Part shown: positions 1 to 51,296 of the stretch, one piece after another | Position numbering within the stretch: position 1 is the first letter of the stretch | How the letters are laid out: every line of letters begins with the position of its first letter | Sequence record: MN432485 | Reading direction: 5' to 3' (one strand) | From: Shigella phage SFP17 | DNA: 51,296 nt | Made by a program: the position numbers and the translations under genes | The notes under the pieces: generated by a model | The model's input: the letters and a program-made list of their open reading frames with translations, nothing else | What the model was told of the DNA's origin: nothing | The model's database searches: none

Positions 1-387
1 ATGAAAGTTATCTGCAATAAAACCAACGTTTTGATGAACGGTCGTTATAAAGCTGTATACGAAAAAATTGCTGGTAGCGATGATGTGATCGAGTTGGAAC
101 AATTCCAGGTAAAGAGCATTACAAAGGGTAGCAAGTGGCAAAACGCTGTTGAATCTGACTATCGTCATATCAAGACAAAAACAATTAAATGCACCTTTGT
201 AGATCACAAGATCCCGTGTAAAAAGCATTTCAAAGAAGGAAAGCGCTACCAGATTGAGCAAGGCCGCGCGCTTGGTGCTGTTGCTGGTTATGTTTTTGAT
301 GAATCTGGCGACCGCTGGACGCTATACCGCGAAGAAGTGGGATTTTCAGCTGGTGGCTGTCATTTGTTTGAGGCCATGTATAAGTGA
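1..387 (+). CDS. hypothetical protein (128 aa)
   Basis: ATG at position 1; its RBS (AAAGGAGA) and motif promoter lie at the window end (51220-51290), so the genome representation is permuted; no recognisable motifs. Confidence 0.55.
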   Translation: MKVICNKTNVLMNGRYKAVYEKIAGSDDVIELEQFQVKSITKGSKWQNAVESDYRHIKTKTIKCTFVDHKIPCKKHFKEGKRYQIEQGRALGAVAGYVFDESGDRWTLYREEVGFSAGGCHLFEAMYK

Positions 388-605
388 TCAAGGCTGAATA
401 TCGCTATAAGGTGACTCATTCGGCAACAAAAACCTTTAAGCCTGGCGATATAGTCAGGCCAATAAAGAAAACGATGGTTGGGTGGCTGATTGGTCTTTCT
501 TACCACAAATCACTTTATTTTGATTTTGCTGATTCCGTAACCGCGCATTGCTATAGCGCAAGGGAACCAGAAAAAATCTTAGTTAGCATAGAGCGGATCA
601 AATAG
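384..605 (+). CDS. hypothetical protein (73 aa)
   Basis: GTG start overlapping upstream stop (GTGA); weak GAGG upstream; no ATG alternative near. Confidence 0.35.
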   Translation: MIKAEYRYKVTHSATKTFKPGDIVRPIKKTMVGWLIGLSYHKSLYFDFADSVTAHCYSAREPEKILVSIERIK

Positions 606-645
606 CATTTTTTGTTAAATGCGGGTAGCATTGGTGCGGTATTAT
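601..645 (+). promoter_or_regulatory. conserved-motif promoter (AATAGCATTTTTTGTTAAAT + 22 nt + TATTAT)
   Basis: Member of 16-copy motif family at fixed spacing to a -10-like hexamer; upstream of 674-2257. Confidence 0.5.
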
Positions 646-673
646 TGCCGCATCAAAAAAGGAGTTATCATCA

Positions 674-2257
674 ATGAATTTTTCGTTTGAAACCAATAAA
701 CTAACACCAAAACAAATTATCGAATTAGCTGATGCACAAGGATTGTCTCCGGTGCGCGTGTCCATTCAGGCAAACGGATACCGTCAATCGTCCAGCTTTT
801 GGGGTGAGGTTAATGATGTTAATAACGGAAACGATCGCTACCCTATAATTTCTCTTGGCAATGATGTTGATGTTGTTGGTAAGTTGGCGCGCAACATTGC
901 TCGATCAGTTCAGTTCCCTGAATCATCGGCATATATGCATTTTATCGGCTGCGTGTCTGCTGCAATGCTTGGACGCTTCACTGTTGAGTATCACGGAACG
1001 GATCAACCAACCGCTCTGTACGTTGTTACAAGCCAGCCTCCTTCAACTGGTAAATCTGCCGTTAACAGCCTGGCACTTGCTCCTATGGTTGCTGAAGTGG
1101 AAAGAATTAATGATCAGCGAAAGAAGGAGCGAAAAAAGATACAAGCTAAGCTGGCAGGTCTTGCAAAAGAGATGAAAAGCGAGCGCTCCGGCGCTGACAT
1201 GGAATCTCTGTACCAGGAGAAAGAAGATCTGGAAGAAAAACTGGAAAAGATGTGTGACATCGTTTTCCCTGTGTCCGACACAACGCCGGAAGGACTTGCA
1301 AGAATCAACAATCGCCAGGGTAACTTTGCTGTGATTTCAGACGAGGCAACAAGTATTAACAGCCTTTTAGGTCTGACATATGCCAATAGCGAACGTAAAA
1401 CCAACAGCGAACTTGTGCTAAAAGCATGGGATCATGGTCATGTTTCTATAGCTCGTGCAAACGCTGACAACAATATGAGTTTTAAAGCTCTTGGCTGTAT
1501 GGCGGTAATTGCCCAGGATGAAACAATCAATGCCATCATGGATGCAGGATCGCGCGGTATCGGTGTAAGTGAGCGTTATTTGCTTGTGCGTGAGGAATCA
1601 TTTTTAGGTCGTCGAAAGTTTGTTGATGATAACGGTGATTCTACTTATGAACCTGTTGATGGAGAACTGAAAAGCCAATATTTCAAGCTGATCCATAACA
1701 TCATGAGTGAATCGAACATCCAGCTTAAGATCAGCAAATCAGCAATGAGAGTTCTTAACATGGCTCGTCAGGAGATGGAACCGCACCTTGCCGATGGCGG
1801 AAAGTATTCGCATACAATGCTGCGCGGTGCGCTTGGCAAAATGGATAAGCAGGTGATCAGGATTGCTTCGGTTTTGCACACTATCCGCAATTGGTTTAAT
1901 CCTGGCGGATACCCTCAAAAGTCGAAAGAGATTGAGGTTGAAACCGTTCAGGAAGCACTGCTGATGTTTAGCGAGTTGAGCAAAACATACATTAGCGCCG
2001 CCAACGCTTCTGGCTATGCTGGTGATGATGCTGAAATGGGTAAACTAATCGAGATTATCACTCGACACGGTAAGGCTAACAAGGGAATCTTGAATGTGCG
2101 CGCCATATATGAGGCTGCACGAAAAGTTAAGCCGTTTGTTGGTCAGGCTGGCGTAATGAAGCGTATGGAAACGCAACTGCTGCCGATGCTTGAAGAAAGA
2201 AATTATATTTGTGTGATTAATGGCGTTGTTTTCGTAAATCCAACATTGCTGGGGTAA
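674..2257 (+). CDS. P-loop NTPase of unknown function (527 aa)
   Basis: RBS AAAGGAG 7 nt upstream; Walker A-like SQPPSTGKS and Walker B-like FAVISDEAT in translation; motif promoter at 601-645. Confidence 0.75.
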   Translation: MNFSFETNKLTPKQIIELADAQGLSPVRVSIQANGYRQSSSFWGEVNDVNNGNDRYPIISLGNDVDVVGKLARNIARSVQFPESSAYMHFIGCVSAAMLGRFTVEYHGTDQPTALYVVTSQPPSTGKSAVNSLALAPMVAEVERINDQRKKERKKIQAKLAGLAKEMKSERSGADMESLYQEKEDLEEKLEKMCDIVFPVSDTTPEGLARINNRQGNFAVISDEATSINSLLGLTYANSERKTNSELVLKAWDHGHVSIARANADNNMSFKALGCMAVIAQDETINAIMDAGSRGIGVSERYLLVREESFLGRRKFVDDNGDSTYEPVDGELKSQYFKLIHNIMSESNIQLKISKSAMRVLNMARQEMEPHLADGGKYSHTMLRGALGKMDKQVIRIASVLHTIRNWFNPGGYPQKSKEIEVETVQEALLMFSELSKTYISAANASGYAGDDAEMGKLIEIITRHGKANKGILNVRAIYEAARKVKPFVGQAGVMKRMETQLLPMLEERNYICVINGVVFVNPTLLG

Positions 2258-2259
2258 TT

Positions 2260-2652
2260 ATGTTTCTTCTGGATCTGTATCGCTGGTGTGAGTCATTCGA
2301 ATGGTTTACACGTCAACATATCGCAAAATTTATATTTCAGCATAGAGAATGTGAGCGGCTCGCAAGGGCCGCAGGATTTACGCCGAGAATGTTTGCAACC
2401 GCCGTTTCAAAAGAGTTTTGCGCAAGAATGATGACCGCTGGTTATCTTGATGGAGTTGGTGGAAAGTTCTGGTGTAAGAAAGGGTCTGCAAATCGACCTT
2501 TCTCGTTTGAACTTTACAGTCTGGAAGGTATGCAAAACGAATGGGTAATGGATGTTTTAAGGATCGGAGAAATGAGCGATGAAGAATTGTTTACGTCAAA
2601 TGCTAATAGACAAAATATTGAAGTTCTGCGCCGTAAGTTCAATCTCACATGA
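2260..2652 (+). CDS. hypothetical protein (130 aa)
   Basis: ATG 2 nt after upstream stop; long ORF in operon context. Confidence 0.55.
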   Translation: MFLLDLYRWCESFEWFTRQHIAKFIFQHRECERLARAAGFTPRMFATAVSKEFCARMMTAGYLDGVGGKFWCKKGSANRPFSFELYSLEGMQNEWVMDVLRIGEMSDEELFTSNANRQNIEVLRRKFNLT

Positions 2653-2773
2653 CGATTTCATGCACGCAATGTTAACGCTCATTCATTCTGACATGCGAGC
2701 GTTTGATATATCAGAGCATAATTTGTGTGATGATGATGGCGTTTTATTGGTTACTGTAAAGCGTATTGAATAA
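2579..2773 (+). CDS. hypothetical protein (64 aa), overlaps upstream gene out of frame
   Basis: ATG with GGAGA 9 nt upstream; ends at terminator hairpin; overlap of 74 nt makes it uncertain. Confidence 0.35.
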   Translation: MKNCLRQMLIDKILKFCAVSSISHDDFMHAMLTLIHSDMRAFDISEHNLCDDDGVLLVTVKRIE

Positions 2774-2774
2774 C

Positions 2775-2802
2775 AAAGGAGGCGTTAAGCCTCCTTTTTG
2801 TT
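2775..2802 (+). terminator. intrinsic terminator (AAAGGAGG-loop-CCTCCTTT + T-run)
   Basis: 8-bp GC-containing stem followed by TTTTTGTTG; boundary between convergent blocks. Confidence 0.7.
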
Positions 2803-3183
2803 GCCTTTGCGGTAGGAAAAGTAAAGCATTGACAAAAGACCACTGAAAATTGCAGCGCAATAGATTATAGGATCGTACCACTTCCTTTGCTCACCCTGCA
2901 CAACCTGGATTTTATCAGCCTTGATGGTGTTTGCCTGAATGGTTGACGTAGTGAAATCCTTCTTGCTGGAAGTGTCCACCTTATCAACCGCAGATTCCTT
3001 TATTGTAGTTTCCTGTTTTGTGCTGGTGTCCTGCTTTGCGGTAACGCCAATGGTCTGCTTTACGTTCTCCGCTCCTGCCTGTGCTGTGATTTCCGGCTTA
3101 CTACCGATTAATCCGGTCAGTGGCGTAACGCTTGAACATCCAGACAAAATAACAGCGATCGCGATTACTGATAACTTTCGCAT
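2785..3183 (-). CDS. unimolecular spanin-like outer-membrane lipoprotein with C-terminal TMD
   Basis: N-terminal lipobox ILSGC, C-terminal hydrophobic helix, RBS AAGGA; immediately downstream of endolysin. Confidence 0.65.
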   Translation of the reverse strand: MRKLSVIAIAVILSGCSSVTPLTGLIGSKPEITAQAGAENVKQTIGVTAKQDTSTKQETTIKESAVDKVDTSSKKDFTTSTIQANTIKADKIQVVQGEQRKWYDPIIYCAAIFSGLLSMLYFSYRKGNKKEA

Positions 3184-3185
3184 AA

Positions 3186-3674
3186 TTACAGATCCTTAAT
3201 GCAATATTTAAATTCCACCGCGCGGCGGTTGCGCAGTCCTTTAGACGTTTCTTTCTTTCCTGTTTTTGGATTGGTGTATTTTGTCCATCGCCATAACTGA
3301 TCGCACGCTTCCATATAACGACCGTTATTAATCAGCTTAAGCATAGTTGAATTTCTAAAAGCACCAGTGCCAGCATTGTATGTGAATGAATACATCGCCG
3401 CGCGCATTGTATCAGGAATGTCAACCTTCACACGTTTATCAACTTCATCCTTTGCGATCTTGATATGCTTTGCCAGTAGAGCATCACACTCTCTCTGTGT
3501 GTACGTTTTACCTGGTATTACGTCAGGTCCAGTTATTCCGGCGCAAACCGTCCATATTCCAGCAATATCTTTGTACGGCTTATATTTTACTCCTTCTATT
3601 TCCTCCAGTAGCGGAGAAGTAAGGGCAAGAGCAACGCCAAAAGCCGCAGCGGTCACTCTTTGTTTTATACTCAT
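3186..3674 (-). CDS. SAR endolysin (T4-type lysozyme, GH24)
   Basis: Catalytic E-8aa-D-5aa-T triad ([16 protein letters not shown]); Gly/Ala-rich weakly hydrophobic N-terminus typical of signal-anchor-release domains; start overlaps holin stop. Confidence 0.85.
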
Positions 3675-3889
3675 TATTTACCTCTGATCTCAATAGCTTT
3701 CTTAATATCACCGCATTCAAGAGCGTCACGTAGCGCCTTACTATCACGCCAACGAAGATAAGCGCCCCACATACCAAATGCAGCCATCAAAACTAAGCTG
3801 GCTATTGCGATAGTTGTTTGACCAGTTACCGCGCCAGTGATTGACGCGCCGCCAGTACCGGAAGTTGCAGCGTTTAAAAAATCTTTCAT
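3674..3889 (-). CDS. holin (71 aa, single TMD; pinholin-like)
   Basis: One strongly hydrophobic segment followed by charged C-terminus; RBS AGGAGA; position directly upstream of endolysin. Confidence 0.7.
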
Positions 3890-3960
3890 GATTAGATCTC
3901 CTGTAGATAAAAGTCAACAATTAATTGTTTGTATCCTAACCATTGAACTCACAAAAAGGA

Positions 3961-3992
3961 ATAAAAAAAGGGCGAAGCAAAATGCCACGCCC
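3961..3992 (-). terminator. intrinsic terminator after phosphoesterase gene
   Basis: GGGCG...CGCCC stem followed on minus strand by a run of T. Confidence 0.6.
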
Positions 3993-4035
3993 AATTAAAT
4001 TGATGATTTATATTTATATTTTAATGATTAAAAGT

Positions 4036-5151
4036 TCAATCAGCCATTTCTGGATAATGCATAAATCGCCCCACTTCTCCGTATTCTTTATCGTAAACAA
4101 TAACAGCTGCGCGGCGACGAGAACGCCATCCACCGCGCGCAGCATATGCATCTTTTGCCGCCATAGTGCTATGCACTTCAACAATGCCCAGGCTTGTTTC
4201 AGTTACTGTCTGATGATGCCAGTGCCCTACGTGAGCATACATCATTTTTGAATTTCCGAAGTCTTCGCGCCAGTCTGCCGCGCACATCATTAGTAATGTT
4301 TCAGGCTTGCGTATAGTGTGCCCGTGATGATATGCCAGGAATGTTTTGCCATACTGTGTGTGATGAACTACTCGCGGAGAAACATCAACATGCACTCGCG
4401 GCTCATTCTCATATGCTGCCGCCATTGCTGCGCGCAACCAGATCATGCCGCTTTGGTCGTGGTTTCCTTCAATAATCTGAATCTCGACGTTTTTGTGTTT
4501 TGATAACAGCTTTGTGATTGCTCGACGCACTGACCGGATGGCAACATAAACAAGTTTTGCGTATCGACTATCTTGATCTAATACGTGACCGCTTGCAGGT
4601 GTCACCGCTTCCAGTCCGTCGCTGTGAAGCATATCACCACCAATCAGCAAAACAGCTTTTTCACTATCCGGCGCGCACTGGATGGAATAATCAATGAAAT
4701 TATTCATTACGCGCTCTGCTGTTGCTGTATCCCAATTCTCGCCGCATTCATGCTTATGCGCCATTGCGCCCAAGTGCATGTCAAAGATCGGATACAGTGA
4801 TAACGTCTCGCTATAATCCTTTTGTGATTCTGGCTGTGGATCAAGTCGAGGAACTTCTTCGCTAAATGCATCCATAGCGGCCTGCATTAATGCTTCTAAC
4901 TGTTCGCGGTCCTTACTTGTCTTAATCCATGTCATAACCACATTGCCATCTTTATCAATTAGCTTTGATTCTCCAGTAACACCAAAACCAGGTGATCCGA
5001 TGGTTGTAACTTTACCTTGCTTTGCTAATCGTGCCGCGCGTCGCTCAATGCTGCGAACGTTCATACCATACTCATTAGCGATCTGCTTATATGTCTTTCC
5101 CTGCTTGCGCTCATTGATAAATTGTTCATCTGTGATTTTGATTTGCTTCAT
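4036..5151 (-). CDS. calcineurin-like metallophosphoesterase with N-terminal HTH domain (371 aa)
   Basis: HTH-like TYKQIANEYGMNVRSIERRAARLAKQG; phosphoesterase motifs GDMLHSD, GNHD, GHWHH; RBS AAGGAGA; ATG at 5151 (track start 5154 is TTG). Confidence 0.8.
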   Translation of the reverse strand: MKQIKITDEQFINERKQGKTYKQIANEYGMNVRSIERRAARLAKQGKVTTIGSPGFGVTGESKLIDKDGNVVMTWIKTSKDREQLEALMQAAMDAFSEEVPRLDPQPESQKDYSETLSLYPIFDMHLGAMAHKHECGENWDTATAERVMNNFIDYSIQCAPDSEKAVLLIGGDMLHSDGLEAVTPASGHVLDQDSRYAKLVYVAIRSVRRAITKLLSKHKNVEIQIIEGNHDQSGMIWLRAAMAAAYENEPRVHVDVSPRVVHHTQYGKTFLAYHHGHTIRKPETLLMMCAADWREDFGNSKMMYAHVGHWHHQTVTETSLGIVEVHSTMAAKDAYAARGGWRSRRRAAVIVYDKEYGEVGRFMHYPEMAD

Positions 5152-5249
5152 CAAAAATTCTCCTTATCTCATTATAACAACGTATACAATAGAGATCGCC
5201 ATCATAACAGGTAAGGGCAAAAGTAACAAACGCCACATGATAATAATCC

Positions 5250-5492
5250 TCATTTGTAGTATTTGCGCGGCTCGCGAATTTTCGCCATAGCCTCTTTGAA
5301 ATCAATCTTTGTTGGTATTGCTGGTACGCGATGCATCTTGCGCGGTCGTTCATTGAGAAATGTCATTTTGTCGCCGCTGATAATGCTTATGTCAGCAATA
5401 TCAAAATATTTTGCTATCCTGGCTATGTCTTCAGAGATCCCGCACTCCTTTGCGTGATCCCATACGGCCTGCCTACCTTGTTCAACCTTCAT
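5250..5492 (-). CDS. hypothetical protein (80 aa)
   Basis: ATG at 5492 overlapping upstream stop (ATGA); track ORF extended to a TTG at 5513. Confidence 0.5.
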   Translation of the reverse strand: MKVEQGRQAVWDHAKECGISEDIARIAKYFDIADISIISGDKMTFLNERPRKMHRVPAIPTKIDFKEAMAKIREPRKYYK

Positions 5493-5661
5493 GCTTATAA
5501 TATGCCTCCGCAAATTCTAATGGGTAGTGACCATATGCAACGCGAAGTAGAATCATTGCCGCGCCCCAATCAAGCTGCATATTGTTTTTCGTTCCACCTT
5601 TTACCGCCTCGCGTGCGGTTTGTTGCGCCTGGTCAAATGCTTTCTTGCTGTATACTACCAT
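5482..5661 (-). CDS. hypothetical small protein (59 aa, below ORF-track cutoff)
   Basis: ATG with GAGGAA RBS 6 nt upstream; sits directly downstream of motif promoter 5694-5739. Confidence 0.4.
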   Translation of the reverse strand: MVVYSKKAFDQAQQTAREAVKGGTKNNMQLDWGAAMILLRVAYGHYPLEFAEAYYKHEG

Positions 5662-5693
5662 TTTTATTTCCTCATGTTTGTTTCGTTGAAATA

Positions 5694-5739
5694 ATTATGC
5701 CCGACACAAGGCCGGGCGTTTTAACAAAAAGTGCTATTT
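5694..5739 (-). promoter_or_regulatory. conserved-motif promoter (motif + 22 nt dyad spacer + CATAAT)
   Basis: AAATAGCACTTTTTGTTAAAAC then GCCCGG...CCGGGC then CATAAT; upstream of 5482-5661. Confidence 0.5.
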
Positions 5740-5973
5740 TGACGCGGATTCGTAAAACTCTTGCAAGTCTTTACCGATCTGCTCATGCCATTTTTCAAGC
5801 GGTAGTTTTCTTGTTTCCTCAAAACTCATATCAAGCGCGCTTGTAAACTCCCACGGATCACAACCTAATAGCGGTTTTATGAAATCGTTTTTATCAAGCG
5901 CCTCGCAAACCATAGCGCGAAATAACAACCATTCGCCAGTTTCATTTAAATAAACGCTTCTTTCTTTCTGCAT
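5734..5973 (-). CDS. hypothetical protein (79 aa)
   Basis: ATG at 5973 with GGAG RBS; begins 4 nt after Dam stop; track ORF extended to 6060. Confidence 0.5.
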   Translation of the reverse strand: MQKERSVYLNETGEWLLFRAMVCEALDKNDFIKPLLGCDPWEFTSALDMSFEETRKLPLEKWHEQIGKDLQEFYESASK

Positions 5974-5977
5974 GATA

Positions 5978-6679
5978 TTAACTCCGCTTTCTTGCCCGAC
6001 GCTCTGCCACTGACGGGCAAATGTCGCTGATTTTAACGTATCGAGTTTTCTGCTGCTCACCTTCTTTCAGTTCGCGCATGATGAAAATAACGCTGCCTTT
6101 GTTGTTTCCCTGCACTGGTTTACCTGTTAGCGCGGAAGTAAACGCCAGGCGTCCGGTGCGGGAATATTCTGTTCCATCCTCCTGGTAAACTTCGCCAGTG
6201 ATCCAGATTATTTCCGCTGCGCGCTGCTGCGCTTCATAAAACCATCCTGTTGATGTGTCGCAAGGTAACAGAATGTCGATCTGGTTGTTGTGCTCCATTT
6301 GCTCAATCGCCTTCTTAACAAATGGCGTAATATTGCTATACGGTGGATTAAGCCATATATGCTTATTACTACCCCACCAACGCTTTAAGCAATTTGTTTC
6401 CTTGCTGTAGAATTTTTCACATACAGCATTTTCTTTGCTTGCCGCCGCGTCGATGTCATAATCACCGTATTCGCTCTCCATCCATTCGACAAGCTCAGAC
6501 GGCGTAGACCACAAATCGCGCACAACGTCCGGCGTATTGCTTCCGTTATAGCGGTTGCCAGTCACTTTGAAATATTGATTTGGTTTAACAGCCTGGTAAT
6601 GACCACCAGTAGCAAGAGCATTGCCAATGAATGTTTCGCGTTCTATTTGTTCAAATGTCACTTCGGTTTCTTTGCTCAT
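5978..6679 (-). CDS. dam: DNA N6-adenine methyltransferase (Dam-like)
   Basis: NPPY catalytic motif (WLNPPYSN) in translation; RBS AGGT; motif promoter immediately upstream. Confidence 0.85.
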   Translation of the reverse strand: MSKETEVTFEQIERETFIGNALATGGHYQAVKPNQYFKVTGNRYNGSNTPDVVRDLWSTPSELVEWMESEYGDYDIDAAASKENAVCEKFYSKETNCLKRWWGSNKHIWLNPPYSNITPFVKKAIEQMEHNNQIDILLPCDTSTGWFYEAQQRAAEIIWITGEVYQEDGTEYSRTGRLAFTSALTGKPVQGNNKGSVIFIMRELKEGEQQKTRYVKISDICPSVAERRARKRS

Positions 6680-6713
6680 TTCTTAATTACCTGTTGCTTG
6701 TTGAACTGGTGTT

Positions 6714-6759
6714 ATTATGGCGCAATCCTTCGCGCCTGTTTTAACAAAAAGTGCTATTT
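6714..6759 (-). promoter_or_regulatory. conserved-motif promoter upstream of dam
   Basis: AAATAGCACTTTTTGTTAAAAC + 22 nt (GGCGCgaaggattGCGCC) + CATAAT. Confidence 0.5.
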
Positions 6760-7173
6760 CATCATGTATTCTACCGCGATCATGAATTGCTTATATCCGT
6801 ATGTTACGGCAGCGAATCCGCCAAGCTCACGCACACGGCGCAAGAAGTCTTTTTGCTCCTTGCTGACTGGTGAAGCCTTACCCTTGCCAGACTTATTGAC
6901 GCGTTTCATCTCAATAGCCGCGAATGGGTAACGGCCTTTTAATCCAATCAGGATGATAAAATCACTTACGCCCTTAACGAGTCCAGCTTGCTGATCCATC
7001 ATTGCGGTAGCGATACCCTTTTCTCCCTCATTTTTCGTATGCCAGGCAAGAAATTCAGGATGAGCATAAGTTAACCATTGAAACGCCCCAATCTGGTGTG
7101 ATTCCTCTTTTAGCGTATCCGTCGGATCTCTTTCGTAAAACTCCAGATAATCGCCTTTATCAGTCATTGCCAT
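6754..7173 (-). CDS. VRR-NUC-like PD-(D/E)xK nuclease (139 aa)
   Basis: GVSDFIILIG...AAIEMK pattern matches VRR-NUC core; ATG at 7173 with GAAGGA RBS, overlapping helicase stop. Confidence 0.65.
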   Translation of the reverse strand: MAMTDKGDYLEFYERDPTDTLKEESHQIGAFQWLTYAHPEFLAWHTKNEGEKGIATAMMDQQAGLVKGVSDFIILIGLKGRYPFAAIEMKRVNKSGKGKASPVSKEQKDFLRRVRELGGFAAVTYGYKQFMIAVEYMMK

Positions 7174-9229
7174 AATTAAAGTCCTTCTTGTACAAATTAT
7201 CTTCACCCTTGCTAGTCTTGCGGTGAGTCACACGCGATGGCGGCATAATGTGATTCACATATTGCATTATTTTTCGTGCATTACGATAGCTCGCCACCAT
7301 GCCAGCAACGCGGCGATCTGGTATGTGCTTAAGAGCAACGCTTCGCCATTTTGCGCGGCAAATTTGGCTCTCAGATTCAGGGAAAAATATCTCTCTCGCC
7401 CTGAAAGTGTCCATGCCATCGGAAAGCTCATAATTAAATATTATCCCTTTCTGGTTTTTCGTCATGTCAACCGAGAAAGATTGCACCTTGAACCAGTCGT
7501 TTTTTGTGTAGTGCTTTCCGCTCAACTTCTCGTTAGGGTCGATCAATGACATGTCGCAATGTCTGCACACCCTGGCCGCAATATCATTTTTCGTTCCACA
7601 ACCGCGATGAATAATCTTTTTAGTGCGCGGGTCAATCTGATCATCGCATGTCCTGAATTTAAAGAACCACTCGCATCTGTTGCCGTTTTCGTCTACGTTC
7701 ATACAACGACGAGCATAATAGCTATTAAGAGTTCCGCAAATAGGGCAAGGTTTCGGATCTTTACCATTTCTGAATCGCTTCTGATGCTGCGCCTGTTCAA
7801 GTATCGGATCAAAATAAAGCTCACCTAACTCATCCATAGTTCCTGAAAAATCCATTACTAGGTGATCATCTTTCTTGAATCCTTGCTCCTTATGCCACTT
7901 CTTAAGCAGTCGCATTCCGCGTCCTAAAAGCTGAATCAACAAAGTTAGCGATCCAATCTTGCGCAGAATAACAGACGTATCCCAAAACGGCACGTTAACG
8001 CCAGTTGTTAGCGCCTGCACCTGGAAGATGTATTTAACCTTCCCCTCGTATGCTTCCCTCAGCCACTCCTTGCGCTGATTGTCGCCAGTCTTACCAGTAA
8101 TGATCCTGTAAGTAGTCCCATGTGGCAACGCTGCCGCTGCCTCTTTGCAATGCCTTTCTCCTGCACATGTCACAAGTACGCCATTGCGGTTTTTACAGAT
8201 CTCGTGAACTTTTGCCATGATGCGCTTTGTCATGGTCGCTTCTTCATGAATTTTTTGTTCCATCCTACGAAGCGTTTTAGCGTCAAAGTCTGCAACGCCA
8301 TCCTCGCTGGATGCCTCAAACTCTGAAAGGTCATACCCTAGATCGCCAACGTCGCCAAAATTTGTTGGCACAACAGAACCGAATTTAATCAGGTAGTTGG
8401 TGTCAATATTAGTAACCTGTTCACGCCAGAATCCTTTTTGTTTTTTGTCTTCTACCAGGATCGGGACTACGCCGCGAAACTCCGATCCAGTCATGCCAAA
8501 TATGCGCAGTTCATGGCCATATGCTTTCCTGCAACGTCGCATCATTTCCATGATAATGACAGTGTATTGTGTGCGGCCTGTTCCCTCCATTGGCAAGCCA
8601 TCCTCACCAATCAGGAACTCTGTATTTCTGTTCCTGCTTCCCTTTGTTATGTCATAATCTGGATTTGGTACTTTTTCGCCTTTCTTAGTTGTCATTTGTA
8701 AAAATGACTCGTCTTTCTCTATTGCGTCGGCAAGGTCTTCCCAATCCACCTGGTGACACTCGTCAATCCCGATAACGTGCGGAACATAGTCGCCAAGCGC
8801 TTTAAACAGTCCATTAACTACAGTTCCCTCAGAACCAACAACGATCGGAAAGTATGCGCTTTTTGTCTTCAGTCCTGCACAATAGATGGAGTTCGGCACA
8901 CCAAGATTTGTTATCTCTTCAGAATCCTGATCCACAATCTCAGCCTGGCGAGCAAGGACCATCATTTTCAAGCCCATTTTCCGGCACTGGTGAGCAACCA
9001 TTGCAAACATCAATGTTTTGCCAGCCGATACGGACGCTTTAACAAAGAATGGATGCTCATAATTTTTCATACGCTTTGCGATCTCAGCGTATGCAACGCA
9101 CTGGTAAGGGTAAGGCACAATTTCGCCAACAGTGAATCGCTCCTGAATGGATTTAATTACCGCTTCACCAAGTGCTGATATTTGCTTTTCAATGTTTGGA
9201 ATCATTCTAAAACCTTTGAGTAATGCCAT
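7160..9229 (-). CDS. SF2 ATP-dependent DNA helicase with C-terminal zinc ribbon
   Basis: Walker A SVSAGKT, DECH box (GIDECHQV), paired C-terminal CxxC motifs; start ambiguous (ATG 9229 nearly leaderless, or ATG 9205 with AAGG RBS). Confidence 0.85.
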   Translation of the reverse strand: MALLKGFRMIPNIEKQISALGEAVIKSIQERFTVGEIVPYPYQCVAYAEIAKRMKNYEHPFFVKASVSAGKTLMFAMVAHQCRKMGLKMMVLARQAEIVDQDSEEITNLGVPNSIYCAGLKTKSAYFPIVVGSEGTVVNGLFKALGDYVPHVIGIDECHQVDWEDLADAIEKDESFLQMTTKKGEKVPNPDYDITKGSRNRNTEFLIGEDGLPMEGTGRTQYTVIIMEMMRRCRKAYGHELRIFGMTGSEFRGVVPILVEDKKQKGFWREQVTNIDTNYLIKFGSVVPTNFGDVGDLGYDLSEFEASSEDGVADFDAKTLRRMEQKIHEEATMTKRIMAKVHEICKNRNGVLVTCAGERHCKEAAAALPHGTTYRIITGKTGDNQRKEWLREAYEGKVKYIFQVQALTTGVNVPFWDTSVILRKIGSLTLLIQLLGRGMRLLKKWHKEQGFKKDDHLVMDFSGTMDELGELYFDPILEQAQHQKRFRNGKDPKPCPICGTLNSYYARRCMNVDENGNRCEWFFKFRTCDDQIDPRTKKIIHRGCGTKNDIAARVCRHCDMSLIDPNEKLSGKHYTKNDWFKVQSFSVDMTKNQKGIIFNYELSDGMDTFRAREIFFPESESQICRAKWRSVALKHIPDRRVAGMVASYRNARKIMQYVNHIMPPSRVTHRKTSKGEDNLYKKDFNYGND

Positions 9230-9243
9230 TTGGCGTGTATAAT
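9216..9243 (+). promoter_or_regulatory. sigma70-like promoter for regulator/primase operon
   Basis: TTGAGT - 16 nt - TATAAT within palindrome GTGTATAATACAC; divergent from helicase promoter. Confidence 0.4.
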
Positions 9244-9282
9244 ACACAATCATTAAATCATCGTTTAACAAAAAATGCTATT
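9239..9282 (-). promoter_or_regulatory. conserved-motif promoter upstream of helicase
   Basis: AATAGCATTTTTTGTTAAACG + 21 nt + TATTAT; predicted start site almost coincides with ATG 9229. Confidence 0.45.
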
Positions 9283-9294
9283 GGAGAATGAATA

Positions 9295-9768
9295 ATGAAA
9301 GAACAGCGAATCGCAGTATCAACTGGTAAGATTGACAAACGCACAATCAATGGCAATAACGGAACTCGACGGGGTAAAGATAAGAAAAAGCGCAAGCGCC
9401 CTACAGGATACTATGTTTTAAAAGATGAAGTGCGCGCCGGACTAAAAGCACGGCTTGACATTCTTATTGAGTATTACGGCAGCGTGTCAGCAATGGCAAA
9501 GCGTCTTAACGTTAGCCAGCAAACTGTAAATCAGTGGCGCGTTCGCGGTATGATTTCAGCCGCTGGCGCTCAAAAGGTGCATAACGATTACAAAAAGTAT
9601 GGCTGTCAAGGCTATCGCGCTTCATTCTGCCGTCCAGATCTGCGATTTGATTCCAATGGAAAACCGCTCACAAAGAGATGTGATAAGCGTGAAATGTTGC
9701 GAGTGGTAAGAATGTCAGATTATGAGCCTGGCGGATTCCTGTATAAACCTGAAAGCACTAATTGCTAA
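9295..9768 (+). CDS. HTH DNA-binding protein (157 aa), putative replication/transcription regulator
   Basis: RBS GGAGA; HTH-like AMAKRLNVSQQTVNQWRVRG; basic N-terminus; directly upstream of primase. Confidence 0.65.
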   Translation: MKEQRIAVSTGKIDKRTINGNNGTRRGKDKKKRKRPTGYYVLKDEVRAGLKARLDILIEYYGSVSAMAKRLNVSQQTVNQWRVRGMISAAGAQKVHNDYKKYGCQGYRASFCRPDLRFDSNGKPLTKRCDKREMLRVVRMSDYEPGGFLYKPESTNC

Positions 9769-9775
9769 AAACAAT

Positions 9776-9813
9776 GCCTGGCATGATGTTATCATCTGTC
9801 AGGCTTTTTTGTT
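9776..9813 (+). terminator. hairpin + T-run (attenuator-like) between regulator and primase
   Basis: GCCTG...CAGGC stem with long loop followed by TTTTTTGTTT. Confidence 0.35.
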
Positions 9814-9823
9814 TGAGGTGCAT

Positions 9824-10756
9824 ATGAACAACGAAAACTTTATGGTTTATCAAAAGGAAGATGTTCTCCCATATATGCAAGGATTGTGGCGTGAGGCGCT
9901 ACAAAGTATTTGCGGTCTTCCAAATGAAGTTTTTAACGGCAAGCATCAATCTTGCCCCCACTGCGGCGGAAAGGATCGCTTCAGATGGACGGATAAACTT
10001 GGCGATAAAAAAGGCGATGGCGGTGCGATCTGCAACGTGTGCGGTAATGATACCGGAATTGGTTGGATCATGAAGCTAACCGGAGAACCTTACAGCGAAG
10101 TGATCAATATTTTGGGCCGCTTTCTTGGAAAAGTTCCGCAGGACTATAGAATCAAGGCAAATAAGCGAGTATCTCGTGATTCTGGTTATTCGTTTGGGAA
10201 ACAGGCAAGCCATGAATGCTGCGAGCGCGTTATGTCAAAAACACTAAAATTTGATCGCACGCCGTTAAGCACATATGAAGGAATATACCCGCCTGAAGAT
10301 GGTCATTATGATTGCGGCGTTAAAGATGGTCGATACATTCACGCGCTCCCATGTTACCTGGTACATTCAGATGAAATTGATGATGAAATGTGCAATGTGC
10401 TTTTCATTGATGAAGAAGGTAATAAGTCTTTTCTCGCAAAGGACTACACGCGCGGGTCGATTGTGAGAACAGGAAGCACAGATAAGACGATCTATCTTTG
10501 CGTTGACTGGATTGATGCGCAACACATCCATCTTGCAACTGGTCAAGAGGTTTGGGCCTGTTTTGATGCAACTAACATTGAGATTGTGGCTTACAGGTAT
10601 AAAGGCAACAGAAGAATGCGAGTTGTCTGTAAGAGCACAGATCGTGACGCTATCATTGCCGCAGAGGAAAGAGGTCTTGAAATTATGATGCCGATTAATG
10701 ATAATTACAGGCAAGGGATAGAGAAGAAGGTTTACAAACCTGAATCTCTTCTCTAA
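9824..10756 (+). CDS. DNA primase (zinc-binding plus TOPRIM-like)
   Basis: Zinc motif [14 protein letters not shown]...CNVCG; acidic DxD-like core; RBS GAGGTG; ATG at 9824 (track start 9722 is non-ATG and crosses a hairpin). Confidence 0.75.
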
Positions 10757-10773
10757 ATGTCACTGCTACTTTA

Positions 10774-10797
10774 CCCCGCATTGCGGGGTTTTTTTTG
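10774..10797 (+). terminator. intrinsic terminator after primase
   Basis: CCCCGC-att-GCGGGG followed by TTTTTTTTT. Confidence 0.8.
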
Positions 10798-10854
10798 GCC
10801 TTGGCAAATGCTATTATCTGCATTGACATTAACATGCAACATAGGAGAAAGCGC

Positions 10855-12975
10855 ATGGCAATTTACAGAACCGGACAAGCGTCAATGGACGCTCAAGGTT
10901 ATATAACTGGATACGAAACGAAATGGCGAGAGCAACTAGCGCTCATTCGCCCTGGTGCAACAATCTTTTTCATTGATGCACCATTTCAAGCGGCTGTGAT
11001 CAGTGAAGTTGTCAGCGATACACAAATCCGCGCCATCACAACTGGAGGCGCTGAAATTGGGAGAAGCAACTACATTATTTTGCTGCATGACTCAATCACT
11101 GTTGATGGCCTAGCGCAAGATGTTGCGGAAACGCTGCGTTACTATCAAAGCAAAGAAACTCAGATCGAGGAAGCTATTGAATTTTTCAAAAACTTTGACC
11201 TAAAACAGTTGCAAGATCTGGCTAATCAGGTTAAAGGTGATGCAGAGAAAACGGCAGAAGATCGTGCTGCTACTGAACAACTGAAAAACGACACTCAACA
11301 GATAAAGGATTCTGCTGTTGCTGAAACAAACCAGATTAAAGCAGACACCAACGCAATCAAGGCGCAAACGCAACAGATTAAAGATTCTGCGATAACGGAA
11401 GTTAATTCCGCACGCGATCAAGGTGTTTTGGCTGTAAACCAGACTAAAGATCAGGCTGTTTCAGAAATGAATCAGATAAAGGGTGATGTTTCGAATCTGA
11501 AAAACGAAGCTATTTCAGCAAGGGATTCAGCCCAGCAATACATGACTGGCGCTCAATCTGCAAATAACGCCGCTGAAACTGCAAAAAACGGCGCTGTTAC
11601 GGCGAGAAATGAGGCTGAAGAATTTGCTAAAAGCCTTGATGCTGAAAATCTACTCAAAAAAGATGCGAACCTTTCAGATCTGTCTAACATAGAAGTTGCT
11701 CGCCAAAACATGCGAGTCGGTCCTTTTGATACTGTTGGTGAACATACGATTATTTACTCGCCAGAAGGATCTTATAGGCTGGTTATCAAAAATGACGGAT
11801 TACTAATTTATCAGAAAGGTGACGGAACTGAAACCAAGCCATTTGAAATTGCGACTGGTGGGACTGGTGCAACTACTGTTGAGGGTGCTCGCAATAATCT
11901 TGGGCTTGGAACTGCGCAAGATGTTCAATTTAAGAGCATTGTTGCCACAGACGGCGATGTTCTAGTGCCGCAAGCTCGCATTGTCGGCTGTAAAACTGAT
12001 ATTGGTGGTGATAAACGCATCTATCTGATGAACGTAGGTGGCGACTCAAATCCATATGGGTGGGTAAACCTATTGCAAGGGAATTGGCATGAAGGATACT
12101 GGCGGTTCGGAGGAATCAGGGGCGACGGAACGGATCTAAACAATGTCCAGCTATACATGAGTCCAAATAAAGCAGGATACTCCGGCATCGCTTTTAACTT
12201 CATACCTGAGCAGAATGACGCTCATGCTAGCGGGTATGTAAGATCACCTCGCGGTTTTATGGGTCGTTGCTATATGGGTGGCTGGGACGCCGACGCAAAT
12301 AACAGGTTAACGCCGTTTTGGGCTGACACCGTTACTAGAAATAACAGCGGCTGGTCTCCGATAGTGTCAGGTGGGTCTATGTCTGACGGTGGTTACTATA
12401 TGAGAACGTCTTTAGGTATTATTTCAAGCGGCACTACCGATTGGCCCCAGGTTGCTATTCACATGTTAGGTGATGGTCGTTATCATCGCGCATATAATTT
12501 TAGTGAGTCTGGTGGCATTTATTCTTGGGGTAATGATCCGTGGGGTGGAAACTATGACTTTGCAAAAAACCCAACATCTGATCGTGATTTGAAGCACGAT
12601 ATTCAGTACACGGACGGAAAGGAAAGCTATGATCGCGTGATGCAATGGTTGCCAACCATGTTTAAATACAATGGATCTGATATCCAGCGTTTTGGCCTGA
12701 TAGCTCAAGACCTGTTAAAAATCGATCCGCAATACGTGAAACTTGTCCCAGGCTCACCAGTATTTGAAGATGTGATCGGGGTTGATGAAAATGGCGAGGA
12801 ATACATTGATCACCAGATTGAAACTGACAGAAAGGATGATACCTTAGCGCTTGATAGCAACGTTATGCTAACTGATATGGCTTGCGCTATGGTTTACATG
12901 GGAGGAATGATCGAAAAACAGCAAAAGGAGATAGACGAATTAAAGGCGGCTGTTGCTGCACTGCTCAATAAATAA
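10855..12975 (+). CDS. tail fiber protein with C-terminal S74 intramolecular chaperone domain
   Basis: C-terminal SDRDLKHD...[10 protein letters not shown] block typical of autocleaving S74 chaperone; N-terminal QQIKDSA coiled-coil repeats; RBS AGGAGA; ATG at 10855. Confidence 0.85.
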
Positions 12976-12991
12976 CAATATTTTTAACTCA

Positions 12992-13017
12992 AGCGCGGCT
13001 CATGCTGCGCTTTTTTT
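12992..13017 (+). terminator. intrinsic terminator after tail fiber gene
   Basis: AGCGC-loop-GCGCT followed by TTTTTTT. Confidence 0.65.
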
Positions 13018-13153
13018 CGTCTTTATGCCAGTTGCTTACATATCGCTTACAAATGTTTTATATCTATTCCTGACAGTTAGGCGCATACTCTTTGTCGTAA
13101 CATAAATGTTGCAAACTTTTTTTAATTTTTTTAACGTCAAAGAGGAATTTACT

Positions 13154-13855
13154 ATGTCAGATATGACTTTACTGCCTACTGGTGGTGGTTTTGGTGGCGA
13201 AGCTGGCGCGGCTGGTCTTGGCGGTGCTGTTGGCGGCCTGATTGGGTCATGGTTTGGTAACGGCTTTAATGGTCGTGGTGGTTATGGTGGTGATGGTGCT
13301 GCTGTTGCTGTCGGTGCTAACGCTGTTCTTGATGGAATTAATAACATCCAGACAGGAGTTAACAACCTTGGTCTGCAAACTCTGCAAGGCCAAAATTCCA
13401 CAAACCTTGCCGTTGAGCGCTCCGCTGCATCAACCTTTAACGGCATTACCAGCCAGAATACGCAAAACCTGCTTGCATCGGTGCAAGGTTTCGCAGGACT
13501 GAATACCGCGATTGTTAGCGGCACTAACCAGACAGTTGCTGCGATTAATGCTGCTGATGTTAATGCTCTTGAGCGTTCCTATCAGGCACAGATTGCAGCG
13601 GAGAGATGTTGCTGCGAGACTAACCTGAACATTGAGCGACAAGGTAACGCAACGCGAGATCTGATTCGTCAACAGTTTGCTGATTCTCAGGCTGTTTTGA
13701 TTTGCGATATGAAAGCTCAGTTGCAGGAAGCGCGTTTTGCTCTATCTCAGGCAAACCAGACCGCCGCACTGAATTGCAAAATCAACCAGGTAGAGCAATT
13801 GGTAAACTTCAAGTTGCCTACCCCTCAGACTCCGCCTACTGGCTGTTGCGGCTGA
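13154..13855 (+). CDS. glycine-rich protein with Cys clusters (233 aa), unknown function
   Basis: RBS AAGAGGAA; N-terminal ~60 aa Gly-rich, Q/N/T/A-rich middle, CCCE and C-terminal TGCCG; flanked by terminator hairpins. Confidence 0.65.
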   Translation: MSDMTLLPTGGGFGGEAGAAGLGGAVGGLIGSWFGNGFNGRGGYGGDGAAVAVGANAVLDGINNIQTGVNNLGLQTLQGQNSTNLAVERSAASTFNGITSQNTQNLLASVQGFAGLNTAIVSGTNQTVAAINAADVNALERSYQAQIAAERCCCETNLNIERQGNATRDLIRQQFADSQAVLICDMKAQLQEARFALSQANQTAALNCKINQVEQLVNFKLPTPQTPPTGCCG

Positions 13856-13864
13856 TAATAAATC

Positions 13865-13886
13865 AAGCGCCTTTCGGGGCGCTTTT
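13865..13886 (+). terminator. weak hairpin/attenuator after Gly-rich gene
   Basis: AGCGCC-tttcgg-GGCGCT followed by TTTT. Confidence 0.35.
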
Positions 13887-13904
13887 CATCAAGAGGGCGA
13901 GATA

Positions 13905-14228
13905 ATGAAGATCCGTTATGCTGGCTATAAAATACCGCGCATTCATTTGCCGCGAGTTTCAATCGGTAGTGATGATCATGATGATGATTATGAGCGAGAT
14001 AGCAAAAATGATTCAGTTATGGGAAGTGTTATGGAAAGAACTAAGCACTATCCTAAGACATGGGACGCGCACATTGACAAGCCAGGCGGCTTAATGTCGA
14101 TTGTAGAAATGGAATACAAAGAGCTAATGACCGAAAAGGCAGACGGCTCGCATCATGGCATAGAGAAAGAATTAACCGATCTTGCTGCCGCTTGTATCTG
14201 CGCATTGCGTAAAATGAAATCAATGTAA
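13905..14228 (+). CDS. hypothetical acidic protein (107 aa)
   Basis: RBS GAGGG; DDHDDDYERD acidic stretch; no confident family assignment. Confidence 0.55.
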   Translation: MKIRYAGYKIPRIHLPRVSIGSDDHDDDYERDSKNDSVMGSVMERTKHYPKTWDAHIDKPGGLMSIVEMEYKELMTEKADGSHHGIEKELTDLAAACICALRKMKSM

Positions 14229-14242
14229 AAAGGTTAACCGAT

Positions 14243-14734
14243 ATGCAAAACATTAATCAAAATGGCGCTGGCGTGACTCAATTCAACGGGATGAGGCCGA
14301 AACAAATCATTGAGATTGGCGGCGTTAAATGGTCGTTACGGCGTGATGCTACTGATTCATCAATGGCATTCCCACACCAGAAAGTAAACTGGCTTAACGC
14401 CGGATGTGAGCCGCTTGATGGCAACATTCATTATTGTTGGATAATGGGCGTAATTGCGCCAAATATGGGAACTCTTGAGCGTCCGGCTAATGTGATGTAT
14501 ATCGGTTTTCACCAACAGAGGATCATGATCGCACCAAATAGCGTTACTGTTGCAGATCTAGACAGGATGCATGTTTATGTAAGCGATAGTTCAAATTTCG
14601 TTGGTGAGTTTGTAGGAAAATTTTTAAGAATTGAACCTGAAAAGCCAGTAGCAGAAAGGGAATCAATTAGCCCGTGGCCTGTAATGCCAGAACAGCAATC
14701 AACTCCTGAAGGAAAAGAAAATGACGAAAAGTGA
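14243..14734 (+). CDS. hypothetical protein (163 aa)
   Basis: RBS AAAGG; clean ORF. Confidence 0.6.
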   Translation: MQNINQNGAGVTQFNGMRPKQIIEIGGVKWSLRRDATDSSMAFPHQKVNWLNAGCEPLDGNIHYCWIMGVIAPNMGTLERPANVMYIGFHQQRIMIAPNSVTVADLDRMHVYVSDSSNFVGEFVGKFLRIEPEKPVAERESISPWPVMPEQQSTPEGKENDEK

Positions 14735-14978
14735 AGGAATAGATCAGGTAGTTAAAGACCTGTCAGAGAGAGCGCATACAATAGCTGATGAAGGTCATTC
14801 GCCAATATCAATAATGAAATCAGCAATGTCAGATTTTAACGGGATTGGAAGTATGAGCGGAATGTTGTCAATAATGACCACTGGAAAACTTAACGCTCAT
14901 CAAACTGAACTTGCAAAGAGAATTGCTGTTAAGGTGATTGCAGTGCTTGGGATGGCTGAAAGTGAAAAAGGGGCGTAA
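14721..14978 (+). CDS. hypothetical protein (85 aa)
   Basis: RBS AAGGA; stop lies in loop of bidirectional terminator. Confidence 0.5.
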   Translation: MTKSEGIDQVVKDLSERAHTIADEGHSPISIMKSAMSDFNGIGSMSGMLSIMTTGKLNAHQTELAKRIAVKVIAVLGMAESEKGA

Positions 14979-14990
14979 TGCCCCTTTGTT
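14965..14990. terminator. bidirectional intrinsic terminator between convergent blocks
   Basis: AGGGGC-gtaat-GCCCCT with T-runs on both strands. Confidence 0.75.
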
Positions 14991-14992
14991 GA

Positions 14993-15445
14993 TCAGAAAG
15001 GAATGTCGTCGTCAAAGTCCATAGGAGGTTGATTGCTTTGTCTTGGCTGTTGCGGTTGTTGCGGTTGATTCTGTTGTTGTGGCTGCCCACATCCTCCTTG
15101 CGTTCGCTGCTGATATTGTTGCTGGCTTTCCCCGCGCTGACTGAAGATAAGATTTGCAAATCCTCCTGGCATTAAACTTGAATACATCTTTCCGTTATAT
15201 TCGCGCGTTTCAATGCGCAGCGTGTCGCAAGATACAGAAATAACCTTGCCAACCTGGAACGCCTCAGCATACCAATCATTAAGACCTTCTGTTTTGGCAT
15301 TAAAAAAGAAACTGTAGTTTGTATATTGCCAGTTTCCATCTTTATCTTTGTATCGCTCTGAAAGTTCAACCACATAAAGTGTGCTGCCGTTAGGCATTTG
15401 CTTTACTCGCGGCTCTTTTCGGATCTCACCAGTAATAATATGCAT
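14993..15445 (-). CDS. ssb: single-stranded DNA-binding protein
   Basis: OB-fold-like N-terminus, Gln/Pro/Gly-rich tail ending in MDFDDDIPF; RBS AGGAGA. Confidence 0.9.
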   Translation of the reverse strand: MHIITGEIRKEPRVKQMPNGSTLYVVELSERYKDKDGNWQYTNYSFFFNAKTEGLNDWYAEAFQVGKVISVSCDTLRIETREYNGKMYSSLMPGGFANLIFSQRGESQQQYQQRTQGGCGQPQQQNQPQQPQQPRQSNQPPMDFDDDIPF

Positions 15446-15460
15446 GTTTTATTCTCCTGT

Positions 15461-15482
15461 AAAAAAGGGGCGCAATCGCCCC
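15461..15482 (-). terminator. intrinsic terminator/attenuator between erf and ssb
   Basis: GGGGCG-caat-CGCCCC followed on minus strand by TTTTTT, immediately before the ssb RBS. Confidence 0.6.
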
Positions 15483-15488
15483 TGTCAA

Positions 15489-16145
15489 TCATTCAAAATC
15501 AGTGATACTTTGCGATTTTACTTGCTCGTCGTTTTTTGTGTCAACTTCTGGCGATGCAAGATTTTGTTTTGGTTGCGCTGGATTAAATCCTCGTGCTTTG
15601 CCGATCTCAAGCTCTGCCTTGCGCTTCTCGTAATGCTCTTTAATTACCTGCTTGCTTGCCGGATCGCTTGCCTTCCATGCTGATTTAAGCACTTCTTGCA
15701 ATTCGTTTACGCTTTCGCATTTCTCAATGTCACGCTTCCAGTCGTTTGCAGATTTAACGGCAATCTGTGCGTCATCGTCTGCCTGGCTTAAGCCAAATGC
15801 AGCTGCTGCTGCATAACGACGAGCGTATGTGAATGCGGATCCGACACCTTGAGGATCGTTTTTAACGATTGGTAGCTCTGCGTAAAATTTCACCCACTGA
15901 CCGGAAACATGAAGAACTGTTGTCTCAACCTTGATTCTGTTTGGTTGTTCGCTTTCAATCATGTCCTGCATCAACATTAGCTCGTTATCATTCAATGCTG
16001 GAGTGATTGCATCAAGTACGGCATCAAGCGTTGCGTAACGGTTTTTGAGGTGCGTGTTTTGCTTATCTTTCTTCACCTTTACAAACAAACTACGCGCCTT
16101 ATGCAGTGCTGGTAAAACCTTGTCGAATTGCTCTGATAGTTTCAT
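15489..16145 (-). CDS. erf: Erf-family single-strand annealing protein
   Basis: [24 protein letters not shown] resembles the conserved core of P22 Erf as recalled; sits between exonuclease and SSB. Confidence 0.8.
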
Positions 16146-16190
16146 GATTAATTCCCGTAATTAATGGCGGCTTTCGCCGCCTTGTTGCTG

Positions 16191-16469
16191 TTAATGTTTT
16201 GTTTCTTCTTTGGTGTGTAATTTAATCAGATTTTCCATCATGCGATCAGAACTTTCTTTTACCGCCTTTATTGCTTCCTCGTTGTCTTCGCTCATTGTTG
16301 CAACAAGTACGACGTTATCGACTGCATCCATTACTTTTCTGATGTACTCCATTTCTTCTGCGCCTGCCGTTGGATCAAGCGGCGCCACAAAGTCACGAAG
16401 CAACATAGCCATGCCGGTTGCAAAATTATTGATATGAATTGCTACCTCTGACACTTGTTTGTTTTCCAT
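16191..16469 (-). CDS. hypothetical protein (92 aa)
   Basis: RBS AAGGA; between exonuclease and erf. Confidence 0.6.
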   Translation of the reverse strand: MENKQVSEVAIHINNFATGMAMLLRDFVAPLDPTAGAEEMEYIRKVMDAVDNVVLVATMSEDNEEAIKAVKESSDRMMENLIKLHTKEETKH

Positions 16470-16498
16470 GTTTATTTCCTTACGCTTATTGTTGACTT

Positions 16499-16545
16499 AT
16501 GCGGTGAATTATAACACCGCATTTTTCATTTGTTTAGCTATTTGT
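16499..16545 (-). promoter_or_regulatory. hairpin with TATAAT in loop plus shortened motif (AAATAGCTAAAC)
   Basis: ATGCGGTG-aattataa-CACCGCAT stem-loop; AAATAGCTAAAC 21 nt upstream of TATAAT on minus strand; upstream of 16191-16469. Confidence 0.3.
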
Positions 16546-16550
16546 GCTGT

Positions 16551-17612
16551 TTAAATAAGATATTGCTTAAACTGGCGTCGCACCCAATCAGGAGTATCAA
16601 GGCAAACCTCCGGCTCACCGTTTGAATACGAAGGCCAAACGTCATGTTGCTGGCACATGGCAAACTGGTTAATTACGCTCATGTACTGAATGCGCCCGAT
16701 CTTCAATTGCTCGCTATTCATGCGGAAAGCCAACGGCAAATAAGGCTCTTTATTCTCTTGCGCTAACAGTCGAACAACTATAGGTCGCTTTTCTTCTGGA
16801 TACGCTTTTCTGAATAAATCACATTGCAACGCCATTTTCAAATAATAGCCGTGATTGTAAGCCAGGCGCATAAACTCAACCGGATTCGCGCTCATTGTGG
16901 TTTTGTAGTCTGTGATCACAATGGCCTCTGGATAAATAATATCGCGGCAAATCGGATGACCTTTTTCATCGTAACCATCAATCAGCGTTGCGGTGACGTT
17001 CTTTGTTACGTCAACGTGATCGCATCGCACTTTGACTTTTACGCCGTTGATTTCACCGAACAACGATAATTCACGTTGTGCTGTCTTGCTATTCATACAT
17101 GCGTTATGTTCCGGTATTGATTCCAGAACCTGGCGCATTGCAACGCACGCATCGTAATCTTTAGATTCGATTAGCTGTACGCCGTCAGCCCTGGCCTGGC
17201 TTTCTGCGATCATCTCAATCAACCACATAACGTTAAGGTCTTCTCCGCAATCCACCATCATTTTGATAAGGTCTGGATAAGTCTTTCCTGTTGTACCTTT
17301 CAGGCCAAATGATTTCAGCTTTGCAGCAAGTGCCGTTTGGCTAGTTATCAGATCCTTAAAGTCTTCTGGCGCTGGCGCGCGTCGATAGGTTTTTTCGAAA
17401 AGCTCCTTGCTTTCAAAGTTGGTATGCGACTGCGTACCGAAAACTAGCGCCTTGCTCTTATCGTCACGCGGCTTGAACTTCCACGCTGCCGGGCATGTGC
17501 TGTAAATCTCTGCCAGGCTTGAACCGCTAACATAATCAGCCGTCCACGCTTCTGGATCGTGATAAAGCTCATTGCTCATTTCTTCGCTGGTGTACGCCAT
17601 AAACTTATTCAT
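16551..17612 (-). CDS. PD-(D/E)xK recombination exonuclease (353 aa)
   Basis: ITDYKTT catalytic-core motif; RBS GAGGG; first gene of the exo-erf-ssb module. Confidence 0.8.
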   Translation of the reverse strand: MNKFMAYTSEEMSNELYHDPEAWTADYVSGSSLAEIYSTCPAAWKFKPRDDKSKALVFGTQSHTNFESKELFEKTYRRAPAPEDFKDLITSQTALAAKLKSFGLKGTTGKTYPDLIKMMVDCGEDLNVMWLIEMIAESQARADGVQLIESKDYDACVAMRQVLESIPEHNACMNSKTAQRELSLFGEINGVKVKVRCDHVDVTKNVTATLIDGYDEKGHPICRDIIYPEAIVITDYKTTMSANPVEFMRLAYNHGYYLKMALQCDLFRKAYPEEKRPIVVRLLAQENKEPYLPLAFRMNSEQLKIGRIQYMSVINQFAMCQQHDVWPSYSNGEPEVCLDTPDWVRRQFKQYLI

Positions 17613-17722
17613 GATTTGCCCTCATTGGTTGGTATGTCTGCATTGTAGCTATTTGATGCGTTTAGTCAATAGTTATTTTGTTTTTTCTGTTCTAACAACG
17701 TTCTCACCAACTTGGATAACAA

Positions 17723-17738
17723 AACTTACATGTAAGTT
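17723..17738. promoter_or_regulatory. 16-bp perfect palindrome AACTTACATGTAAGTT
   Basis: Exact inverted repeat ~110 bp upstream of exonuclease start, flanked by GGATAACAAA and TTGATAAAT. Confidence 0.4.
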
Positions 17739-17830
17739 ATTGATAAATATACGCGTTGTCTTTTTGTTCTCTTGTTCCTCCATTTGCGCCGGATATAGAT
17801 ATATAGACACACACAACCACTGACACATAC

Positions 17831-17940
17831 ATAATCACAATAAAAATCACCGGACACGCAAAATCACACAAAACATAGATAACAAGAAAAAACAAATATA
17901 AATATATATACTACTAACTTATTGATTTATATGTATGTAT
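17831..17940. repeat. iteron/AT-rich repeat block, copy A
   Basis: ATCACA/ATCACC iterons incl. TAAAAATCACC, then AACAAATATAAATATATATACTACTAACTTATTGATTT; ~85 percent identical core to 47491-47530; plus strand almost G-free. Confidence 0.6.
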
Positions 17941-18039
17941 ATATATTTATCTGTATGTATTGCGCTCTATTGTTGCTCACATTTTGAGCTAAATTTAAGC
18001 CTCCGCAGATTTGAGAACGCAGGATAACAAAAAGAACAG

Positions 18040-18083
18040 GATAGCACTTTTTGCTAAACGCCCACCGCAAGATCGTGTATAGT
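18040..18083 (+). promoter_or_regulatory. conserved-motif promoter upstream of cor
   Basis: GATAGCACTTTTTGCTAAACG + 21 nt + TATAGT. Confidence 0.5.
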
Positions 18084-18114
18084 TGCAACCAACAACAACT
18101 AAGGAGACACCAAA

Positions 18115-18342
18115 ATGAAAAAGTTAATCGCCGTTTTGATTGCCACCGTTGCACTGACTGGATGTGCAAATATGCCTAAGCGTGAATGCACGGCTATTTA
18201 TGAAAATAGCGGCATGCAGTATTCAGTTGCTATTTTTGGAGCAAAACGAGTTGGCGATCGCACTCTTGTTAAGGCTGGCTATCCGTTTAATTTTCAGTGG
18301 GTAAGTATTGATAACTTTAAAAACGCTGATTGCAGCATGTAA
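18115..18342 (+). CDS. cor: Cor-like superinfection-exclusion lipoprotein
   Basis: Signal peptide with lipobox LTGC; 75 aa; between tail and recombination modules; strong RBS AAGGAGA and own motif promoter. Confidence 0.55.
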   Translation: MKKLIAVLIATVALTGCANMPKRECTAIYENSGMQYSVAIFGAKRVGDRTLVKAGYPFNFQWVSIDNFKNADCSM

Positions 18343-18352
18343 ATAAAAATAA

Positions 18353-18376
18353 AGGGGCGAAAGCCCCTTTTTCTAT
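18353..18376. terminator. bidirectional intrinsic terminator after cor / end of tail operon
   Basis: AGGGGC-gaaa-GCCCCT with T-rich flanks on both strands. Confidence 0.75.
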
Positions 18377-19014
18377 TGGTCGTAAACATCAGTCTTTATT
18401 GCAATTATTGAATTTCCGTTATTTGTTATAGAGCCTGTTCCTGGCGTTGTCCTTGCTGCACCTATCCTTGTGCTTGAACCATCATACCTGCATGATGTAT
18501 ATATGTCAGACGCACCCATACCTATAACCGCACCAAGCCTTGATGGGCAAACAGCATAAGAACCAGATAATGTCTGATCTATATTAGTTCCCCCTGAAGA
18601 ACCAGGAGTACCAATTGTCACAAGGTCTGTTAGCACCCTGCTTTCATTAGTTAAAACCAACTTGCCGCTTGCATCCCATATAGCCATGCCATATTTTGGT
18701 AGAGTTTGAGGGAATATGGCAAATATATAAACAGTCATTGTAAATGATTGACCGTATGGATTGCCTCCGTTTACATAAATGTTGCCACCATTCCTGTAAG
18801 CTATTAATGCAGTTGGCTGCTGTGTGTTTGTTGTTTTTATAAATGCCATACATGGATAAGATTGGTTTAATGGTATATTTGCGCTTGCGCTATGATAGGC
18901 AGAAGTGCCAGAAGATGAATAAGTGTACTTGCCATATAAGCAAAATGGCGTTGATTTTGGTGTGATAAATGGATTCCCATTTGATAAAGATAACATTGCT
19001 CCATATTCAGCCAT
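18373..19014 (-). CDS. putative tail-tip associated protein, paralog B (213 aa)
   Basis: ATG at 19014 with RBS GAGAGGG; N-terminus MAEYG shared with upstream gene; internal WDASGK repeat of the N-terminal WDANGK. Confidence 0.6.
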   Translation of the reverse strand: MAEYGAMLSLSNGNPFITPKSTPFCLYGKYTYSSSGTSAYHSASANIPLNQSYPCMAFIKTTNTQQPTALIAYRNGGNIYVNGGNPYGQSFTMTVYIFAIFPQTLPKYGMAIWDASGKLVLTNESRVLTDLVTIGTPGSSGGTNIDQTLSGSYAVCPSRLGAVIGMGASDIYTSCRYDGSSTRIGAARTTPGTGSITNNGNSIIAIKTDVYDQ

Positions 19015-19015
19015 T

Positions 19016-19321
19016 TTAAGCCCTCTCAAGAAAAACAACTAACTCGCACTTTGAAGAAGAATACCTATTTGGACCAACTGACGATATAGGACTAATTCTT
19101 ATTGTATTTCCAGATGCCACTATTTCCCTTCCAACTCCTCTAGCGCCTTCATCAAGTGAAACAACATACCCAACCTTAAAACCACTTGGAATGCTAAAGC
19201 TCCACGATCCGCTTGTCTGACCAGCGGCAAGACTGATGACACCAACAACGGAAACTGGCTTGATTCCGTAGTTGTTATACTTCCCGTTAGCATCCCACGT
19301 TGAAACACCATATTCAGCCAT
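19016..19321 (-). CDS. putative tail-tip associated protein, paralog A (101 aa)
   Basis: ATG at 19321 with strong RBS GGAGG; MAEYGVSTWDANGK N-terminus; directly downstream of J. Confidence 0.55.
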   Translation of the reverse strand: MAEYGVSTWDANGKYNNYGIKPVSVVGVISLAAGQTSGSWSFSIPSGFKVGYVVSLDEGARGVGREIVASGNTIRISPISSVGPNRYSSSKCELVVFLERA

Positions 19322-19339
19322 TATTAAACCTCCATAAAT

Positions 19340-19357
19340 GCGGGGCAAACGCCCCGC
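19340..19357 (-). terminator. hairpin after J-like gene (weak terminator)
   Basis: GCGGGGC-aaac-GCCCCGC followed by ATTTAT on minus strand. Confidence 0.35.
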
Positions 19358-19364
19358 TTTGATT

Positions 19365-22300
19365 TTACCACGTACCAGTAAGCCTACCAATCTGAACACG
19401 CAAGCGCCCGTTTGCATCCCTAACGCTGATCGTTTCGTTTGTCATTTTCATGGCTCCCTCTCCAGGAGTAGAACCATAATTTTCAAACGTGCCGTTTTTA
19501 TCCAACCTCCATCCTGTTTGATTCCAAACGTAATTGTTTGATTGGATGAAGTTACCGATCATGGCGTTTGTGATTGATCCGTTCTTAACTAACAAGCTGT
19601 TGATGAATACTTGGTTATTTTCAACAACGAAAGGCAGCGTATACACTCCGCCAGTCGAACTTGTCATGATGGCGAACCTGTTCGCATCAAACAAAATCTG
19701 CGAAATAAGGCCGGATGAACCCTGCGAAAGCTGCATTACCATTCCTGCGCTGTACTGCTGCCCGTTGTAGGTCAATCCCAATTTCATTGCGTACTGTGAA
19801 CCAACGCCATTAACGCCAGCCCATGAATCAAGTTTTTCAGTCAGCGCCGATTCAACATCTCCAAACTTCGCTGTTAATGCTGTATCAGCCGAAACGCGCG
19901 CCTCTGTTTCGTTTGCAATCGCTTCCTCAACCCGCGTTAATTGCCCCTGAATATCATCACCAATCTGTGATTTCAATTCCTCAATGGCTGTTGCTCGCGT
20001 TTCCGATTCTGTTGCAATTGCCTGATCAAGCCTCGTTACTTCGCTAGTTATTTCCTCGTCAAATTCAGCCTTGAGTTGCGTCATTGCGGTAACGCGCGCC
20101 TCAGTTTCACTTGCGATCAATTGGATTGATTGCCTGAATTCGGCTTTGCGTTTTCCGTTTTCCTTCCTCATAATCCTGACGTCTGCATCATTCGCCAATG
20201 CGTTTTGAATGATGCTTTGTGCCTGATCCTTGATTTTGTTTGCGCTATCAATGGCATTCTCTTTCAGATCCTTTCCTGCTTCGGTATCAAAAATCTTATC
20301 AAGAATATCGCCTAAAACAGCCTCCACATCATCTGAAGCCATGCCTCTAACAAAATCAGTCCAGCCGGAAACGTTGCCGATTCTGTCAACGCTGCGGATT
20401 CTATACCATACAACATGACCAGCCGGAAGCGTACCGTGCCAGTATTCATATTGTGGATATGGGATCAGCGTTAACAGGCTTGAGTTTTCCGCTGTTCCAT
20501 CTGGCGACTGATGAAGCTCAATGTATGCCGTGTCTCCGCTCCCTTCTGGCATCCCCCACTTAACACGAATGCCAAACACCTCATTGTCGGATGCTGTTAA
20601 GTTAATTGGCGCGCCTGGCTCTCCTACCTTACCAGTCAGTGAAGCTGTCACAATTCTGGACCAAGGAGACGTAGAACCGGAAGCAGAAACAGATCTAACC
20701 CTTACCTGGTAGTTTCCTGAATAAATACCTTCAACCTCAATTTCTTTGTTTGCAGTCTGTGGTGTATTCAGCCAGTTGCCATCACCTTTTCGCCATTGCA
20801 TTTCATACAGCGATGCGTAAGGTACTTTATCCCACGACACAACCATTGTTTCAACGCTTGCACCCTGGACAATTCGCGAGTATGAGGATATTTGCACATT
20901 TTCCGGTGCTGCCATTGTGTCAGGCTGGACAATTGACGTTGGTCTGTCGTCAATGTTTACTCCATAATCAATCTCGTCGTATTTGTTCGGGTCATATTCA
21001 ACAGCCGTGATGGAGTATGTAAACTCATCATCATCATCACCTTTGCCGATACTCGTTACAACGTATTGCTGCAATGCAATATCAGTGCGGTCGATTGCAA
21101 AAACTGTGTCTGGTTTAACTTCAAACCCAAAACCAATGTTTAGTTCAATAGTTTTTCCGTCACCGCTTACTTTTGAGATTGTGCGCTTAACTGGCTTTCC
21201 GTCCGGTTTGTTGATGATAATGAAATCACCTGGTCGCGCGTCAATCTTAAACGGAGCGAACACCTGCAAGCCGGAAACTTCCATCACGCGCCCTGATAGG
21301 TTTAATTTAAGGTTGCTGCTGTGAAAATTGTCAGCAATAGCAATCACATCACCTATTGATGGGATCATGCCTTCCAGTCCAGTAGCAAAGTTTACCGTAG
21401 TGCTGCGCAAGTTGGTTTTTAGTATCCATCGACCGCGCCGATTAGCCTCACTCCTGCGTGTACATCCGATCGCGGTTATGCTTGTAGGATTGTATCCAAA
21501 GCGCAATGCTGCCTCGTTGTCGAATACGCCCTCTACGTCCTGTTGATACATGTTTTGTTCGTCGTCGAACGTCACGTTGCACTGCGTGTACATGCTCTTT
21601 TCGCTTGCTGTTGTGTACTGAAAATCACCATCAACAACGTTGTCATTGGTGAAGATGTACGACGGATCGCGCGGCTTATCAATGACGATTGACAAGCTCT
21701 CGCCATTCCAAAAGCTCATTCCTCGGAAGATTGAGCAAATATCACGAATAAGCTGATAAGCCTCAATCTGGCTTTGAATCACAACGTCGCATAGATAACG
21801 CGGCTCTGTACCGCCTTTTCCATCCGGCACTTTCTGATCGCAGTATTGCGCCGCTTCGTAAAGACTCCATTTGTCAACCTGCACACCAAGTTCTCGCTGA
21901 TCTAATCCGTATCGCTGGTTTGTGATAATGTCATAAAGAACCCACGCCGGATTGTTCGACCACGCTTTCTTGAAAGTACCATCCCATGAACCGTGATACT
22001 CTCGCATTACCGGATCGTAATTGCTCGGAACATTAATTAACTTCCATTTCTTCTTGATTGAAATGTTAGGGATCTGGTTAGGGAACAACTCACTGTCAAA
22101 TTCAACGTATACAAGACCAGTCAGAGGATAACGGAATTTTGCATCAATAACCTCAGCGTAACTTTGTATCTTAATCAGATCAGTAACACGAGAAGATGCG
22201 CTGTCTGCCGTAACCCTTCTAACCCTAAGTAATACGCGATCATTAAATGCCGGAAGGTCAATCCTTCGGCTCCTGTCGTAACCTGACCGCGTTTTACCTT

Positions 22301-22790
22301 CGATAGTGTCTCGCAATACTTCTTTGTAAGAGTCTCCGTCAACAGCCATATCAACAGCATAAGTGACCTTAACACCTACAAGATCGCCGTTATCCTCTTG
22401 CTTGATGCCTGTTGGCATTAGCATTTTGATTCTGATAGCCGATAATGTTTTGTTGGTTACAGAAATTACATAAGGATTTGATGTAGTAATGTCACGCGCC
22501 AGCGTCACTTCGCTTGATGTGTCAGTAAATCCCTGGATGTAATCTTGCGTCTGCGTTCCAGGTCGAAATTCAGCTTTCACACCCTGGTAGTTAACAGTTC
22601 CGTCGTCTGCAATTACCGGAACATCATCAAGATACAGATCGCGAAGTGTAAAACTTGGATCGCACTCACCATCGGAAACGGCAAGAAGTATTTTGATTTT
22701 GTTGATTGAGATCAGGTTATCTTCCATCTCTTTCGGAACATAAGGTTTTGATGATCCACCCTTACTGCCCGTTATCATATTTTCAGCCAT
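19365..22790 (-). CDS. tail tip / host-specificity protein (lambda J-like)
   Basis: 1141 aa; lambda J-like size and position after I/K/L/M; RBS AAGGTG. Confidence 0.9.
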   Translation of the reverse strand: MAENMITGSKGGSSKPYVPKEMEDNLISINKIKILLAVSDGECDPSFTLRDLYLDDVPVIADDGTVNYQGVKAEFRPGTQTQDYIQGFTDTSSEVTLARDITTSNPYVISVTNKTLSAIRIKMLMPTGIKQEDNGDLVGVKVTYAVDMAVDGDSYKEVLRDTIEGKTRSGYDRSRRIDLPAFNDRVLLRVRRVTADSASSRVTDLIKIQSYAEVIDAKFRYPLTGLVYVEFDSELFPNQIPNISIKKKWKLINVPSNYDPVMREYHGSWDGTFKKAWSNNPAWVLYDIITNQRYGLDQRELGVQVDKWSLYEAAQYCDQKVPDGKGGTEPRYLCDVVIQSQIEAYQLIRDICSIFRGMSFWNGESLSIVIDKPRDPSYIFTNDNVVDGDFQYTTASEKSMYTQCNVTFDDEQNMYQQDVEGVFDNEAALRFGYNPTSITAIGCTRRSEANRRGRWILKTNLRSTTVNFATGLEGMIPSIGDVIAIADNFHSSNLKLNLSGRVMEVSGLQVFAPFKIDARPGDFIIINKPDGKPVKRTISKVSGDGKTIELNIGFGFEVKPDTVFAIDRTDIALQQYVVTSIGKGDDDDEFTYSITAVEYDPNKYDEIDYGVNIDDRPTSIVQPDTMAAPENVQISSYSRIVQGASVETMVVSWDKVPYASLYEMQWRKGDGNWLNTPQTANKEIEVEGIYSGNYQVRVRSVSASGSTSPWSRIVTASLTGKVGEPGAPINLTASDNEVFGIRVKWGMPEGSGDTAYIELHQSPDGTAENSSLLTLIPYPQYEYWHGTLPAGHVVWYRIRSVDRIGNVSGWTDFVRGMASDDVEAVLGDILDKIFDTEAGKDLKENAIDSANKIKDQAQSIIQNALANDADVRIMRKENGKRKAEFRQSIQLIASETEARVTAMTQLKAEFDEEITSEVTRLDQAIATESETRATAIEELKSQIGDDIQGQLTRVEEAIANETEARVSADTALTAKFGDVESALTEKLDSWAGVNGVGSQYAMKLGLTYNGQQYSAGMVMQLSQGSSGLISQILFDANRFAIMTSSTGGVYTLPFVVENNQVFINSLLVKNGSITNAMIGNFIQSNNYVWNQTGWRLDKNGTFENYGSTPGEGAMKMTNETISVRDANGRLRVQIGRLTGTW

Positions 22791-22824
22791 GCTTTTTCAC
22801 CTTTTGTGCTATTTGATTTGTTGA

Positions 22825-22853
22825 ATTATACGGGCAAAAAAAAAGCCGCGCAA
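22825..22853 (-). promoter_or_regulatory. sigma70-like promoter upstream of J-like gene
   Basis: TTGCGC - 17 nt - TATAAT overlapping the terminator of the upstream gene. Confidence 0.35.
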
Positions 22854-22860
22854 CGCGCGA
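22836..22860 (-). terminator. intrinsic terminator between I-like and J-like genes
   Basis: GC-rich palindrome GCGCaacGCGC followed on minus strand by nine T. Confidence 0.55.
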
Positions 22861-22870
22861 CTCTTTTATA

Positions 22871-23467
22871 TTAAGCCTTATCTTCTGCATAACTACCAGC
22901 CGACCAGATAGCTCCACCGACGGTCCTTTGACCGTATGGCAATGGTATTGGGTATCCTGCCGCCGTTGTGTTAACCGCACCGCCAAAAGCGTAAGACGGC
23001 TTATTCTCTGCTGATTGGGATGATAACCGCGACCCGCCTTGCTGTGGTGAAATCATTTGCATTACGCCGCCAAGCACCATAGCACCACCCATCATGAAAG
23101 CAGACGATGCAAAAGCACCCATCAACGCAAGTGAAGCGCCGCCAGTGAAAAATGCAGTCGCCATAATAACCGCCCCAAGAACAACCTGAAACAACCCACC
23201 AGACTTTGAACCTGTTGGGATTGGAATAATCCTCACTTCCTTTGCGCATTGCCACGCTTTTTCATCGTGCTGTCCTACATTCTTACCGTCAACAAATACA
23301 GCGTAACGCATACGCGATCCTACTTCGCTTTGCATGTAGTCCTTGAATCCTTCCACCTGCGAAGATAGTGCGCGTATTGCTTCTGGGTATGAATCAACAG
23401 CCAGCTTATGAAATACTCCAAATCTTCGGCCTAAAGATCCAGATAATTTAATTACCTTCAAAGTCAT
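22871..23467 (-). CDS. tail assembly protein (lambda I-like)
   Basis: Position between K and J; C-terminal Gly-rich hydrophobic segment. Confidence 0.65.
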   Translation of the reverse strand: MTLKVIKLSGSLGRRFGVFHKLAVDSYPEAIRALSSQVEGFKDYMQSEVGSRMRYAVFVDGKNVGQHDEKAWQCAKEVRIIPIPTGSKSGGLFQVVLGAVIMATAFFTGGASLALMGAFASSAFMMGGAMVLGGVMQMISPQQGGSRLSSQSAENKPSYAFGGAVNTTAAGYPIPLPYGQRTVGGAIWSAGSYAEDKA

Positions 23468-24179
23468 ATTTTAGATCCTTATGTCTACAAACCATTTTTG
23501 CATGTTCCTGATACCATCCAGAATACAAATCAACACTTGACAACTTGCCAAAGGCATGATGGAGCAATTGGTTGTTGCCAAGATAAATACCTGCATGATT
23601 CCACACTGGCGCGGAAAGCTGAAAGATAACCATATCACCAGGTTTTGGCGGCTCTCCTGTTTCAATAAAGCCCTCTTTCAGATAATTTTCTTGATAAAGA
23701 TTTTCACCGTGCTCAGGCTTCCACCATTCATATGGTTTCCTGAAGTCATTCAGGATAACGCCATGTTGCTTATGCCATGCCATAATAAGCCCCCAGCAAT
23801 CATACGCCCCAAGCGACCACGGGCGACCAATCAGAGGACGAGATTCAGGCTCAATGATTCTCATATCACCTTCGGGCCATGACACAATAACCCATGAAAC
23901 ACCCATTTCATCACACATGCATGTATCATGGGCGCTTGGAATTGTACTTGCCCCGTCTCCAGTGTGGCTATGCACAACAGCAATAAGATCGCCACTTTCG
24001 CACGCTTCAACGTATTCAATTGCGTCCATCTCAAAATGATTTTCAGGATCATCATGTACGTTGGTTATGCGGCGGTATTTTTGCACGCGTGATTTTTGAG
24101 TGATAACACCGCACGCCTCGCGCGGGTATTCATCTTTTACGTGCTGCATTATTTCAAGTTTTATTTTTGCACTAATCAT
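23448..24179 (-). CDS. tail assembly protein K-like (MPN/JAMM plus NlpC/P60)
   Basis: JAMM motif HSHTGDGASTIPSAHD; C-terminal Cys/His peptidase-like region; ATG overlaps L stop. Confidence 0.85.
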   Translation of the reverse strand: MISAKIKLEIMQHVKDEYPREACGVITQKSRVQKYRRITNVHDDPENHFEMDAIEYVEACESGDLIAVVHSHTGDGASTIPSAHDTCMCDEMGVSWVIVSWPEGDMRIIEPESRPLIGRPWSLGAYDCWGLIMAWHKQHGVILNDFRKPYEWWKPEHGENLYQENYLKEGFIETGEPPKPGDMVIFQLSAPVWNHAGIYLGNNQLLHHAFGKLSSVDLYSGWYQEHAKMVCRHKDLKYDFEGN

Positions 24180-24940
24180 CACTGATTTCTCCTTAACAGG
24201 CTTGCTACTGGCGCACCGCCAAAATCAAGCTGCTGATCTGCACCAAAACGAAGTTTGCACGCTGTTACAGTTCCGGCGCAAAAGTCTTGAGATGGATCGG
24301 TTACAGGATTGTTGTCTTTGTCAAACATTCGCGATCCATTGTATCCGCAACCCTTTCCGCTTCGATACCATCCACGCTGCGCCCAATAACAAACGCTTTG
24401 AGTTATTCGCGGAGGAATCATTATTCCATCCATATCATAAGGCGATGTCAGATCAAACTTTGCCATCATTCTATTGTAATGGCTTGGGCGCTCAATGTAA
24501 TAAACCAGCTTTCTTGAAGCGCCATCTTTAATGCTGCCATCTTTACCCATTAATTCTGCTGGCGTGATCCAGATTGTAACCTTAGCTTGCATCATGCCGT
24601 TAAAGTTGCGAATCATCGCGCTCACCTGGCTGTCAAGGTTTGACAGTATCAATTGTGGCTTATCAGCCTTTCCGTTGCTTGTGAAGTTGATACCTGATAT
24701 TCCGAACGGGCGCGCGCCGTAAACCTCACCACGGAATGTAATCTCTTTCGGCGGAAGAACTCCAGTTTCTCGCGCCTGCAATAATTCTTCCGCAGTGTAT
24801 GAGATGTTCTCATTGTGTATGCGGTAAATGTTTGCGCCAAACTTTGTTCCGTCAATTTCAATTAGCGTGATAATCTCGCCAGGGTAAAGGCTTTGCAGAC
24901 AATTTTCAAGATCCGCGCGACCTGTTTTTTCATTAGCCAT
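24179..24940 (-). CDS. minor tail protein L-like
   Basis: ATG at 24940 with RBS AGGAGG; C-terminal Cys cluster; position between M and K. Confidence 0.8.
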   Translation of the reverse strand: MANEKTGRADLENCLQSLYPGEIITLIEIDGTKFGANIYRIHNENISYTAEELLQARETGVLPPKEITFRGEVYGARPFGISGINFTSNGKADKPQLILSNLDSQVSAMIRNFNGMMQAKVTIWITPAELMGKDGSIKDGASRKLVYYIERPSHYNRMMAKFDLTSPYDMDGIMIPPRITQSVCYWAQRGWYRSGKGCGYNGSRMFDKDNNPVTDPSQDFCAGTVTACKLRFGADQQLDFGGAPVASLLRRNQ

Positions 24941-24962
24941 AATTGCACCTCCTTTCGTACAT

Positions 24963-24988
24963 TGTATCATCAATAAAAAAGCCGCACA
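24963..24988 (-). terminator. intrinsic terminator between M-like and L-like genes
   Basis: AAGCCGCC-loop-GGCGGCTT then TTTTTTATTG on minus strand. Confidence 0.6.
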
Positions 24989-25001
24989 AAGGCGGCTTGA
25001 A

Positions 25002-25358
25002 TTATTGCATTGATGTAAATTGTTCAGTAAATGTTGCTTTCACTTCCTGAACGGTTGCTGATATTGGAGTTAATCCAACGCTACCAGATTTCACCCTGAA
25101 TAGACCAGGTTGACCGTCAGGCATAAACCATAAAAACGGCTTCAGCCTGTGTCCATTCAGGAAGTCAACAACGTCTCTGTAATCCTTGCCAACATAGACA
25201 ATGGGAAACTCCCTGCGTACCGTGTTAAACCCTCCTGAAGCAACCTGCGTGTAACCATTGCCAAATGAGATTTCCCTGTCGTTATTCGATGTGGTCATAG
25301 TGCCGCCGCCTCCTTGCGTTTGCGTGCACCATTTGAATTGCTCAAGTTTCACTATCAC
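25002..25358 (-). CDS. minor tail protein M-like
   Basis: FKW...FGNGY...FLWFMPDG pattern resembles lambda M as recalled; GTG start overlapping tape measure stop (GTGA). Confidence 0.7.
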
Positions 25359-28027
25359 CCCCGCTTAGACATAACAAATTCATAAACTTCCCCACCCTGC
25401 GTACAGGAACGCTTAATCATATCAGTGAAAATCATTTTTACGCCAGTCTCCAAACCTTTCGGATCGCTTCCGTTGTTAATATCAACGCTGATCCCGCCAA
25501 TATTAAGATTTGTTGCTCCAGATGAAACGCCTCCGCCAGTGTATGAAGATCCACCAACAACGCCGCCATTTGCATAACCGCGCATCATTTTGTAAAGATT
25601 TCCAACTCCGATCCGCTTCGTGGCCTCCTTCGTCATGACAAACTCGCCTTTATGGACAACACCTGCTGGCTCATACTTCCCGCCATCGCCAGTGTATCCA
25701 CCAGTTGCAAATCCAACATTTTTAAGAAGGCTTCCAATCGTCCAAGTGTCACCGCCAACCGCACCGGATATGGCATTAAAGATAACCATCTTCGTGATCA
25801 TCTGGATAATCATTTGGATGATTGACGTTGCGAAGCTCTTAAAGTTTGCCTTACCTGTTGCAAGGAAAGTAGCCATTTGGTTGGTTAGACCGTTGAGCGC
25901 CTCGCTTGCAATATCTTGCACGTTGCCGTACATATCCATTGCATCTTGTCCGTAAACCTCCCATGCGTTCTTTGCTCCTGCAATCCAGTTATTTCTAAGC
26001 TGATCTTCAGTGGCGTAATACTCTTTCAGCTTTGCTTCCATCTGCTGATAAATTTCATCGTCGATACTACCGCCGCCAGCAACATAATCAGTTCGCAACT
26101 TTTTCAATTCAAGCTCTCGCTGGATTTGCAGATCTGTAGCTCCAGACTGTCGCAAGTTCATAGCATCAATGGCATCTGAAGTTTGCTGAATGAACTTTAG
26201 CCCTTCCTGATATTGCTTGTTCTTTCTCTGTTGCAAAACAATCTGATCGCCTATCTCTGCCTTTTCTTTTGCCATAGCAAGAACTGTTTTTTGCTCGTTT
26301 AGTAACGCCTGTTCCGCTTTTGTCAGCTTACGTTTGCTTTGCGCTTCCTCTAGGATCTGGATCTGCTTTTCAATACTCCACAAAGATTGCCTCTGGCGTG
26401 AAATAACATCATTTACAGTTCGGTGCTCTTTCAGCGTTTCAAGTTGCGCCTTGAGAACATATAGCTCCTTATCAAGCTGCTCTGTTGGTGCTTTTACAAC
26501 TCCGCCAACTTTCTCCTTTTGCTGCTGTGCCTTCTTCGCCTCTTCAAGCTCTTTTCGCCTGAACTCAACGTTCTCGGCTGCTCGTTTTTTCAACTCTTCG
26601 TCTGCTGTCCTTGCTACATTTTTCTGATCCTCTATGGCTTTGTTTAAAGCCTCTTGCGCCGCTCGAACTCTGTTTAAGGAAAGATTTTCTCTGTCGATGC
26701 GTGCTGCTCGTTCCGCCATATCCTTATTCGCATCTTTTACGATCTTTCCTATATCCTCATAGGTGTTCTTCGCAAATTGCAACATAGGATTTACATAACC
26801 AAGCTCTTTCCCCAACAGCCCTCCGGACGGTGAAGCATAATCATTCTTCGCTTTTAAGACTTCATACCACGAATCGCCAAGCTCAAGAACCTTGTTTTTG
26901 TGATCAGCAATCTCATTGTTGAGACTTACAAAACTTGATGCATTCTTGTATTCGTTTACCTTTACCTTTGCTTCGTCATAGGTAAACCCAACATCGACGA
27001 GTTTTTGTATGGCCTCGGTTGCTCCATCCTTAGTGCTTATGTATGCCTTTGCCAGATTATCGGCGCTCTCACCTGTCTTGTCAGATAGCGCCTGGATTCC
27101 AGTTGCAATCCGCTCCGCAAAATCACCAGAAAGACCAGTTGCCTCCTGAACGGTTTTTGTGATCTCCTTCAGTTGTGCATTTGCTTTGTATGCATTATAT
27201 GCAGCATAACCAAGAGCACCAGTCAGCGCCGTCATTCCTACACTTAAAGGCGTGACAAATGTCATTAGCGCTTTAAACGTGTTAGCAACACCGCCAAATG
27301 AGTCCTTGATTTGCCCGCCCTGCTGGATTGCGATCATCCATACTGGCATACCTGAAGCAAGAGAAGTAACAACGTCAGTAATCTGCATTGGCAATTGCGC
27401 CATTGCTTGCTTGTACTGCCCCATAGAAACGCCAAGTTTTGAGGCTTGTTTTTCCTGCTCCTTCATTTTTGCAATAAATGGCGCGGCCTCTGCACTAACT
27501 CCAAGTTGTGCGGCTCTCATTTCTACAAGCTCTGATTTTGTTTTTTCCGCTGCGTCAGCTTGCGCCTGCAATGCCGCAATGAACTTTCTTGCCTCAGCCT
27601 CTGCTCTTGCCTTATTTTTTGCTTCCTCAAGCGCTGCGCGGCCTTCTTCAGTTAGTGCCTTTTTAGTTGCGATCAGTTTATTTTGCTGCGTCTCAAGAAT
27701 TGATCCTAACTCAAAGAATGTATCATCCGGCACAATTCCTTTTTTCCAAAGCGCATCAAGCTGTGTCGCAGCTTGGCGCAACTTATCCATTTTGCTTGCT
27801 GTCGGATCTATTGCCGACTGAATTGCTTTAAATTCTTGCTTCTGCTTTGCCAATTCCTCAGCCAGTTGTTTGGCTCTTTGTCTTGCAACAACCTCTGAAT
27901 CAACAAAACTCTCAACGCTCCCCTTTGCGTCGTCGTTTGCCTTCTTGAATTGCTGTAAAGACTTTACAGCATTGTTGAGTTGAGAAACGTCAACCCCAAG
28001 CGTCAAGCCTGCGTATTGTTCTGACAT
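25355..28027 (-). CDS. tail tape measure protein (890 aa)
   Basis: Long alpha-helical Ala/Gln/Lys/Glu-rich protein with Gly-rich C-terminus; RBS GGAGG; follows chaperone pair. Confidence 0.9.
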
Positions 28028-28044
28028 TATTAATCCTCCAGGTA

Positions 28045-28068
28045 ATAAAAAAAGCGCCCGTAGGCGCT
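28045..28068 (-). terminator. intrinsic terminator/attenuator between chaperone and tape measure genes
   Basis: AGCGCC-cgta-GGCGCT followed on minus strand by TTTTTTTT; chaperone stop lies in the stem. Confidence 0.55.
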
Positions 28069-28696
28069 TATTTTGAATGCATCATTTCAAGTGCTTTTTG
28101 CTCCATGATTCGCAAGTCGTTTAGCGCCATCTCGCGATCCTCAACCTTGTAAATCTCAAAAAGCATAGGCAAGACATTATAATCAAATCCGTAAGCGCCA
28201 CCGCCAGAACATCTCCATTGCGTTTGCATTGCGCAAAATATATCCCATGATTGCATCATGCTTTCATCAAATATAACCTCTGGCGGATCTTCTCCTTCAT
28301 AGTCTGCCCTTGTAAGGCCAACGGCCTCAAGCTCTGCATCTGTCGGCGGTTTCTGATAAAACAGGTAAACCGCCCTTTTTAGTTTTTTACTCGCTGCCCC
28401 GCAAGCGCTTTCATGTATGCGCTAGTTAATCCGATTGCTGTTGCTGGGTAGTAATCAAGAAGCTGTTTAATATTTTCTTCGTTAAATTCATCATCAAGAT
28501 TCCAACCTGAAGCAAGGAAGGTGATCATTTCAACATCGCTCATTGGAGTATCTGAAGTGTATCGCTCGTGAATCTCACTTGTTTTGCGGTGGCGAACTGT
28601 GAAGATAATTGTTTGATCTTCTCCGTTAGGTATTGCAAATTTCACTGGTAATTTAAAGTCAGGAAGCGGCCCAATCGTCAATTTCATTTTTGACAT
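28068..28696 (-). CDS. tail assembly chaperone frameshift product (G-T-like) via -1 programmed frameshift
   Basis: Slippery A_AAA_AAC at 28382-28388; -1 frame stays open from the slip site to stop at 28068. Confidence 0.6.
28379..28696 (-). CDS. tail assembly chaperone (lambda G-like)
   Basis: 105 aa directly upstream of tape measure; ends GTA AAA AAC TAA with slippery heptamer. Confidence 0.75.
   Translation of the reverse strand: MSKMKLTIGPLPDFKLPVKFAIPNGEDQTIIFTVRHRKTSEIHERYTSDTPMSDVEMITFLASGWNLDDEFNEENIKQLLDYYPATAIGLTSAYMKALAGQRVKN
28382..28388 (-). other. -1 programmed frameshift slippery heptamer A_AAA_AAC
   Basis: Last codons of chaperone gene read GTA AAA AAC TAA; -1 frame open downstream to 28068. 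Confidence 0.6.
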
Positions 28697-28709
28697 TTCT
28701 TTCTCCTTG

Positions 28710-28729
28710 ATAGCACTTTTTGTTAAAAG
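28710..28729 (+). promoter_or_regulatory. conserved motif copy in reverse orientation relative to flanking tail genes
   Basis: ATAGCACTTTTTGTTAAAAG reads rightward, abutting the RBS of the minus-strand chaperone gene; poor -10 (TAGCAT) at the usual spacing. Confidence 0.35.
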
Positions 28730-28765
28730 AATTGATTATGAATCGTGTAGCATGATTGTACAGTA

Positions 28766-28790
28766 ACAAAAAAAGGGGCGCAACGCCCCT
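28766..28790 (-). terminator. strong intrinsic terminator after major tail protein gene
   Basis: AGGGGCG-caa-CGCCCCT followed on minus strand by TTTTTTTT. Confidence 0.8.
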
Positions 28791-28795
28791 TGTGA

Positions 28796-29458
28796 TTATG
28801 CTACTTGAGAAGGTAGGAAGGTGAATCGACCTTTCAGGGATACAGACAGGGAAACAGTTTCCATTTCGTTAACGGTCGTTTGTGGGATCTCGTTAAACGA
28901 AAGGACACCAGCCCAGCAACGCATCTCTTTCGCTTTCGGTACATACATGCGAAGCGCGGTCACTTCACCGGATTCATCTGCTGCACGAAGTAACGGATAG
29001 ATCGCGTTATCGTATTCGTGCGCAAAAGTGTAGGTCAGAGAAACGGCGCTCTTATAGGTAGGTAACTGCTGCTCCTGGTCGTCCGCCAAACACTGATAAG
29101 TGTAATATTGCTGTTCTCCGCCGTCCTGCGACAAATCCTGAACGCAAGGGATCTCAGTCCATGCATCAATCTTGGCAAAAGATGCAGTGCCGCCAGTCGG
29201 GAACACGTTCTGATCGGTAGTATCAACACCCTCAAGAGTCACGCTTGTTTCTTCACCGTTAGCCTTTACACGCATAACACGATCAATCAGCTTGCCCCAA
29301 GAGGACGCAGTTATGATCACATAATCACCTTTCTTGTACGCAGTGCCACCAGATGCAACGGTGAATACAGGATCTTTAGCGTTTGATACTGCCGTTGCTT
29401 GGATTTCGCTGCCACGATTGCTCTCAACGAAAATTTGCGATCCATTTGGTAAATGCAT
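28796..29458 (-). CDS. major tail protein
   Basis: 220 aa with strong RBS AAGGAG, followed by strong intrinsic terminator; position upstream of chaperones. Confidence 0.7.
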   Translation of the reverse strand: MHLPNGSQIFVESNRGSEIQATAVSNAKDPVFTVASGGTAYKKGDYVIITASSWGKLIDRVMRVKANGEETSVTLEGVDTTDQNVFPTGGTASFAKIDAWTEIPCVQDLSQDGGEQQYYTYQCLADDQEQQLPTYKSAVSLTYTFAHEYDNAIYPLLRAADESGEVTALRMYVPKAKEMRCWAGVLSFNEIPQTTVNEMETVSLSVSLKGRFTFLPSQVA

Positions 29459-29463
29459 AATTT

Positions 29464-29862
29464 TTACTCCTTTGTTTCAATTCGAACATAAAATCTTATT
29501 GGGAGAAGCCAGCCGCTTTCACTCTTGAGCGGCTTGTGAACTCTTGCACCCTCATATATATAACCATGCTCCAACATTTTACCATCGTAAAAGAATTGCG
29601 CAATCTCTTTAGCGAGCACACGCGGTCTGTCAGTTCCGTAACCTGGCGGAAACACAATGCCAACCTGAATCATTCCGATATAGGAAACACATTTGCGATC
29701 CAATGACAAGTATTCTGTGTCAACTTCAGTATAGTCAAACTTCAACCACGGCGAACCGTCACCAGGTGGAGTGAACTCTACGTTTTCATAAGCGATCATG
29801 AATCTTCTTTCGTATTCAGTAGCCAGCGCCTTACGCGCCGATAGCATTAATTCATAGTGCAT
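29464..29862 (-). CDS. putative tail terminator / minor tail protein
   Basis: Position only; RBS GAGGG. Confidence 0.45.
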   Translation of the reverse strand: MHYELMLSARKALATEYERRFMIAYENVEFTPPGDGSPWLKFDYTEVDTEYLSLDRKCVSYIGMIQVGIVFPPGYGTDRPRVLAKEIAQFFYDGKMLEHGYIYEGARVHKPLKSESGWLLPIRFYVRIETKE

Positions 29863-30295
29863 TTTTTGCCCTCGACTCTTTTATTGCCTCAGCCATATAA
29901 GATCTCAACTTAACCGCTACAATCCCAAGCACACCCGCTGGCGCTTGTTTTGAATGACCGTATTCAAGCGCGTTAGCGTAAATAAGCATATTTGAAAAAT
30001 AAATGGCCCTTACCGCTCCGCCACCTCTCAATATTGCGTATATAGCTCGCTTACCTTCCGCGATCGTTTTGTCGCCGTGCTTATCGTACTGGTTAAGCGC
30101 ATACAATGGCGGCTTATTTGCTGTTACCTGCCAGTTTCCACGGTAACGACCAGTATCTACCGGAGAACGCTTAACCAAATCTGTGTGTACTTTTTCGGCG
30201 AATAACTCCACGCAATCTTTTAGTCCACTATCAACGGCGTTTATCCACGCATCAATGTTGCCGTGAAATTCTCTTATCGTGTAGTTTTTAGCCAT
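29852..30295 (-). CDS. putative tail completion / head-tail joining protein
   Basis: Position only; RBS GAAGGA. Confidence 0.45.
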   Translation of the reverse strand: MAKNYTIREFHGNIDAWINAVDSGLKDCVELFAEKVHTDLVKRSPVDTGRYRGNWQVTANKPPLYALNQYDKHGDKTIAEGKRAIYAILRGGGAVRAIYFSNMLIYANALEYGHSKQAPAGVLGIVAVKLRSYMAEAIKESRAKNAL

Positions 30296-30659
30296 GTACA
30301 GAAATCCTTCTCAAAATAGGCCGATAAGCAACAGTGACATTGGTTTGTCTGATTGGTCTTGCTTCAACTACAACATATAATTCACCATCAACATCAATAT
30401 GATACCCGTTCTTAATTTCAACCTTGTTGTTAAAAACTCCCAACTTATCGGTTACTCGTATTGTCTCGCCGTCAATCTCGCGTACTTTTGGTGAGCGAAT
30501 TAAACCTTTGATCATTACACTGATCTCTGGCTTTTCTACTTCTTCGCCTCCGATGATTTCAACGCTTCCACGCTGCGTTATGCACTTAAACTCACCGTTG
30601 CCATCACTAAAGAAGTTAATTCCTTCGGTTGCCATTCTTGCGATCTCGTTATAGTTCAT
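30288..30659 (-). CDS. putative head-tail connector protein
   Basis: ATG at 30659 with RBS AGGAGA (track start 30665 is TTG); position. Confidence 0.45.
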
Positions 30660-31072
30660 TTGCAACGTCTCCTAAATCCAGTAACAAGACCAAATCCGCC
30701 GCCTTTTTTGCGATTTAACGTTTCATACATTTTACCCCACGGAGTTTGCCTTATCTCTTTTCCGCTTGAATCGCCGGACACACGATCAAATGTCTGACTA
30801 AATTCACCAGTCAGGGAAAATGACGCCACGCGCCGCGAGTAACTATCTACGCTTTCCCCTTCCTGTTTCATCGCTCCATCAAGCGTCATAAGGTGCAACG
30901 TATAAAGAGCAACCGCTTTGGGATATGATTCTTTAAACCGCTTCTTGCAAACAAATTCCTTTGCAAGCCCAATCCATGCCACCATTAAATCTGGATCAAT
31001 CTGCTTCATCGGTGGCGCTAATTTCACGATTTGCTGCGTTATTTCTGCGTCAGTGAAAAATTCATCAACCAT
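30656..31072 (-). CDS. putative head-tail adaptor protein
   Basis: Position downstream of capsid genes. Confidence 0.45.
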
Positions 31073-31095
31073 TGTGTTTCCTCCAGATATGACAA

Positions 31096-31114
31096 AGGGC
31101 GCTTATAGCGCCCT
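31096..31114 (-). terminator. GC hairpin (weak terminator)
   Basis: AGGGCGC-ttata-GCGCCCT; only a short T-tract follows. Confidence 0.35.
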
Positions 31115-31119
31115 CTTTA

Positions 31120-31392
31120 TTAATAGATGCCGCCGTCTTCAAGTTCGGCTTTGCTCTTGCCCTCTCGTGGGTCTTTTTTACGTTTGCTTGCTGCGCTCTG
31201 TTTGATTTCTTCGTTCAATGCGGAGTTGTCTTTAACCTCCAGATCTCCTTTTGCAATTAGATATTCAAACGCGCTTGTTTTCAATTTTGATTCTTCTACG
31301 TCAAACTCTTTGCCTGGATGATAATGCTCACCATCAACAATGATAAGGCACACGCCGGAAACCTTTAGCGTTACAGTTTTTTCTTTAGCCAT
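31120..31392 (-). CDS. hypothetical structural-module protein (90 aa)
   Basis: RBS GGAGG; flanked by hairpins. Confidence 0.55.
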   Translation of the reverse strand: MAKEKTVTLKVSGVCLIIVDGEHYHPGKEFDVEESKLKTSAFEYLIAKGDLEVKDNSALNEEIKQSAASKRKKDPREGKSKAELEDGGIY

Positions 31393-31405
31393 TTCATAAC
31401 CTCCA

Positions 31406-31435
31406 ATAAAAAAGGGAATCCAGTTAAGGATTCCC
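31406..31435 (-). terminator. intrinsic terminator after major capsid gene
   Basis: GGGAATCC-agttaa-GGATTCCC followed on minus strand by TTTTTTATTGG. Confidence 0.75.
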
Positions 31436-31448
31436 CAATGTTATACGA

Positions 31449-32423
31449 TTAACCTGATTTTTTCAAGCCAGTAATAAGTACTAGCGTAAACGGACGGTAA
31501 ATCGTCAGGCCAGTACATTTTGAAGTGCACGGAACTTTGAAATGCAGATCTTTTGGTTGCGCCGGAAGCATGTTAAATGCTTCTGGAATTTCGATCGACA
31601 TGTTCATCGGGTCTTTCTCATATACCAGGCAACCTTTCGTTCCAGCGCCATCAATATCCTCAAGCTCTGCGATTGAGTCGATGGTGATTCCGCTGTTTTG
31701 TTTCTGGAAGTATTCCAGATAACTTTCAGTGGTGTTTTCCATTCGAACGGAAAGAACCTTGCGCATAGACGGCGGAATCAAGATATTGGTTGCGCGGTGC
31801 TGACCATTGGTGATGGTCTGAATGGTTTCAATAGCCTTTTCCAGTTCATCAGATGCAGCCTGCGGGAACTTAGTGTTTTCATCATTACTTAACCAGCCAG
31901 AAGACATGATCTTTGTCAGGTTAGGATGTTCGAACACCGAAAGAATCTTATGCGGCTTTGAACCCTTAAACACCAGGCGGTTAACTTCCTGATCATGAGC
32001 GTTTTGCGCTGCGTTTGCCTTGCGAGTGGAAAGGCTCTTACCAGTGCGCTGACCAGCCTTGATTTCGTCAATGGAGATCAAGAACGCGTTACCCAGGCGG
32101 AATACTTTACCGAACTCGCTAGACATCAGCGCGTCAACGGTCGGCAGGTCGTCGGTGTAATCAGCGATAATTTTTGCGTAACCAACTTTGTCAAACATCT
32201 GATATTCAAAAGTCTTATCAGTATCAGAAAGCTCATTAGTTACAGGGAATACGCGAAGCGCTGAACCTGCCGGATATTCTTTCTCGTAAGCATTAGAGCG
32301 AATCTTATGCAGTTCTTGAGCGGCCCAAATACCCATATCGGACGCATCACCTTTAACGCCGCGAGTAGCCAGATAGCTAGAAACAATGTCCGCATCTAGC
32401 TGATCAAATTTTTCTTTTTCCAT
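31449..32423 (-). CDS. major capsid protein
   Basis: 324 aa, strong RBS GGAGGAAG, strong terminator downstream; position after scaffold and decoration-like genes. Confidence 0.8.
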   Translation of the reverse strand: MEKEKFDQLDADIVSSYLATRGVKGDASDMGIWAAQELHKIRSNAYEKEYPAGSALRVFPVTNELSDTDKTFEYQMFDKVGYAKIIADYTDDLPTVDALMSSEFGKVFRLGNAFLISIDEIKAGQRTGKSLSTRKANAAQNAHDQEVNRLVFKGSKPHKILSVFEHPNLTKIMSSGWLSNDENTKFPQAASDELEKAIETIQTITNGQHRATNILIPPSMRKVLSVRMENTTESYLEYFQKQNSGITIDSIAELEDIDGAGTKGCLVYEKDPMNMSIEIPEAFNMLPAQPKDLHFKVPCTSKCTGLTIYRPFTLVLITGLKKSG

Positions 32424-32469
32424 TTTCTTCCTCCATATATAAAGGTCGTTAGTATGTAACGGACCAATG

Positions 32470-32489
32470 ATAGCATTTTTTGTTAAACG
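32470..32489 (+). promoter_or_regulatory. conserved motif copy in reverse orientation relative to flanking capsid genes
   Basis: ATAGCATTTTTTGTTAAACG reads rightward between two minus-strand capsid genes; poor -10 (TATGGG). Confidence 0.35.
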
Positions 32490-32506
32490 TGCAACATAAT
32501 TTTGTG

Positions 32507-32941
32507 TTATGGGTCAATGCTTACCCCGACAATATATGAATCATTATCAACCTTTACATGTTCGCCAGTAAAGATCCAACCAATCAGCAAGTCGCCTTCA
32601 CTGTATGCCACATCTCCATCTTGCGTTACAAATACTTTATCTCCATATTCTGGCGCTTCGCTCTCAGAAGTTAAGCACCAAACATTACCTCGACTAACCA
32701 CATTAACTGGATCGCCCTCCTCATATATGCACGAGTCCGGCGGCCTTACTGCCACGCCAATAACGAGATCCCCATTAACACTTGCTATTTTGTATCCATT
32801 TGTTGTATGTGATAGTCGCACAATCTTACCTGGCTCAATAAATTCATCTCCGCACACGAAAGATCCGTTAATCACCATTATTGAAGAATCGACCATGCAC
32901 CCTGGCGACTCAGCGCCAACAATGACTGAATAATCACTCAT
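32507..32941 (-). CDS. capsid-associated (decoration-like) protein, paralog 2
   Basis: Shares G-V-W-L...AP..G...DG.V....G....WI.TG...K block with 32987-33499; RBS GGAG. Confidence 0.55.
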   Translation of the reverse strand: MSDYSVIVGAESPGCMVDSSIMVINGSFVCGDEFIEPGKIVRLSHTTNGYKIASVNGDLVIGVAVRPPDSCIYEEGDPVNVVSRGNVWCLTSESEAPEYGDKVFVTQDGDVAYSEGDLLIGWIFTGEHVKVDNDSYIVGVSIDP

Positions 32942-32954
32942 GAGAACTCCAAAT

Positions 32955-32979
32955 ATAAAAAAGGCGCTCAGTGAGCGCC
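32955..32979 (-). terminator. intrinsic terminator between the two capsid-associated paralogs
   Basis: GGCGCT-loop-AGCGCC followed on minus strand by TTTTTTATATTT. Confidence 0.65.
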
Positions 32980-32986
32980 ATATTTA

Positions 32987-33499
32987 TTAACCTGCTGAAA
33001 CTGCCGGAACTTTTTGCACCTGAACCTCTACCAGCTTCAAGTCTTGAAACTTGGTGAAATCACCAGTCGCGATCCAGTTTGTTTCGATAGTGCCAGACGT
33101 GGTATCGACCTGACCATCATCAGACAGTTTGATTGCAGTGCCGAAAGCTGGCGCGGAAGCGTCTTTAGCCAACATCCAAACACGCCCCTCAGTCATTACG
33201 TTGATTCCGCCGCCAGATTCATAAATCATTCGACCGTCAGACGAAGTTGTCTGAAAGTGAGATCGAATTGCAACGCCGTAAGCCTTTCCGCTTGCCGCCA
33301 TCGGCTTAATTAGCTTATTGCCCATAGCGTCAACGCCGCCATGCTGGACCGCCACACCAACAAAAACAGACTGATTCTGATTGCCTGCTGCATTCTCAAG
33401 AACACAAGCGCCATCAATATTATAAGCTGAAGTGTCAGAAACCTGACCAGGTAACGCACGAGACATTACAGCAAAGTAGCTTGCTCCAATTGTAGCCAT
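32987..33499 (-). CDS. capsid-associated (decoration-like) protein, paralog 1
   Basis: Paralogous to 32507-32941; RBS AGGAGA; terminator downstream. Confidence 0.55.
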   Translation of the reverse strand: MATIGASYFAVMSRALPGQVSDTSAYNIDGACVLENAAGNQNQSVFVGVAVQHGGVDAMGNKLIKPMAASGKAYGVAIRSHFQTTSSDGRMIYESGGGINVMTEGRVWMLAKDASAPAFGTAIKLSDDGQVDTTSGTIETNWIATGDFTKFQDLKLVEVQVQKVPAVSAG

Positions 33500-33511
33500 G
33501 TTTATTTCTCC

Positions 33512-34624
33512 TTATTTAAGTTTTTTCAAACGCGCAGTAGGATCAAGGGAGTCGGTTTTTTCACTCTTGCCAGATTCGAAAGAATCGCCCTTAACAGATT
33601 TACGCTGCGCCGCCATTTTATCAGACTGCTTCGCAAGGTCAAAAGCTGTTTCAATATATGCATCGGCTTTTTCTGAAATATCAGCGCCAGTGACTTCTTT
33701 GACATAAGCAACCTTGATCGCTTTAGCGTCCAATCCGTCACACTTGATGCCAATTTCAGTTGCATCTGCAACCAGCTTGGCGTGTTCTTCTGCGTCAGTC
33801 TTTGCCTTCTTAACAGCTTCTGCAATCTGCGCCGGAATGCCATCGACTTTAGTTTTCAGGGCGTCGCGCTCGGCCTCAAGGCCATCAGCTTTTTCGGTTG
33901 CAGCTTTTGCGTCTGCCTTTAACGCCTCAATATGATCAGCAACGGCCTTTGGAACATCAAATTCTACCGCGCCATCAAGTTTAATTTTTACTGTCATTTC
34001 CTCATCTCCTTTGTCATTTAGAACCTCGTCACTATACGGAAAATCTTGTTCACTATCAAGATTTAATTTGGCAATGCCAGCACGACCACGAAAGACAAGA
34101 GCAATGTGATTAACTCTGATGTTAGTCTGAATGGCGTCAAATTTCACCCAATCAGGAGAATCCGGATTCCAGTCTTCTTTAATGTCTTCCTCAAATAAGT
34201 AATCACCAGTTTTATTGTTGCCCCAGCCTGGCTTATCAATATCAATTGATGTGTAACCAACTGAAATTTCAGCCGTATCTTTCTTTTTTGCGCTCTCAAT
34301 TGCTCGCTTTGAGTAAATGCTTAACGGAACTTCAACGCCAATTCCATTAGGAACACCAGCGCCAGCGCATGAACCAACAACAACCTGATCCGCATTATCT
34401 GGCGTCACTGTGACGTGACCGATAGTGATCGGCTTACCTGCGAAAGTAGCAAGGGAATCAGCCTTGAACACCTCGGACGCTGGACGGAACTCTCGTCTGA
34501 TTCCATACGGTGTGCGGTACTCCTGCAAGCCAATTCTCGCCACAATTGGGCGATCAACTAAAAAGCCATTATCATCAAAATGCGCCTTAACCTGGACGCT
34601 ATCAAATCTTTGTTTTGCCTTCAT
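33512..34624 (-). CDS. putative capsid scaffolding / maturation protein
   Basis: Globular N-terminal domain plus Ala/Lys/Glu/Asp-rich coiled-coil C-terminus; position between head morphogenesis gene and capsid. Confidence 0.5.
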   Translation of the reverse strand: MKAKQRFDSVQVKAHFDDNGFLVDRPIVARIGLQEYRTPYGIRREFRPASEVFKADSLATFAGKPITIGHVTVTPDNADQVVVGSCAGAGVPNGIGVEVPLSIYSKRAIESAKKKDTAEISVGYTSIDIDKPGWGNNKTGDYLFEEDIKEDWNPDSPDWVKFDAIQTNIRVNHIALVFRGRAGIAKLNLDSEQDFPYSDEVLNDKGDEEMTVKIKLDGAVEFDVPKAVADHIEALKADAKAATEKADGLEAERDALKTKVDGIPAQIAEAVKKAKTDAEEHAKLVADATEIGIKCDGLDAKAIKVAYVKEVTGADISEKADAYIETAFDLAKQSDKMAAQRKSVKGDSFESGKSEKTDSLDPTARLKKLK

Positions 34625-34627
34625 TAA

Positions 34628-35392
34628 TTACTCTCCTTTATTATTCCAATCTGGAATCGCCCAGCAACGGCAACCCCACGGCTCACCAGGGAAATCATGA
34701 ATTGCATCAAGCGCTATTCTTTTACCTTCCCATAACACATGCTGCAAGCGCTCTCTATCATCTAACATCCCATGCCAGAAATAATGAGTCACCTTAGCAT
34801 CATAAAGGCGCTGGCGCATCAGGCGACTATTCCACGCGCCGATAATGTTTTCTGATCTTGTTTTGCCCCAAGAGCTATAAACAGCAAATCTCTTTTCTGC
34901 AAGATCATTAACCTGTTTATCATTGCTTCCGCGAAAGTTTGCATTGCGAATGTTTGTTGACCAGTCAGACACAATATTTGTGAATAGCTTCCTTAGCGAT
35001 GATTCTGTAAGGCCGTGCCATTGACCGTAAAGCGTCTGATACCACTCCTCGTTAGCGTTAGCGCCAATCGCGATCAAAACAATTACCGCCGTGTTATCCT
35101 TTCCGCCAGTTGACTTGGCAACATTGATAAACTGCTTCGCATTGAATTTATAAATGGTCAACGCGATTGCAGGAAGAGTGGAAACAATGCCAGCTATAAG
35201 GTCAGTTGCCAGGATGTTAATTTCATCTTCTGCGCTGTTGATCTCATTATCTGTTGCGTCAAACTTCATCGCTTTTGTTCGCTTGCGCATGAGAACCACA
35301 AGATCTCTAATTGCCTCCTGAATTGAGCGGCTAAATTGCCGCTCGCTTGCTTCAGGAAAGCGCCATTGTTTAACGACGCCCTTCACTTTCAT
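34628..35392 (-). CDS. head morphogenesis (minor head) protein
   Basis: Directly downstream of portal; C-terminal CRCWAIPDW motif. Confidence 0.6.
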   Translation of the reverse strand: MKVKGVVKQWRFPEASERQFSRSIQEAIRDLVVLMRKRTKAMKFDATDNEINSAEDEINILATDLIAGIVSTLPAIALTIYKFNAKQFINVAKSTGGKDNTAVIVLIAIGANANEEWYQTLYGQWHGLTESSLRKLFTNIVSDWSTNIRNANFRGSNDKQVNDLAEKRFAVYSSWGKTRSENIIGAWNSRLMRQRLYDAKVTHYFWHGMLDDRERLQHVLWEGKRIALDAIHDFPGEPWGCRCWAIPDWNNKGE

Positions 35393-36672
35393 TACTCATT
35401 CCCCTGTGTGCCTGGCTCCGGCTCAGTTGGCTCCGGCAGCTTGATTTTATTAGTGTCCTTTAGTTTAACGCTTGGGGCGATTGCTCGCAACGTGTCGCGC
35501 GCCTCTTCAACATCAAGGAACTGACCATCAATAGCCTTGCTGATTGAGTCGATATTCTTATTCAGAATTTCAGCCTGATCTTTATCGCTAGGTACGCTCA
35601 AAGGTGAGAACTCAATGCTCCACTCCTGCTCACTAATGATGAACGGTAATAGAAATTCAAGGATAGGCTTGTAATCCTCAATGCGCTTTCGTTCAATCAG
35701 TTTATAGAATGTTTCAAGCGCCGTGTTTTGGCTTGCGCTAACGCCGCCAACGTTTTTATTTTTCAGGATGATTTCATGAATACCTGAAAGGGAAACGATG
35801 CGATCCATTTTCTTTTCCAGAAAAGAATCAACGCCGCTAATATCAGAGTTAAGAACATCATATTCCTCATCCTCAGCATCAATACCAATGGCCTTGCCTA
35901 CTCCACCCTCATCGTCAACCTGCGCAAGTCTCAGGCGTGCCGCGCTAACTCCCTCCTCATCATCGCACAAGTCAGCGAGTCCTTTAGCTTTCCATACTGC
36001 CTGTTGCTTCCGCCGCAATAATTGCGTTGCCAATGTTTCACAATAGTTATAATCAACAATGGCCTCAACAAGTCTCTTGTTAAGAACTGACTCACCCCAT
36101 CCATCATTGCTGCGTCGCTTTGCGTTAGGTATCCGCTCACCGTCGATAATGCAAACACGCGTGTAGTGTACCTGGTATTCCGGCAAATCTCCGCCTGGCG
36201 TTACAGTGTAAAGCACTGGCTCACCATAGCGAACCTTGCGGGGATTAGTTTCGCGCGCTTCAACGCGAATCTGATAACGATCATAAACGCGCACATCTTC
36301 CAGAATAGCTCCAGGCTTTACAGGTGATTTGAGCGCTCGCCCATCCTGAACAAGAGCAATGATTGCAGATCCGCCAAACAAACGCGACCAGCAAAGCGCA
36401 TCAATGATTTTTGCATTCAATCGCTTCTCATCCCACAAAGAACGGAATGCCGCCTCGTCTGCCACGCCGTCAACAGTAAAGCCAGGGGAAACCATTTCCT
36501 CTGGTACTACGTCAATAATCCTTTTTGCCAGGCCATCTTTTTCGTAAAAGTCAGCAAGTGTCTTGTATGGCATTGATTGCATGTAGAATGGTTGCTCTAC
36601 TCGCGATTTGCAATTCTCGCCTTTAAAGATCTCGTTATAGCCGTCAGCCTTAACGATTCGTGATTTACTCAT
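35392..36672 (-). CDS. portal protein
   Basis: 426 aa immediately downstream of terminase large subunit; acidic C-terminus; RBS GGAGG. Confidence 0.8.
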   Translation of the reverse strand: MSKSRIVKADGYNEIFKGENCKSRVEQPFYMQSMPYKTLADFYEKDGLAKRIIDVVPEEMVSPGFTVDGVADEAAFRSLWDEKRLNAKIIDALCWSRLFGGSAIIALVQDGRALKSPVKPGAILEDVRVYDRYQIRVEARETNPRKVRYGEPVLYTVTPGGDLPEYQVHYTRVCIIDGERIPNAKRRSNDGWGESVLNKRLVEAIVDYNYCETLATQLLRRKQQAVWKAKGLADLCDDEEGVSAARLRLAQVDDEGGVGKAIGIDAEDEEYDVLNSDISGVDSFLEKKMDRIVSLSGIHEIILKNKNVGGVSASQNTALETFYKLIERKRIEDYKPILEFLLPFIISEQEWSIEFSPLSVPSDKDQAEILNKNIDSISKAIDGQFLDVEEARDTLRAIAPSVKLKDTNKIKLPEPTEPEPGTQGNE

Positions 36673-36684
36673 TATCTTTCCTCC

Positions 36685-36710
36685 AATAAAAAAGGCTGGA
36701 TTTACCAGCC
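36685..36710 (-). terminator. intrinsic terminator/attenuator between terL and portal
   Basis: GGCTGG-attta-CCAGCC followed on minus strand by TTTTTTATTGG, immediately before the portal RBS. Confidence 0.6.
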
Positions 36711-36740
36711 TTTGATTATATATTGGTTTGTCGATTCGTG

Positions 36741-38309
36741 CTATTTGTTCCGCAAACCTGCCAATTTTTTCATTCTTCCTACCGGATCATCTGCCATGTT
36801 CATTTCAATGTTAACAGCATCAATGATGTTATCAACAATATCATCATGAGGATGCGAATCATCGAATGTAAACGCCGCAACTTCAGCCAGTATCTCAGCC
36901 AGCATAGGGTGGGATTCTGGAAGTGCTACGCGTCCGGCGCGCATTACTGGCGCTGCGTCCATTGCACGAGTAACCTTGTCTTTATCGCGCTGAACGGGAT
37001 TGATCTTGATCATGATTTTTTTCGCTGCGCTCTGAATCAAGCCAGTGCCAGACGATTTATCTTCAACATGAATCCTTCTCAACGTTCCGCATTCTTTATT
37101 GCGCTTCCAGCACTGATTAACGAACGCAACAAAATTAGTCTCAAGGTCTGGCGCTTCCCATTTTCCGCGAACACCATCAATGAAGTAAACGCGATCTTTA
37201 TACATCCCCCAATAACAGATCACGGAGTAGTCGTTAAGCTCCCCTGTTTTCTGCGCGGTATCAACCGTGATAAATGTATATTCAAAGCGATCCGGTTTTG
37301 GTAGCGTGCATTTCTCGCTGCTTCCGTAATACCGAAACCACTCTGTTTTAAACACGTTGCCGCCAAGCGCAACAGGCTGTTGCTGATACTGACTAGCAAA
37401 CGTGTACGGATCAGCATTTCGAAGTGCAAGTAATTCCTCCGCGCTTTCCTTAGCAGGCCAGAATGAATAATGAGCAACACCATCAATCATTACTGGCTTA
37501 CTGGACAAAACATCGCGATCAAACTCAGGCTTTAACCAATCAGGAAGCGTTTCGCGATATTCCTTAGTAACGAGCGCCGGAATACTGACCACCTTAAACT
37601 GGATGCCGCCCATGCCGCCGTTTGTCATGAACCATGTTGAATCATTGACGTGTAGCCGTTGCTGGACCATTACGATTGGCGTGGTGTCCTTCATTCGACG
37701 TGATCGCACCGTGTTCTTTAGGCGCATGTGTCCGGCTTCGCGCTTCACCTTAGAAAGCATATCATCCGGCTTGTCTGGATCGTCAAGAACCAGCATACCA
37801 GTAAATCCATCATCCATGTAGCCGCCACGCAGACCAGTAACCTGACCACCGATAGAACGCGAGTTAACTTGCAATTTAACCTTGCCGCCATCGGTTACAA
37901 TCAAATCCTTTGCGCTCGCCTTTGCCAGCTTTCCAGGCCATAGCTCCTGCCATTCTGGAGAACCAATAATCTCTTTGATGCGGTTGCTATTCTGCTGGAC
38001 AAGGCCATCACTAAACGAAAGATTAAGATTTCGCACCTTCTTACTTTTCAATGACGCATAAGGTGACATGTGGATCGAGAATATCTCTGTTTTACCACTG
38101 CCTGGCGTTATGTTGAAAATTACATTCTGTGACTCGCCTTTGATGATTTTTTCAACTTCGCTACATAGGTAACTGAAATGCCAGTTTCCTAAGAATTTCT
38201 GACCTTGCAATAACTGAAACCAAATGCGGATCATCTTTTCGAATGAATATTCGCTCATTTCCTTAACGGCGCGTTTTTGCGCCGCTGTTAAGTCTTCCCA
38301 AATCAGCAT
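36741..38309 (-). CDS. terL: terminase large subunit
   Basis: Walker A-like TPGSGKTE, Walker B-like LVLDDPD, C-terminal acidic nuclease-like region; followed by portal. Confidence 0.85.
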   Translation of the reverse strand: MLIWEDLTAAQKRAVKEMSEYSFEKMIRIWFQLLQGQKFLGNWHFSYLCSEVEKIIKGESQNVIFNITPGSGKTEIFSIHMSPYASLKSKKVRNLNLSFSDGLVQQNSNRIKEIIGSPEWQELWPGKLAKASAKDLIVTDGGKVKLQVNSRSIGGQVTGLRGGYMDDGFTGMLVLDDPDKPDDMLSKVKREAGHMRLKNTVRSRRMKDTTPIVMVQQRLHVNDSTWFMTNGGMGGIQFKVVSIPALVTKEYRETLPDWLKPEFDRDVLSSKPVMIDGVAHYSFWPAKESAEELLALRNADPYTFASQYQQQPVALGGNVFKTEWFRYYGSSEKCTLPKPDRFEYTFITVDTAQKTGELNDYSVICYWGMYKDRVYFIDGVRGKWEAPDLETNFVAFVNQCWKRNKECGTLRRIHVEDKSSGTGLIQSAAKKIMIKINPVQRDKDKVTRAMDAAPVMRAGRVALPESHPMLAEILAEVAAFTFDDSHPHDDIVDNIIDAVNIEMNMADDPVGRMKKLAGLRNK

Positions 38310-38830
38310 TATATCTTCTCCAGAATGTCAATTACCGCCTCTTTGACTTCCTCCGCCGTTACAGCGTCAACGCTGGCGCTTGTGTTATTCTCAATGGTAA
38401 CGGTGGCTGGCTTTTCAATGCCGATCTCTTTACCAATGAATCCGGCGTTAACAATATTGTTTGCAGCAAGCTGGAATTTTTGCTCGTAAACAACGCCGTC
38501 GATAAAGTCCATAACCTCGCTGAATCCTGGCTCACGTCGCCATTTTTCAAGTACGGAAGCAGAAAGGCCAGCGAATAATCGGAATCCGTTTAAGGTGAAC
38601 ACTCGCGGCTTGTGAATCTTGCTTTCGTATACGTCACCCTGAAAGGATGCCGTTTCCGCAGCCTGTATATGGTTTTCCTCGGCCCACGTAAAGTAACGTA
38701 CAGCCAGATCAAACACCTGTTCCGGCGTGTACTTGTGCGCCTTTGTCATTTTTGCAATATCGCCATATTGCTTATTATATAGTTTTTTAAAATTGCAAGC
38801 CTTTACTGCTGGCTCAACGTTTTTAGCCAT
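38309..38830 (-). CDS. putative terminase small subunit
   Basis: ATG at 38830 with RBS AAGGAGGG; 173 aa directly upstream of and overlapping terL start; call is positional. Confidence 0.55.
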   Translation of the reverse strand: MAKNVEPAVKACNFKKLYNKQYGDIAKMTKAHKYTPEQVFDLAVRYFTWAEENHIQAAETASFQGDVYESKIHKPRVFTLNGFRLFAGLSASVLEKWRREPGFSEVMDFIDGVVYEQKFQLAANNIVNAGFIGKEIGIEKPATVTIENNTSASVDAVTAEEVKEAVIDILEKI

Positions 38831-38881
38831 AATGCGCCCTCCTTTATAACAAAGCCTCATTATAGACAAATTGCAGACAAT

Positions 38882-38903
38882 AAAAAACCCGCCATTTGGC
38901 GGG
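38882..38903 (-). terminator. intrinsic terminator upstream of terminase genes
   Basis: CCCGCC-attt-GGCGGG followed on minus strand by TTTTTT; a TATAAT hexamer follows before the terS RBS. Confidence 0.65.
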
Positions 38904-38910
38904 TAGTTGG

Positions 38911-39150
38911 TCAATACTTGTATTTTACTTTCTCTGGATTTGTTTTCATAGTGCTGTGAATCCTGCCACCGATTGATAAATAGTGACCGCGAACCTGCCA
39001 AACTTTCTGCTCTTCATCCCAAAACGCTAAAGCAAATTCACCCTTTTTTGACTTATAGCGAACGCCAACAGCCACCACGAAAGATACAGCAACAAAGCCG
39101 ATTAGAACACCAATGATTAAAGAAACCAAACCAATAATTACAGAACTCAT
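38911..39150 (-). CDS. small membrane protein (79 aa)
   Basis: N-terminal ~30 aa hydrophobic helix; RBS AAGGAAAA; terminator downstream. Confidence 0.5.
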   Translation of the reverse strand: MSSVIIGLVSLIIGVLIGFVAVSFVVAVGVRYKSKKGEFALAFWDEEQKVWQVRGHYLSIGGRIHSTMKTNPEKVKYKY

Positions 39151-39335
39151 GATATTTTCCTTACAAGATCTATTGAAAACTGGTGAGTGTCTTGATTAGC
39201 GCCGGACAACTCTTTTGCTCTTGCTGCTGCCTCAAGCTCTCCGCGCGCTTCAACCTCACATTCAAAAATTTGTTTGCATGAAGAGCAATTACGCCCCATT
39301 CGTCTGATTGTCAGCTTTACTTTGTACTTCATCAT
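39147..39335 (-). CDS. hypothetical protein (62 aa)
   Basis: ATGATG start overlapping end of upstream gene; weak RBS. Confidence 0.4.
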   Translation of the reverse strand: MMKYKVKLTIRRMGRNCSSCKQIFECEVEARGELEAAARAKELSGANQDTHQFSIDLVRKIS

Positions 39336-39522
39336 TAACAATCTCGCGCTTGATGCAATTGATATTGTGAATAGGATAAATGTAATCACCTATTCGAATA
39401 AATTTACCATCATCATCAATTTCATCCTCATTCACGGTAACAGAAAAGCTATTGCAAGCGTAACCATTTAATGGATTCATCACCATACTGTTAAACATGA
39501 AAGTTAATTTGTACTTTTCCAT
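39289..39522 (-). CDS. hypothetical protein (77 aa)
   Basis: ATG at 39522 with RBS AGGTGA immediately after terminator hairpin; track ORF extended through the hairpin. Confidence 0.5.
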   Translation of the reverse strand: MEKYKLTFMFNSMVMNPLNGYACNSFSVTVNEDEIDDDGKFIRIGDYIYPIHNINCIKREIVNDEVQSKADNQTNGA

Positions 39523-39534
39523 ATATTCACCTAT

Positions 39535-39576
39535 AAAAAAGGCGATACGTCTTACGGTAAAAACCTGCATATCGCC
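39535..39576 (-). terminator. hairpin + T-run (terminator-like)
   Basis: GGCGATA...TATCGCC stem with long loop, followed on minus strand by TTTTTTAT. Confidence 0.4.
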
Positions 39577-39668
39577 GTTGTTGCGTGGCAACCGCGCCAC
39601 CCGTTCGGCACTAACGCCGCTCTTATGTAAACGCCGAAGATGTTAACCAATCAGGAAATCTTTGTCAA

Positions 39669-39899
39669 TCATTCGCGGTCAAATGCGTTTCCCCATCGCC
39701 CACGAAGATAACCACACAACCAGATGAATTGGGTAATTGCAAGCATTGGCGCAACTGGCTGATAATGTTCGGCAATAATTCCCTTCATAACTTCATCAAC
39801 ATACTTTCCGCGCTTTTCAACATCCGCTTTCATTGCCTCGCCGTACTTCTTAGCCTGGCGTTTTGCAGCGTTGAATTGTGCCTCGTTCATTCCAAACAT
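39669..39899 (-). CDS. hypothetical protein (76 aa)
   Basis: ATG overlapping stop of upstream micro-ORF. Confidence 0.5.
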   Translation of the reverse strand: MFGMNEAQFNAAKRQAKKYGEAMKADVEKRGKYVDEVMKGIIAEHYQPVAPMLAITQFIWLCGYLRGRWGNAFDRE

Positions 39900-40027
39900 T
39901 ACAGACCTCTACCCTTCCACAAGTTGTACATTTCGAAATAGTGCATTGCAGTTTCAGTGTCGCCGCGTTCTAATGCTTCCTCTTGCTTCTGTGCGCACCA
40001 CTGCGACGGTTTTATGTAGTTATCCAT
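39899..40027 (-). CDS. hypothetical small protein (42 aa, below ORF-track cutoff)
   Basis: ATG with RBS AGGTGA; stop overlaps next ATG (TAATG). Confidence 0.35.
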   Translation of the reverse strand: MDNYIKPSQWCAQKQEEALERGDTETAMHYFEMYNLWKGRGL

Positions 40028-40042
40028 TGAATCACCTTACCT

Positions 40043-40087
40043 AAAAAATGCCTCGTCAAAATGCGTCCTGTTCGCTGTATGAGGCAT
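40043..40087 (-). terminator. hairpin + T-run (terminator-like)
   Basis: ATGCCTC...GAGGCAT stem with long loop, followed on minus strand by TTTTTT. Confidence 0.4.
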
Positions 40088-40097
40088 TCAATTTTAA

Positions 40098-40412
40098 TTA
40101 AAAATCGTCGAGCAACTCACGAAAGTTGTTAAGCGTTGCAACTTTAGCGCAATCCCACTCCGTCGATCCGGCTTCTTCCCACGGAGAACCAGGCCCGTGA
40201 TTTGTCATGTCGTCGATTAGTGATGAAATTTCATCAACAACAATCTCTTTCAAATGCTCTCGGTGCTCTATGTCTTCCACTGGCTCAAAAGCCTGAATTA
40301 CGCCACCCAAAACGCGTTGCTGTGCTTTCGCATCGTCGAGCGTATCACAAATTGCTCTGCGCTCCTGCTTGTTTTCGTTTGTCCCGATCTGGTAGTAGTG
40401 AATGTAAATCAT
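40098..40412 (-). CDS. hypothetical acidic protein (104 aa)
   Basis: RBS GGAGGA; ATGA overlap with upstream gene. Confidence 0.6.
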   Translation of the reverse strand: MIYIHYYQIGTNENKQERRAICDTLDDAKAQQRVLGGVIQAFEPVEDIEHREHLKEIVVDEISSLIDDMTNHGPGSPWEEAGSTEWDCAKVATLNNFRELLDDF

Positions 40413-40642
40413 AATCCAGCATCCTCCGCCGTCTCGTTTTTGCGCTTCCAGTATTCAATAGCCTTCTGAATGTATCCTGCCTCGTTACGCCATGCGGCAG
40501 TTTCTGCCGCTCGCGTTGGTGCTGGTGTAAGTTGACGGCAAATCTGATCCGCAACTTCACCCATAGCGCCTTCCATACCAAATCCAGAAATGTAGCTCAT
40601 CACTTGATATGCTTGCTTCTCTGAAAGGTTAATCGTGATCAT
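40409..40642 (-). CDS. hypothetical protein (77 aa)
   Basis: RBS GGAG; translationally coupled. Confidence 0.6.
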   Translation of the reverse strand: MITINLSEKQAYQVMSYISGFGMEGAMGEVADQICRQLTPAPTRAAETAAWRNEAGYIQKAIEYWKRKNETAEDAGL

Positions 40643-40896
40643 TCGATAATCTCCGCTTCATTCTCTGTAAGACTAAACCAATCTGTTTCTTTTACTTCGC
40701 CAAATTCGCCGTTGTGATTAATGCCAGCCATCGCCCACATCTCACCATCTTTGTAAAGCTCGACAACCATTTCCTTTCCGTTTTCGAATCCGGCCCACTC
40801 GCGCAATGTTGGAGATTCTGGATCTGGTCTGTAGTCAACATTGATTAACTTAACTCTAACATGACCGATAAAATTTTTATCTTTTAAGGTTGACAT
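40639..40896 (-). CDS. hypothetical protein (85 aa)
   Basis: RBS GAGGAAAG; motif promoter 40929-40973 upstream. Confidence 0.6.
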   Translation of the reverse strand: MSTLKDKNFIGHVRVKLINVDYRPDPESPTLREWAGFENGKEMVVELYKDGEMWAMAGINHNGEFGEVKETDWFSLTENEAEIIE

Positions 40897-40928
40897 TGCT
40901 CTTTCCTCTGTTTCGCTTCAATGAGGAC

Positions 40929-40973
40929 ACTTTAACAAATGCCCTCGCGGAAGTTTTAACAAAAAGTGCTATT
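40929..40973 (-). promoter_or_regulatory. conserved-motif promoter
   Basis: AATAGCACTTTTTGTTAAAAC + 22 nt + TAAAGT; upstream of 40639-40896. Confidence 0.5.
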
Positions 40974-41259
40974 AGCTCATGTAATAGATTTCATCGCGAA
41001 CAAAATCGTCAAAATCAGATTGCGTTAACGGTCGATCCTCTAATGCTGCCTGTTCAATCATTTCAACCAGGGCGCAATCCATATCAAGGTAATGCGCATC
41101 AAGATCATACCATGAAGCCATTTCACGCGCCCAGGATCGGCAATTCTTGAATCCGTAACGGCGGATACAGTTTGCTGTGTGAAATGAGTCATTCCAACCA
41201 CGCTCAAGCGCTGACTTTTCGAATGCGTTAATCAACATTTTACGATAGCTTTTAGCCAT
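40972..41259 (-). CDS. hypothetical protein (95 aa)
   Basis: Strong RBS AAGGAGGAAG. Confidence 0.6.
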   Translation of the reverse strand: MAKSYRKMLINAFEKSALERGWNDSFHTANCIRRYGFKNCRSWAREMASWYDLDAHYLDMDCALVEMIEQAALEDRPLTQSDFDDFVRDEIYYMS

Positions 41260-41302
41260 TTGCTTCCTCCTTTTAGCGCCACCGAAGCGGCGCGGTTAAA
41301 CA

Positions 41303-41479
41303 TTATTTCTTCCCGGTCAGAATGTAACGCTTGCCATTTTTAAATCCATCGCCGTAGCCGTAATATGCGCCAGCCAGGAAAATAATCATTCCGCCGATTG
41401 ACTCAACAATGCCGCTATACCCATAAGCCAAGTGGGAACCAGCGATAAGTGCAATAAAGGTGATAATTACTCTTTTCAT
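41303..41479 (-). CDS. small membrane protein (58 aa)
   Basis: ATG overlapping upstream stop (ATGA); hydrophobic Gly-rich helix IITFIALIAGS...GGMIIFLAGAYYGYG. Confidence 0.45.
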   Translation of the reverse strand: MKRVIITFIALIAGSHLAYGYSGIVESIGGMIIFLAGAYYGYGDGFKNGKRYILTGKK

Positions 41480-41739
41480 TCGTGATCCCATACGTCGCAC
41501 TTTTTGACAACCAACAAACGCAGTTTGTAAGGTCGGAACTTGTGCAACTTTTTAGCGTACTCACGCGCTTCACTGTAGCTATTGAACTCCATAGCCCAAA
41601 AGCCGAAAGCATCATCCGTCAGATATTCCCAATCACCACTAATAACTCGGCGGCGTTGCAGGTAATAAATCTTGCATTCTGTGCAAGCAACGATCCGGTA
41701 TTCAGGTTTAAAGATTCGTTTTAGTGCGTTAAAAACCAT
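41476..41739 (-). CDS. hypothetical protein (87 aa)
   Basis: RBS GAGGG. Confidence 0.55.
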   Translation of the reverse strand: MVFNALKRIFKPEYRIVACTECKIYYLQRRRVISGDWEYLTDDAFGFWAMEFNSYSEAREYAKKLHKFRPYKLRLLVVKKCDVWDHE

Positions 41740-41838
41740 AGTGCGGCCCTCACTGAATAAATAAATAAGAGAATCAAGAATAACACAATCATGATTTCAT
41801 GAAAATCAAACGGTGGCTTAGGATTGGTTGCGTTGTTG

Positions 41839-42243
41839 TTATTTCCCAGCATTTCGCGCAATCCCCTTGTACATGACGTAAAAATCATTACCAGGCTTTT
41901 TGAACTTGATCGCATTGCGCGCAAGTCGGCGCATACGTCGCGCATCGTATCGCGCTCGCTGAAATGGTGTTTTCATTGTCTTAACATGGCAGCCGCGATG
42001 ATCGCTGATTCGCTTAAGCTCAATCAAAACTCCTTGAGTTGCCACTACGCAATAATGATCAAAGCCAAGTCGTCGAGTAATGATATATCCATTCTTGATG
42101 CGTGGTCGGTTAAACTCTTTGAGCGATCCGATATAGCGATCTGAAGCCGTTACAATCTCACCTTTACGAATGCCGCATCGCTCATCATATACCCAGGTTA
42201 CAACAAATTTTGTGCCTACGCGGATTTTGTGAAGATCTAACAT
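41839..42243 (-). CDS. hypothetical basic protein (134 aa)
   Basis: ATG at 42243 with RBS GAGAGGA, downstream of the -10 of motif promoter 42274-42319; track start 42288 would lie upstream of that -10. Confidence 0.55.
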   Translation of the reverse strand: MLDLHKIRVGTKFVVTWVYDERCGIRKGEIVTASDRYIGSLKEFNRPRIKNGYIITRRLGFDHYCVVATQGVLIELKRISDHRGCHVKTMKTPFQRARYDARRMRRLARNAIKFKKPGNDFYVMYKGIARNAGK

Positions 42244-42273
42244 GTTCAAGTCCTCTCGTTGATTGGTGTTTAC

Positions 42274-42319
42274 ATTATAGCGAGGCATTGCGCCCCGCTT
42301 TTAGCAATTCGTGCTATTT
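42274..42319 (-). promoter_or_regulatory. conserved-motif promoter (GAATTG variant)
   Basis: AAATAGCACGAATTGCTAAAAG + 22 nt + TATAAT; upstream of 41839-42243. Confidence 0.5.
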
Positions 42320-42904
42320 GATCTTAATGTGTTTCCACTGGACCGTTTTGATGATCTCGTCAACAGTCTTTTCTGGATCGCCATCAATCATTGTGAAGTC
42401 GTAATGTTTTACGCGGTGATGGTATCCGCTCAGGTCAATATAGTTTCGTGAATCGCCATCAAACGTGAAGCCTTCGCGATGCAGTCGGCAAATGTGCACT
42501 TCATGTCCTGCCTTAACTAGCGGCTTGATTTCTTCAGGGAATCCGCCATCACTAATTACAACAGCTAAATCTCTGTACATCTCGTGTACTTGCTCAACCA
42601 TGCGATTTCCGAAATATTGCTCGCCAAAAGCTGGCTTCATAACTTCTTCGCTAATCCAGATCATGAACTGGCGAGGAGACTTTCCTTGCAAGATTGCTTG
42701 AGGCTTTTCTTTCTGCTCGCGGTCGTTATACAGATCAATGAACTCGTCATATCGGTAAACGCCAAGCATGGAGAATGCAATATCAAACATAGGCTGTTTA
42801 AACGACGCTTTAACCGCTGCGTAACGATGGCCCGTTAAGTATGCCGCAAGCGTATCCTTGCCAACTCCTGGCGGTCCGTTAAGGATGATAATGTCTCGTT
42901 TCAT
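42314..42904 (-). CDS. P-loop kinase (polynucleotide kinase-like or dNMP kinase-like)
   Basis: N-terminal Walker A ILNGPPGVGKDT right after Met; ATG at 42904 with RBS GGAGA. Confidence 0.7.
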   Translation of the reverse strand: MKRDIIILNGPPGVGKDTLAAYLTGHRYAAVKASFKQPMFDIAFSMLGVYRYDEFIDLYNDREQKEKPQAILQGKSPRQFMIWISEEVMKPAFGEQYFGNRMVEQVHEMYRDLAVVISDGGFPEEIKPLVKAGHEVHICRLHREGFTFDGDSRNYIDLSGYHHRVKHYDFTMIDGDPEKTVDEIIKTVQWKHIKIK

Positions 42905-42905
42905 A

Positions 42906-43043
42906 TTAGTTGTCTCCATATCTGCTTGAATGTTTACCTGGGCGCTTGCGCTTATTGCGATAGCGTTGATTCATCTCTTGGTGCTCGTGGTAGCTGTATC
43001 GCTTCTTTTTGGATACGATTTTTTCGAAGTTTCGCATCTTCAT
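42906..43043 (-). CDS. hypothetical small highly basic protein (45 aa, below ORF-track cutoff)
   Basis: ORF rich in K/R immediately upstream of kinase gene; weak RBS; speculative. Confidence 0.3.
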   Translation of the reverse strand: MKMRNFEKIVSKKKRYSYHEHQEMNQRYRNKRKRPGKHSSRYGDN

Positions 43044-43098
43044 GATCTCATGTTGTTATCTCAACATAGCGCACTGCATGAATGCGCTATAGCAAGAA

Positions 43099-43284
43099 TC
43101 ACCACTTAAAGCCGCTTTCATCCCGTACAATCTGGTAAAGCGCCACCCAAAACCACACAAACCAGAACATCAGAACAAGAGGCTGATCTTTATCCGTGCA
43201 ATCACACTCTTTAACCAATGCGCGGAAGATGAATAGTCCTGAAATATAAAAGAAAATCACCAAAAATACAAGTGCATATATCAT
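43099..43284 (-). CDS. small membrane protein (61 aa)
   Basis: RBS GGAGAA; two hydrophobic segments. Confidence 0.5.
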   Translation of the reverse strand: MIYALVFLVIFFYISGLFIFRALVKECDCTDKDQPLVLMFWFVWFWVALYQIVRDESGFKW

Positions 43285-43300
43285 TTGTTCTTCTCCTCTA

Positions 43301-43600
43301 TCACTTGCGCGCCATTTTGCGAAGCTGGCGACTTGTTAGTTTGCGCGGATCGACTACGTGACTGGCAACAATTCGGCCTCCTGCAACCAATACTTTATTC
43401 CAATGGTTATGGTTGCTTTGTTCTGTTGCATACCATCTGAACATGAAGAACGCAGGAGAGATTCTGCCACACAGAGAAGGTTTGCACTTCCCGCGAGCGT
43501 CGCGATACATCGCAATTGATGTGTGGCCTTGATGGTTTACGTGGTAAAGTTGAACTCCCATCTCGTTGGTGAATTTATAAATCGCATCACGAACTAACAT
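43301..43600 (-). CDS. hypothetical protein (99 aa)
   Basis: RBS AAGGA; motif promoter 43632-43677 upstream. Confidence 0.55.
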   Translation of the reverse strand: MLVRDAIYKFTNEMGVQLYHVNHQGHTSIAMYRDARGKCKPSLCGRISPAFFMFRWYATEQSNHNHWNKVLVAGGRIVASHVVDPRKLTSRQLRKMARK

Positions 43601-43631
43601 GATGTTTTCCTTTTTCGTTGTCGATGGGCTT

Positions 43632-43677
43632 ACTATACCGCAAGCCCAACAATCTGTTTTTGCAAAAAGTGCTATTT
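43632..43677 (-). promoter_or_regulatory. conserved-motif promoter
   Basis: AAATAGCACTTTTTGCAAAAAC + 22 nt + TATAGT; upstream of 43301-43600. Confidence 0.5.
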
Positions 43678-43833
43678 ACGGACACATAACGCCGTTACAT
43701 CTTTTCCACTATCTGACATGTGGAGAACAACTTGCTTTCGTGCTTCCTGACATCTTGATTCGCCGTGGAACTCATGCGATTCAATAGCGGCGGAGTTGTA
43801 ACTTGTGACAAAGATTAAAAGTAACCAGGTCAT
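43672..43833 (-). CDS. hypothetical small protein with N-terminal hydrophobic segment (53 aa)
   Basis: ATG at 43833 with strong RBS GGAGGG, ATGA overlap with phosphatase stop. Confidence 0.4.
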   Translation of the reverse strand: MTWLLLIFVTSYNSAAIESHEFHGESRCQEARKQVVLHMSDSGKDVTALCVRK

Positions 43834-44450
43834 TTCAAACCCTCCACGCCGCAACGCAAACATTTACCATCAACCACACTAAAACAGTGCTCGCCTTCGC
43901 ATTCGATTTTTGGCTTCAATTCATCCACGCCGTGCGATTGGATGTGATTATGTGGCTTGTCGTATTCCGTGACCTGATAGGTTGTGATTCCCAGGCTGCG
44001 GAAGTGCTTAACCACGTTCGGCGAATCATCAAAAGCACACACGATGTTTTCCAGTCCGATAGCTCGCAAGACTTCCTCTTTGATGATCGTGTCTTTTCGG
44101 TTATCTTCCTTGCGGCGCATGATTAACGCGTCGTACTTGATGCCGTTATAATTTAACCAGTCGCAGGTGTCAGCCATCACCTCATCGCTGCGTCCGGTCA
44201 GGATAACAATGGCAAATCCTGACATCCACAATCCGTTAACCACTGCAACCGTGCTCTTAATCGGCGAATCGCCAACAGCCGCTTTGTTGAACTCAGACCA
44301 GCTTTCTGTAAGGTGTAAATCTTCTGTCGGCAGCAGGTGCAAACGATGAGTCCCATCGGATAACGTGCCGTCAAGGTCAACGACAACAATCGGCTTGCTC
44401 GTGGAAAAATGGTATTTGCTTCCCCAAAGTTCAAATTCGTATTTTTTCAT
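43830..44450 (-). CDS. HAD-family phosphatase with C-terminal zinc ribbon (polynucleotide 3-phosphatase-like)
   Basis: HAD motif I VVVDLDGTLSD near N-terminus; C-terminal CEGEHC...CLRCG; ATG at 44450. Confidence 0.7.
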   Translation of the reverse strand: MKKYEFELWGSKYHFSTSKPIVVVDLDGTLSDGTHRLHLLPTEDLHLTESWSEFNKAAVGDSPIKSTVAVVNGLWMSGFAIVILTGRSDEVMADTCDWLNYNGIKYDALIMRRKEDNRKDTIIKEEVLRAIGLENIVCAFDDSPNVVKHFRSLGITTYQVTEYDKPHNHIQSHGVDELKPKIECEGEHCFSVVDGKCLRCGVEGLK

Positions 44451-44461
44451 TATCAAACCTA

Positions 44462-44683
44462 TCAATTAAAATGGATTTGCTTGTATTCGATTTCATCTGC
44501 CAGATCATTTAACTTATCCGCCAGCTTGCGCACCTGGTCAACGGTGAGTATCGACCTAAAATCCGGCCTGCGACCACCTTCAAGCGTGCCATCAATAAAC
44601 ACTCTATCGCCGAACTTATATACTTCAAGTGCATCGCCATGATTATCAATAAACTTGTGCTTAACGCGCTTATTTGTTTCCAT
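44462..44683 (-). CDS. hypothetical protein (73 aa)
   Basis: RBS GAGGTGA. Confidence 0.55.
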   Translation of the reverse strand: METNKRVKHKFIDNHGDALEVYKFGDRVFIDGTLEGGRRPDFRSILTVDQVRKLADKLNDLADEIEYKQIHFN

Positions 44684-44900
44684 CTTTCACCTCTTCAAAT
44701 TCAGCAATTACCATAGCGTGTGCCATAACCTTAGTGCCTTCACCACCGTTCAGGAACATGCGATGCCCTTTACTATTGCTCACGTAAAAGGATCCGGTTG
44801 ATGATTTCAGCTTTTGCGCCGTATAGATTTCGCCAGGCTTGAACATTCCAGCACAACCATAGTTAACGGAAACGCATTTCATCTTCTTGTTAATATACAT
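44670..44900 (-). CDS. hypothetical protein (76 aa)
   Basis: ATG at 44900 with RBS AAGGA downstream of motif promoter -10; track start 44963 lies inside the promoter. Confidence 0.5.
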   Translation of the reverse strand: MYINKKMKCVSVNYGCAGMFKPGEIYTAQKLKSSTGSFYVSNSKGHRMFLNGGEGTKVMAHAMVIAEFEEVKDGNK

Positions 44901-44930
44901 CGTTTTATATCCTTCGTTGAAAGTGAGGCC

Positions 44931-44975
44931 ATTATACCTGGCCCCACATTTGAGTTTTAACAATTCGTGCTATTT
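44931..44975 (-). promoter_or_regulatory. conserved-motif promoter (GAATTG variant)
   Basis: AAATAGCACGAATTGTTAAAAC + 21 nt + TATAAT; upstream of 44670-44900. Confidence 0.5.
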
Positions 44976-45879
44976 ACACTTTAACCTTCCACTTAACCAT
45001 CGTTCCGCGCTTGATGCTGATCTCTCCTGCAACAGTCCGGTTTTTCGCACTGCCATAATGAAGCAGAAGAATAACAACGTCATCATGAATCTCGATCGTC
45101 TTTGGCTTTGCCGTTAATTCAAACCATGTGCCATCCGCAATTTGGACGCCTTTTAGCGTGGCGGCAAGCGGCATGTCTTCAATTGCGCCATGAGTTACGA
45201 TTTCTTGATGGGCAAAGGCGCTCTTATCAATACGCCATCCTCCGGACGCCTTAATTGTTTGACTGTGAATCTGCTCACCAATACGTCGAGCGGCGTTATC
45301 TATCGCCTGCGCAAAATATGATTTACCTCCGCCAATTGGCGCATCTCCAAACAAGTGTTTCGTAATATCTTCCACGTAATACACTTTATCCTTTTCGTTG
45401 TGCGGATTGAATTTGTTGTGACCATTGACAAAGAAATCAACTTTCAACTCCGATTTCTGACCATCGCTATAAACGCCATTGTCGCGCGATGTGAAGCGAA
45501 TCGTTGAATTACCAACCGTGTAGAACGTGATCGGATACTTGATATTGTCCACACTTAAGCACCACAGCTTTTTGTAGTCGCAGGTTTTCATCTCGACCGT
45601 ATGAATCTCTGATCGCTCAGTTGAGCGCACTGGTAACACTTGGCCTTTATATGGCTTATAGTGCAAACATGTGTAGCCTGGCATTGCGTAGCCGTAGTCA
45701 TGTATTGAGTTGTAGTGCTTATTGTGCGCATCAATGAAGTGCTCAATCTCCATAGTTGAAACATCAGGCTTTCCGTATTCGTTAAACTTAGTGCATGTAT
45801 TTTTGTCGGAATACATGAAGTGACCAACGCCGCGAGATTGGAAGGTGATCGGGAATTTAATGTCAGCTAATTTTAACAT
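44974..45879 (-). CDS. hypothetical protein (301 aa) with N-terminal internal repeat
   Basis: RBS AGGAGAAAG; repeated IK(F/Y)PITF segments; His-rich; no family recognised. Confidence 0.7.
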   Translation of the reverse strand: MLKLADIKFPITFQSRGVGHFMYSDKNTCTKFNEYGKPDVSTMEIEHFIDAHNKHYNSIHDYGYAMPGYTCLHYKPYKGQVLPVRSTERSEIHTVEMKTCDYKKLWCLSVDNIKYPITFYTVGNSTIRFTSRDNGVYSDGQKSELKVDFFVNGHNKFNPHNEKDKVYYVEDITKHLFGDAPIGGGKSYFAQAIDNAARRIGEQIHSQTIKASGGWRIDKSAFAHQEIVTHGAIEDMPLAATLKGVQIADGTWFELTAKPKTIEIHDDVVILLLHYGSAKNRTVAGEISIKRGTMVKWKVKV

Positions 45880-45934
45880 GGTGCTTTCTCCTGATTGGTT
45901 TAACTGGGCGACGCCGTGCCGCCCTATGTGATTT

Positions 45935-45980
45935 ATTATGCCTGGTTATCGTTTTTGAGTTTTGACAAAAAGTGCTATTT
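45935..45980 (-). promoter_or_regulatory. conserved-motif promoter
   Basis: AAATAGCACTTTTTGTCAAAAC + 22 nt + CATAAT; upstream of 44974-45879. Confidence 0.5.
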
Positions 45981-46164
45981 AGAATTTTACCTCTTCCACA
46001 AGCTCAACCATTTTATAGCCCAGCCGATAAGAGTCACCGAACAACAAGATCCCCATAAATTCATCGTGGCTTATTGACTCTTTGCCAACCGTTCTAAGCT
46101 CGCCGTTGTGAATCACAGTATCGCCGATCTTGATTTCTGATTTATGGACTAATTTCGTCTTCAT
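45979..46164 (-). CDS. hypothetical protein (61 aa)
   Basis: RBS AGGTGA. Confidence 0.5.
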   Translation of the reverse strand: MKTKLVHKSEIKIGDTVIHNGELRTVGKESISHDEFMGILLFGDSYRLGYKMVELVEEVKF

Positions 46165-46179
46165 TTATTCACCTGCTAA

Positions 46180-46365
46180 TTAAAAGAAAGCTACATAGTT
46201 TGCAATGCCTTTGGCGTCGTCGTTTGGCATTGCTTTTACAGCCAGGTCATAACCTGCCTCTACCTTCTGCTTTGCTGTTTCTTCGTTGTATCCCCAGATG
46301 ACCAGGATTTTAACTACGTTTTCTTTGTTCAGGACTTTAAGGTCTTTGGTGATGCGACGTGCCAT
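46180..46365 (-). CDS. hypothetical protein (61 aa)
   Basis: RBS GAGGAAAA; motif promoter upstream. Confidence 0.5.
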   Translation of the reverse strand: MARRITKDLKVLNKENVVKILVIWGYNEETAKQKVEAGYDLAVKAMPNDDAKGIANYVAFF

Positions 46366-46397
46366 TTTGTTTTCCTCAATCTCGTTTCGATGAGGCT

Positions 46398-46443
46398 ATT
46401 ATGCCAGGATTTGCACCTGGCGTTTTAACAAAAAGTGCTATTT
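46398..46443 (-). promoter_or_regulatory. conserved-motif promoter
   Basis: AAATAGCACTTTTTGTTAAAAC + 22 nt (CCAGGtgcaaatCCTGG) + CATAAT; upstream of 46180-46365. Confidence 0.5.
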
Positions 46444-46698
46444 AATATCTGTTGTGACTTGTTGGTGTATTACGTTTTTGCCGTTGCGGTATGTGCTATC
46501 CGTTGCGCCTTTGCAATTTGTGTAATAGATCGCGCGACCGTTATCATAGAATCTGTATGCTGTGCATCCGTCAACAGTGAACAGGCGACCGACTTTGAAA
46601 TCTGACTCCACGCCTACGACAACCGTTGATTCTGACGCCTTTTCGCATCCGGTCAGCGTAGCGATTGCAATCAAAAGTCCAATTAATGCCTTATTCAT
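46438..46698 (-). CDS. lipoprotein (86 aa)
   Basis: Signal peptide with lipobox LTGC; RBS AGGTGGGGG. Confidence 0.6.
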   Translation of the reverse strand: MNKALIGLLIAIATLTGCEKASESTVVVGVESDFKVGRLFTVDGCTAYRFYDNGRAIYYTNCKGATDSTYRNGKNVIHQQVTTDIK

Positions 46699-47267
46699 TA
46701 TTCATCCCCCACCTTTACCATCTCGTTGAGCATTTCATTCATTCGCTCAAGTGCGATTGCCGCACCCTCCAGGCGCTCACCTTCCAGATCACTGATTCGC
46801 GGCTGTGTTTTCAGTAGTTGAGCAACAAACTTTGCTCGCCACTTGATTTCAAGTTTCGCTATATCATCTCCAGTCAGAACGCGAGGCTTGCTTTTGGCTT
46901 CAGTGAGCGTAAACACAAAGCCATCACCCTCATCAGTCACCTTTCGCTTAATGCTGATCACGCCTTTTTGCTTTACTTCTGGCACACGGTTGACCACCTG
47001 GCGCATGTACGATGCTGTAATTGCGTCGCCGTTCTCCACGTTAGCGCACAAGAAAAGTGCTGGCATGAATACATTATTACGCTCACCACTACCAATTGCC
47101 GCGCCCAGGTCGCGAAGCATATCGCAGAACTCACTACGCGACATGGTGCTAATATTTTCTTCATTCATGGCGTCTACTCCTTTTGTTGCGTTTAAACTGG
47201 ATGCATTATTGCCTTGCCCTTCCCACGTGTCAATGTATTCTTGTGTTTTAATAACAATTTTTGGCAT
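46698..47267 (-). CDS. hypothetical early protein (189 aa)
   Basis: First minus-strand gene after the 47.3-47.9 kb non-coding region; clean ORF. Confidence 0.6.
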   Translation of the reverse strand: MPKIVIKTQEYIDTWEGQGNNASSLNATKGVDAMNEENISTMSRSEFCDMLRDLGAAIGSGERNNVFMPALFLCANVENGDAITASYMRQVVNRVPEVKQKGVISIKRKVTDEGDGFVFTLTEAKSKPRVLTGDDIAKLEIKWRAKFVAQLLKTQPRISDLEGERLEGAAIALERMNEMLNEMVKVGDE

Positions 47268-47375
47268 GTGGCGCGTTTAAAGATAACAAAATGCTTCAGT
47301 TAAGTCATTGGTTTTTCTGTTAAAAGTGACCTTGTTGACTTGGTTGACGGAGGATTGCCCCATACCCATATATAT

Positions 47376-47545
47376 ACATATAAAAATCACCACACATCAC
47401 CATTGATTAAAAAATATACAATCACACATACATATCACCACAAACAATACCACTCCACCATATACCCATAGAACAAGCTCAACAGTAAATAACAAATATA
47501 AATACATATATAACTAACTTATTGATTTTATGGGTATATATATAA
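47376..47545. repeat. iteron/AT-rich repeat block, copy B
   Basis: TAAAAATCACC plus 4-5 ATCAC(C/A) iterons, then AACAAATATAAATACATATATAACTAACTTATTGATTTT; direct orientation relative to copy A; plus strand almost G-free over ~125 bp. Confidence 0.6.
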
Positions 47546-47768
47546 ATTTTACTTTGTTCTTTTTGTTGATGAACGCCGATTCTGTTATCTAAAAGTGCGG
47601 AGGCTTATTTGAGATAACATGGGGAACAGAAATAACAGATGCGCGCGCCAGGATTGCTGGAAAGGATGCAAGAGGGCCGTGTTTCTCTATCCCCTCCACA
47701 CAAAAAGTTAATCACTTGATTAAAATTGACCAAACTCAAAGTCTCACAATCCAGGTGATCGCGAATGA

Positions 47769-47813
47769 GTTATTCCTGTTATTCCTGATTAATGGAATAG
47801 ATGGAATAATAAC
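47769..47813. promoter_or_regulatory. operator-like repeat array (GTTATTCCT x2 followed by inverted GGAATAgatGGAATAATAAC)
   Basis: Four half-sites with dyad symmetry centred about 47790, 10-50 bp upstream of motif promoter 47822. Confidence 0.4.
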
Positions 47814-47821
47814 CAGTCAGC

Positions 47822-47867
47822 AAATAGCACTTTTTGTTAAAACGTGCCTGACTGGATTCGGCATAAT
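47822..47867 (+). promoter_or_regulatory. conserved-motif promoter
   Basis: AAATAGCACTTTTTGTTAAAAC + 22 nt + CATAAT; upstream of 47906-48178. Confidence 0.5.
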
Positions 47868-47905
47868 GCACACATCGAAACGAGATACCATTCAGGAGAT
47901 AGCAA

Positions 47906-48178
47906 ATGAACATCAGCAAAACCACTTTCAACTTTGCAAAGCGTCATGGTCTGGACCTGACTGTTGAGAATTTCGGCGATGTTCTGCAACTCTGCATTTG
48001 GGAAGCGGATAACGATTGCGAGTGGCTTTGCTCTTATCGTATCAACTACGATTGCTTAACCTGGCATGGCAACGTTTACCTGCCGCAAGAAGTGAAAGAG
48101 GAATTGCCAGCGACCATCAATAATGAAGTGTTTTTGCGCAAAGTCATGAAGTTTATTGCTGAGGAGATCAAGAAATGA
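47906..48178 (+). CDS. hypothetical protein (90 aa)
   Basis: RBS AGGAGA; motif promoter 47822-47867 upstream. Confidence 0.6.
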   Translation: MNISKTTFNFAKRHGLDLTVENFGDVLQLCIWEADNDCEWLCSYRINYDCLTWHGNVYLPQEVKEELPATINNEVFLRKVMKFIAEEIKK

Positions 48179-48420
48179 TTAATGAAGTGGATTTTGAACT
48201 TGCTGAGGCCCATGTAAGGGCCAAAAAGATGGGATTTCGGATCTTGACGCAAACAGTCGAGTTCCCGTCGATGCCGTTCGCATCATTCCATAAAGTGACG
48301 GTATTCAGTCGCAAACGCGAGTGTAATGCGCTAATACATGTTGGTGATGATAATCGCATGGCTAAATTCATTAACGAGTCCTGTGATGTTCTGAGGGCCG
48401 TTAAACACGATCAACAATGA
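48175..48420 (+). CDS. hypothetical protein (81 aa)
   Basis: ATGA overlap with upstream gene. Confidence 0.55.
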   Translation: MINEVDFELAEAHVRAKKMGFRILTQTVEFPSMPFASFHKVTVFSRKRECNALIHVGDDNRMAKFINESCDVLRAVKHDQQ

Positions 48421-48433
48421 AGGAGAAATAAAG

Positions 48434-48700
48434 ATGGCGCGAATCAATGCACCTATTCCAGTTAAGCGCAAAGCACGTTTGCTCAATAACGGATGTTACG
48501 CCCTGCGGCCTGCATTTAAGGATCGCACCTTTCCGGTTATCGTTAACGTATCTCACGTAAGCCGTAGCGGAAACCTGGTATTCGTTGAAGGCTCTGACCT
48601 GGCGGCGCTTGGATTCTATGGCGGCATATTCAATGAGCCGCTTGCATTTTGGGCCAAGCATCCATCAACCGGATTGCCAGAAATTGAACTTATCGACTAA
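48434..48700 (+). CDS. hypothetical protein (88 aa)
   Basis: RBS AAGGAGAA. Confidence 0.6.
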   Translation: MARINAPIPVKRKARLLNNGCYALRPAFKDRTFPVIVNVSHVSRSGNLVFVEGSDLAALGFYGGIFNEPLAFWAKHPSTGLPEIELID

Positions 48701-48744
48701 AAAGCACTTTTTGTTAAAACTCAATCCTGGCAATCCGATATATT
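48699..48744 (+). promoter_or_regulatory. conserved-motif promoter
   Basis: AAAAGCACTTTTTGTTAAAAC + 22 nt + TATATT; upstream of 48778-48930. Confidence 0.5.
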
Positions 48745-48777
48745 ACACACATCGACAACGAATGCGAGGATTTGAAA

Positions 48778-48930
48778 ATGGTTACTCTGATTACCTGGGA
48801 ACACGAAAACAGCCAGCCGGAAGTGCGCGAATTTGAAACTGTAGCGGCCTGCTACAACCTTGCGAAAAATGGCGGCTTCTATAAGGCGCAAATTGTTAAC
48901 GAATTTGGAGTTGTTGACTATGAGTTCTAA
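48778..48930 (+). CDS. hypothetical small protein (50 aa, below ORF-track cutoff)
   Basis: RBS GAGGA; downstream of motif promoter 48699-48744; stop overlaps next start. Confidence 0.45.
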   Translation: MVTLITWEHENSQPEVREFETVAACYNLAKNGGFYKAQIVNEFGVVDYEF

Positions 48931-49201
48931 GTTTTACAGTTATACCGATACCGTTGATTTTGATGGGATACAATTGCCCCTCCCTAACAACTACAGATAC
49001 ATAACTCGTGACCGTTTCGGTTTTATCCAGGGGTGGCGGAACAAACCAACACACACTGAGTTCGGTATGTCTGGAGGAGAAGAGTTGCCGATCACTTTTG
49101 GTCATCAAAGCGGTGAAAATCTTCCGGTTGTTGCGCGTAAGTATCGCAGACACAAGATTACAAGGCAGCTTATCTCTTTAACTGGATCTGTTGTTGAATA
49201 G
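48920..49201 (+). CDS. hypothetical protein (93 aa)
   Basis: ATG at 48920 with GGAG upstream; track ORF starts earlier at non-ATG. Confidence 0.55.
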   Translation: MSSKFYSYTDTVDFDGIQLPLPNNYRYITRDRFGFIQGWRNKPTHTEFGMSGGEELPITFGHQSGENLPVVARKYRRHKITRQLISLTGSVVE

Positions 49202-49241
49202 CACTTTTTGTTAAAACCGATGCGTCTCTGATTGGTATATT
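49197..49241 (+). promoter_or_regulatory. conserved-motif promoter
   Basis: AATAGCACTTTTTGTTAAAAC + 22 nt + TATATT; upstream of 49273-49467. Confidence 0.5.
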
Positions 49242-49272
49242 AAGCGCATCGACAACGAACGAGGATTTAAAA

Positions 49273-49467
49273 ATGGAAAATCAGGTTGACGTTAAAGTTG
49301 TACAGCGTGACACCACTCACGAGAAAGGAATCTTTAAGAAAGGCGCTATCATCACAATCGATCTTGATGATATGGTTGCGTATCACTCCGGCCTGACATG
49401 GAACGTTGTTAAACATGGCAATGATTTCAAACTGCGTGGATTCAATACTTTTATGGAGGTTGTGTAA
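49273..49467 (+). CDS. hypothetical protein (64 aa)
   Basis: RBS GAGGA; motif promoter upstream. Confidence 0.55.
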   Translation: MENQVDVKVVQRDTTHEKGIFKKGAIITIDLDDMVAYHSGLTWNVVKHGNDFKLRGFNTFMEVV

Positions 49468-49748
49468 TGGCATACAAAAACAGCGATTTTAAAAACTCAG
49501 CCGAAACAATCAAGACGCAACTCATTAAACAACGCGCTTATAGATTCTGGCTTGATTATCATGACCTAAGAAAAGAGATGGATAATCTTATCAAGACTGG
49601 TAACGCGTTCTGTTCTAACAGGACGGTTTGGCGCAATATGAATGCGCAGTACGGTTATGGAAAAATTCGTGTATTTGGTGAGGCTGTTGAAGCGTATGTA
49701 TTTAGCGCAACAAAAGCTGTGAGTTTTAATGTTGTTGGTATTAATTAG
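49467..49748 (+). CDS. hypothetical protein (93 aa)
   Basis: RBS GGAGG; start overlaps upstream stop. Confidence 0.55.
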   Translation: MAYKNSDFKNSAETIKTQLIKQRAYRFWLDYHDLRKEMDNLIKTGNAFCSNRTVWRNMNAQYGYGKIRVFGEAVEAYVFSATKAVSFNVVGIN

Positions 49749-49848
49749 ATGAAGCTAATAATATTCCATAATGCCTGGATGGTAGCTGTTGCAAATAATC
49801 ATTATGGCGGAGACGGCAAGCGAGCAAAGCGCCATAGCTATTTCAACT

Positions 49849-49892
49849 GATAGCACGAATTGCTAAACAATATTTCTCAAACCTGGTATAGT
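49849..49892 (+). promoter_or_regulatory. conserved-motif promoter (GAATTG variant)
   Basis: GATAGCACGAATTGCTAAAC + 21 nt + TATAGT; upstream of 49923-50150. Confidence 0.5.
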
Positions 49893-49922
49893 TATCACAC
49901 CAAATATAATGAGGATTGCATA

Positions 49923-50150
49923 ATGAAAGCTAAAGTTACTAACATCATGAACACTGTTGATGCACATCACCGCGTCGCCGTGAAAATGGATAAATCTTGT
50001 GGAATCAACCAGTTAACAATCACGAGTGGTAAAGGTGTGTTTGTTGTTGGCTCACATCCAGGTAGTAAAATCCGCAAATATACGCGCGAAGAATTGATTA
50101 AACTGCTGGAAGAAAACAGCATGTTTATTGAAAGCTGGAAGGCTGTATGA
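49923..50150 (+). CDS. hypothetical protein (75 aa)
   Basis: ATG at 49923 with RBS GAGGA downstream of motif promoter; terminator hairpin follows. Confidence 0.55.
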   Translation: MKAKVTNIMNTVDAHHRVAVKMDKSCGINQLTITSGKGVFVVGSHPGSKIRKYTREELIKLLEENSMFIESWKAV

Positions 50151-50159
50151 TTAATCAAT

Positions 50160-50183
50160 GGGAGGTTTCCGCCTCCCTTTAAA
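50160..50183 (+). terminator. intrinsic terminator
   Basis: GGGAGG-tttccg-CCTCCC followed by TTTAAAT. Confidence 0.5.
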
Positions 50184-50197
50184 TAAAGGTGATAATA

Positions 50198-50299
50198 ATG
50201 ATGAAATTTCTTGATATTTTATTTGTCGTGATGATTGGCCTTGTTGGTTTGCTTTGGCTTGAAATTCTTCTTACTGTTATTAAGGAGTTTATTAAATGA
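50198..50299 (+). CDS. hypothetical small hydrophobic peptide (33 aa, below ORF-track cutoff)
   Basis: RBS AAGGTGA; single predicted TM helix; stop overlaps next ATG. Confidence 0.3.
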   Translation: MMKFLDILFVVMIGLVGLLWLEILLTVIKEFIK

Positions 50300-50520
50300 G
50301 TCAAGACGGTTTTTTTGAGCGACTACAAAAAGCGGAAGATGCCGGACTGAATAAAGAGGCCGCGCTTGAAGTCGCATATAAAATCAGGACGCTTGATGAT
50401 GCGTTGGGTGAAATGGATATGGACCATGAATGCGGCGCTGCATTTGCAGATCCAACTATGATTGTTAATGATTGTGGTTGCAATTTTGATCCGAACTGTC
50501 CTAGATGCTTTCCGTTTTGA
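50296..50520 (+). CDS. hypothetical Cys-rich protein (74 aa)
   Basis: RBS AAGGAG; C-terminal CGCNFDPNCPRC suggests metal binding. Confidence 0.55.
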   Translation: MSQDGFFERLQKAEDAGLNKEAALEVAYKIRTLDDALGEMDMDHECGAAFADPTMIVNDCGCNFDPNCPRCFPF

Positions 50521-50529
50521 GGTGATGAA

Positions 50530-51225
50530 ATGTATAAAGGTTTAATATTCTCTTTGTTTGATGGATCTGGCAAAGCCGTTAAAGATTGGGCGGAGGCTGG
50601 ATATCAATGCATTTGCTTTAATGCTGATGATGCTGATCATGGTGATTACCAGTCAGTGCGGATAATTCACGATAACATTTATTACGTTAACGCGTGGATT
50701 GATGCTGATTTTATATATAAAGCGTGCCTTGAAACATGGGGTAAGCCTGATTTCATTATGGCATTTCCGCCTTGCACACAATTAGCAAATAGTGGATCTC
50801 GTCATTGGGCTAAAAAGCGCATGGAAAATCCTAACTTCCAATATGAAGCCGCCGACACTTGCAAAATTGCGGCGCATATCGCTGATTATTTCGGTGTTCC
50901 GTACATGATAGAGAATCCTGTAGGCAAGCTGTCAACGTTATGGCGCAAGCCTGATTATACGTTCCATCCGTGCGATTATGCTGGCTATCTTCCGGAAGAT
51001 GATAAGCATCCCGACTTCCCTGATATTATTCCGGCGCGGGATCGGTACTTTAAGAAAACATGCCTTTGGACTGGAAACGGATTTGTTATTCCTCCGCGCG
51101 CAACAATCCTTCCTAAAGAGGATGACAAGGATAATCCTGGTTGGGCCAAAACTGGCGGAAAATCATCTCGCCGCCCTACTCCGCGAGGTTTTGCTCGCGC
51201 CGTCTTTGAAGCTAACGCAAAATAG
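50530..51225 (+). CDS. putative DNA methyltransferase (C5-cytosine-like motifs)
   Basis: Motif I-like LFDGSG, motif IV-like FPPCTQ, motif VI-like IENPVGKL; RBS GAGGTGA; short (231 aa) so assignment is tentative. Confidence 0.55.
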   Translation: MYKGLIFSLFDGSGKAVKDWAEAGYQCICFNADDADHGDYQSVRIIHDNIYYVNAWIDADFIYKACLETWGKPDFIMAFPPCTQLANSGSRHWAKKRMENPNFQYEAADTCKIAAHIADYFGVPYMIENPVGKLSTLWRKPDYTFHPCDYAGYLPEDDKHPDFPDIIPARDRYFKKTCLWTGNGFVIPPRATILPKEDDKDNPGWAKTGGKSSRRPTPRGFARAVFEANAK

Positions 51226-51265
51226 CACTTTTTGTTAAAAGCCAGGTGTAAAAGCCTGGCATAAT
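51220..51265 (+). promoter_or_regulatory. conserved-motif promoter driving the gene at window position 1
   Basis: AAATAGCACTTTTTGTTAAAAG + 22 nt (GCCAGGtgtaaaaGCCTGGC) + CATAAT, then RBS AAAGGAGA at window end. Confidence 0.5.
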
Positions 51266-51296
51266 CACTTCACCGAAACGAAAGGAGAAATAAACG

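What the first reader, a model, noticed from the sequence alone, without database searches (positions are those of the whole stretch)
28068..28696. Programmed -1 frameshift in tail assembly chaperone, followed by a terminator before the tape measure gene
The chaperone gene ends GTA AAA AAC TAA, containing the slippery heptamer A_AAA_AAC, and the -1 frame remains open to 28068, giving a G-T-like fusion. An intrinsic terminator lies between the fusion stop and the tape-measure RBS, which may tune tape-measure stoichiometry.
Basis: partly seen in the sequence, partly recalled or inferred. Interest (0 to 1): 0.35.

Follow-up and report, generated by a model that had tools for sequence, protein, structure and literature searches.

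The report
T1-like phage tail chaperone frameshift
This is the standard "G/GT" ribosomal frameshift of a phage tail-assembly chaperone gene, followed by a conserved transcription terminator before the tape-measure gene; both are real but already described for phage T1 and its relatives, so the finding is ordinary.

Summary
The window is a T1-like coliphage (Hanrivervirus, Drexlerviridae), 99.4% identical to Escherichia phage damhaus over the region.

- The chaperone gene (28696..28379, Pfam Phage_TAC_4) ends GTA AAA AAC TAA.
- The -1 frame stays open for 104 codons, to the TAA at 28070..28068 (Pfam DUF1799).
- A canonical terminator (hairpin 28069..28052 plus a T-run) lies between that stop and the tape-measure RBS.

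Comparison with 23 related loci supports function:

- The heptamer followed directly by a stop is present in 20 of the 23. One more carries G_GGA_AAC before its stop.
- Amino-acid conservation in the -1 frame starts at the slip site.
- 58% of substitutions there fall on third codon positions.
- The terminator stem pairs in 100% of cells across 13 lineages, with compensatory changes at 4 of its 7 pairs.

Both features are already known in this family. The T1 RefSeq record annotates the terminators, and phage Stevie's record and genome paper annotate the joined frameshift CDS. Terminator abundance is a published hallmark of T1-like phages. That the terminator tunes tape-measure stoichiometry is plausible, because there is no room for a promoter before the tape-measure gene, but it is untested. 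Interest is low.

The parts
28796..29458 (-). Major tail (tube) protein gene, 220 aa
   Evidence: Pfam PF08813 Phage_tail_3 E = 1.9e-64; phrog_584 major tail protein.
28766..28791 (-). Intrinsic terminator after the major tail gene: AAGGGGCG-TTG-CGCCCCTT plus a T-run
   Evidence: Annotated at the same place in T1, G29-2 and Stevie.
28755..28783 (-). Candidate sigma-70 promoter for G/GT. The -35 TTGCGC (28783..28778) lies in the loop and 3' arm of the upstream terminator, followed by a 17-nt spacer and the -10 TACAAT (28760..28755).
   Evidence: A TTG-type -35 and a TAnAAT-type -10 are found in 9 of the 14 loci scanned, mostly at 17-nt spacing and in several subfamilies. Prediction only. The consensus scan preferred a second candidate, TGTACA-16-CATAAT at 28762..28735.
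28708..28729 (-). Copy of the T1-family 21-22-nt repeat (ATAGCACnnnTTGnTAAAA). It is antisense to the gene and abuts the G ribosome-binding site.
   Evidence: The repeat is described in TLS (PMC11447400) and in Stevie and T1 (PMC4319613). It is conserved at this position in T1 and several genera. Whether it belongs to G/GT expression is unknown.
28379..28696 (-). Tail assembly chaperone gene G (105 aa), with RBS AGGAG at 28707..28703
   Evidence: Pfam PF08748 Phage_TAC_4 E = 6.3e-31, full length; phrog_569 and phrog_17368.
28382..28388 (-). Slippery heptamer A_AAA_AAC, the last two sense codons of G plus the preceding A
   Evidence: Read directly from the sequence. Identical heptamer in 20 of 23 related loci, including T1 and Sodalis phage SO-1. 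G_GGA_AAC in a Pseudomonas phage.
28379..28381 (-). G stop codon TAA immediately 3' of the heptamer (a 'shifty stop' context). In the -1 frame it is part of CTA (Leu) and AAA.
   Evidence: A stop (TAA or TGA) follows the final G codon directly in all 23 loci with an intact frame, and the -1 frame Leu is kept (CTA or CTG).
28345..28374 (-). Possible stimulatory hairpin 7 nt after the heptamer: GGCGGUUU-AC-CUG-(UUUUAU)-CAG-AAACCGCC
   Evidence: -15.1 kcal/mol, z = -2.0 on 55 nt. Present in Tempevirinae and Tunavirinae, lost in Braunvirinae, Rogunavirinae and Webervirus. 77.6% of cells paired, weak covariation. Inconclusive.
28068..28385 (-). T segment: the -1 frame reading from the slip site to TAA 28070..28068. 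The GT fusion is 209 aa.
   Evidence: Pfam PF08809 DUF1799 E = 7e-13; phrog_17368 positions 108-211 and phrog_680. Coding signature.
28044..28069 (-). Intrinsic terminator: AAGCGCC-UACG-GGCGCUU (a C(UACG)G tetraloop) plus a T-run, overlapping the T stop codon
   Evidence: 100% paired in 13 lineages, 4 of 7 pairs with changes on both sides, 0 of 500 shuffles as good. Annotated in T1, Stevie, G29-2 and EC3a.
25355..28039 (-). Tape measure protein gene (890 aa, ATG at 28027) with RBS GGAGG at 28039..28035. There is no promoter-sized gap after the terminator.
   Evidence: Pfam TMP_2 and Tape_meas_lam_C. The intergenic gap is 40 nt here and 22-43 nt in the other Drexlerviridae.

Best explanation
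This is the G/GT tail-assembly-chaperone locus of a T1-like siphovirus.

Most ribosomes translate G (105 aa) and terminate at the TAA right after A_AAA_AAC. A small fraction slip back one base on the heptamer. This could be tandem P/A-site slippage, or slippage of the P-site Asn tRNA while the slowly decoded stop waits in the A site. Those ribosomes read on through CTA AAA AGG ... for 104 more codons and make a 209-aa GT fusion. By analogy with lambda (inferred), the G part binds the tape measure protein and the T part recruits the major tail protein. Neither product ends up in the virion.

The weak-in-E.-coli heptamer with an adjacent stop would keep GT a minor product. A hairpin 7 nt downstream may help in this lineage.

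At the RNA level, G/GT looks like a small unit. A predicted promoter overlaps the major-tail terminator, and a strong, conserved intrinsic terminator sits on the T stop codon. The tape-measure gene follows 40 nt later without a promoter of its own. Tape-measure and downstream tail genes must therefore be transcribed by read-through, which would step down their mRNA level relative to the major tail protein and the chaperones.

Shown: the anatomy, the homology, the conservation, the coding constraint in the -1 frame, and selection on the terminator hairpin. Inferred: that frameshifting actually occurs and how efficiently, the slip mechanism, promoter activity, partial termination, and its effect on stoichiometry.
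For: - Sequence and frames.
- Identity as a Hanrivervirus at 99.4% to phage damhaus.
- Domain assignments and the single PHROG profile spanning G and T.
- Heptamer plus stop and a 103-108-codon -1 extension across Drexlerviridae, Dhillonvirus SO-1 and a Pseudomonas phage (which has G_GGA_AAC).
- T-frame protein conservation starting at the slip site, with a non-conserved internal Met.
- Codon-position bias of 372/257/858 differences.
- Terminator conserved with different stem sequences and stable tetraloops (UACG, UUCG, GNRA). Formal pair count of 100% paired with compensatory changes at 4 of 7 pairs.
- Enrichment of perfect-stem terminators, 14 observed against 0.27 expected.
- Same features annotated in relatives. 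T1 has terminators at 18770-18796 and 19508-19527 around genes 40 and 39. Stevie has a joined CDS plus both terminators.
[quoted passage not shown] Skenny has a G/GT-like frameshift (PMC6763657). The lambda G:GT ratio is 30:1 and A_AAA_AAC is less shift-prone than A_AAA_AAG in E. coli (PMC5009743). T1 late genes are described as 'transcriptons' flanked by terminators (PMC11447400).
Against: - I found no experimental detection of a GT product, and no termination measurement, for any T1-like phage in the held literature.
- A_AAA_AAC is a poor shifter in E. coli (PMC5009743), so the efficiency could be very low.
- The downstream hairpin is not conserved family-wide.
- Weberviruses have GCA AAA GTC TAA, without a full heptamer. 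The family can therefore manage with a different or weaker site.
- One close relative (Shigella phage 2019SD1, L006) has A5 instead of A6, which would break the -1 relationship if it is not a sequencing error.
- The terminator's role in stoichiometry is one of several possible roles, such as mRNA 3'-end stabilisation.
Confidence: 0.85

Rival explanations
1. The downstream ORF is a separate small gene, translated on its own from the internal ATG at 28259 (63 aa), with no frameshifting. Several GenBank records annotate it this way.
For: Henu8 annotates a 63-aa 'putative tape measure chaperone' from that ATG. T1 annotates gene 39 as 19339-19506. Sd1, CS01 and TR2 annotate similar short ORFs.
Against: - The -1 frame is conserved at protein level from the slip site on ([15 protein letters not shown]), 40 codons upstream of that Met, with a third-position substitution bias.
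- The Met is absent in Webervirus, L013 and L022.
- Pfam DUF1799 and phrog_680 matches begin at residues 23 and 10 of the -1 product, before the Met.
- No Shine-Dalgarno sequence precedes the ATG.
- phrog_17368 models G and T as one protein.
Confidence: 0.05
2. GT is made by transcriptional slippage. RNA polymerase adds one extra A in the A6 run, putting T in frame on a fraction of mRNAs, so the ribosome does not slip.
For: The site is a homopolymeric A6 run. An mRNA with A7 would encode the same fusion. Transcriptional slippage is an established route to such fusions in bacteria (PMC5009743).
Against: From general knowledge, efficient slippage by bacterial RNA polymerase needs runs of about 9 or more A or T, and six is short. 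The related Pseudomonas phage uses G_GGA_AAC, a heptamer with no long homopolymer. The conserved X_XXY_YYZ phasing and the adjacent stop are features of ribosomal slippage, not polymerase slippage.
Confidence: 0.04
3. The hairpin after T is mainly an mRNA-stabilising 3' end or a processing element (or a bidirectional barrier) rather than an attenuator that sets tape-measure dosage. Relative protein levels are set by translation, as in lambda.
For: The tape-measure gene has a strong GGAGG RBS. T1-like genomes carry such hairpins after many genes regardless of stoichiometry. The TLS re-annotation could not confirm the 'transcripton' model (PMC11447400).
Against: The T-run directly after the stem is nearly invariant across lineages while the stem sequence changes. 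That is the signature of intrinsic termination, not of a mere stabilising hairpin. The two roles are not mutually exclusive.
Confidence: 0.2

Closest known systems
Phage lambda G/GT programmed -1 frameshift (Levin 1993; Xu, Hendrix & Duda 2004, 2013, as cited in PMC5009743)
   Same: Two overlapping ORFs lie between the major tail and tape measure genes. A -1 slip on an X_XXY_YYZ heptamer near the end of the first ORF produces a minor fusion product. Lengths are similar (G about 105-140 aa, extension about 100-140 aa).
   Different: The heptamer is A_AAA_AAC, with the G stop immediately adjacent, rather than lambda's G_GGA_AAG. The protein families differ at the Pfam level: Phage_TAC_4 and DUF1799 here, versus what I recall as the lambda gpG and gpT families. 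In this phage the locus is bracketed by intrinsic terminators. From memory, lambda's late operon has no terminators here and is antiterminated by Q.
Orthologous locus of phage T1 (genes 40/39) and T1-like phages such as Citrobacter phage Stevie
   Same: Same gene order, same heptamer plus TAA, same -1 extension, same terminators on both sides. G is 56-58% identical in protein sequence.
   Different: Only sequence divergence. T1's record annotates gene 39 as a short separate ORF, whereas Stevie's record annotates the joined frameshift product. The closest Hanrivervirus records (damhaus, G29-2, Henu8) do not annotate the fusion.
IS1 insAB' and E. coli dnaX -1 frameshift sites (A_AAA_AAC and A_AAA_AAG)
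   Same: An A-rich heptamer is decoded by Lys and Asn tRNAs in E. coli. In dnaX a downstream hairpin stimulates the shift (PMC5009743 for dnaX; the IS1 A6C site is from my own recollection).
   Different: dnaX uses the much more shift-prone AAG codon plus an upstream Shine-Dalgarno sequence and a strong hairpin, for about 50% efficiency. Here the weaker AAC codon, an adjacent stop and a modest, non-universal hairpin suggest a low level.

Membership tests
Conserved G/GT-type tail assembly chaperone frameshift of long-tailed phages (Xu et al. 2004) | Two ORFs located between the major tail protein gene and the tape measure gene | tested here: met
   Major tail protein (PF08813), then G and T, then tape measure protein (PF06791 and PF09718), all on the minus strand.
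Conserved G/GT-type tail assembly chaperone frameshift of long-tailed phages (Xu et al. 2004) | The second ORF overlaps the end of the first in the -1 (or +1) frame and lacks its own conserved start codon and RBS | tested here: met
   The -1 frame is open from 39 nt upstream of the G stop to 28068. The first ATG is 42 codons in, is not conserved, and has no Shine-Dalgarno sequence.
Conserved G/GT-type tail assembly chaperone frameshift of long-tailed phages (Xu et al. 2004) | A slippery sequence (X_XXY_YYZ) in the correct phase within the overlap | tested here: met
   A_AAA_AAC at 28388..28382 in phase. Conserved in 20 of 23 loci.
Conserved G/GT-type tail assembly chaperone frameshift of long-tailed phages (Xu et al. 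2004) | The arrangement is conserved among relatives, with protein-coding constraint on the extension | tested here: met
   (58% of differences at third codon positions).
Conserved G/GT-type tail assembly chaperone frameshift of long-tailed phages (Xu et al. 2004) | A fusion protein is actually produced at a low ratio and is required for tail assembly | not testable with these tools
   No proteomic or genetic data for a T1-like phage were found in the held literature.
Pfam Phage_TAC_4 (PF08748) and DUF1799 (PF08809) chaperone pair of T1/TLS-like phages | Scores above the Pfam gathering thresholds for both halves | tested here: met
   107.6 bits against a cut-off of 21.1, and 49.0 bits against a cut-off of 26.
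Rho-independent (intrinsic) terminator | A G+C-rich stem-loop followed immediately by a U-tract on the transcribed strand | tested here: met
   A 7-bp stem (5 G-C pairs), a UACG tetraloop and a T7 run.
Rho-independent (intrinsic) terminator | Structure maintained by selection (compensatory changes) with a conserved U-tract | tested here: met
   100% of 91 cells paired, 4 of 7 pairs changed on both sides, 0 of 500 shuffles as good, T-run columns invariant.
Rho-independent (intrinsic) terminator | Transcripts end there in vivo or in vitro, with a measured efficiency | not testable with these tools
   No transcriptome or term-seq study of a Drexlerviridae phage was found.
Downstream RNA stimulator of -1 frameshifting (dnaX-type hairpin) | A stable stem-loop 5-9 nt 3' of the heptamer, conserved or covarying among relatives | tested here: inconclusive
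   The hairpin starts 7 nt after the heptamer. It is kept in Tempevirinae and Tunavirinae and absent in other subfamilies. 77.6% of cells paired with weak covariation, confounded by conserved RAV/KPP codons.

The most novel reading that the evidence does not exclude
In T1-like phages the chaperone pair may be an autonomous promoter-to-terminator unit.

- The -35 element of its promoter would sit in the loop of the preceding major-tail terminator, a terminator-promoter composite with conserved 17-nt spacing.
- The tape-measure gene would depend entirely on read-through of the terminator that overlaps the T stop.
- The chaperone:tape-measure ratio would then be set transcriptionally.
- The G:GT ratio would be set by competition between termination and slippage at an invariant 'heptamer plus stop' (A_AAA_AAC_UAA).
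- The family-specific ATAGCAC...TTGnTAAAA repeat sits antisense against the G ribosome-binding site and might add a further regulatory layer.

None of this is excluded by the evidence, and none of it has been tested.
Probability: 0.3. Interest if true: 0.35.

Novelty: already known. Interest (0 to 1): 0.15.

Why it matters
The main value is practical. Most GenBank and RefSeq records of this genus (damhaus, G29-2, Henu8 and others) miss the fusion, call a truncated downstream ORF, or label G as 'tail length tape measure protein'. The comparison here gives the exact slip site and a 209-aa GT product for correct annotation.

Biologically it adds one more well-conserved example of the G/GT rule. 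It also shows that T1-like phages combine the frameshift with flanking terminators, so dosage of tail components may be stepped down at the RNA level as well as the translational level. This is a modest, testable point and not a new kind of system.

Tried and rejected
1. Chance ORF: rejected, because the -1 extension, its residues and its codon-position bias are conserved.
2. Independent initiation of T at ATG 28259: rejected as the main route, for the reasons given under rival explanations.
3. Enrichment of the heptamer itself: tested and not enriched. The motif alone is therefore no evidence.
4. Rfam scan of 27900-28900: only sub-threshold sRNA-tail hits that reflect the terminators, and no curated frameshift element.
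5. PDB sequence search with the 209-aa fusion: nothing meaningful.
6. The downstream hairpin as a conserved stimulator: only lineage-limited support.
7. Literature searches for experimental GT detection or transcriptomics in T1-like phages: none found. Xu et al. 2013 (PMC3762263) is not held, and I did not try to fetch Xu et al. 2004. I therefore could not check whether T1 itself was listed there.
8. A promoter between the T terminator and the tape-measure gene: the 40-nt gap holds only the T-run and the RBS, and any -10-like AT-rich hexamer would place the transcript start inside the Shine-Dalgarno sequence. Rejected as implausible.

Full report
**What the window is.** The 1-kb stretch 27900-28900 is 99.4% identical to Escherichia phage damhaus and 98-99% identical to about 40 other members of the genus Hanrivervirus (Drexlerviridae, the T1-like phages) (taxonomy). 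The structural genes run on the minus strand.

**Checking the observation.** Reading the minus strand and listing ORFs gives this layout:
- A 220-aa major tail protein gene at 29458..28796.
- A 105-aa ORF at 28696..28379.
- An 890-aa ORF at 28027..25355.

The 105-aa ORF ends ...CAG CGA GTA AAA AAC TAA. The heptamer A_AAA_AAC is 28388..28382 and the stop is 28381..28379. The -1 frame reads AAA CTA AAA AGG GCG ... and stays open for 104 codons to the TAA at 28070..28068. One backward slip would therefore give a 209-aa fusion.

The sequence AAGCGCC-TACG-GGCGCTT follows at 28069..28052, with a run of seven T's. Next come GGAGG (28039..28035) and the ATG at 28027. The only correction is that the terminator stem begins inside the TAA rather than after it.

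**Is it more than chance?** The heptamer by itself is not: there are 20 copies in the window against 21.9 +/- 4.2 in shuffles. The context is.

- *Homology.* Pfam assigns the 105-aa product to Phage_TAC_4 (E = 6e-31, full length). It assigns the -1 product to DUF1799 (E = 7e-13), the upstream gene to the tail tube family, and the downstream gene to lambda-type tape measure domains. PHROG profile phrog_17368, 213 positions long, is matched by the first ORF at positions 1-107 and by the -1 product at positions 108-211. The family has therefore already been modelled as one fused protein.
- *Conservation.* I gathered 24 related loci, 23 of them with an intact frame: 10 from IMG/VR and 14 from GenBank, spanning 99% to 32% chaperone identity.
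  - Of the 23, 20 have the identical heptamer followed directly by a stop codon. These include T1 itself and the Dhillonvirus SO-1.
  - A Pseudomonas phage has G_GGA_AAC TGA.
  - The Webervirus example has GCA AAA GTC TAA, with no full heptamer.
  - All 23 keep a 103-108-codon -1 extension.
- *Coding constraint.* The -1 frame amino acids are conserved from the slip site onward ([21 protein letters not shown]...). The internal methionine that some records use as a start is not conserved. Over the first 34 codons after the stop, pairwise differences among ten lineages fall 372/257/858 on codon positions 1/2/3. This is the signature of a translated frame in a stretch that no independent start codon could reach.

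**The terminator.** The stop-to-tape-measure gap is 22-43 nt in all sampled Drexlerviridae. In each it holds a G+C-rich hairpin plus a T-run. The stem sequences differ (GCGCC/GGCGC, GCCGCC/GGCGG, CCCGC/GCGGG, CCTCC/GGAGG, CCATCC/GGGTGG), and the loops are stable tetraloops (UACG, UUCG, GNRA).

A formal count on 13 lineages gives 100% of 91 cells paired and 4 of 7 pairs changed on both sides. The covariation score is 0.456 against 0.154 in shuffles (0 of 500 as high), and pairing collapses when the partners are slid. The T-run columns are invariant or nearly so. The hairpin is therefore under selection as a structure, and the U-tract marks it as an intrinsic terminator.

It is not unique. A strict scan for perfect stems plus a T-run finds 14 such sites in the window against 0.27 expected. 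Seven are on the gene strand of the structural module: after the terminase, capsid, major tail, T and gpM-like genes, among others.

**What surrounds it.** The major-tail-to-G intergenic region holds a second terminator (28791..28773 plus a T-run). Overlapping it is a promoter-like pair:
- TTGCGC (28783..28778), in the loop and 3' arm of that hairpin.
- A 17-nt spacer.
- TACAAT (28760..28755).

A TTG-type -35 and a TAnAAT-type -10 recur in 9 of the 14 loci scanned, mostly at 17-nt spacing, even though the DNA has otherwise diverged. In the Braunvirinae, where an extra gene intervenes, a TTGCAA or TTGTAA -17- TAGAAT or TATAAT pair sits directly upstream of G. This is a prediction only.

By contrast, nothing resembling a promoter fits between the T terminator and the tape-measure gene. 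The simplest reading is that G/GT is a short promoter-to-terminator unit and that the tape-measure and following genes are transcribed by read-through. This is the 'transcripton' picture proposed for T1 and quoted, with reservations, in the TLS re-annotation (PMC11447400).

**Mechanism.**
- *Shown:* anatomy, homology, conservation, coding constraint and terminator covariation.
- *Inferred:* ribosomes slip -1 on A_AAA_AAC at low frequency. In E. coli this heptamer is much less shift-prone than A_AAA_AAG (PMC5009743). That fits a product needed in small amounts, since the lambda G:GT ratio is 30:1 (PMC5009743).

The invariant stop immediately 3' of the heptamer suggests that slow decoding of the stop contributes. 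The same protein results whether one tRNA or two tRNAs slip.

A hairpin starts 7 nt after the heptamer (28374..28345, -15 kcal/mol) at the right distance to stimulate slippage. It is kept only in Tempevirinae and Tunavirinae, and its arms encode conserved residues. The pair count is weak (77.6% paired), so I rate it inconclusive.

**Rivals.**
- Independent translation of a 63-aa ORF from ATG 28259 is annotated in some records. It is contradicted by the conservation and the codon bias upstream of that ATG.
- Transcriptional slippage on A6 would give the same product. The run is short, however, and a relative uses G_GGA_AAC.
- The hairpin could act chiefly as an mRNA stabiliser. The conserved U-tract argues for termination, and the two roles can coexist.

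**Comparison with what is known.** This is the conserved G/GT tail-chaperone frameshift first shown in lambda and generalised by Xu, Hendrix and Duda (2004, cited in PMC5009743). Within the T1 family it is already on record:
- The Stevie record carries a joined frameshift CDS with terminators annotated on both sides.
[quoted passage not shown] - The Skenny announcement says the same of a Webervirus (PMC6763657).
- The T1 RefSeq record annotates terminators at 18770-18796 and 19508-19527, around genes 40 and 39.

Rfam has no matching family, and no relative has a solved structure detectable by sequence. I found no experimental measurement of the frameshift or of termination in any T1-like phage.

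**Verdict.** The feature is already known for this phage family. The useful residue is an annotation correction for Hanrivervirus records and a few side observations, listed separately. Interest is low (0.15).

Noticed in passing
window 28708-28729 and 32468-32489 (minus strand); further copies at 602, 5720, 6740, 9264, 18041, 40955, 43658, 44956, 45961, 46424, 47824, 48701, 49198 and 51222: The T1-family repeat ATAGCACTTTTTGTTAAAA has 16 copies at 3 or fewer mismatches (the 22-mer search expected 0 by chance).

In the early regions it points with transcription. About 20 nt downstream there is a CATAAT, TATAAT or TATAGT hexamer, and 35-45 nt beyond that an RBS and ATG. There it behaves like part of an early promoter, often with a short palindrome in the spacer.

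The two copies in the late module, upstream of G and upstream of the major capsid gene, are antisense to the genes. The one before G abuts its Shine-Dalgarno sequence and is conserved there in T1 and several genera.

Published papers call the function of this repeat unknown (PMC11447400, PMC4319613).
   Followed up: partly
window 28755-28791 (minus strand): Terminator-promoter composite. The -35-like TTGCGC lies in the loop and 3' arm of the major-tail terminator hairpin, 17 nt upstream of TACAAT. A comparable pair recurs in 9 of the 14 Drexlerviridae loci scanned, mostly at 17-nt spacing.
   Followed up: partly
L006 2300-2370 (IMG/VR copy of Shigella phage 2019SD1, NC_049820): The A-run at the slip site is A5 instead of A6 (GTAAAAACTAA). 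This extends G by 17 codons in another frame and breaks the -1 relationship with T. It is probably a homopolymer sequencing error, since all other Hanriverviruses have A6.
   Followed up: partly
L019 1810-1830 (Klebsiella phage Alina, Webervirus): The chaperone ends GCA AAA GTC TAA with no X_XXY_YYZ heptamer, yet the 105-codon -1 extension and the RRAVYL motif are kept. Slippage there would have to use a single tRNA on A_AAA_G, or a site further upstream. Weberviruses are the largest group among the 1006 phage records with a G homologue.
   Followed up: no
L021 2175-2562 (Sodalis phage SO-1) and L013, L022: Outside Drexlerviridae the compact 'terminator then tape-measure gene' junction is not kept. 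SO-1 has a 384-nt repeat-rich region (GCGGGACAAA... units, annotated 'region A') between T and the tape-measure gene. The Pseudomonas phage has an extra gene there.
   Followed up: no
window, whole length; for example 38887-38904, 36692-36712, 32963-32979, 31414-31435, 24979-24998 (minus strand) and 18352-18369 (both strands): Perfect-stem intrinsic terminators are strongly enriched: 14 observed against 0.27 +/- 0.5 in dinucleotide shuffles. The site at 18352-18369 reads as a terminator on both strands, between convergent genes.
   Followed up: partly
L003 (RefSeq NC_049827, phage damhaus), locus 1-113 and 1705-2022: There are annotation oddities in the closest RefSeq record. A small head-tail gene is named 'ribonucleoside-triphosphate reductase'. 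The chaperone G is named 'tail length tape measure protein'. The T frame is not annotated at all.
   Followed up: no
window 28047-28053 compared with L001-L008: The terminator T-run is T7 in the window but T6 in the closest relatives. This is a trivial homopolymer length difference.
   Followed up: no

Follow-up and report, generated by a model that had tools for sequence, protein, structure and literature searches.

Two reversed copies of a marbox-like motif at the capsid and tail chaperone promoters of a T1-like Shigella phage

All good copies but two of a 20-base motif repeated along the genome of Shigella phage SFP17 are directed at their downstream gene, which raises the question of what the two reversed ones are doing. 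The window, that is, the whole stretch of 51,296 nucleotides analyzed here (record MN432485), is a near-complete T1-like phage (Drexlerviridae) with 98% identity to phage haarsle. With ≤3 mismatches allowed, it has 15 occurrences of the motif, where shuffles would lead one to expect 0.06, and the two reversed copies, ATAGCACTTTTTGTTAAAAG and ATAGCATTTTTTGTTAAACG, are themselves far above chance. A sequence-only reading had described them as running rightward, antisense to the tail chaperone and capsid genes. This was borne out: both sites were found on the plus strand, and the genes they oppose are those of the tail assembly chaperone (28379-28696; PF08748, E 6e-31) and the major capsid protein (31449-32423; PF09950, E 5e-54). 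Both reversed copies are genuine and have been conserved across the family, and their sequence anatomy, spacing, orientation and family-wide conservation are well supported. The features around them are collected in Table 1.

Table 1. Features at the chaperone and capsid sites (positions in the window; transcription starts are predicted)
Feature	Position	Strand	Remarks
Reversed 20-bp putative marbox, upstream region of tail assembly chaperone gene, ATAGCACTTTTTGTTAAAAG	28710-28729	+	one mismatch (position 19) to AYNGCACNNWNNRYYAAAYN
Candidate antisense -10, TAGCAT	28748-28753	+	exactly 18 bp after marbox; antisense start predicted near 28760
P_TAC, predicted sense sigma-70 promoter of chaperone/tape-measure genes	28755-28783	-	start predicted near 28748
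P_TAC elements	-35 TTGCGC 28783-28778; -10 TACAAT 28760-28755	-	17-bp spacer
Intrinsic terminator after major tail (tube) protein gene	28773-28791	-	8-bp GC-rich stem, then T-run
Shine-Dalgarno and start codon, tail assembly chaperone gene	28694-28707	-	AGGAG 28707-28703; ATG 28696
Reversed 20-bp putative marbox, upstream region of major capsid gene, ATAGCATTTTTTGTTAAACG	32470-32489	+	spans -10 to -29 of sense promoter
P_MCP, predicted sense sigma-70 promoter of major capsid gene	32467-32494	-	start predicted near 32460
P_MCP elements	-35 TTGCAC 32494-32489; TG 32475-32474; -10 TATCAT 32472-32467	-	16-bp spacer
Hairpin, then T-rich run	32444-32465	-	directly downstream of P_MCP -10; terminator T35 of phage TLS
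Shine-Dalgarno and start codon, major capsid gene	32421-32434	-	GGAGG 32434-32430; ATG 32423

As to what the motif is, its sequence points to the marbox or soxbox, the asymmetric 20-bp target of MarA, SoxS and Rob, and of RamA in Klebsiella and Salmonella (PMC10268841). The motif agrees with the E. coli marbox/soxbox consensus AYNGCACNNWNNRYYAAAYN and also fits the published forms GCAHWWWWTGYYAAA (PMC6900184) and gcannwwntgnnaaa (PMC12052159). The published consensus AYNGCACNNWNNRYYAAA (PMC2064960) has 14 exact matches in the window over the first 18 positions, against 0.11 expected, and at ≤1 mismatch the marbox consensus finds 19 window sites against 0.75 in shuffles. Each of the two reversed copies has a single mismatch to the 20-mer AYNGCACNNWNNRYYAAAYN. 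The marboxes of micF (ACAGCACTGAATGTCAAAAC) and mar (ATGCCACGTTTTGCTAAATC), as read from E. coli MG1655 and reportedly validated by experiment in Martin et al. (1999), each agree with the motif at 15 of 20 positions. In most forward copies A stands at consensus position 19 (Y), a deviation that micF shares; it counts against a marbox, less heavily because of micF.

The motif would thus be a marbox, and the proteins bound to it presumably the monomeric AraC-family regulators MarA, SoxS and Rob of the host (RamA in Klebsiella and Salmonella). The closest relatives of the phage were isolated on E. coli K-12 MG1655, in which rob and marR are annotated, and no AraC-type protein of the phage itself was found, either by tblastn of the window (nothing below E=1) or by Pfam in 27 ORFs. 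What counts against this identification is that cells free of stress contain little MarA and SoxS and keep most of their Rob sequestered (PMC2787020, PMC10268841). In a Keio-collection screen done with a T1-like phage, rob is not mentioned, and therefore a strict dependence on any single gene is not to be expected. No link between marboxes and T1-like phages was found in the literature.

The forward copies show how such a site could work in this phage. About 16 of them are placed 17-18 bp upstream of a -10 hexamer. Such a hexamer follows the 20-mer at this distance at 16 of the 19 window sites, at 16 of 21 sites in phage T1 (17-19 bp) and at all 13 sites in phage KP36 (17-18 bp), each against a background of 6%. 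Their -35 position reads AAAACG, which is no -35 hexamer, as in class II marbox promoters, where a forward site about 41 bp upstream of the start makes up for the missing -35 (PMC10268841). The forward copies would accordingly be class II promoters of the non-structural genes, centred near -41. They share the consensus, the 20-bp asymmetry, the forward orientation and the overlap of the missing -35 with the MarA/SoxS/Rob-activated promoters of E. coli (micF, sodA, lpxC P2, lpxL P1, rfaY P1), and the 18-bp spacing with micF (20-mer, 18 bp, TAGAAT) and sodA (18 bp, TATAAT) as read from MG1655. However, this phage is virulent and carries about 16 such promoters on a 50-kb genome; its copies are far nearer to consensus than most chromosomal marboxes, and their binding is a prediction. 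An activator box in place of the -35 is also known from the middle promoters of phage T4, where the MotA box has its centre near -30, and MotA, encoded by the phage, acts after AsiA has remodeled sigma-70; the box studied here, by contrast, is centred near -41 and matches the site of a host factor, and no MotA or AsiA homologue was seen in this phage.

At the capsid gene, the reversed copy, a perfect match to GCAHWWWWTGYYAAA, fills the 16-bp spacer of the sense-strand promoter P_MCP and overlaps its extended -10 (TTGCAC-16-TGcTATCAT), lying between -35 and -10 as at pbpG and rob. P_MCP has the make-up of an extended -10 sigma-70 promoter (-35 TTGNNN, spacer of 16-18 bp, TG at -15/-14, -10 TANNNT), and the same 28 bp are annotated as a promoter in the record of Klebsiella phage KP36 (15358-15385); our initial promoter consensus scan missed it, TTGCAC and TATCAT being outside its rule set. 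It is present in all 75 related loci that cover the region, and among 45 distinct sequences the -35 is TTGNNN in 44, the TG at -15/-14 is found in 45 and the -10 is TATNNT, elements that are kept invariant though the capsid protein of the relatives is only 53% identical. The spacer retains the marbox sequence as well, with 0-2 mismatches in all but one of the 45 distinct relatives that were scored (44) and in a more degenerate form in another five, Webervirus-like loci, and it alternates between the CTTTTTG and CGAATTG subtypes that also occur in forward copies. The predicted start falls within the 5' arm of the hairpin. On the antisense strand, no -10 was found 17-19 bp after the 20-mer, where the window has TATGGG; of 38 distinct relatives, only 2 have a T at the sixth position of this hexamer, and a CATAAT 6 nt after the copy is not conserved. 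For want of a conserved antisense -10, the capsid copy was rejected as an antisense promoter. A factor bound here would sit inside the P_MCP core promoter, where it would most likely repress, as at E. coli pbpG and rob.

The chaperone site is built differently. Its marbox is conserved in 19 related loci (16 distinct sequences), and read on the plus strand it has all that a class II marbox promoter requires. In all 16 distinct relatives the antisense -10 hexamer keeps T, A and T at positions 1, 2 and 6, with positions 3-5 variable, and the 18-bp spacer before it is fixed in length though almost completely diverged in sequence; in the 7 distinct relatives without the chaperone marbox, TAnnnT is never found. 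This candidate antisense promoter faces, head-on, the conserved sense promoter P_TAC, in which TTGCnn and TAnAAT are exactly 17 bp apart in all relatives that were read and whose -35 coincides with the loop and 3' arm of the terminator behind the tail-tube gene. Marbox and TAnnnT would together form a factor-dependent antisense promoter, whose -10 lies 1 bp from that of P_TAC and whose start would lie inside it, so that RNA polymerase recruited there would exclude P_TAC and meet read-through from the tail-tube gene.

The sequence-only reading had treated the two sites alike, and its claims part between them. It placed both directly against a ribosome binding site, which is true of the chaperone copy, 2 nt from its AGGAG, but not of the capsid copy, which is separated from its GGAGG by 35 nt with the rest of the -10 and the hairpin between. 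Conversely, a good -10 at the usual spacing, which it had called absent from both, is lacking only at the capsid copy; TAGCAT stands at the canonical 18 bp at the other. Short antisense RNAs, which it proposed for both, gain comparative support at the chaperone copy, where marbox, 18-bp spacer and invariant TAnnnT occur together in the 16 distinct relatives and are jointly missing elsewhere, and lose it at the capsid copy. For the latter, its alternative of the same factor acting negatively is the better one, with the site taking up the spacer and the extended -10 in a sigma-70 promoter that is conserved; the roadblock or translational operator it also considered gives way to this position inside the capsid-strand promoter.

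Similar arrangements are known, one of them at the rob promoter. The E. coli rob promoter reads ...AAAAAATGCTATTAT against ...AAAAAATGCTATCAT in the phage; in it a reversed ATAGCATTTTTTG overlaps TGcTATTAT, and these 13 nt recur without change in the capsid copy of the phage. According to what is reported of the work of Schneiders and Levy in 2006, rob is repressed through this marbox inside its core promoter. The pbpG marbox overlaps the promoter spacer, and MarA, SoxS and Rob repress that promoter experimentally (PMC12052159). Unlike the rob site, that of the phage serves a capsid gene and has a consensus RE2 half (TTAAAC), and its repression is a prediction. A reverse-orientation marbox also lies within the core promoter of flgBP2 (PMC12781870), but this is a sigma-28 promoter with a melting defect that is activated, whereas P_MCP is a strong extended -10 sigma-70 promoter.

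Among phages, the same element was seen before as the 21-nt direct repeat of phage TLS (aaATAGCACnnnTTGnTAAAA), also present in T1, Rtp and Rogue1 and of unexplained function (Kropinski et al. 2024, PMC11447400). The capsid copy has its homologue in the TLS repeat DR7 (negative strand, 15024-15044), which adjoins terminator T35. That 2024 reannotation found only three conventional promoters, described the repeats as oriented the way transcription runs and offered stoperator, enhancer and UP-element ideas, making no connection to the marbox and no comment on the reversed copy (PMC11447400). Stoperators of the mycobacteriophage L5 type, asymmetric sites for the prophage repressor of a temperate phage that lie within transcribed stretches, do not agree with forward copies that stand at a fixed -41 relative to a -10 and not within transcripts, and neither a repressor nor an integrase is annotated. 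An UP element, A/T-rich at -40 to -60 and touched by the C-terminal domain of alpha, would precede a functional -35, whereas the motif spans -50 to -31, contains an invariant GCAC and replaces the -35; a sigma-54 promoter (TGGCAC-N5-TTGC, its GG and GC 10 bp apart) is ruled out by AG for GG in TAGCAC and by a TTG that follows after 3 nt, not 5.

Taken together, the reversed copies would be parts of the regions that control two strong sigma-70 promoters of late genes. With the factor present, the early promoters would be on and the capsid and chaperone/tape-measure promoters held down, and relief might come when replicating phage DNA titrates the factor, or when it is otherwise lost. The reversed copies thus most probably restrain the late genes and do not activate them, a negative sign that we infer from the layout. 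To the whole scheme, host marboxes with forward class II promoters and two reversed sites controlling late promoters, we give an even chance. Webervirus phages keep 13 forward marboxes while their capsid-promoter marbox has decayed to 2-4 mismatches, GCAC core included, and the chaperone copy is absent from TLS-like and Webervirus phages; therefore neither reversed site is indispensable.

The repression assumed in this scheme is called into question by MarA itself, which can activate from within a core promoter, in reverse orientation at flgBP2 by perturbing base pairs 5 bp away (PMC12781870); a reverse-orientation site overlapping the -35 likewise activates yadG in Salmonella (PMC10268841). 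A factor in the P_MCP spacer might then activate the capsid promoter, e.g. by base-pair distortion, making the reversed copy a positive late element. We consider this quite unlikely, because the poor flgBP2 has a melting defect while the near-consensus P_MCP should need no help, the distortion is predicted at -8 and not at -11, the same factor activating both classes would erase the early/late distinction, and Webervirus phages kept the promoter while its marbox decayed. That decay, with the loss of the chaperone copy in several clades and a P_MCP that works on paper unaided, would rather suit sites to which no factor binds, the capsid copy amounting to no more than spacer and -10 in a constitutive sigma-70 promoter, and the chaperone copy being left over from a promoter cassette that was duplicated or inverted. 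However, spacers normally drift freely, yet that of P_MCP keeps a marbox and swaps between two marbox subtypes, and the chaperone site has kept its 18-bp length and its TAnnnT while the sequence between has almost wholly diverged, which makes this very improbable. No more than that can be granted to the idea that both copies are rightward promoters whose short antisense RNAs oppose the messages for capsid and chaperone: the chaperone copy has every class II feature in that direction, but in 36 of 38 distinct relatives the hexamer at the class II position of the capsid copy does not end in the essential T, the CATAAT after that copy is not conserved, and the conserved positions are those of the sense-strand promoter.

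Who binds the motif is a separate matter. A phage-encoded factor might act on the same architecture in place of MarA, SoxS or Rob, made first from the few consensus sigma-70 promoters, such as the three conventional ones of the TLS paper; candidates are the small early proteins, most early ORFs being without a Pfam match, or the Cro/YdaS-like HTH protein (9295-9768) encoded beside the primase gene, and the core TAGCA-N5-TGCTA is palindromic in some copies. This is unlikely, since it needs a coincidence at about 14 of 15 specified marbox positions and in the micF/sodA spacing, the asymmetry of the flanks and of the common TGTTA half and the strict orientation relative to the -10 are ill suited to a dimeric Cro-type protein, and the AraC-type searches were negative. 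A translational operator in RNA, suggested by the nearness of the chaperone copy to its Shine-Dalgarno, is hardly credible: that distance ranges from 1 to 11 nt in relatives while the one to the promoter elements is fixed, transcription is predicted to start downstream of the capsid copy, forward copies would show the opposite strand in RNA, and no Rfam match or detectable RNA structure was found (fold z-score 0.17).

Extended to the family, the host marbox scheme would have the virulent enterobacterial Drexlerviridae use MarA/SoxS/Rob as a master timing factor, with about 15 early promoters on and the capsid and tail-chaperone promoters off through the reversed sites until titration by replicating DNA; we put this forward tentatively and with more doubt than belief. 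T1-like phages commonly contaminate laboratories and are frequently considered for phage therapy against E. coli, Klebsiella, Shigella and Salmonella, and their transcription programme has so far been essentially uncharted; reading the motif as a marbox supplies the family with a complete and testable promoter map for early and late genes and points to a concrete host dependency. With the reversed copies, the repressive marbox layout would be seen for the first time in a phage, and the chaperone site would be a factor-dependent promoter facing a late promoter as a switch. If this is true, phage development would be wired directly to the mar/sox/rob stress state (salicylate, bile salts, redox drugs, antibiotics), and the growth of the phages would hinge on the very regulators by which intrinsic antibiotic resistance is set, with a bearing on phage-antibiotic combinations and host range.

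In essence the window is an entire Hanrivervirus-type genome. Its 28000-33000 region shares 98.4% identity with Escherichia phage haarsle and 95-97% with other Hanrivervirus phages (Drexlerviridae, T1-like). The minus strand carries the structural genes, for capsid and tail as well as for terminase, portal, a protease-like protein and two cement proteins. At up to three mismatches the 20-bp motif occurs 15 times in the window against 0.06 expected. Two copies, here called the capsid copy and the chaperone copy after the genes that they precede, run opposite to the flanking genes, as the sequence-only reading had described, and all remaining good copies are oriented toward their following gene. 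That reading was right in holding that these real features are not ordinary activating copies. The plus-strand ORF downstream of the capsid copy (32502-32933) has no Pfam match and is dismissed as the shadow of a real cement-protein gene on the opposite strand.

Coordinates of the reversed motif copies, neighbouring genes, promoters and other features (window unless stated)
Feature	Position	Strand	Remark
Chaperone copy	28710-28729	+	ATAGCACTTTTTGTTAAAAG
Capsid copy	32470-32489	+	ATAGCATTTTTTGTTAAACG
Major capsid protein gene	31449-32423	-	PF09950
Tail tube protein gene	28796-29458	-	PF08813
Tail assembly chaperone gene	28379-28696	-	PF08748
Tape measure protein gene		-	among structural genes
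Capsid promoter, -35	32494-32489	-	TTGCAC; 16-bp spacer
Capsid promoter, TG	32475-32474	-
Capsid promoter, -10	32472-32467	-	TATCAT
Chaperone sense promoter, -35	28783-28778	-	TTGCGC
Chaperone sense promoter, -10	28760-28755	-	TACAAT
Late promoters fused to terminators	32444-32465, 36694-36720, 28773-28791	-
Weaker marbox-like sites at other late genes	36725-36744, 22793-22812	-	non-class-II positions
Helix-turn-helix protein gene	9295-9768	+	157 aa
CATCGAAACGA or CATCGACAACGAA box	46375-46390	-
CATCGAAACGA or CATCGACAACGAA box	47872-47885, 48750-48762, 49247-49260	+	also at other forward promoters
GC-rich inverted repeats	46402-46420, 51243-51261, 5698-5716, 6718-6735, 49223-49250, 43628-43650
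GC-rich inverted repeats, T1	about 1470-1500
GC-rich inverted repeats, KP36	about 1800-1830
Forward copies before terS and J-like gene, T1	8362-8381, 25021-25040
95-nt A-rich direct repeat	17834-17928, 47434-47528		71% identity

The motif has already been published, but without an explanation. In phage TLS, Kropinski and colleagues described 21 occurrences of the 21-nt direct repeat aaATAGCACnnnTTGnTAAAA; they found repeats of this kind in T1, Rtp and Rogue1 as well, stated that the repeats follow the direction of transcription, and suggested stoperators, enhancer sites or UP elements as functions (PMC11447400). Their table holds a single negative-strand repeat, DR7, adjoining terminator T35 in the positive-strand head region (PMC11447400); it is the homologue of the capsid copy, and the paper makes no remark on it.

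By its sequence the motif fits the asymmetric binding site of the E. coli regulators MarA, SoxS and Rob, and is probably a marbox read by these host factors. When exact agreement is required at the first 18 positions, the soxbox/marbox consensus AYNGCACNNWNNRYYAAAYN, as quoted in PMC2064960, turns up 14 times in the window where 0.11 would be expected; with at most one mismatch across the 20-mer there are 19 sites, compared with 0.75 in shuffles. The motif also fits the two shorter definitions of the Grainger laboratory, GCAHWWWWTGYYAAA and gcannwwntgnnaaa, and is identical at 15 of 20 positions to the micF and mar marboxes taken from the MG1655 genome. A TATAAT-like hexamer follows the 20-mer by 17-18 bp at 16 of the 19 window sites, and the same spacing recurs at 16/21 sites in T1 (17-19 bp) and at 13/13 in Klebsiella phage KP36, the background being 6%. 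Forward copies place the marbox centre near -41, with AAAACG at the -35 position; this forward-oriented layout, centred near -41, defines a class II marbox promoter (PMC12052159; PMC10268841). E. coli micF, with ACAGCACTGAATGTCAAAAC, 18 bp, TAGAAT and an annotated RNA start 8 nt on, and sodA, with 18 bp and then TATAAT, are laid out identically to the phage sites.

Other readings of the motif were rejected. Sigma-54, UP-element, IHF and CRP/FNR-like sites misfit in spacing or key bases, and a palindromic operator for the Cro-like protein disagrees with a motif that is asymmetric and strictly oriented. Class I geometry, which sets a backward marbox at -62 or -72, would locate the transcription starts within coding sequences. 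No AraC-type regulator encoded by the phage was found by tblastn with MarA and SoxS queries or by Pfam across 27 ORFs; the one regulator annotated is a protein with a weak Cro/YdaS-like helix-turn-helix, all of whose Pfam matches fall just below the gathering scores, and whose gene is transcribed from a weak marbox promoter divergent from that of the helicase. Literature searches for marboxes or MarA/SoxS/Rob linked to T1-like phages returned no paper.

The forward marbox promoters carry further features. A conserved box, CATCGAAACGA or CATCGACAACGAA, follows the -10 by about 8-20 nt, where the predicted transcripts begin and before the Shine-Dalgarno sequence. Many of these promoters also have a GC-rich inverted repeat, followed by no T-run in the sense direction, either between marbox and -10 or bracketing the -10, which would place the hexamer in a hairpin loop (in T1, GGGGTA..TATAGT..TACCCC). 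The 95-nt repeat occupies the genome's two long divergent intergenic regions, each near a forward marbox promoter.

The capsid copy was compared across 77 related loci retrieved via the capsid protein (53-99% identity), and in nearly all of them the capsid gene has a reversed copy some 60-70 bp upstream. What is conserved when the capsid strand is read has the form of a textbook sigma-70 promoter, P_MCP. Of 45 distinct sequences, 44 have a -35 of the type TTGNNN (TTGCAC, TTGACG, TTGAAC or TTGACC) and all 45 have TG at -15/-14; the spacer measures 16 bp, or 17 bp in two, and the -10 is TATCAT, TATTCT, TATATT or TATTAT. With five further loci P_MCP is present in all 75 that include the region, and exactly these 28 bp are annotated as a promoter in the GenBank record of KP36. 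The marbox covers -10 to -29 of P_MCP in backward orientation. The spacer does not drift freely: it keeps the marbox sequence, alternating between the forward-copy subtypes CTTTTTG and CGAATTG. In Webervirus the forward marboxes are intact and that of the capsid promoter has decayed (GCAC to TCAC or TCAT), yet the hexamers and TG persist there. The capsid promoter is thus universal, and its marbox is an added layer of regulation that can be dispensed with.

Several late promoters are fused to terminators, so placed that upstream transcripts would end where new ones start; at the capsid and portal promoters the -10 is 1-4 nt upstream of a terminator-like hairpin, with the predicted start in its 5' arm. 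Weaker marbox-like sites adjoin other late genes: the portal has a forward marbox-like copy 4 nt before TATAAT, and ATAGCACAAAAGGTGAAAAA overlaps the Shine-Dalgarno sequence of the large tail fibre gene. In T1, sites of this weaker kind are the forward copies that directly precede terS and the J-like gene.

The chaperone copy is arranged otherwise. In 19 loci (16 distinct sequences) a reversed marbox immediately precedes the chaperone gene. On the plus strand exactly 18 bp separate its 20-mer from a hexamer that is TAnnnT in 16/16, with T1, A2 and T6 invariant and positions 3-5 variable (TAGCAT, TAGAGT, TAGGAT, TACAGT, TATATT and others), while the 18-bp spacer sequence has almost completely diverged. 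One base pair beyond this hexamer a conserved sense -10, TAnAAT, stands as its reverse complement; the matching -35, TTGCGY, is exactly 17 bp upstream in every relative read and falls within the terminator of the tail-tube gene, in its loop and 3' arm. Relatives without the chaperone marbox (TLS-like phages, loci L006 and L021, Webervirus) retain this sense promoter, but TAnnnT is found at the corresponding place in 0/7 distinct sequences; marbox and antisense -10 therefore come and go together, which is what a functional rightward class II promoter predicts. The predicted starts, 28748 on the minus strand and 28760 on the plus strand, each fall within the -10 of the other promoter, and RNA polymerase cannot occupy both of these predicted face-to-face promoters. 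An antisense transcript would meet the tail-tube terminator hairpin from the wrong side, with no U-run after it, so its length is not predictable. A sense extended -10 promoter at the chaperone copy (TGcTATCAA) was rejected, since its final T is missing in relatives and its start would remove the Shine-Dalgarno sequence. A TGTACA-16-CATAAT promoter given by a consensus scan was also set aside, being conserved in the closest relatives only.

In two details the sequence-only reading fails for one copy or the other. Direct abutment on a ribosome-binding site holds for the chaperone copy, but the capsid copy lies 35 nt from its own; conversely, the lack of a good -10 at the usual spacing applies to the capsid copy, which has no conserved one, but not to the chaperone copy with its -10-like hexamer. 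Short antisense RNAs gain comparative evidence at the chaperone copy, but an antisense promoter at the capsid copy is rejected, a final T of the class II hexamer being present in no more than 2 of 38 distinct relatives. Elements acting as RNA were rejected, and a translational role is not supported: Rfam gave no relevant family, folds were no better than those of shuffles, and the distance from marbox to Shine-Dalgarno sequence at the chaperone gene varies from 1 to 11 nt among relatives.

For a marbox inside a core promoter E. coli offers two precedents with a negative outcome, pbpG and rob, and there is one contrary case. MarA, SoxS and Rob are repressors of the pbpG promoter, whose spacer is overlapped by the marbox (PMC12052159). 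The contrary case is the sigma-28 promoter flgBP2, which is activated when MarA, bound within it, distorts base pairs (PMC12781870). Because this activating precedent exists, the sign of regulation at P_MCP is one that we infer, and repression is favoured because P_MCP is already near-consensus. The E. coli rob promoter of MG1655 (...AAAAAATGCTATTAT) carries a backward ATAGCATTTTTTG, 13 nt identical to the phage capsid copy. Schneiders and Levy reportedly found in 2006 that MarA represses rob via a backward marbox between the hexamers. In the rob upstream region (L083, 1340-1400, minus strand) a forward marbox-like AAAACACTGAATGCTAAAAC, sharing CACTGAATG..AAAAC with the micF marbox, also lies just upstream of ATAGCATTTTTTG, which overlaps the extended -10.

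Taken together, the capsid copy is best described as an operator-like marbox within a conserved late promoter, and the chaperone copy as a predicted factor-dependent antisense promoter opposing another. We hold this promoter anatomy and its conservation, as read from the compared sequences, to be well supported; negative control of the two late promoters is plausible, though we propose it tentatively. Against the model, unstressed cells contain little active MarA, SoxS or Rob (PMC2787020; PMC10268841), a Keio screen with a T1-like phage gave no rob hit (single mutants tell little here, the three regulators being redundant), and one or both reversed sites are lost or degraded in several clades. 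On the model, of which relief by titration is the speculative part, an active marbox-binding factor would lower late expression through both reversed arrangements and would itself drive the early promoters. The resulting switch would keep early genes on, and late genes off, until titration or loss of the factor.

Follow-up and report, generated by a model that had tools for sequence, protein, structure and literature searches.

The two tandem genes that separate the protease/scaffold gene from the major capsid gene of Shigella phage SFP17 encode, as their alignments and profile matches indicate, two paralogous capsid cement (decoration) proteins, here designated P1 and P2. Their arrangement, with an intrinsic terminator between the two genes, is the standard layout of T1-like phages. 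The reading that we favour is a two-cement system of the T1 type, in which P1 would form the bulk of the cement and P2 would be a minor subunit produced by read-through, with a structural role after the loss of its Big2 domain; taken jointly, these points appear to us reasonably probable.

Phage identity and gene organization of the cement region

The analysed DNA (51,296 nucleotides; sequence record MN432485) is referred to below as the window. The 3.3-kb region around the cement pair shows 98.5% identity to Escherichia phage haarsle and 96–98% identity to many other members (Drexlerviridae, Tempevirinae, Hanrivervirus), and by these identities the window is Hanrivervirus-like and represents a T1-like siphophage of the Drexlerviridae. 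All genes in the cement region are encoded on the (-) strand (Table 1). P1 and P2 are located between the protease/scaffold and major capsid genes, as expected for the cement family, and the capsid gene is the next gene downstream, as the first-pass annotation had stated. The gaps between P1 and P2 and between P2 and the capsid gene are 45 and 83 bp, respectively; the former consists of a hairpin, a U-tract, and the Shine-Dalgarno sequence of P2. In both P1 and P2, a GGAG Shine-Dalgarno sequence lies 5–8 nt before the ATG.

Several genes of the late region, including the capsid gene and a 90-aa gene, are followed by terminator-like hairpins. A 143-aa ORF (32502-32933, (+) strand) is antisense to the P2 gene and mirrors it, and is probably a by-product of the P2 frame. 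Scanning of the window for tRNA genes and Rfam families yielded no match.

Table 1. Features of the cement region and adjacent head genes in the window
Feature	Position	Strand	Remarks
Large terminase	36741-38309	-	
Portal	35392-36672	-	
Mu-F-like head protein	34628-35392	-	
Head maturation protease/scaffold	33512-34624	-	370 aa; directly upstream of cement genes; PF09979 (DUF2213), E = 1.3e-26; PHROG 530, E = 2e-111
Candidate P1 promoter	33615-33642	-	TTGACC-16-TAAAAT, TG extended -10; inside protease gene, ~115 nt upstream of P1
P1, major cement (decoration) protein	32987-33499	-	170 aa; T1 gp49 counterpart by PF22758, 9kmg/9kzj, and gp49 matches
Intrinsic terminator	32953-32979	-	Hairpin and U-tract in P1-P2 gap
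P2, putative minor cement paralog	32507-32941	-	144 aa; cement (beta-tulip) domain only; positional counterpart of T1 gp48
Promoter-like element	32467-32494	-	TTGCAC-N16-TATCAT, TG extended -10; directly upstream of capsid gene
Small bulged hairpin	32444-32465	-	GGUCCGUUA-CAUAC-UAACGACC; between promoter-like element and capsid-gene ribosome-binding site
Major capsid protein	31449-32423	-	324 aa; PF09950, E = 5.3e-54; PHROG 264 (major head protein), E = 1.2e-98
Terminator-like hairpin	31413-31436	-	End of capsid gene unit; annotated terminator in vB_EcoS_G29-2

P1 and P2 as paralogous cement proteins

Pairwise BLASTP alignment of P1 and P2 gave 33% identity over 79 residues (E = 4e-14), and the aligned block, G-VW-L...AP-(F/Y)G...DG-V...G...WI-TG...K, is the same as that noticed in the first-pass annotation, where the two products had been described as decoration-like proteins sharing a conserved block; the similarity is thus significant, and the description was correct. 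Both proteins scored above the gathering thresholds of PF22758 (Phage_cement) and PF23982 (XM1_gp53_minor_capsid), for each of which the cut-off is 27 bits: P1 with 92.9 bits (E = 2.6e-26) and 66.3 bits, and P2 with 58.0 bits (E = 1.5e-15) and 92.8 bits (E = 2.5e-26), respectively, the E-values spanning 1.5e-15 to 2.5e-26. PHROG 1989 was also matched by both. By these sequence criteria, P1 and P2 are true paralogs, and both are capsid cement/decoration proteins.

P1 shares 53% identity with T1 gp49 (BLASTP E = 7e-55) and matches the cement protein of PDB entries 9kmg/9kzj with an E-value of 7e-47. Because the latter match is to the solved T1 gp49, P1 is expected to have a fold of the beta-tulip type, and the matches together identify it as the counterpart of T1 gp49, i.e. 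the major cement protein.

P2 matches the same T1/FCWL1 PDB entries more weakly than P1 does, including the 255-aa T1 gp48 and FCWL1 gp29. Its AlphaFold2 model (pLDDT 85.9, pTM 0.83) is that of a complete cement domain, for which Foldseek returned a probability of 1.00 and TM values of 0.66–0.78 against the solved cement proteins of T1, FCWL1, Pam3, and XM1. The T1/FCWL1 cement proteins ranked best in the PDB, followed by those of Pam3, XM1, BB1, and HFTV1, and the superpositions with the lowest rmsd were those on T1 gp48 (9kzj_H; 2.6 Å, 34% identity) and FCWL1 gp29 (9kmh_ak; 2.5 Å). An end-to-end alignment of P2 and the T1 gp48 cement domain shows 32% identity (E = 7e-11), and the BLASTP match of P2 to T1 gp49 is slightly better (E = 7e-15), so sequence scores do not separate the two assignments. 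As neither BLASTP nor the tree described below settles the matter, the putative equivalence of P2 and gp48 is based on synteny, the end-to-end alignment, the structural fit, and the existence of Big2-bearing intermediates. By position, P2 is the counterpart of T1 gp48, and the gp48 cement domain is among the best structural matches of its predicted fold. Database homologs of P2 with 86–98% identity are almost all 144 aa in length, and one with 54% identity is 143 aa. In public records, these genes are labelled 'hypothetical', 'zonula occludens toxin', or 'BIG2 domain-containing protein', for which the present analysis gives the correct names.

Comparison with known cement systems

The T=7 head of T1, the structure of which was published in 2025, carries 80 homotrimers of gp49 and 60 heterotrimers consisting of one gp48 and two gp49 subunits (PMC11945409). 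Both proteins have the beta-tulip fold, the N-terminus of gp49 being inserted into the shell and gp48 being located only outside, and the C-terminal Big2 domain of gp48 is protruding and flexible and may help adsorption (PMC11945409). T1 (gp49, 158 aa; gp48, 255 aa; PDB 9KZJ) belongs to the same family, Drexlerviridae, as SFP17 and has the same gene order (protease-P1-terminator-P2-promoter-like element-capsid gene); its heterotrimers have been seen directly, whereas those of SFP17 would be expected by analogy.

The T1-like siphophage FCWL1 possesses the same two paralogs, named 'cement protein II' and 'decoration protein gp29'. The sequence of its major cement protein is identical to that of T1 gp49, and gp29 is a 255-aa Big2 protein, whereas SFP17 P2 lacks Big2. 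Both paralogs have been assigned positions in the capsid structures of T1 and FCWL1 (PDB 9KZJ, 9KMG, and 9KMH; PMC11945409), the FCWL1 structures 9KMG and 9KMH being those of Cai et al. (2025, Structure 33:663) as cited in PMC13033339. Of the six trimers that surround a hexon, two are heterotrimers according to the legend of Fig. 2A of the T1 study (PMC11945409), and the portal-vertex model of FCWL1 contains five gp29 chains, from which we infer that the heterotrimers are adjacent to the vertices.

Pseudomonas phage E217 gp24, cyanophage Pam3 gp6, and Vibrio phage XM1 gp53 belong to the same PF22758/PF23982 family and share its fold. The cement genes of these phages and of Webervirus-type phages occupy the same protease/scaffold-capsid interval as in SFP17, with a terminator after the cement gene, but each is a single gene without a minor paralog, presumably forming homotrimers everywhere, whereas SFP17 has two genes. 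Lambda gpD and TW1 gp56 are likewise trimeric beta-tulip cement proteins at the three-fold positions of a T=7 HK97-fold capsid, as in T1 (PMC11945409). TW1 (5wk1) was a weak Foldseek match of the P2 model, but the two proteins have no detectable sequence relationship to the SFP17 pair and are products of single genes that form only homotrimers. Herpesvirus triplexes consist of one Tri1 and two Tri2 subunits, i.e. a 1:2 heterotrimer, and all of those known are heterotrimers, whereas the minor subunit of T1 is present only in the 60 heterotrimers. An analogy in the beta-tulip fold has been drawn between the triplex and T1 cement (PMC11945409); the cement pair would work alike, as a 1:2 heterotrimeric cement of related beta-tulip-like subunits, with no sequence homology.

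Absence of the Big2 domain from P2

Searching of P2 for Big_2 (PF02368) gave no match; the cement domains cover residues 1–142 of 144, so the protein stops two residues past them, whereas T1 gp48 continues into its protruding C-terminal PF02368 domain. A gp48-type Big2 domain was also absent from all six frames of the whole window. Pfam Big_2 is matched by T1 gp48 and by the Jahat protein, and the 239-aa relative P0023 scored 20.5 bits, just under the cut-off of 22.8 bits. P0023 shares 51% identity with P2, is derived from a phage with 82% capsid-protein identity, and is encoded in a locus with the same terminator-P2-promoter layout, and its Big2 region is 40% identical to that of T1 gp48 (E = 3e-11). 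In the neighbour-joining tree, P2 proteins with and without Big2 are intermixed, and the simplest reading of this tree is that an ancestral Big2 domain was lost several times independently.

The absence of Big2 is the sole unusual point of the SFP17 pair, and it represents a form that is common in the family. The first-pass annotation had proposed that the second copy could change the properties of the capsid surface. This fits T1, in which Big2 protrudes; because SFP17 P2 lacks the domain, a role in surface properties is less likely in SFP17 than a purely structural one.

Comparison across related loci

Eighty loci around capsid-protein homologs from IMG/VR were compared together with those of T1, a Warwickvirus, and a Webervirus, 81 of the loci being usable, and the genes between the protease and capsid genes were classified with HMMs built from seed proteins. 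The two-paralog layout was found in 50 of the 81 related loci: in 24, the second paralog carries Big2 and is 250–270 aa in length, and in 26, including the window and TLS-like phages, it is short (143–173 aa). The remaining 31 loci, those of Webervirus and others, have a single cement gene, and their capsid proteins are only 53–59% identical. The pair is present in the T1, Warwickvirus, TLS-like, and Rogue-like lineages, and short P2 genes are spread over several genera. The tandem arrangement, which had been regarded as unusual in the first-pass annotation, is not so in these data or in the T1 and FCWL1 capsids, where both paralogs have been located.

In the single-copy loci, the order is cement gene, terminator, promoter-like element, and capsid gene, and in the 50 two-copy loci, it is invariably P1, terminator, P2, promoter-like element, and capsid gene. 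The comparison with single-copy relatives thus places P2 exactly between the terminator and the promoter-like element of the single-copy layout. A hairpin with a T-run follows the single cement gene in 16 of 30 loci according to the detector and in the other 14 by eye, the stems of the latter running into the T-run and so escaping detection. Because one cement protein suffices for the same capsid in Webervirus-type relatives, the second cement subunit is not geometrically required. Shigella phage Sf11 was considered as a further single-copy relative and rejected, as its decoration protein is TW1-like and has only weak similarity (Foldseek E = 0.03–0.14, 12–14% identity).

Age of the duplication and selection on P2

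The identity between P1 and P2 of the same genome is 23–43% in 43 genomes. In the neighbour-joining tree, P2 never clusters with the P1 of its own lineage, and the P2 proteins do not all form one clade. The low identity and the separation of P2 from the P1 of its own lineage indicate that the duplication predates the divergence of the genera, and on this evidence the duplication is ancient. The scenario implied by the first-pass annotation, a fairly recent, lineage-specific duplication yielding an unusual, altered capsid surface, would explain why the two genes are in tandem and share a conserved block; it is contradicted by the within-genome identities, by the tree, by the occurrence of the pair in several lineages, and by the lack of a surface-exposed Big2 domain in SFP17 P2, and we consider it very improbable.

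Among six Hanriverviruses, dN/dS was 0.17 in P2 and 0.16 in P1, as against 0.08 in the capsid gene and 0.04 in the protease gene, and the P2 ORF had an invariant length of 144 codons in the six relatives. With its ribosome-binding site also intact, P2 is by these measures under purifying selection and is not a pseudogene, a fate that had been envisaged for one of the two copies.

A related alternative is that P2 is no longer a capsid component in the Big2-less lineages, being either a decaying remnant of a gp48-type gene or a non-virion factor such as an assembly chaperone of P1 trimers. The domain to which the distinct function of gp48 is attributed is gone, and P2 evolves faster than P1 (dN of 0.046 vs 0.021 in the Hanriverviruses; 32–44% identity between genera or groups vs a mean of 63% for P1 across the two-paralog phages). 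In addition, single-cement relatives demonstrate that one protein can cover all sites, and in the TLS study, only the P1-type protein (Gp34) was assigned to a virion gel band; a 15-kDa component present in ~60 copies would, however, be easily overlooked on a stained gel. Decay is also at odds with the selection, constant ORF length, and intact ribosome-binding site described above, and with the retention of a short P2 in 26 of the 50 two-paralog loci and in several genera. Moreover, the predicted structure of P2 is a complete cement domain that is best superposed on the virion-bound gp48 and gp29. We therefore regard a non-virion P2 as unlikely. A literature search retrieved no expression, termination-efficiency, or virion-composition data for SFP17 or any Big2-less relative, no virion proteomics for Hanrivervirus, and no Drexlerviridae transcript map.

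Terminator and promoter-like elements

The intrinsic terminator between P1 and P2, which had been recognized in the first-pass annotation, was confirmed in its sequence and predicted fold. On the coding strand, its sequence is GGCGCUC-ACU-GAGCGCC followed by UUUUUUAUAU, i.e. a 7-bp stem with six GC pairs and a 3-nt loop (32963-32979) and a tract with six U residues (32953-32962), and its folding energy is -14.8 kcal/mol (z = -3.0 vs shuffles). The GenBank entry of vB_EcoS_G29-2, a close relative, already has this element annotated as a terminator. All 50 two-paralog loci contain a terminator-like hairpin with a T-tract in the P1-P2 gap, whereas the detector scored 5% of random 80-nt windows in the same loci. 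The stems fall into ~10 unrelated sequence types (for example, GGCGCUC, GGGGACUAUCC, GGCCGG, GGCUCC, GGCACUC, GACCGC, and GCCACUC), indicating that the structure has been kept while the sequence has changed. Differential expression of the two genes would be the most plausible consequence of this terminator.

The great majority of the related loci have a site of the same form as the candidate P1 promoter in the corresponding position, and 71 of 79 loci contain a high-scoring promoter-like site within 260 nt upstream of the first cement gene. The sequence of the candidate also encodes the conserved peptide FDLAKxSDKMAAQR; because the two overlap, its conservation is not attributable to promoter function, and a dedicated P1 promoter within the protease gene is retained only as a candidate. 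Between the P1 start and the P2 start, including the P1 coding region, no promoter-like site was found by a consensus-based scan, which missed even the element preceding the capsid gene in the window.

Of 80 related loci, 78 have this latter element in the form TT[G/T]-N3-N13-14-TGnTAnnnT, the T1 version being TTGACG-16-TATTAT with TG. In the window, a copy of an 18-nt repeat, TTTAACAAAAA(A/G)TGCTAT, forms its spacer; the genome contains ~16 copies of this repeat vs 1.6 expected, and phage TLS also contains it, reported there as a direct repeat of unknown function (PMC11447400). Most copies of the repeat lack a -35 and a proper -10 sequence, and many are oriented against the local genes; the possibility that every copy is an extended -10 promoter was accordingly rejected. 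Because most copies lack a -35 sequence, the element preceding the capsid gene may not be a simple promoter but a site to which a factor binds, and the 18-nt element may bind a phage factor. At the position of the small bulged hairpin, the stem sequences differ by lineage in the two-paralog phages and the structure is preserved; considered as a possible terminator or 5' stabiliser, this hairpin is weak in the window and thermodynamically not notable (z = +0.67).

P2 lies between the terminator and the promoter-like element of the capsid gene and has no recognisable promoter of its own, so its mRNA would be produced only by read-through. The hairpin could instead be an efficient terminator and/or a stabiliser of the 3' end of the P1 mRNA; P2 would then be expressed from a promoter that escaped recognition or by way of processed transcripts, and translation or assembly selectivity, rather than termination, would set the P1:P2 ratio. 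Such an arrangement would agree with the terminator-like hairpins found after several late genes, which match the description of the T1 late region as a 'transcripton' quoted in PMC11447400, with the failure of the consensus-based scan to detect the capsid-gene element, and with the presence of the repeated 18-nt element. It is less easily reconciled with a 45-bp gap that is filled by the hairpin, U-tract, and Shine-Dalgarno sequence, with a P1 coding region devoid of promoter-like sites, and with the invariance of the terminator-P2-promoter order in 50 loci, and there is in our view only a small chance that it applies.

Proposed function of the two-cement system and its implications

In the read-through reading that we favour, P1 would be an abundant beta-tulip cement protein whose trimers occupy the T=7 capsid at its three-fold and quasi-three-fold positions, and P2, an old and fast-evolving paralog, would by analogy with T1 gp48 be incorporated into the virion, replacing one subunit in each of the ~55–60 trimers that touch the vertices. 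The P2:P1 ratio would then be ~1:6, i.e. ~55–60 copies of P2 vs ~360 of P1. P1 transcription would end for the most part at the intrinsic terminator, and transcription of the capsid gene would be restarted from the promoter-like element; termination at ~80–85% would alone yield the subunit ratio of T1, and the P1:P2 ratio would in this way be encoded in the gene order. With Big2 lost in the SFP17 lineage, the remaining role of P2 would be structural and not adhesive. A stronger version, which we put forward tentatively and think more doubtful than the reading above, is that the minor paralog is itself indispensable, P1 being specialised for the three-fold sites formed by hexons only and P2 for the vertex-adjacent sites, that purifying selection has kept it for this purpose even in the several lineages, that of SFP17 included, which lost Big2 independently, and that its placement between the terminator and the capsid-gene promoter fixes the ratio of ~1:6 by read-through alone.

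The cement pair of SFP17 is an ordinary feature of its family and does not overturn current understanding. The comparison extends the two-paralog cement system solved in T1 to a family-wide module, which we describe as regulated. For phage display and engineering, P2 would be a site limited to ~60 copies per head. In the Big2-less P2 proteins, nature offers a way to test the function of the minor cement subunit beyond the display of an Ig-like domain, and if P2 is required at the vertex-adjacent trimers, the pair would be a compact phage parallel of the herpesvirus triplex, one in which gene order dictates the stoichiometry.

Mosaic structure of the genome

The genome in the window is mosaic: the head module (31400-34700) is most closely related to that of phage haarsle (98.5%), and the left 25 kb (1-25000) to that of phage vojen (96.3%). 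Among close relatives, the synonymous divergence (dS) of the minor cement paralog P2 (144 aa) is 0.28, compared with 0.14-0.18 in neighbouring genes. This approximately 2-fold elevation hints at local recombination at P2. The opposite strand of P2 contains an ORF of nearly the same extent (Table), which is probably a by-product of the P2 reading frame.

In a related locus, L042 (IMGVR_UViG_2974601010), a short P2 of 164 aa is the sister of the T1-type P2 proteins that carry the C-terminal Ig-like domain Big2. The spacer between the P2 stop codon and the capsid gene is unusually long in this locus (157 nt) and rich in GAAGA/CCGGAA repeats; it may be what is left of a C-terminal domain that was deleted.

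Features ahead of the capsid gene and elsewhere in the window
Feature	Position	Strand	Remark
143-aa ORF	32502-32933	+	near-exact mirror of the 144-aa gene on the other strand
Hairpin	32444-32465	-	between the promoter-like element and the ribosome-binding site of the capsid gene
18-nt element copies	602-619, 5720-5737, 6740-6757, 9264-9281, 18041-18058, 28710-28727, 32470-32487, 40955-40972, 43658-43675, 44956-44973, 45961-45978, 46424-46441, 47824-47841, 48701-48718, 49198-49215, 51222-51239		

Database records of related phages

Misannotations have been propagated in the GenBank records of haarsle (MN850600) and phiE31-2 (PP988008) and in loci L090 and L091, where the 170-aa major cement protein is labelled 'putative zonula occludens toxin', the protease/scaffold 'major capsid protein', and the 144-aa homolog, which lacks Big2 and has been given a shortened start, 'BIG2 domain-containing protein'.

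In the phage collection search, approximately 19-21 'Campylobacter phage' records, with C. jejuni as the stated host, matched the coliphage module of the window; in one of them, A127 (MG065667), the counterpart shares 93% identity with the 144-aa protein. The stated host looks doubtful, and we raise the question of whether these records represent contaminating T1-like coliphages. The record of Shigella phage 2019SD1 (NC_049820; loci L009 / L018, proteins P0001 and P0054) is flagged UNVERIFIED_ASMBLY. Both of its cement genes are present as scrambled, internally duplicated copies, including a repeated 60-residue block in P0001; these copies probably reflect an assembly artefact and not a third paralog.

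Hairpin ahead of the capsid gene and 18-nt repeated element

The hairpin ahead of the capsid gene is weak in the window. Hairpins also occupy this site in the two-paralog lineages (loci L002-L070); their stems vary in sequence from lineage to lineage, and many have a T-run at the end. Such a hairpin would begin at approximately position +1 of a transcript from the promoter-like element, and could serve either as a 5' stabiliser or as a stop for read-through transcripts.

An 18-nt element, TTTAACAAAAA(A/G)TGCTAT, is present in approximately 16 copies on both strands of the window, against 1.6 expected, and the 21-nt 'direct repeat' of phage TLS is its reverse complement (PMC11447400). Only at the copy preceding the capsid gene is the element accompanied by a -35-like TTGCAC and a completed TGnTATCAT extended -10. 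In the early regions, its orientation is opposite to that of the genes there. Instead of a simple promoter, the element may be a site to which a phage regulator binds.

Follow-up and report, generated by a model that had tools for sequence, protein, structure and literature searches.

Layout of the locus

The window analysed here is the whole 51,296-nucleotide stretch of Shigella phage SFP17 (sequence record MN432485). This T1-like coliphage carries a phosphatase gene and a kinase gene, both on the minus strand with the phosphatase gene upstream. The initial annotation, which gave no strand, described them as separate genes, and they are indeed two distinct ORFs. The features considered are:

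43830..44450, minus strand: Pnkp-type HAD (DxDGT) phosphatase, 206 aa
43672..43833, minus strand: small ORF, about 53 aa, N-terminus hydrophobic (phrog_5579, E=3e-8; annotated in aaroes and JLBYU41)
43301..43600, minus strand: small ORF of 99 aa (phrog_8382, E=1e-15; annotated in aaroes)
43099..43284, minus strand: small ORF of 61 aa, predicted membrane protein (phrog_9755, E=3e-28; annotated in relatives)
42906..43043, minus strand: small ORF of 45 aa, very basic (phrog_8176, E=1e-5; annotated in JLBYU41)
42314..42904, minus strand: dNMP-kinase-family P-loop kinase, 196 aa (T5 Dnk / T4 gp1 lineage)
4036..5154, minus strand: HTH-fused calcineurin-type metallophosphoesterase (MPE; "DNA repair exonuclease", phrog_704, E=2e-151)

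The HAD protein begins MKKY, like a homolog of the same length, 206 aa (P0121). The kinase ORF spans 42314-42919 on the minus strand in the ORF list; since its homologs begin MKRD and a GGAG lies 9 nt upstream of the ATG at 42904, we consider the latter to be the correct start. Protein searches recovered 276 homologs of the kinase and 631 of the HAD protein, and tblastn found matches in 1464 and, classical Pnkp proteins included, 2931 phage records, respectively. Neither gene is thus a chance ORF.

Three small genes had been counted between the two, a number that we revise to four small ORFs with PHROG support, three or four of which are annotated in relatives. The ATG of the ~53-aa ORF overlaps the HAD stop codon, and the stop codon of the 45-aa ORF, which has a weak match to PF08200 (T7 gp1.1) below the cutoff, lies 1 nt ahead of the kinase ATG. 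A scan of the coding strand between the HAD and kinase genes revealed no promoter-like or terminator-like site, and across 41700-46200 such sites were not commoner than in shuffled sequence. The module is probably co-transcribed.

The MPE gene adjoins the lysis genes of SFP17, away from the pair, but in other phages it joins the cassette as a third member. The assignment of this protein is based on the motifs DMH, GGD, GNHD, HHGH and GHWHH, which are kept in 30 homologs; Pfam did not recognise it and a PDB sequence search gave no match. As first reported, the window shows no RNA ligase: our scan of window ORFs turned up neither an RNA nor a DNA ligase, and the annotation of JLBYU41, a relative of 51.3 kb, lists none.

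A Pnkp-type phosphatase beside a dNMP-kinase-family protein

The DxDGT motif of the phosphatase is found where it was first read, as DLDGT at residues 25-29. An N-terminal beta-hairpin is followed by the HAD core (21-162), by a His-rich stretch that is conserved (163-175) and by a Cys tail that varies (182-206). HAD_PNKP is by far the best-scoring Pfam family, with a profile score that exceeds the curated cutoff, and the fold matches as well. The protein is closely related, in sequence and in fold, to the 3'-phosphatase domains of T4 Pnkp and Pnkp1. In the T4 Pnkp phosphatase, DxDxT supplies the nucleophile and the acid, a Ser/Thr and a Lys contact the phosphate and a DD pair forms the magnesium site (D165, D167, S211, K258 and D278; PMC3592404). 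All these catalytic positions are conserved in our alignment (D25, D27, T29, T85, K124, D141/D142). The counterparts of T4 R176, R213 and D254, which we take from mutagenesis to be essential to the T4 phosphatase, are R36, R87 and D120; R36 sits 9 residues past the second Asp, the same spacing as in T4. In a set of 21 sequences, Pnk-HAD proteins among them, R36 and R87 never vary and D120 hardly does. The upstream product belongs to the Pnkp-type HAD family, and we infer that it acts as a 3'-phosphoesterase.

A C-terminal zinc ribbon formed by C184, C189, C197 and C200 (Cx4C...CxxC) had also been proposed for this protein and is rejected here. The first Cys pair is not conserved, C189 being W in two homologs (P0157 and P0184), most homologs (177-183 aa) have no Cys tail while others bear unrelated tails, and the region is modelled with low confidence (pLDDT 42-74).

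The Walker A motif of the kinase lies near the N-terminus, as previously described. The P-loop pattern of T4-type Pnk, GxxGxGK[ST], is present as GPPGVGKDT (residues 10-18), in which the Asp after the P-loop Lys is the Dnk-family form and not the Pnk form. No NCBIfam model matched either the kinase or the HAD protein above its cutoffs, and PDB sequence searches, run with the single kinase sequence and with its profile, gave matches at the level of the P-loop only, so a fold comparison was needed; the best solved match was 1DEK. Both family profile and fold match the T5 Dnk / T4 gp1 lineage, although hhalign aligned the kinase family profile to single T5 Dnk or T4 gp1 sequences over the N-terminal 70-80 residues only, and the full-length correspondence comes from a MAFFT motif alignment, which is less rigorous than hhalign. 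Sequence and structure comparison found no similarity to Pnk kinase domains. The downstream protein is therefore best classified, by profile and fold, not as a T4-type repair kinase but in the dNMP kinase family, the alternative that the initial annotation had allowed for. Of the two halves of a Pnkp-type repair enzyme that it had envisaged, the phosphatase half holds in sequence, fold and catalytic residues; the kinase half does not.

The kinase resembles T5 Dnk, T4 gp1 (1DEK/1DEL) and Pseudomonas putida PP_1964 in its GxGKDT P-loop, two acceptor-phosphate arginines, D...E base-binding pair and lid Arg. Unlike these enzymes, SFP17-type kinases are short (about 190 aa versus 241-250 aa), usually coupled to a HAD phosphatase, and marked by two signatures, an invariant D-G-G-F where the others have D-x-R-[F/Q] and, in the lid, a G-D-S-R motif. 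D-G-G-F, whose first variable position is Gly, Ser or Cys, occurs in 139 of 150 representatives of the subfamily.

The dNMP phosphate is bound in 1DEK by K37, R68, R132 and R177 (PMC10653934, Table 2). In the alignment, R68 and R132 correspond to R67 and R83 of the SFP17 kinase, both invariant, and the base-binding D175 and E181 and the ATP-site R197 are matched by the invariant D124, E130 and R145. All residue numbers of the T4 gp1 sequence used here agree with that table. The paper also tested PP_1964 for complementation of conditional E. coli tmk, gmk or cmk mutants (PMC10653934). The position of T4 R177 (T5 R172), which binds both dNMP phosphate and base, is taken by an invariant glycine, G126, and the K37 column, which aligns to F45, is not conserved, an invariant K41 lying four residues earlier. 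The acceptor site thus differs from that of characterised dNMP kinases. The missing R177 equivalent suggests an altered acceptor. The invariant lid residue R158 may make up for this missing arginine. In Pnk, the 5'-OH nucleotide is contacted by the general base Asp35 and by Arg38 (D-x-x-R; PMC2831316). At this position the genuine Pnk-HAD proteins P0399 and P0403-P0406 carry N[KR]DLLR; our alignment of 34 sequences has no invariant Asp or Arg after strand 2, and its D46 column is variable.

Linkage of phosphatase and kinase across phages

The pairing of the two genes noted at the outset is strongly supported by conserved order, frequent overlaps and fusion proteins. Among 81 kinase loci in IMG/VR, from which linkage was counted, 68 have the HAD gene upstream on the same strand, always in the order HAD then kinase, and the two genes are adjacent or overlapping in 32. 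With clustering at 90% identity, 28 of 35 clusters show this pattern, and 13 of the 81 loci have no HAD gene. Webervirus and an Aeromonas Autographiviridae phage have a 4-bp overlap of start and stop codons. Three fusion proteins from four independent samples (P0257, P0387 and P0264; 37-74% identical) join an N-terminal phosphatase to a C-terminal kinase. The phosphatase-then-kinase pair is a conserved phage module.

Additional genes accompany it. The MPE gene lies immediately upstream in 27 of the 81 loci and immediately downstream of the fusion genes, and in 14 loci an ATP-dependent DNA ligase gene follows the kinase gene directly or lies no more than 1.6 kb away; the full order MPE-HAD-kinase-ligase is seen in L058, L069 and Aer_P220. 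Genuine bifunctional proteins of the Pnk(AAA_33)-HAD type are among the closest HAD relatives. The same HAD subfamily is found fused to a Pnk-type AAA_33 kinase (the five proteins with N[KR]DLLR) or to a Dnk-like kinase (the three fusions above).

Several known systems provide points of comparison. The HAD protein is a relative of the phosphatase domains of T4 Pnkp (PseT) and of the bacterial Pnkp1-Rnl-Hen1 system. SFP17 differs from T4 Pnkp and Pnkp1 in having a kinase of another P-loop family, a phosphatase-then-kinase order, separate genes and no ligase in its genome. Mammalian PNKP, a DNA 3'-phosphatase and 5'-kinase, has its phosphatase at the N-terminus and its kinase at the C-terminus, a domain order shared by the phage fusions. 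Clostridium thermocellum Pnkp combines kinase, metallophosphoesterase and ligase, activities that resemble, in gene content only, the MPE-(HAD)-kinase-ligase cassettes of some phages. In contrast to that enzyme, the phage proteins are separate, and they include a kinase of another family and an ATP-dependent DNA ligase.

Possible roles of the module

Given how many phages link or fuse them, the phosphatase and kinase probably act together, most likely in recycling host DNA. We give a probability of about 55% to the reading in which the module helps the phage to make its DNA out of degraded host DNA. The phosphatase would strip 3'-phosphates off the products of DNA breakdown, be they 3'-phosphorylated ends, oligonucleotides or nucleotides, and the kinase would convert the resulting 5'-dNMPs into dNDPs, to be used by Ndk and DNA polymerase III of the host. 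The MPE nuclease gene that precedes the pair in many phages could supply the degradation step. T1 and TLS break down host DNA and reuse its nucleotides, and in TLS Gp09 is an annotated PNK and Gp14 an annotated dNMP kinase (PMC11447400). In KanT1 the order is exonuclease, PNK and dNMP kinase, and a role in nucleotide supply was proposed (PMC13164509). Our literature search found statements of genome annotation only and no biochemical study of the module, nor any assay of a D-G-G-F kinase or of a member of the standalone HAD group.

Some observations run against recycling. The acceptor site of the kinase, with Gly for R177 and K37 not kept, is unlike that of characterised dNMP kinases. Since most dNMP-releasing nucleases leave 5'-phosphates, a 3'-phosphatase is not obviously needed in nucleotide salvage. 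Tight coupling or fusion of phosphatase and kinase is expected for enzymes sharing one substrate molecule, as in Pnkp, and genuine Pnk-HAD proteins stand among the closest HAD relatives.

A tentative alternative, to which we assign a clear minority of the probability, is that a Dnk-like kinase was recruited as a polynucleotide 5'-OH kinase beside a Pnkp-type 3'-phosphatase, often with the MPE nuclease or phosphoesterase, and heals DNA breaks with 5'-OH and 3'-phosphate ends. Sealing would fall to the phage ATP-dependent DNA ligase where present and to host LigA in T1-like phages. The two kinds of kinase fused to one HAD subfamily look like a displacement of the kinase partner, and translational coupling and fusion, the ligase gene near the kinase in some loci, the loss of the R177 equivalent and the mammalian-PNKP domain order of the fusions all favour this alternative. 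Somewhat more doubtful is its full form, in which an enzyme of dNMP-kinase fold with D-G-G-F and G-D-S-R signatures displaced the Pnk-type kinase and yielded a previously unrecognised polynucleotide kinase-phosphatase, whether split, overlapping or fused in the PNKP order, that works with the HTH-fused MPE to heal such breaks for a phage or host DNA ligase. If so, host nucleases or damage suffered by virion DNA could produce the breaks.

We consider it unlikely that the HAD protein is a 3'- or 5'-nucleotidase acting on mononucleotides, which with the kinase would adjust dNTP pools or destroy particular or signalling nucleotides. HAD_PNKP is by far its best-scoring family, R36, R87 and D120, whose T4 counterparts are presumably essential, are conserved, and a kinase fused to a nucleotidase for the same nucleotide would run a futile cycle. 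More improbable still, the two genes might be functionally unrelated and merely share an early block of DNA-metabolism genes. The four unrelated small ORFs between them in SFP17 and the loci without a HAD gene would fit, but the invariant order, the 4-bp overlaps in distant phage families and the fusions kept down to 37% identity argue otherwise. E. coli RtcB requires 3'-phosphate or 2',3'-cyclic phosphate together with 5'-OH ends, so that end healing without a classical ligase would block tRNA repair. The healing of tRNA cleaved by anticodon nucleases, the T4-style role initially suggested, is very improbable: the HAD protein does share homology with the RNA-repair phosphatases of T4 Pnkp and Pnkp1, but the kinase is not Pnk-type and no RNA ligase is found in the window or in relatives.

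These findings bear on how such genes are named. Many genomes of T1-like and other phages list the HAD gene as "polynucleotide kinase" or "kinase-phosphatase" although its product has no kinase domain, and the real neighbouring kinase appears in databases as "ATP-binding protein", "hypothetical protein" or dNMP kinase. Recognising one conserved HAD-kinase module, at times a single polypeptide, corrects these labels. It also defines a testable unit, which would be either a cassette for recycling host DNA in phages without their own polymerase and ligase or a new DNA end-healing enzyme built on the dNMP-kinase fold.

Gene layout and the HAD phosphatase

A megablast search with 41800-45900 matched 128 phage records, headed by members of Hanrivervirus (Drexlerviridae, Tempevirinae: G29-2, aaroes, egaa, JLBYU41 and pSf-1) at 91-95% identity. 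The genomes of these members span 49-52 kb, and the window, at 51,296 bases, is thus an essentially complete T1-type genome. Every gene in the region of the Pnkp-type phosphatase (HAD) and the P-loop kinase lies on the minus strand.

Features of the window
4036-5154, minus strand: phrog_704 gene, labelled 'DNA repair exonuclease', beside lysis genes
42919 to 42314, minus strand: kinase ORF; homologs start MKRD, with the ATG at 42904
Between HAD and kinase, minus strand: four small ORFs (~53, 99, 61 and 45 aa) with PHROG family support
44450 to 43830, minus strand: HAD ORF, 206 aa, DLDGT at residues 25-29

Given the MKRD start of homologs and a GGAG 9 nt before the ATG, the kinase coordinates proposed in the initial annotation (42314-42904) are right. 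Its Walker A motif near the initiating Met (GPPGVGKDT from residue 10) and its DxDGT phosphatase at 43830-44450 also hold, while its three small genes between the pair become four; relatives have three or four annotated. The 45-aa ORF (42906-43043, minus strand), which ends 1 nt ahead of the kinase start, is very basic and weakly resembles the T7 gene 1.1 protein, at a score below threshold (PF08200, E=0.008). No promoter- or terminator-like sites were found between HAD and kinase on the coding strand, and across 41700-46200 the frequency of such sites did not exceed that in shuffled sequence. Two genes upstream of HAD, a 301-aa ORF (44974-45879, minus strand) matches phrog_7116 (unknown function, E=1e-74) and carries an internal repeat (IKFPITF... 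/ IKYPITF...); it matched no Pfam family and lacks the ligase KxDG motif.

The pair had been likened to the two halves of a polynucleotide kinase-phosphatase, and the phosphatase half of this idea is sound by several lines of sequence comparison. HAD scores 76 bits against Pfam HAD_PNKP (cutoff 27.6) and matches phrog_415 (E=2e-65), and in the PDB its sequence matches nothing but the phosphatase domains of Pnkp1 (4xrp) and T4 Pnkp (1ltq, 5uj0). T4 Pnkp uses Asp165 as nucleophile, Asp167 as acid-base, Ser211 and Lys258 as phosphate contacts and Asp278 as Mg ligand (PMC3592404). These residues align with D25, D27, T85, K124 and D142 of HAD. The alignment also matches R36, R87 and D120 to T4 Pnkp R176, R213 and D254, which are essential to the T4 phosphatase. 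Finally, the subfamily signature HR.H...W..F recurs in five bifunctional homologs (P0399, P0403-P0406) that join an N-terminal AAA_33 Pnk kinase to a HAD of this subfamily.

The proposed C-terminal zinc ribbon does not survive comparison. The first pair of the tail cysteines (C184, C189, C197, C200) is not conserved, most homologs stop at 177-183 aa, others bear an unrelated tail of ~55 aa, and the AF2 model of the Cys tail is unreliable (pLDDT 42-74). HAD tails are modular, being absent (177-183 aa), Cys-bearing (204-211 aa), of the unrelated ~55-aa type (236-237 aa) or both (264 aa), as exemplified by homologs P0122, P0124 and P0129. A His-rich stretch at residues 163-175 (Y-DKPH-H-Q-SHGV), invariant in T1-like homologs and modelled at pLDDT <50, might bind a metal or a partner.

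Kinase lineage and acceptor site

The kinase scored over no Pfam or NCBIfam cutoff. It matches phrog_139 'deoxynucleoside monophosphate kinase' over nearly its full length (E=1.7e-51); most of its BFVD matches are annotated as dNMP kinase and none as polynucleotide kinase. Both T4 gp1 and T5 Dnk, which accepts all four dNMPs, were detected by BLASTP and hhalign, and a MAFFT alignment recovers shared motifs along the whole kinase (GKDT, DR(E), SPR..M, D..F..E and an Arg in the pre-lid strand). With residue roles taken from Table 2 of PMC10653934, T4 gp1 R68, R132, M135, D175, E181 and R197 correspond to invariant R67, R83, M86, D124, E130 and R145. Unlike in those enzymes, an invariant Gly stands in place of T4 R177 / T5 R172, the Arg that contacts the phosphate and base of the dNMP, and the column of T4 K37 is not conserved. 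Among the 150 closest cluster representatives, the variable positions of D-x-x-F are Gly/Ser/Cys then Gly in 139 (D-G-G-F in 118), and a D-S-R motif marks the lid in 138. The Pnk-type D-x-x-R acceptor motif is not conserved in the alignment. Together, these comparisons place the kinase in the dNMP-kinase lineage, as a distinct subfamily with a predicted activity. The T4-type Pnk of the initial annotation gives way to a dNMP-kinase match, the result it had itself named as telling against that idea.

In BFVD the kinase fold is also found in other contexts (A0A6J5RPH7, A0A7S6HV70): in one match it is fused to a nucleoside 2-deoxyribosyltransferase, and it is also part of a protein of 518 aa whose annotation includes a DOD homing-endonuclease domain, which may reflect an intein or the insertion of a homing endonuclease. 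Between 20 and 39 'Campylobacter phage' records (including MG065665.1 and MG065652.1) match the region or the kinase, with A131 reaching 93% protein identity to the latter, pointing to mislabelled coliphages or contaminants among these records.

Linkage of HAD and kinase across phages

The HAD-kinase linkage is real. In 81 loci (80 IMG/VR loci fetched by kinase profile, plus the window), HAD lies upstream of the kinase on the same strand in 68, and no paired locus departs from this order. The genes are adjacent or overlapping in 32 loci and 0.6-2 kb apart in 36, as in the window. A 4-bp overlap of the two genes occurs in Webervirus GML-KpCol1 and in an Aeromonas Autographiviridae phage. Pairing is kept in 28 of 35 clusters of kinases at 90% identity and 16 of 22 at 70%, and kinases without HAD sit beside dUTPase or near thymidylate synthase.

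Natural fusions also exist. An exhaustive representative search yielded P0257 (403 aa) and P0264 (461 aa), and a follow-up search P0387 (413 aa), all with HAD_PNKP N-terminal and this kinase C-terminal. They share 37-74% identity and a homologous linker, and come from four independent samples. Ahead of the linker lies a segment related to the His-rich stretch of HAD.

In two lineages the fusion gene is directly followed by a phrog_704 gene. Pfam does not recognise the phrog_704 protein; it has an N-terminal HTH and carries the conserved motifs DMH, GGD, GNHD, HHGH and GHWHH, which identify it as a calcineurin-type metallophosphoesterase. A homolog lies closely upstream of HAD-kinase in 27/81 loci, directly ahead of HAD in 25 and a few hundred bases off in two, and a different metallophosphoesterase directly precedes the kinase in eight HAD-less loci. 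An ATP-dependent DNA ligase follows the kinase within 1.6 kb in 14/81. Aeromonas phage Aer_P220 encodes contiguously (1106-5493) a 5'-3' exonuclease, endonuclease VII, metallophosphoesterase, HAD, kinase and ATP-dependent DNA ligase; in two further loci (L058, L069) the matches show only the metallophosphoesterase-HAD-kinase-ligase part. The enzyme content of these three loci resembles end-healing and sealing systems.

A candidate role in nucleotide recycling

We slightly favour, at roughly 55%, a module that recycles DNA nucleotides. During T1 and TLS infection the host chromosome is degraded and its nucleotides are reused (PMC11447400); neither phage encodes a DNA polymerase. In TLS, Gp09 was re-annotated as polynucleotide kinase and Gp14 as dNMP kinase (PMC11447400), and a 2026 Drexlerviridae study reported the order 'DNA repair exonuclease, PNK, dNMP kinase', suggesting that it extends the replication module and raises nucleotide supply (PMC13164509). 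This reuse and gene order, the dUTPase and thymidylate synthase neighbours, and the fold and motifs all argue for recycling, in which the nuclease would break DNA down, HAD would strip off 3'-phosphates and the kinase would turn dNMPs into dNDPs. On the other hand, a 3'-phosphatase is not obviously needed for salvage, and phosphatase-kinase fusion is expected of two activities on one molecule. The kinase might instead now be a polynucleotide (DNA) 5'-kinase, making the module a non-orthologous Pnkp with the mammalian domain order; we consider this unlikely, though not negligible because the same HAD subfamily alternatively partners a Pnk-type kinase.

T4-style tRNA repair, as initially proposed, is very unlikely: the kinase is not Pnk-type, E. 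coli RtcB cannot join healed ends, and, as the initial annotation had noted for RNA ligase, no DNA or RNA ligase was found among the window ORFs scanned or in the annotation of its relative JLBYU41.

Both protein families were already known, and the gene order had been mentioned in the literature. What is new is how widely and strictly HAD and kinase are coupled among phage families, together with the natural fusions, the kinase active-site signature (D-G-G-F / G-D-S-R), and the finding that HAD, a protein without a kinase domain, commonly carries the label 'polynucleotide kinase'.

Follow-up and report, generated by a model that had tools for sequence, protein, structure and literature searches.

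Among the seven classical T phages is T1, whose relatives often contaminate laboratories and fermenters and are also candidates for phage therapy. Theta origins built on iterons, such as lambda ori and those of pSC101 and R6K, combine an AT-rich unwinding element with binding sites for an initiator, often together with an IHF site, and are activated by nearby transcription. Classical iterons are 17–22 bp long and tightly tandem; lambda ori lies within gene O, and DnaA boxes are common in plasmid origins. The satellite phage P4 uses two separated cis elements, ori and crr, which carry the same short repeat and are bound by the primase-helicase alpha protein. Short repeats together with an IHF site are typical of the P1 packaging site, pac.

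By analogy of layout, the closest documented parallel to the locus described here would be the oriL/oriR pair of SPP1. SPP1 is a pac-type siphophage in which the two origins are alike, each consisting of repeats in direct orientation and an unwinding element rich in AT, and both are bound by gp38 (PMC6316719). The second of them, oriR, is thought to stall replication forks and to set off a switch to concatemers that depends on an exonuclease, an annealase and SSB (PMC6316719). Shigella phage SFP17 resembles SPP1 in having two paralogous modules of repeats and an AT core, one of them directly upstream of recE-erf-ssb. The two phages differ in that no sequence or protein homology connects them and a counterpart of the initiator gp38 is not known from T1-like phages; moreover, oriL of SPP1 lies inside the initiator gene, whereas both SFP17 copies are intergenic and have 7-mers as repeats. 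Compared with iteron origins, the SFP17 module is similar in its AT core, in flanking repeats that may be initiator sites and in an IHF consensus, and differs in its shorter repeats and the lack of DnaA boxes. Recent genome papers, on TLS and SU57, report that a replication origin had not been found in the T1-like phages (PMC11447400, PMC7718038). Our searches of a literature library returned no paper naming a replication origin in a T1-like phage and none reporting Drexlerviridae transcription start sites.

The window, that is, the whole stretch of DNA analysed (51,296 nt; sequence record MN432485), is the genome of SFP17, a T1-like coliphage of the Drexlerviridae (Tempevirinae, Hanrivervirus) that is collinear over its whole length with the reverse complement of phage TLS. 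Two gaps in this genome are considered. Region B is the large gap separating two divergent early operons, and it is 92–97% identical in Hanrivervirus phages such as JLBYU41, Henu8 and JakobBernoulli. Region A is the gap from recE (minus strand, start 17614) to the superinfection-exclusion gene cor (18116–18342); it is kept in other genera at ~74% identity over its full length. The gap equivalent to region B spans 49708–49902 plus 1–588 in TLS and 48675–48836 plus 1–538 in T1, and the gap equivalent to region A spans 28707–29165 and 29851–30377, respectively. Region A of SFP17 contains the following:

17615–18115: region A as a whole, paralogous to region B and flanked by recE (minus strand) and cor (plus strand)
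17642–17669: promoter of recE (P_recE)
17715, 17878 and 18023: GATAACA sites
17834–17868: cluster of ATCAC repeats
17860–17959: AT core
18041: promoter of the repeat type

The left edge of region B had been placed at 47268, which is merely the end of the longest ORF. The first gene of the leftward operon, encoding a DUF7174 protein (domain match), likely starts at ATG 47169 behind an AAGGAG ribosome-binding site, the start position annotated in most relatives. Since this ATG is accompanied by AAGGAG, and since a near-consensus promoter (47205–47233) falls inside the longer ORF, a gap of ~47170–47905 is more likely. The rightward early operon ends with the gene for a DUF3987 helicase. Region B, which is non-coding, is best read as the central control region of a T1-like phage, a composite that, as predicted from the DNA, would comprise a sigma-70 leftward promoter, an origin-like module, a B-specific segment containing pac by synteny, and a promoter of the 21-nt-repeat type. 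Alignment of regions A and B disclosed a module of about 300 bp common to both. This upholds the proposal of the first-pass annotation that region B is paralogous to region A, with repeated short motifs around an AT-rich core. Within region B the module has the following parts:

47356–47485, plus strand: tract rich in A/C and nearly devoid of G, containing four ATCAC(C/A) repeats
47486–47567, no strand: AT-rich core common to region A, candidate DNA-unwinding element
47515–47527, minus strand: IHF consensus AATCAATAAGTTA, inside the B core and identical in the region A core
47582–47638, plus strand: array of ATAACA-type sites on the right-hand side, the first of them inverted (47583–47589) and the next three in tandem
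47613, 47623 and 47632: the tandem sites GATAACA, GGAACAG and AATAACA, at a 9–10 nt period
47597–47604: 8-mer GCGGAGGC, within the right-hand array

The AT-rich core had been described as shared by the two regions, and the alignment bears this out: positions 17834–17928 and 47434–47528 are 71% identical over 95 nt, with a best block of 38/44. To compare duplex stability, whole genomes were scanned with a nearest-neighbour model in 60- and 100-nt segments. Among the least stable duplex segments of the SFP17 genome, the B core ranks second (z +4.7 to +5.0) and the region A core first. The same scan was applied to five genomes representing five genera and three subfamilies (SFP17, TLS, T1, Rtp and Samwise), and in each the A core and the B core proved to be precisely the two least stable segments, at z +4.3 to +5.9 versus +3.0 to +3.75 for the third segment. 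The pattern is seen even in T1, despite the lack of BLAST similarity to region B. Conservation of the B core among 11 relatives is 0.985–0.994, and an AATAACA site (47488–47494) lies inside it. The B core has the AT-rich character of the unwinding element in an iteron/DUE origin. IHF consensus matches are concentrated in the same two regions, which hold 4 of the 13 in the genome versus 0.31 expected, an enrichment of ~13-fold.

To the left of the core, the A/C-rich tract is an extreme of the genome, in agreement with the G depletion that the first-pass annotation had reported for 47357–47485, where we count 5 G in 129 nt. No other 129-nt segment of the genome (mean 26.4 G) is as poor in G as the one starting at 47356, which has 4; the second most G-poor lies in region A, starting at 17824, with 8 G. 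Where "four or five" ATCAC(C/A) repeats had been counted, four are present, starting at 47386, 47396, 47421 and 47434. Four ATCAC copies in 60 nt make this the densest cluster in the genome; region A comes second with 3, elsewhere there are at most 2, and 0 of 200 block shuffles reached 4 copies. The repeats are real, but they are part of a strand-asymmetric A/C-rich tract. The strand asymmetry is common to A and B in TLS and T1 and is not found in Rtp. A comparison of strand skew around the site, suggested as a check, placed the cumulative GC-skew minimum of the genome at 47–48 kb, a point in favour of an origin that is nevertheless confounded with gene orientation.

The most iteron-like elements of the module are the sites of the form (G/A)ATAACA(G/A), which match the notion of iterons more closely than the ATCAC repeats do. 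GATAACA occurs 16 times in the genome versus 7.4 expected, and six of these copies, three in each region, fall within A and B, which together make up 2.4% of the genome (binomial p about 1e-6). The 7-mers of this type flank the core, are partly tandem, and co-vary between A and B across lineages; they are shorter than classical iterons. In region A a comparable tandem run was read by eye at about 18013–18039. The relative egaa has four tandem ATAACA sites in the equivalent place of its region B, which differs in its left half and is otherwise alike, with a G-free A/C tract, an AT core and the tandem sites. Between 47575 and 47644, columns belonging to sites show fewer differing sequences than spacer columns (0.36 versus 1.19 per column, p 0.01). 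The earlier claim of iterons is partly supported: repeats are present and several origin-like sequence features recur at both loci in five genera, while the ATCAC repeats singled out at the time are less iteron-like than the ATAACA-type sites.

A short, lineage-specific motif is enriched in both A and B in four of the five genomes. In TLS, GTGAACA (also TGGAACA) is common to the two regions, with 2+2 of the 8 copies of GTGAACA located there. The corresponding motif of T1 is TGTAACA (4+2 of 6 copies, p 2.5e-10) and that of Rtp is CCGCGGA (2+4 of 6, p 6e-10), so that every genome copy of each lies in A and B. For Samwise, the k-mer scan gave A-rich words only, and GAAACA-type tandem repeats were read by eye in both copies. 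The offsets of the motifs from the AT core are similar in A and B, and several of them are tandem at an 8–11 nt period. Because the sites differ between lineages that share a host yet match across the two loci of each genome, they point to a binding protein encoded by the phage; the motifs are as expected for sites of such a sequence-specific protein, we infer. The presence of one lineage-specific motif at both loci in four genomes further points to evolution of A and B in concert.

We tentatively read the module shared by A and B as a replication origin, a plausible reading that the comparison of genomes strengthens and to which we give slightly less than an even chance, and we regard the module as the best candidate so far for the origin of the T1-like phage family. 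In the mechanism that we propose, a phage-encoded protein would bind the ATAACA arrays flanking the AT core, IHF would bend the DNA, and the core would melt, aided by transcription from the neighbouring early promoters. The DUF3987 helicase and the zinc-ribbon primase of the phage could then be loaded. Region A lies just upstream of recE-erf-ssb and might serve as a second origin, or else as a site that acts late or arrests forks, on the pattern of oriL/oriR in SPP1.

Several observations speak against an origin. The repeated motifs are 7-mers, not classical iterons of 17–22 bp. Neither the A nor the B module contains a DnaA box, and the genome as a whole has fewer of them than shuffled sequences would lead one to expect; the sole one-mismatch match in region B (47864) is part of a promoter leader. 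GATC is scarce, with one copy in region B (47757), one in region A and 275 in the genome, and the B cores of TLS, T1 and Rtp do not retain the IHF consensus exactly. Region B is not adjacent to the primase and SF2-helicase genes, two origin copies are unusual, and the orientation of genes around A misfits bidirectional replication from A. A search of a plasmid collection with 47340–47720 found no similarity, and a scan of IMG/VR with a 15-nt core pattern returned unrelated AT-rich chance matches only. Finally, AT-rich DNA and binding sites between promoters would equally fit a region that controls transcription; the predicted promoters of region B are these:

47205–47233, minus strand: predicted sigma-70 promoter of the leftward early operon (P_L), TTGACA, 17-nt spacer, AATAAT
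47280–47308, minus strand: weak second leftward promoter-like site, ATGACT, 17-nt spacer, TATCTT
47824–47867, plus strand: predicted promoter of the rightward early operon, T1-like 21-nt-repeat type, ATAGCACTTTTTGTTAAAA, 19 nt, CATAAT

P_L has 11 of 12 consensus matches in the consensus scan, and both hexamers are kept in relatives; it is best read as a near-consensus sigma-70 promoter that would fire the long leftward early operon, with transcription predicted to begin near 47198. The site at 47280–47308 aligns with the recE promoter of region A in the A/B alignment and overlaps the left distal GATAACA site (47282–47288). Its score is below the scan threshold, and the site is therefore tentative. 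On the rightward side, the T1-like phages have a 21-nt intergenic repeat, for which the TLS consensus is aaATAGCACnnnTTGnTAAAA (PMC11447400). Positions 47824–47842 match this consensus with 0 mismatches, are oriented with transcription, and start 82 nt 5' of the start codon. A conserved leader and a ribosome-binding site extend from there to the ATG at 47906, and a transcription start is predicted near 47874. The SFP17 genome holds 18 copies of the repeat, all at equal spacing to a -10 hexamer. The -10, leader and gene recur in a T4-like phage, where a canonical TTGACA precedes them. Within region B, the T1-like 21-nt repeat covers just the right-hand 45 nt. P_L and the 21-nt-repeat promoter at 47824–47867 were both absent from the first-pass annotation.

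Control of transcription is the alternative that survives best, although we consider it rather unlikely as the main role of the shared module. Under this explanation a phage regulator, perhaps the Cro/YdaS-like protein encoded at 9295–9768, would use the ATAACA sites as operators or in the manner of enhancers and would set the timing of the early and recE promoters, with bending or silencing supplied by the AT-rich DNA and IHF. Both copies of the module do lie upstream of predicted sigma-70 promoters (P_L at 47205–47233 and P_recE at 17642–17669), one site overlaps the promoter-like -10 at 47280–47285, and the array of region A abuts the cor promoter at 18041. The phage indeed encodes a Cro-like HTH protein, and lineage-specific sites would suit a regulator as well as an initiator. 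On the other hand, the distance of 100–300 nt between the AT cores and the promoters is too great for UP elements, and TLS keeps the right-hand sites of its region A even though no rightward gene or promoter is found there, which argues against a pure operator role. Moreover, an operator region need not contain the two most meltable segments in five genomes, and the conserved strand asymmetry would be left unexplained.

Packaging is the next function to be considered, and it draws attention to the right-hand part of region B, where the alignment with region A is interrupted:

47645–47822, no strand: B-specific segment absent from region A, a gap of ~180 nt in the A/B alignment
47636–47700: GC-rich stretch
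47708–47723: palindrome TTAATCA-NN-TGATTAA, with invariant arms and a centre that varies among relatives
47770–47812, no strand: operator-like palindrome TTATTCC-TG-TTATTCC-TGATTAA-TGGAATA-GA-TGGAATAA

The stretch at 47636–47700, noted earlier as GC-rich, is indeed richer than the genome, but just mildly so (58% GC versus about 44%). The palindrome at 47770–47812 (DNA fold z -3.1), immediately upstream of the rightward promoter, hardly varies among relatives and is found in T1 at 48767–48802; in TLS a different double palindrome takes its place. In TLS, pac was mapped by restriction fragments of ~5.9 kb (HindIII) and ~2.7 kb (EcoRV), as reported in the TLS paper. HindIII cuts TLS at 5876 and EcoRV at 2733, and the fragment sizes and cut sites together place its pac near coordinate 1, in the equivalent of region B, between the palindromes and the GC-rich stretch. 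In the T1 record, a 2.8-kb terminal repeat is annotated from the region-B-equivalent gap, and the authors of the SU57 genome placed the genome end in that gap. By position and synteny with TLS and T1, the headful packaging start of SFP17 is likely at about 47640–47770, and packaging is predicted to run leftward in SFP17 coordinates. The record ends of G29-2 and haarsle (SFP17 47688 and 47697) were considered as evidence for pac and rejected, because they are set by convention, G29-2 having been arranged after published relatives. The two operator-like palindromes and the synteny of pac with TLS and T1 had been overlooked in the first-pass annotation.

It would be a further step to assign the shared module itself to the packaging signal, with the small terminase binding the repeats and IHF bending the DNA, much as happens at P1 pac or lambda cos; region B would then be pac, and region A a secondary pac or the vestige of one. 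The TLS pac as mapped, the start of the T1 terminal repeat and the SU57 end all lie in the equivalent gap, the AT core, ~200 nt off, is compatible with the accuracy of the gels, and region B has short repeats and an IHF consensus, as is typical of P1 pac. We nevertheless hold this explanation to be improbable. The pac of TLS and T1 is in the same gap as region B, yet it is single (one pac fragment was reported for TLS), whereas the module shared by A and B is duplicated; the mapped TLS end is in the B-specific segment, outside the shared core; and the gap is far from terS, at about 8.8 kb. In addition, clusters of TGATT/AATCA repeats, a candidate pac signature that ranks at the top at the pac sites of TLS and T1, are not enriched in region B of SFP17.

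Region B had been described as gene-free, and the comparison with relatives agrees with this, since no ORF inside it is conserved among them. ORF annotations within region B of close relatives vary (none, 216, 327 or 438 nt), and the annotated ORFs are absent from SFP17 and four relatives. The sole ORF of SFP17 in region B encodes 30 aa, and its ATG (47619) is mutated in most relatives. The inconsistency of the ORF calls and the loss of this start argue that region B is non-coding. An ORF with coding signatures was looked for by comparative genomics, and no conserved intact ORF with a start codon was found. As to RNA, Rfam gave no match at gathering thresholds for the whole genome and none at E up to 1 for 47100–48000, and RNA folds of the GC-rich part (47590–47712), on both strands, were not better than shuffles (z -1.2 and -1.9). 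The reverse complement GCCTCCGC of the 8-mer at 47597–47604 is present in region A at 17999–18006, one base off the coordinates given before, so that the inverted 8-mer does exist in A and B. It is weak, however, and BEK12B and tunus, more remote relatives of region A, do not retain it; the chance of such an inverted 8-mer somewhere in a 500-nt alignment was estimated at roughly 0.08. A local inversion or a conserved structured element, as suggested at first for this site, finds no backing from a weak 8-mer, folds like those of shuffles and the lack of an Rfam match. Structured RNA and the hairpin-arm reading were likewise dropped, as the folds are not significant.

That region B encodes a small RNA or a small protein is accordingly more improbable still. 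A long gap with high conservation would agree with either product, a hypothetical ORF is annotated there in some relatives, and a distinctive transcript could come from the G-free strand. A small RNA is opposed by the Rfam and folding results and by the lack of a promoter-terminator pair; a small protein, by the inconsistent lengths and scattered absence of the ORFs and by the mutated ATG.

The conservation of the region is substantial. Among 11 Hanriverviruses, the conservation score across 47370–47820 is 0.93–0.99 per 30-nt bin versus about 0.82–0.93 in the adjacent flanks, and region B is conserved as much as, or more than, the flanking genes. The idea that an old duplication left the shared module behind without function, AT-rich DNA simply piling up in gaps, is hardly credible: AT-rich intergenic DNA is frequent in phages and A/B identity is just 71%, but both copies are retained in five genera and three subfamilies, with conservation at least equal to that of neighbouring genes.

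Returning to the origin reading, P4 offers a possible route to the proteins involved. The TLS motif, as TGTTCAC(G/A), presumably resembles the P4 repeat, and T1-like phages, as P4, encode a related zinc-ribbon primase (in SFP17, at 9722–10756). A search for the origin-binding domain of P4 alpha gave no match from a 130-aa protein (by sequence or fold) or from the Cro-like protein (by sequence). The 130-aa protein, encoded at 2260–2652 downstream of the DUF3987 helicase (674–2257), is modelled with confidence (pLDDT 86) as a helix-helix-helix plus beta-hairpin layout; its fold search gave non-significant matches only, mostly to winged-helix proteins (E > 0.3). The DUF3987 helicase had no sequence match in the PDB, and sequence searches of the PDB otherwise yielded Cro-like matches for 9295–9768 and nothing else useful. 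The resemblance to P4 is a lead only.

A more far-reaching model, which we put forward as a speculative possibility, would join these elements. The two paralogous modules would be origins recognised by one fast-evolving phage protein, with B in the terminal redundancy beside pac and A upstream of recE-erf-ssb. The pair of modules would tie early theta replication to the concatemer switch driven by recombination and to the onset of headful packaging.

The analysis provides two precise, conserved candidate origin sites per T1-like genome, and the lineage-specific motif could be used to fish for the protein that binds them. In SFP17, a candidate origin, the early promoters and a probable pac would be contained within ~740 bp. 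If the origin reading is true, it would settle where the replication of T1-like phages starts and would supply a minimal cis element for phage engineering.

Promoters built around the 21-nt repeat, a published intergenic element of T1-like phages, kept a constant layout at all 18 sites where they occur in the SFP17 window, as follows.

47824-47905, plus strand: 21-nt repeat promoter of region B, the non-coding gap between the divergent early operons, and one of the 18 sites
5737, 6757 and 46441, minus strand: examples among the 17 other sites from the window scan
48701 and 49198, plus strand: further examples among those 17 sites

The repeat is followed by 18-19 nt, which form a GC-rich inverted repeat in many copies, then by (C/T)ATAAT and often by a leader, CATCGA(A/C)AACGA. 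Within the repeat, a TTGnTA motif is separated from the -10 by 22 nt, a distance that rules the motif out as a normal -35 and therefore suggests a phage factor that, by analogy, would work in the manner of T4 MotA. The authors who described the repeat left its role open (PMC11447400).

The 90-aa product of the first gene in the rightward operon has a homologue (61% identity) in the T4-like Krischvirus MK327941.1, the gene and leader matching over window 47862-48178 and Krischvirus 501-817. The 39-nt stretch spanning the -10 and the ribosome-binding site is 95% identical between the two. The Krischvirus copy carries a canonical TTGACA-17-CATAAT promoter at the place taken by the 21-nt repeat in the T1-like copy. 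Judged from these alignments, the gene and its leader look like they were exchanged horizontally between T1-like and T4-like phages, a pattern that also gives independent backing to the -10 assignment. Approximately 20 records named "UNVERIFIED: Campylobacter phage" (A127, A134, A16a, and others) showed 88-95% identity to this region of SFP17 and are classified as Drexlerviridae; coliphage contamination or mislabelling probably accounts for them.

Other features of SFP17 and its relatives are as follows.

47708-47723: operator-like palindrome TTAATCA-NN-TGATTAA in the B-specific segment, which has no counterpart in the paralogous region A
47770-47812: operator-like palindrome, also in the B-specific segment, TTATTCC twice and GGAATA twice, immediately 5' of the rightward promoter
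46698-47267: longest ORF of the leftward DUF7174 gene, the version in the JLBYU41 annotation
2260-2652: 130-aa protein, directly after the DUF3987 helicase gene
TLS 49859-49902 and 1-60, Samwise about 3790-3840: AATCAAATC / TGATT-type repeat clusters

The first palindrome has constant arms and a variable centre. The second is retained in T1, and its position in TLS is occupied by another double palindrome, TAGACCGATTGGTCTA twice. The annotated start codon of the DUF7174 gene differs between relatives; the longest ORF adds 99 nt on the 5' side of 47169, the likely start, and a near-consensus promoter falls within that extension.

A Pfam search with the 130-aa protein gave no match. Its confident structure model (pLDDT 86) displayed three consecutive helices and a beta-hairpin in a winged-helix-like arrangement, and a fold search returned mostly winged-helix proteins, none significant. 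As a candidate partner of the DUF3987 helicase, the protein may bind DNA.

SFP17, a Hanrivervirus, has no AATCAAATC / TGATT-type cluster of the TLS/Samwise kind. In those two phages the cluster lies between the shared module (A/C-rich tract, AT-rich core, and ATAACA sites) and the repeat-type promoter. The TLS cluster, the densest TGATT cluster in that genome, coincides with the mapped TLS pac (packaging start), and clusters of this type may represent a terminase recognition element. Region B of T1 (site at 100-121) and of Rtp each contains two leftward 21-nt-repeat promoters, compared with only one in SFP17; the outer promoter in T1 and Rtp would be predicted to transcribe across the pac neighbourhood.
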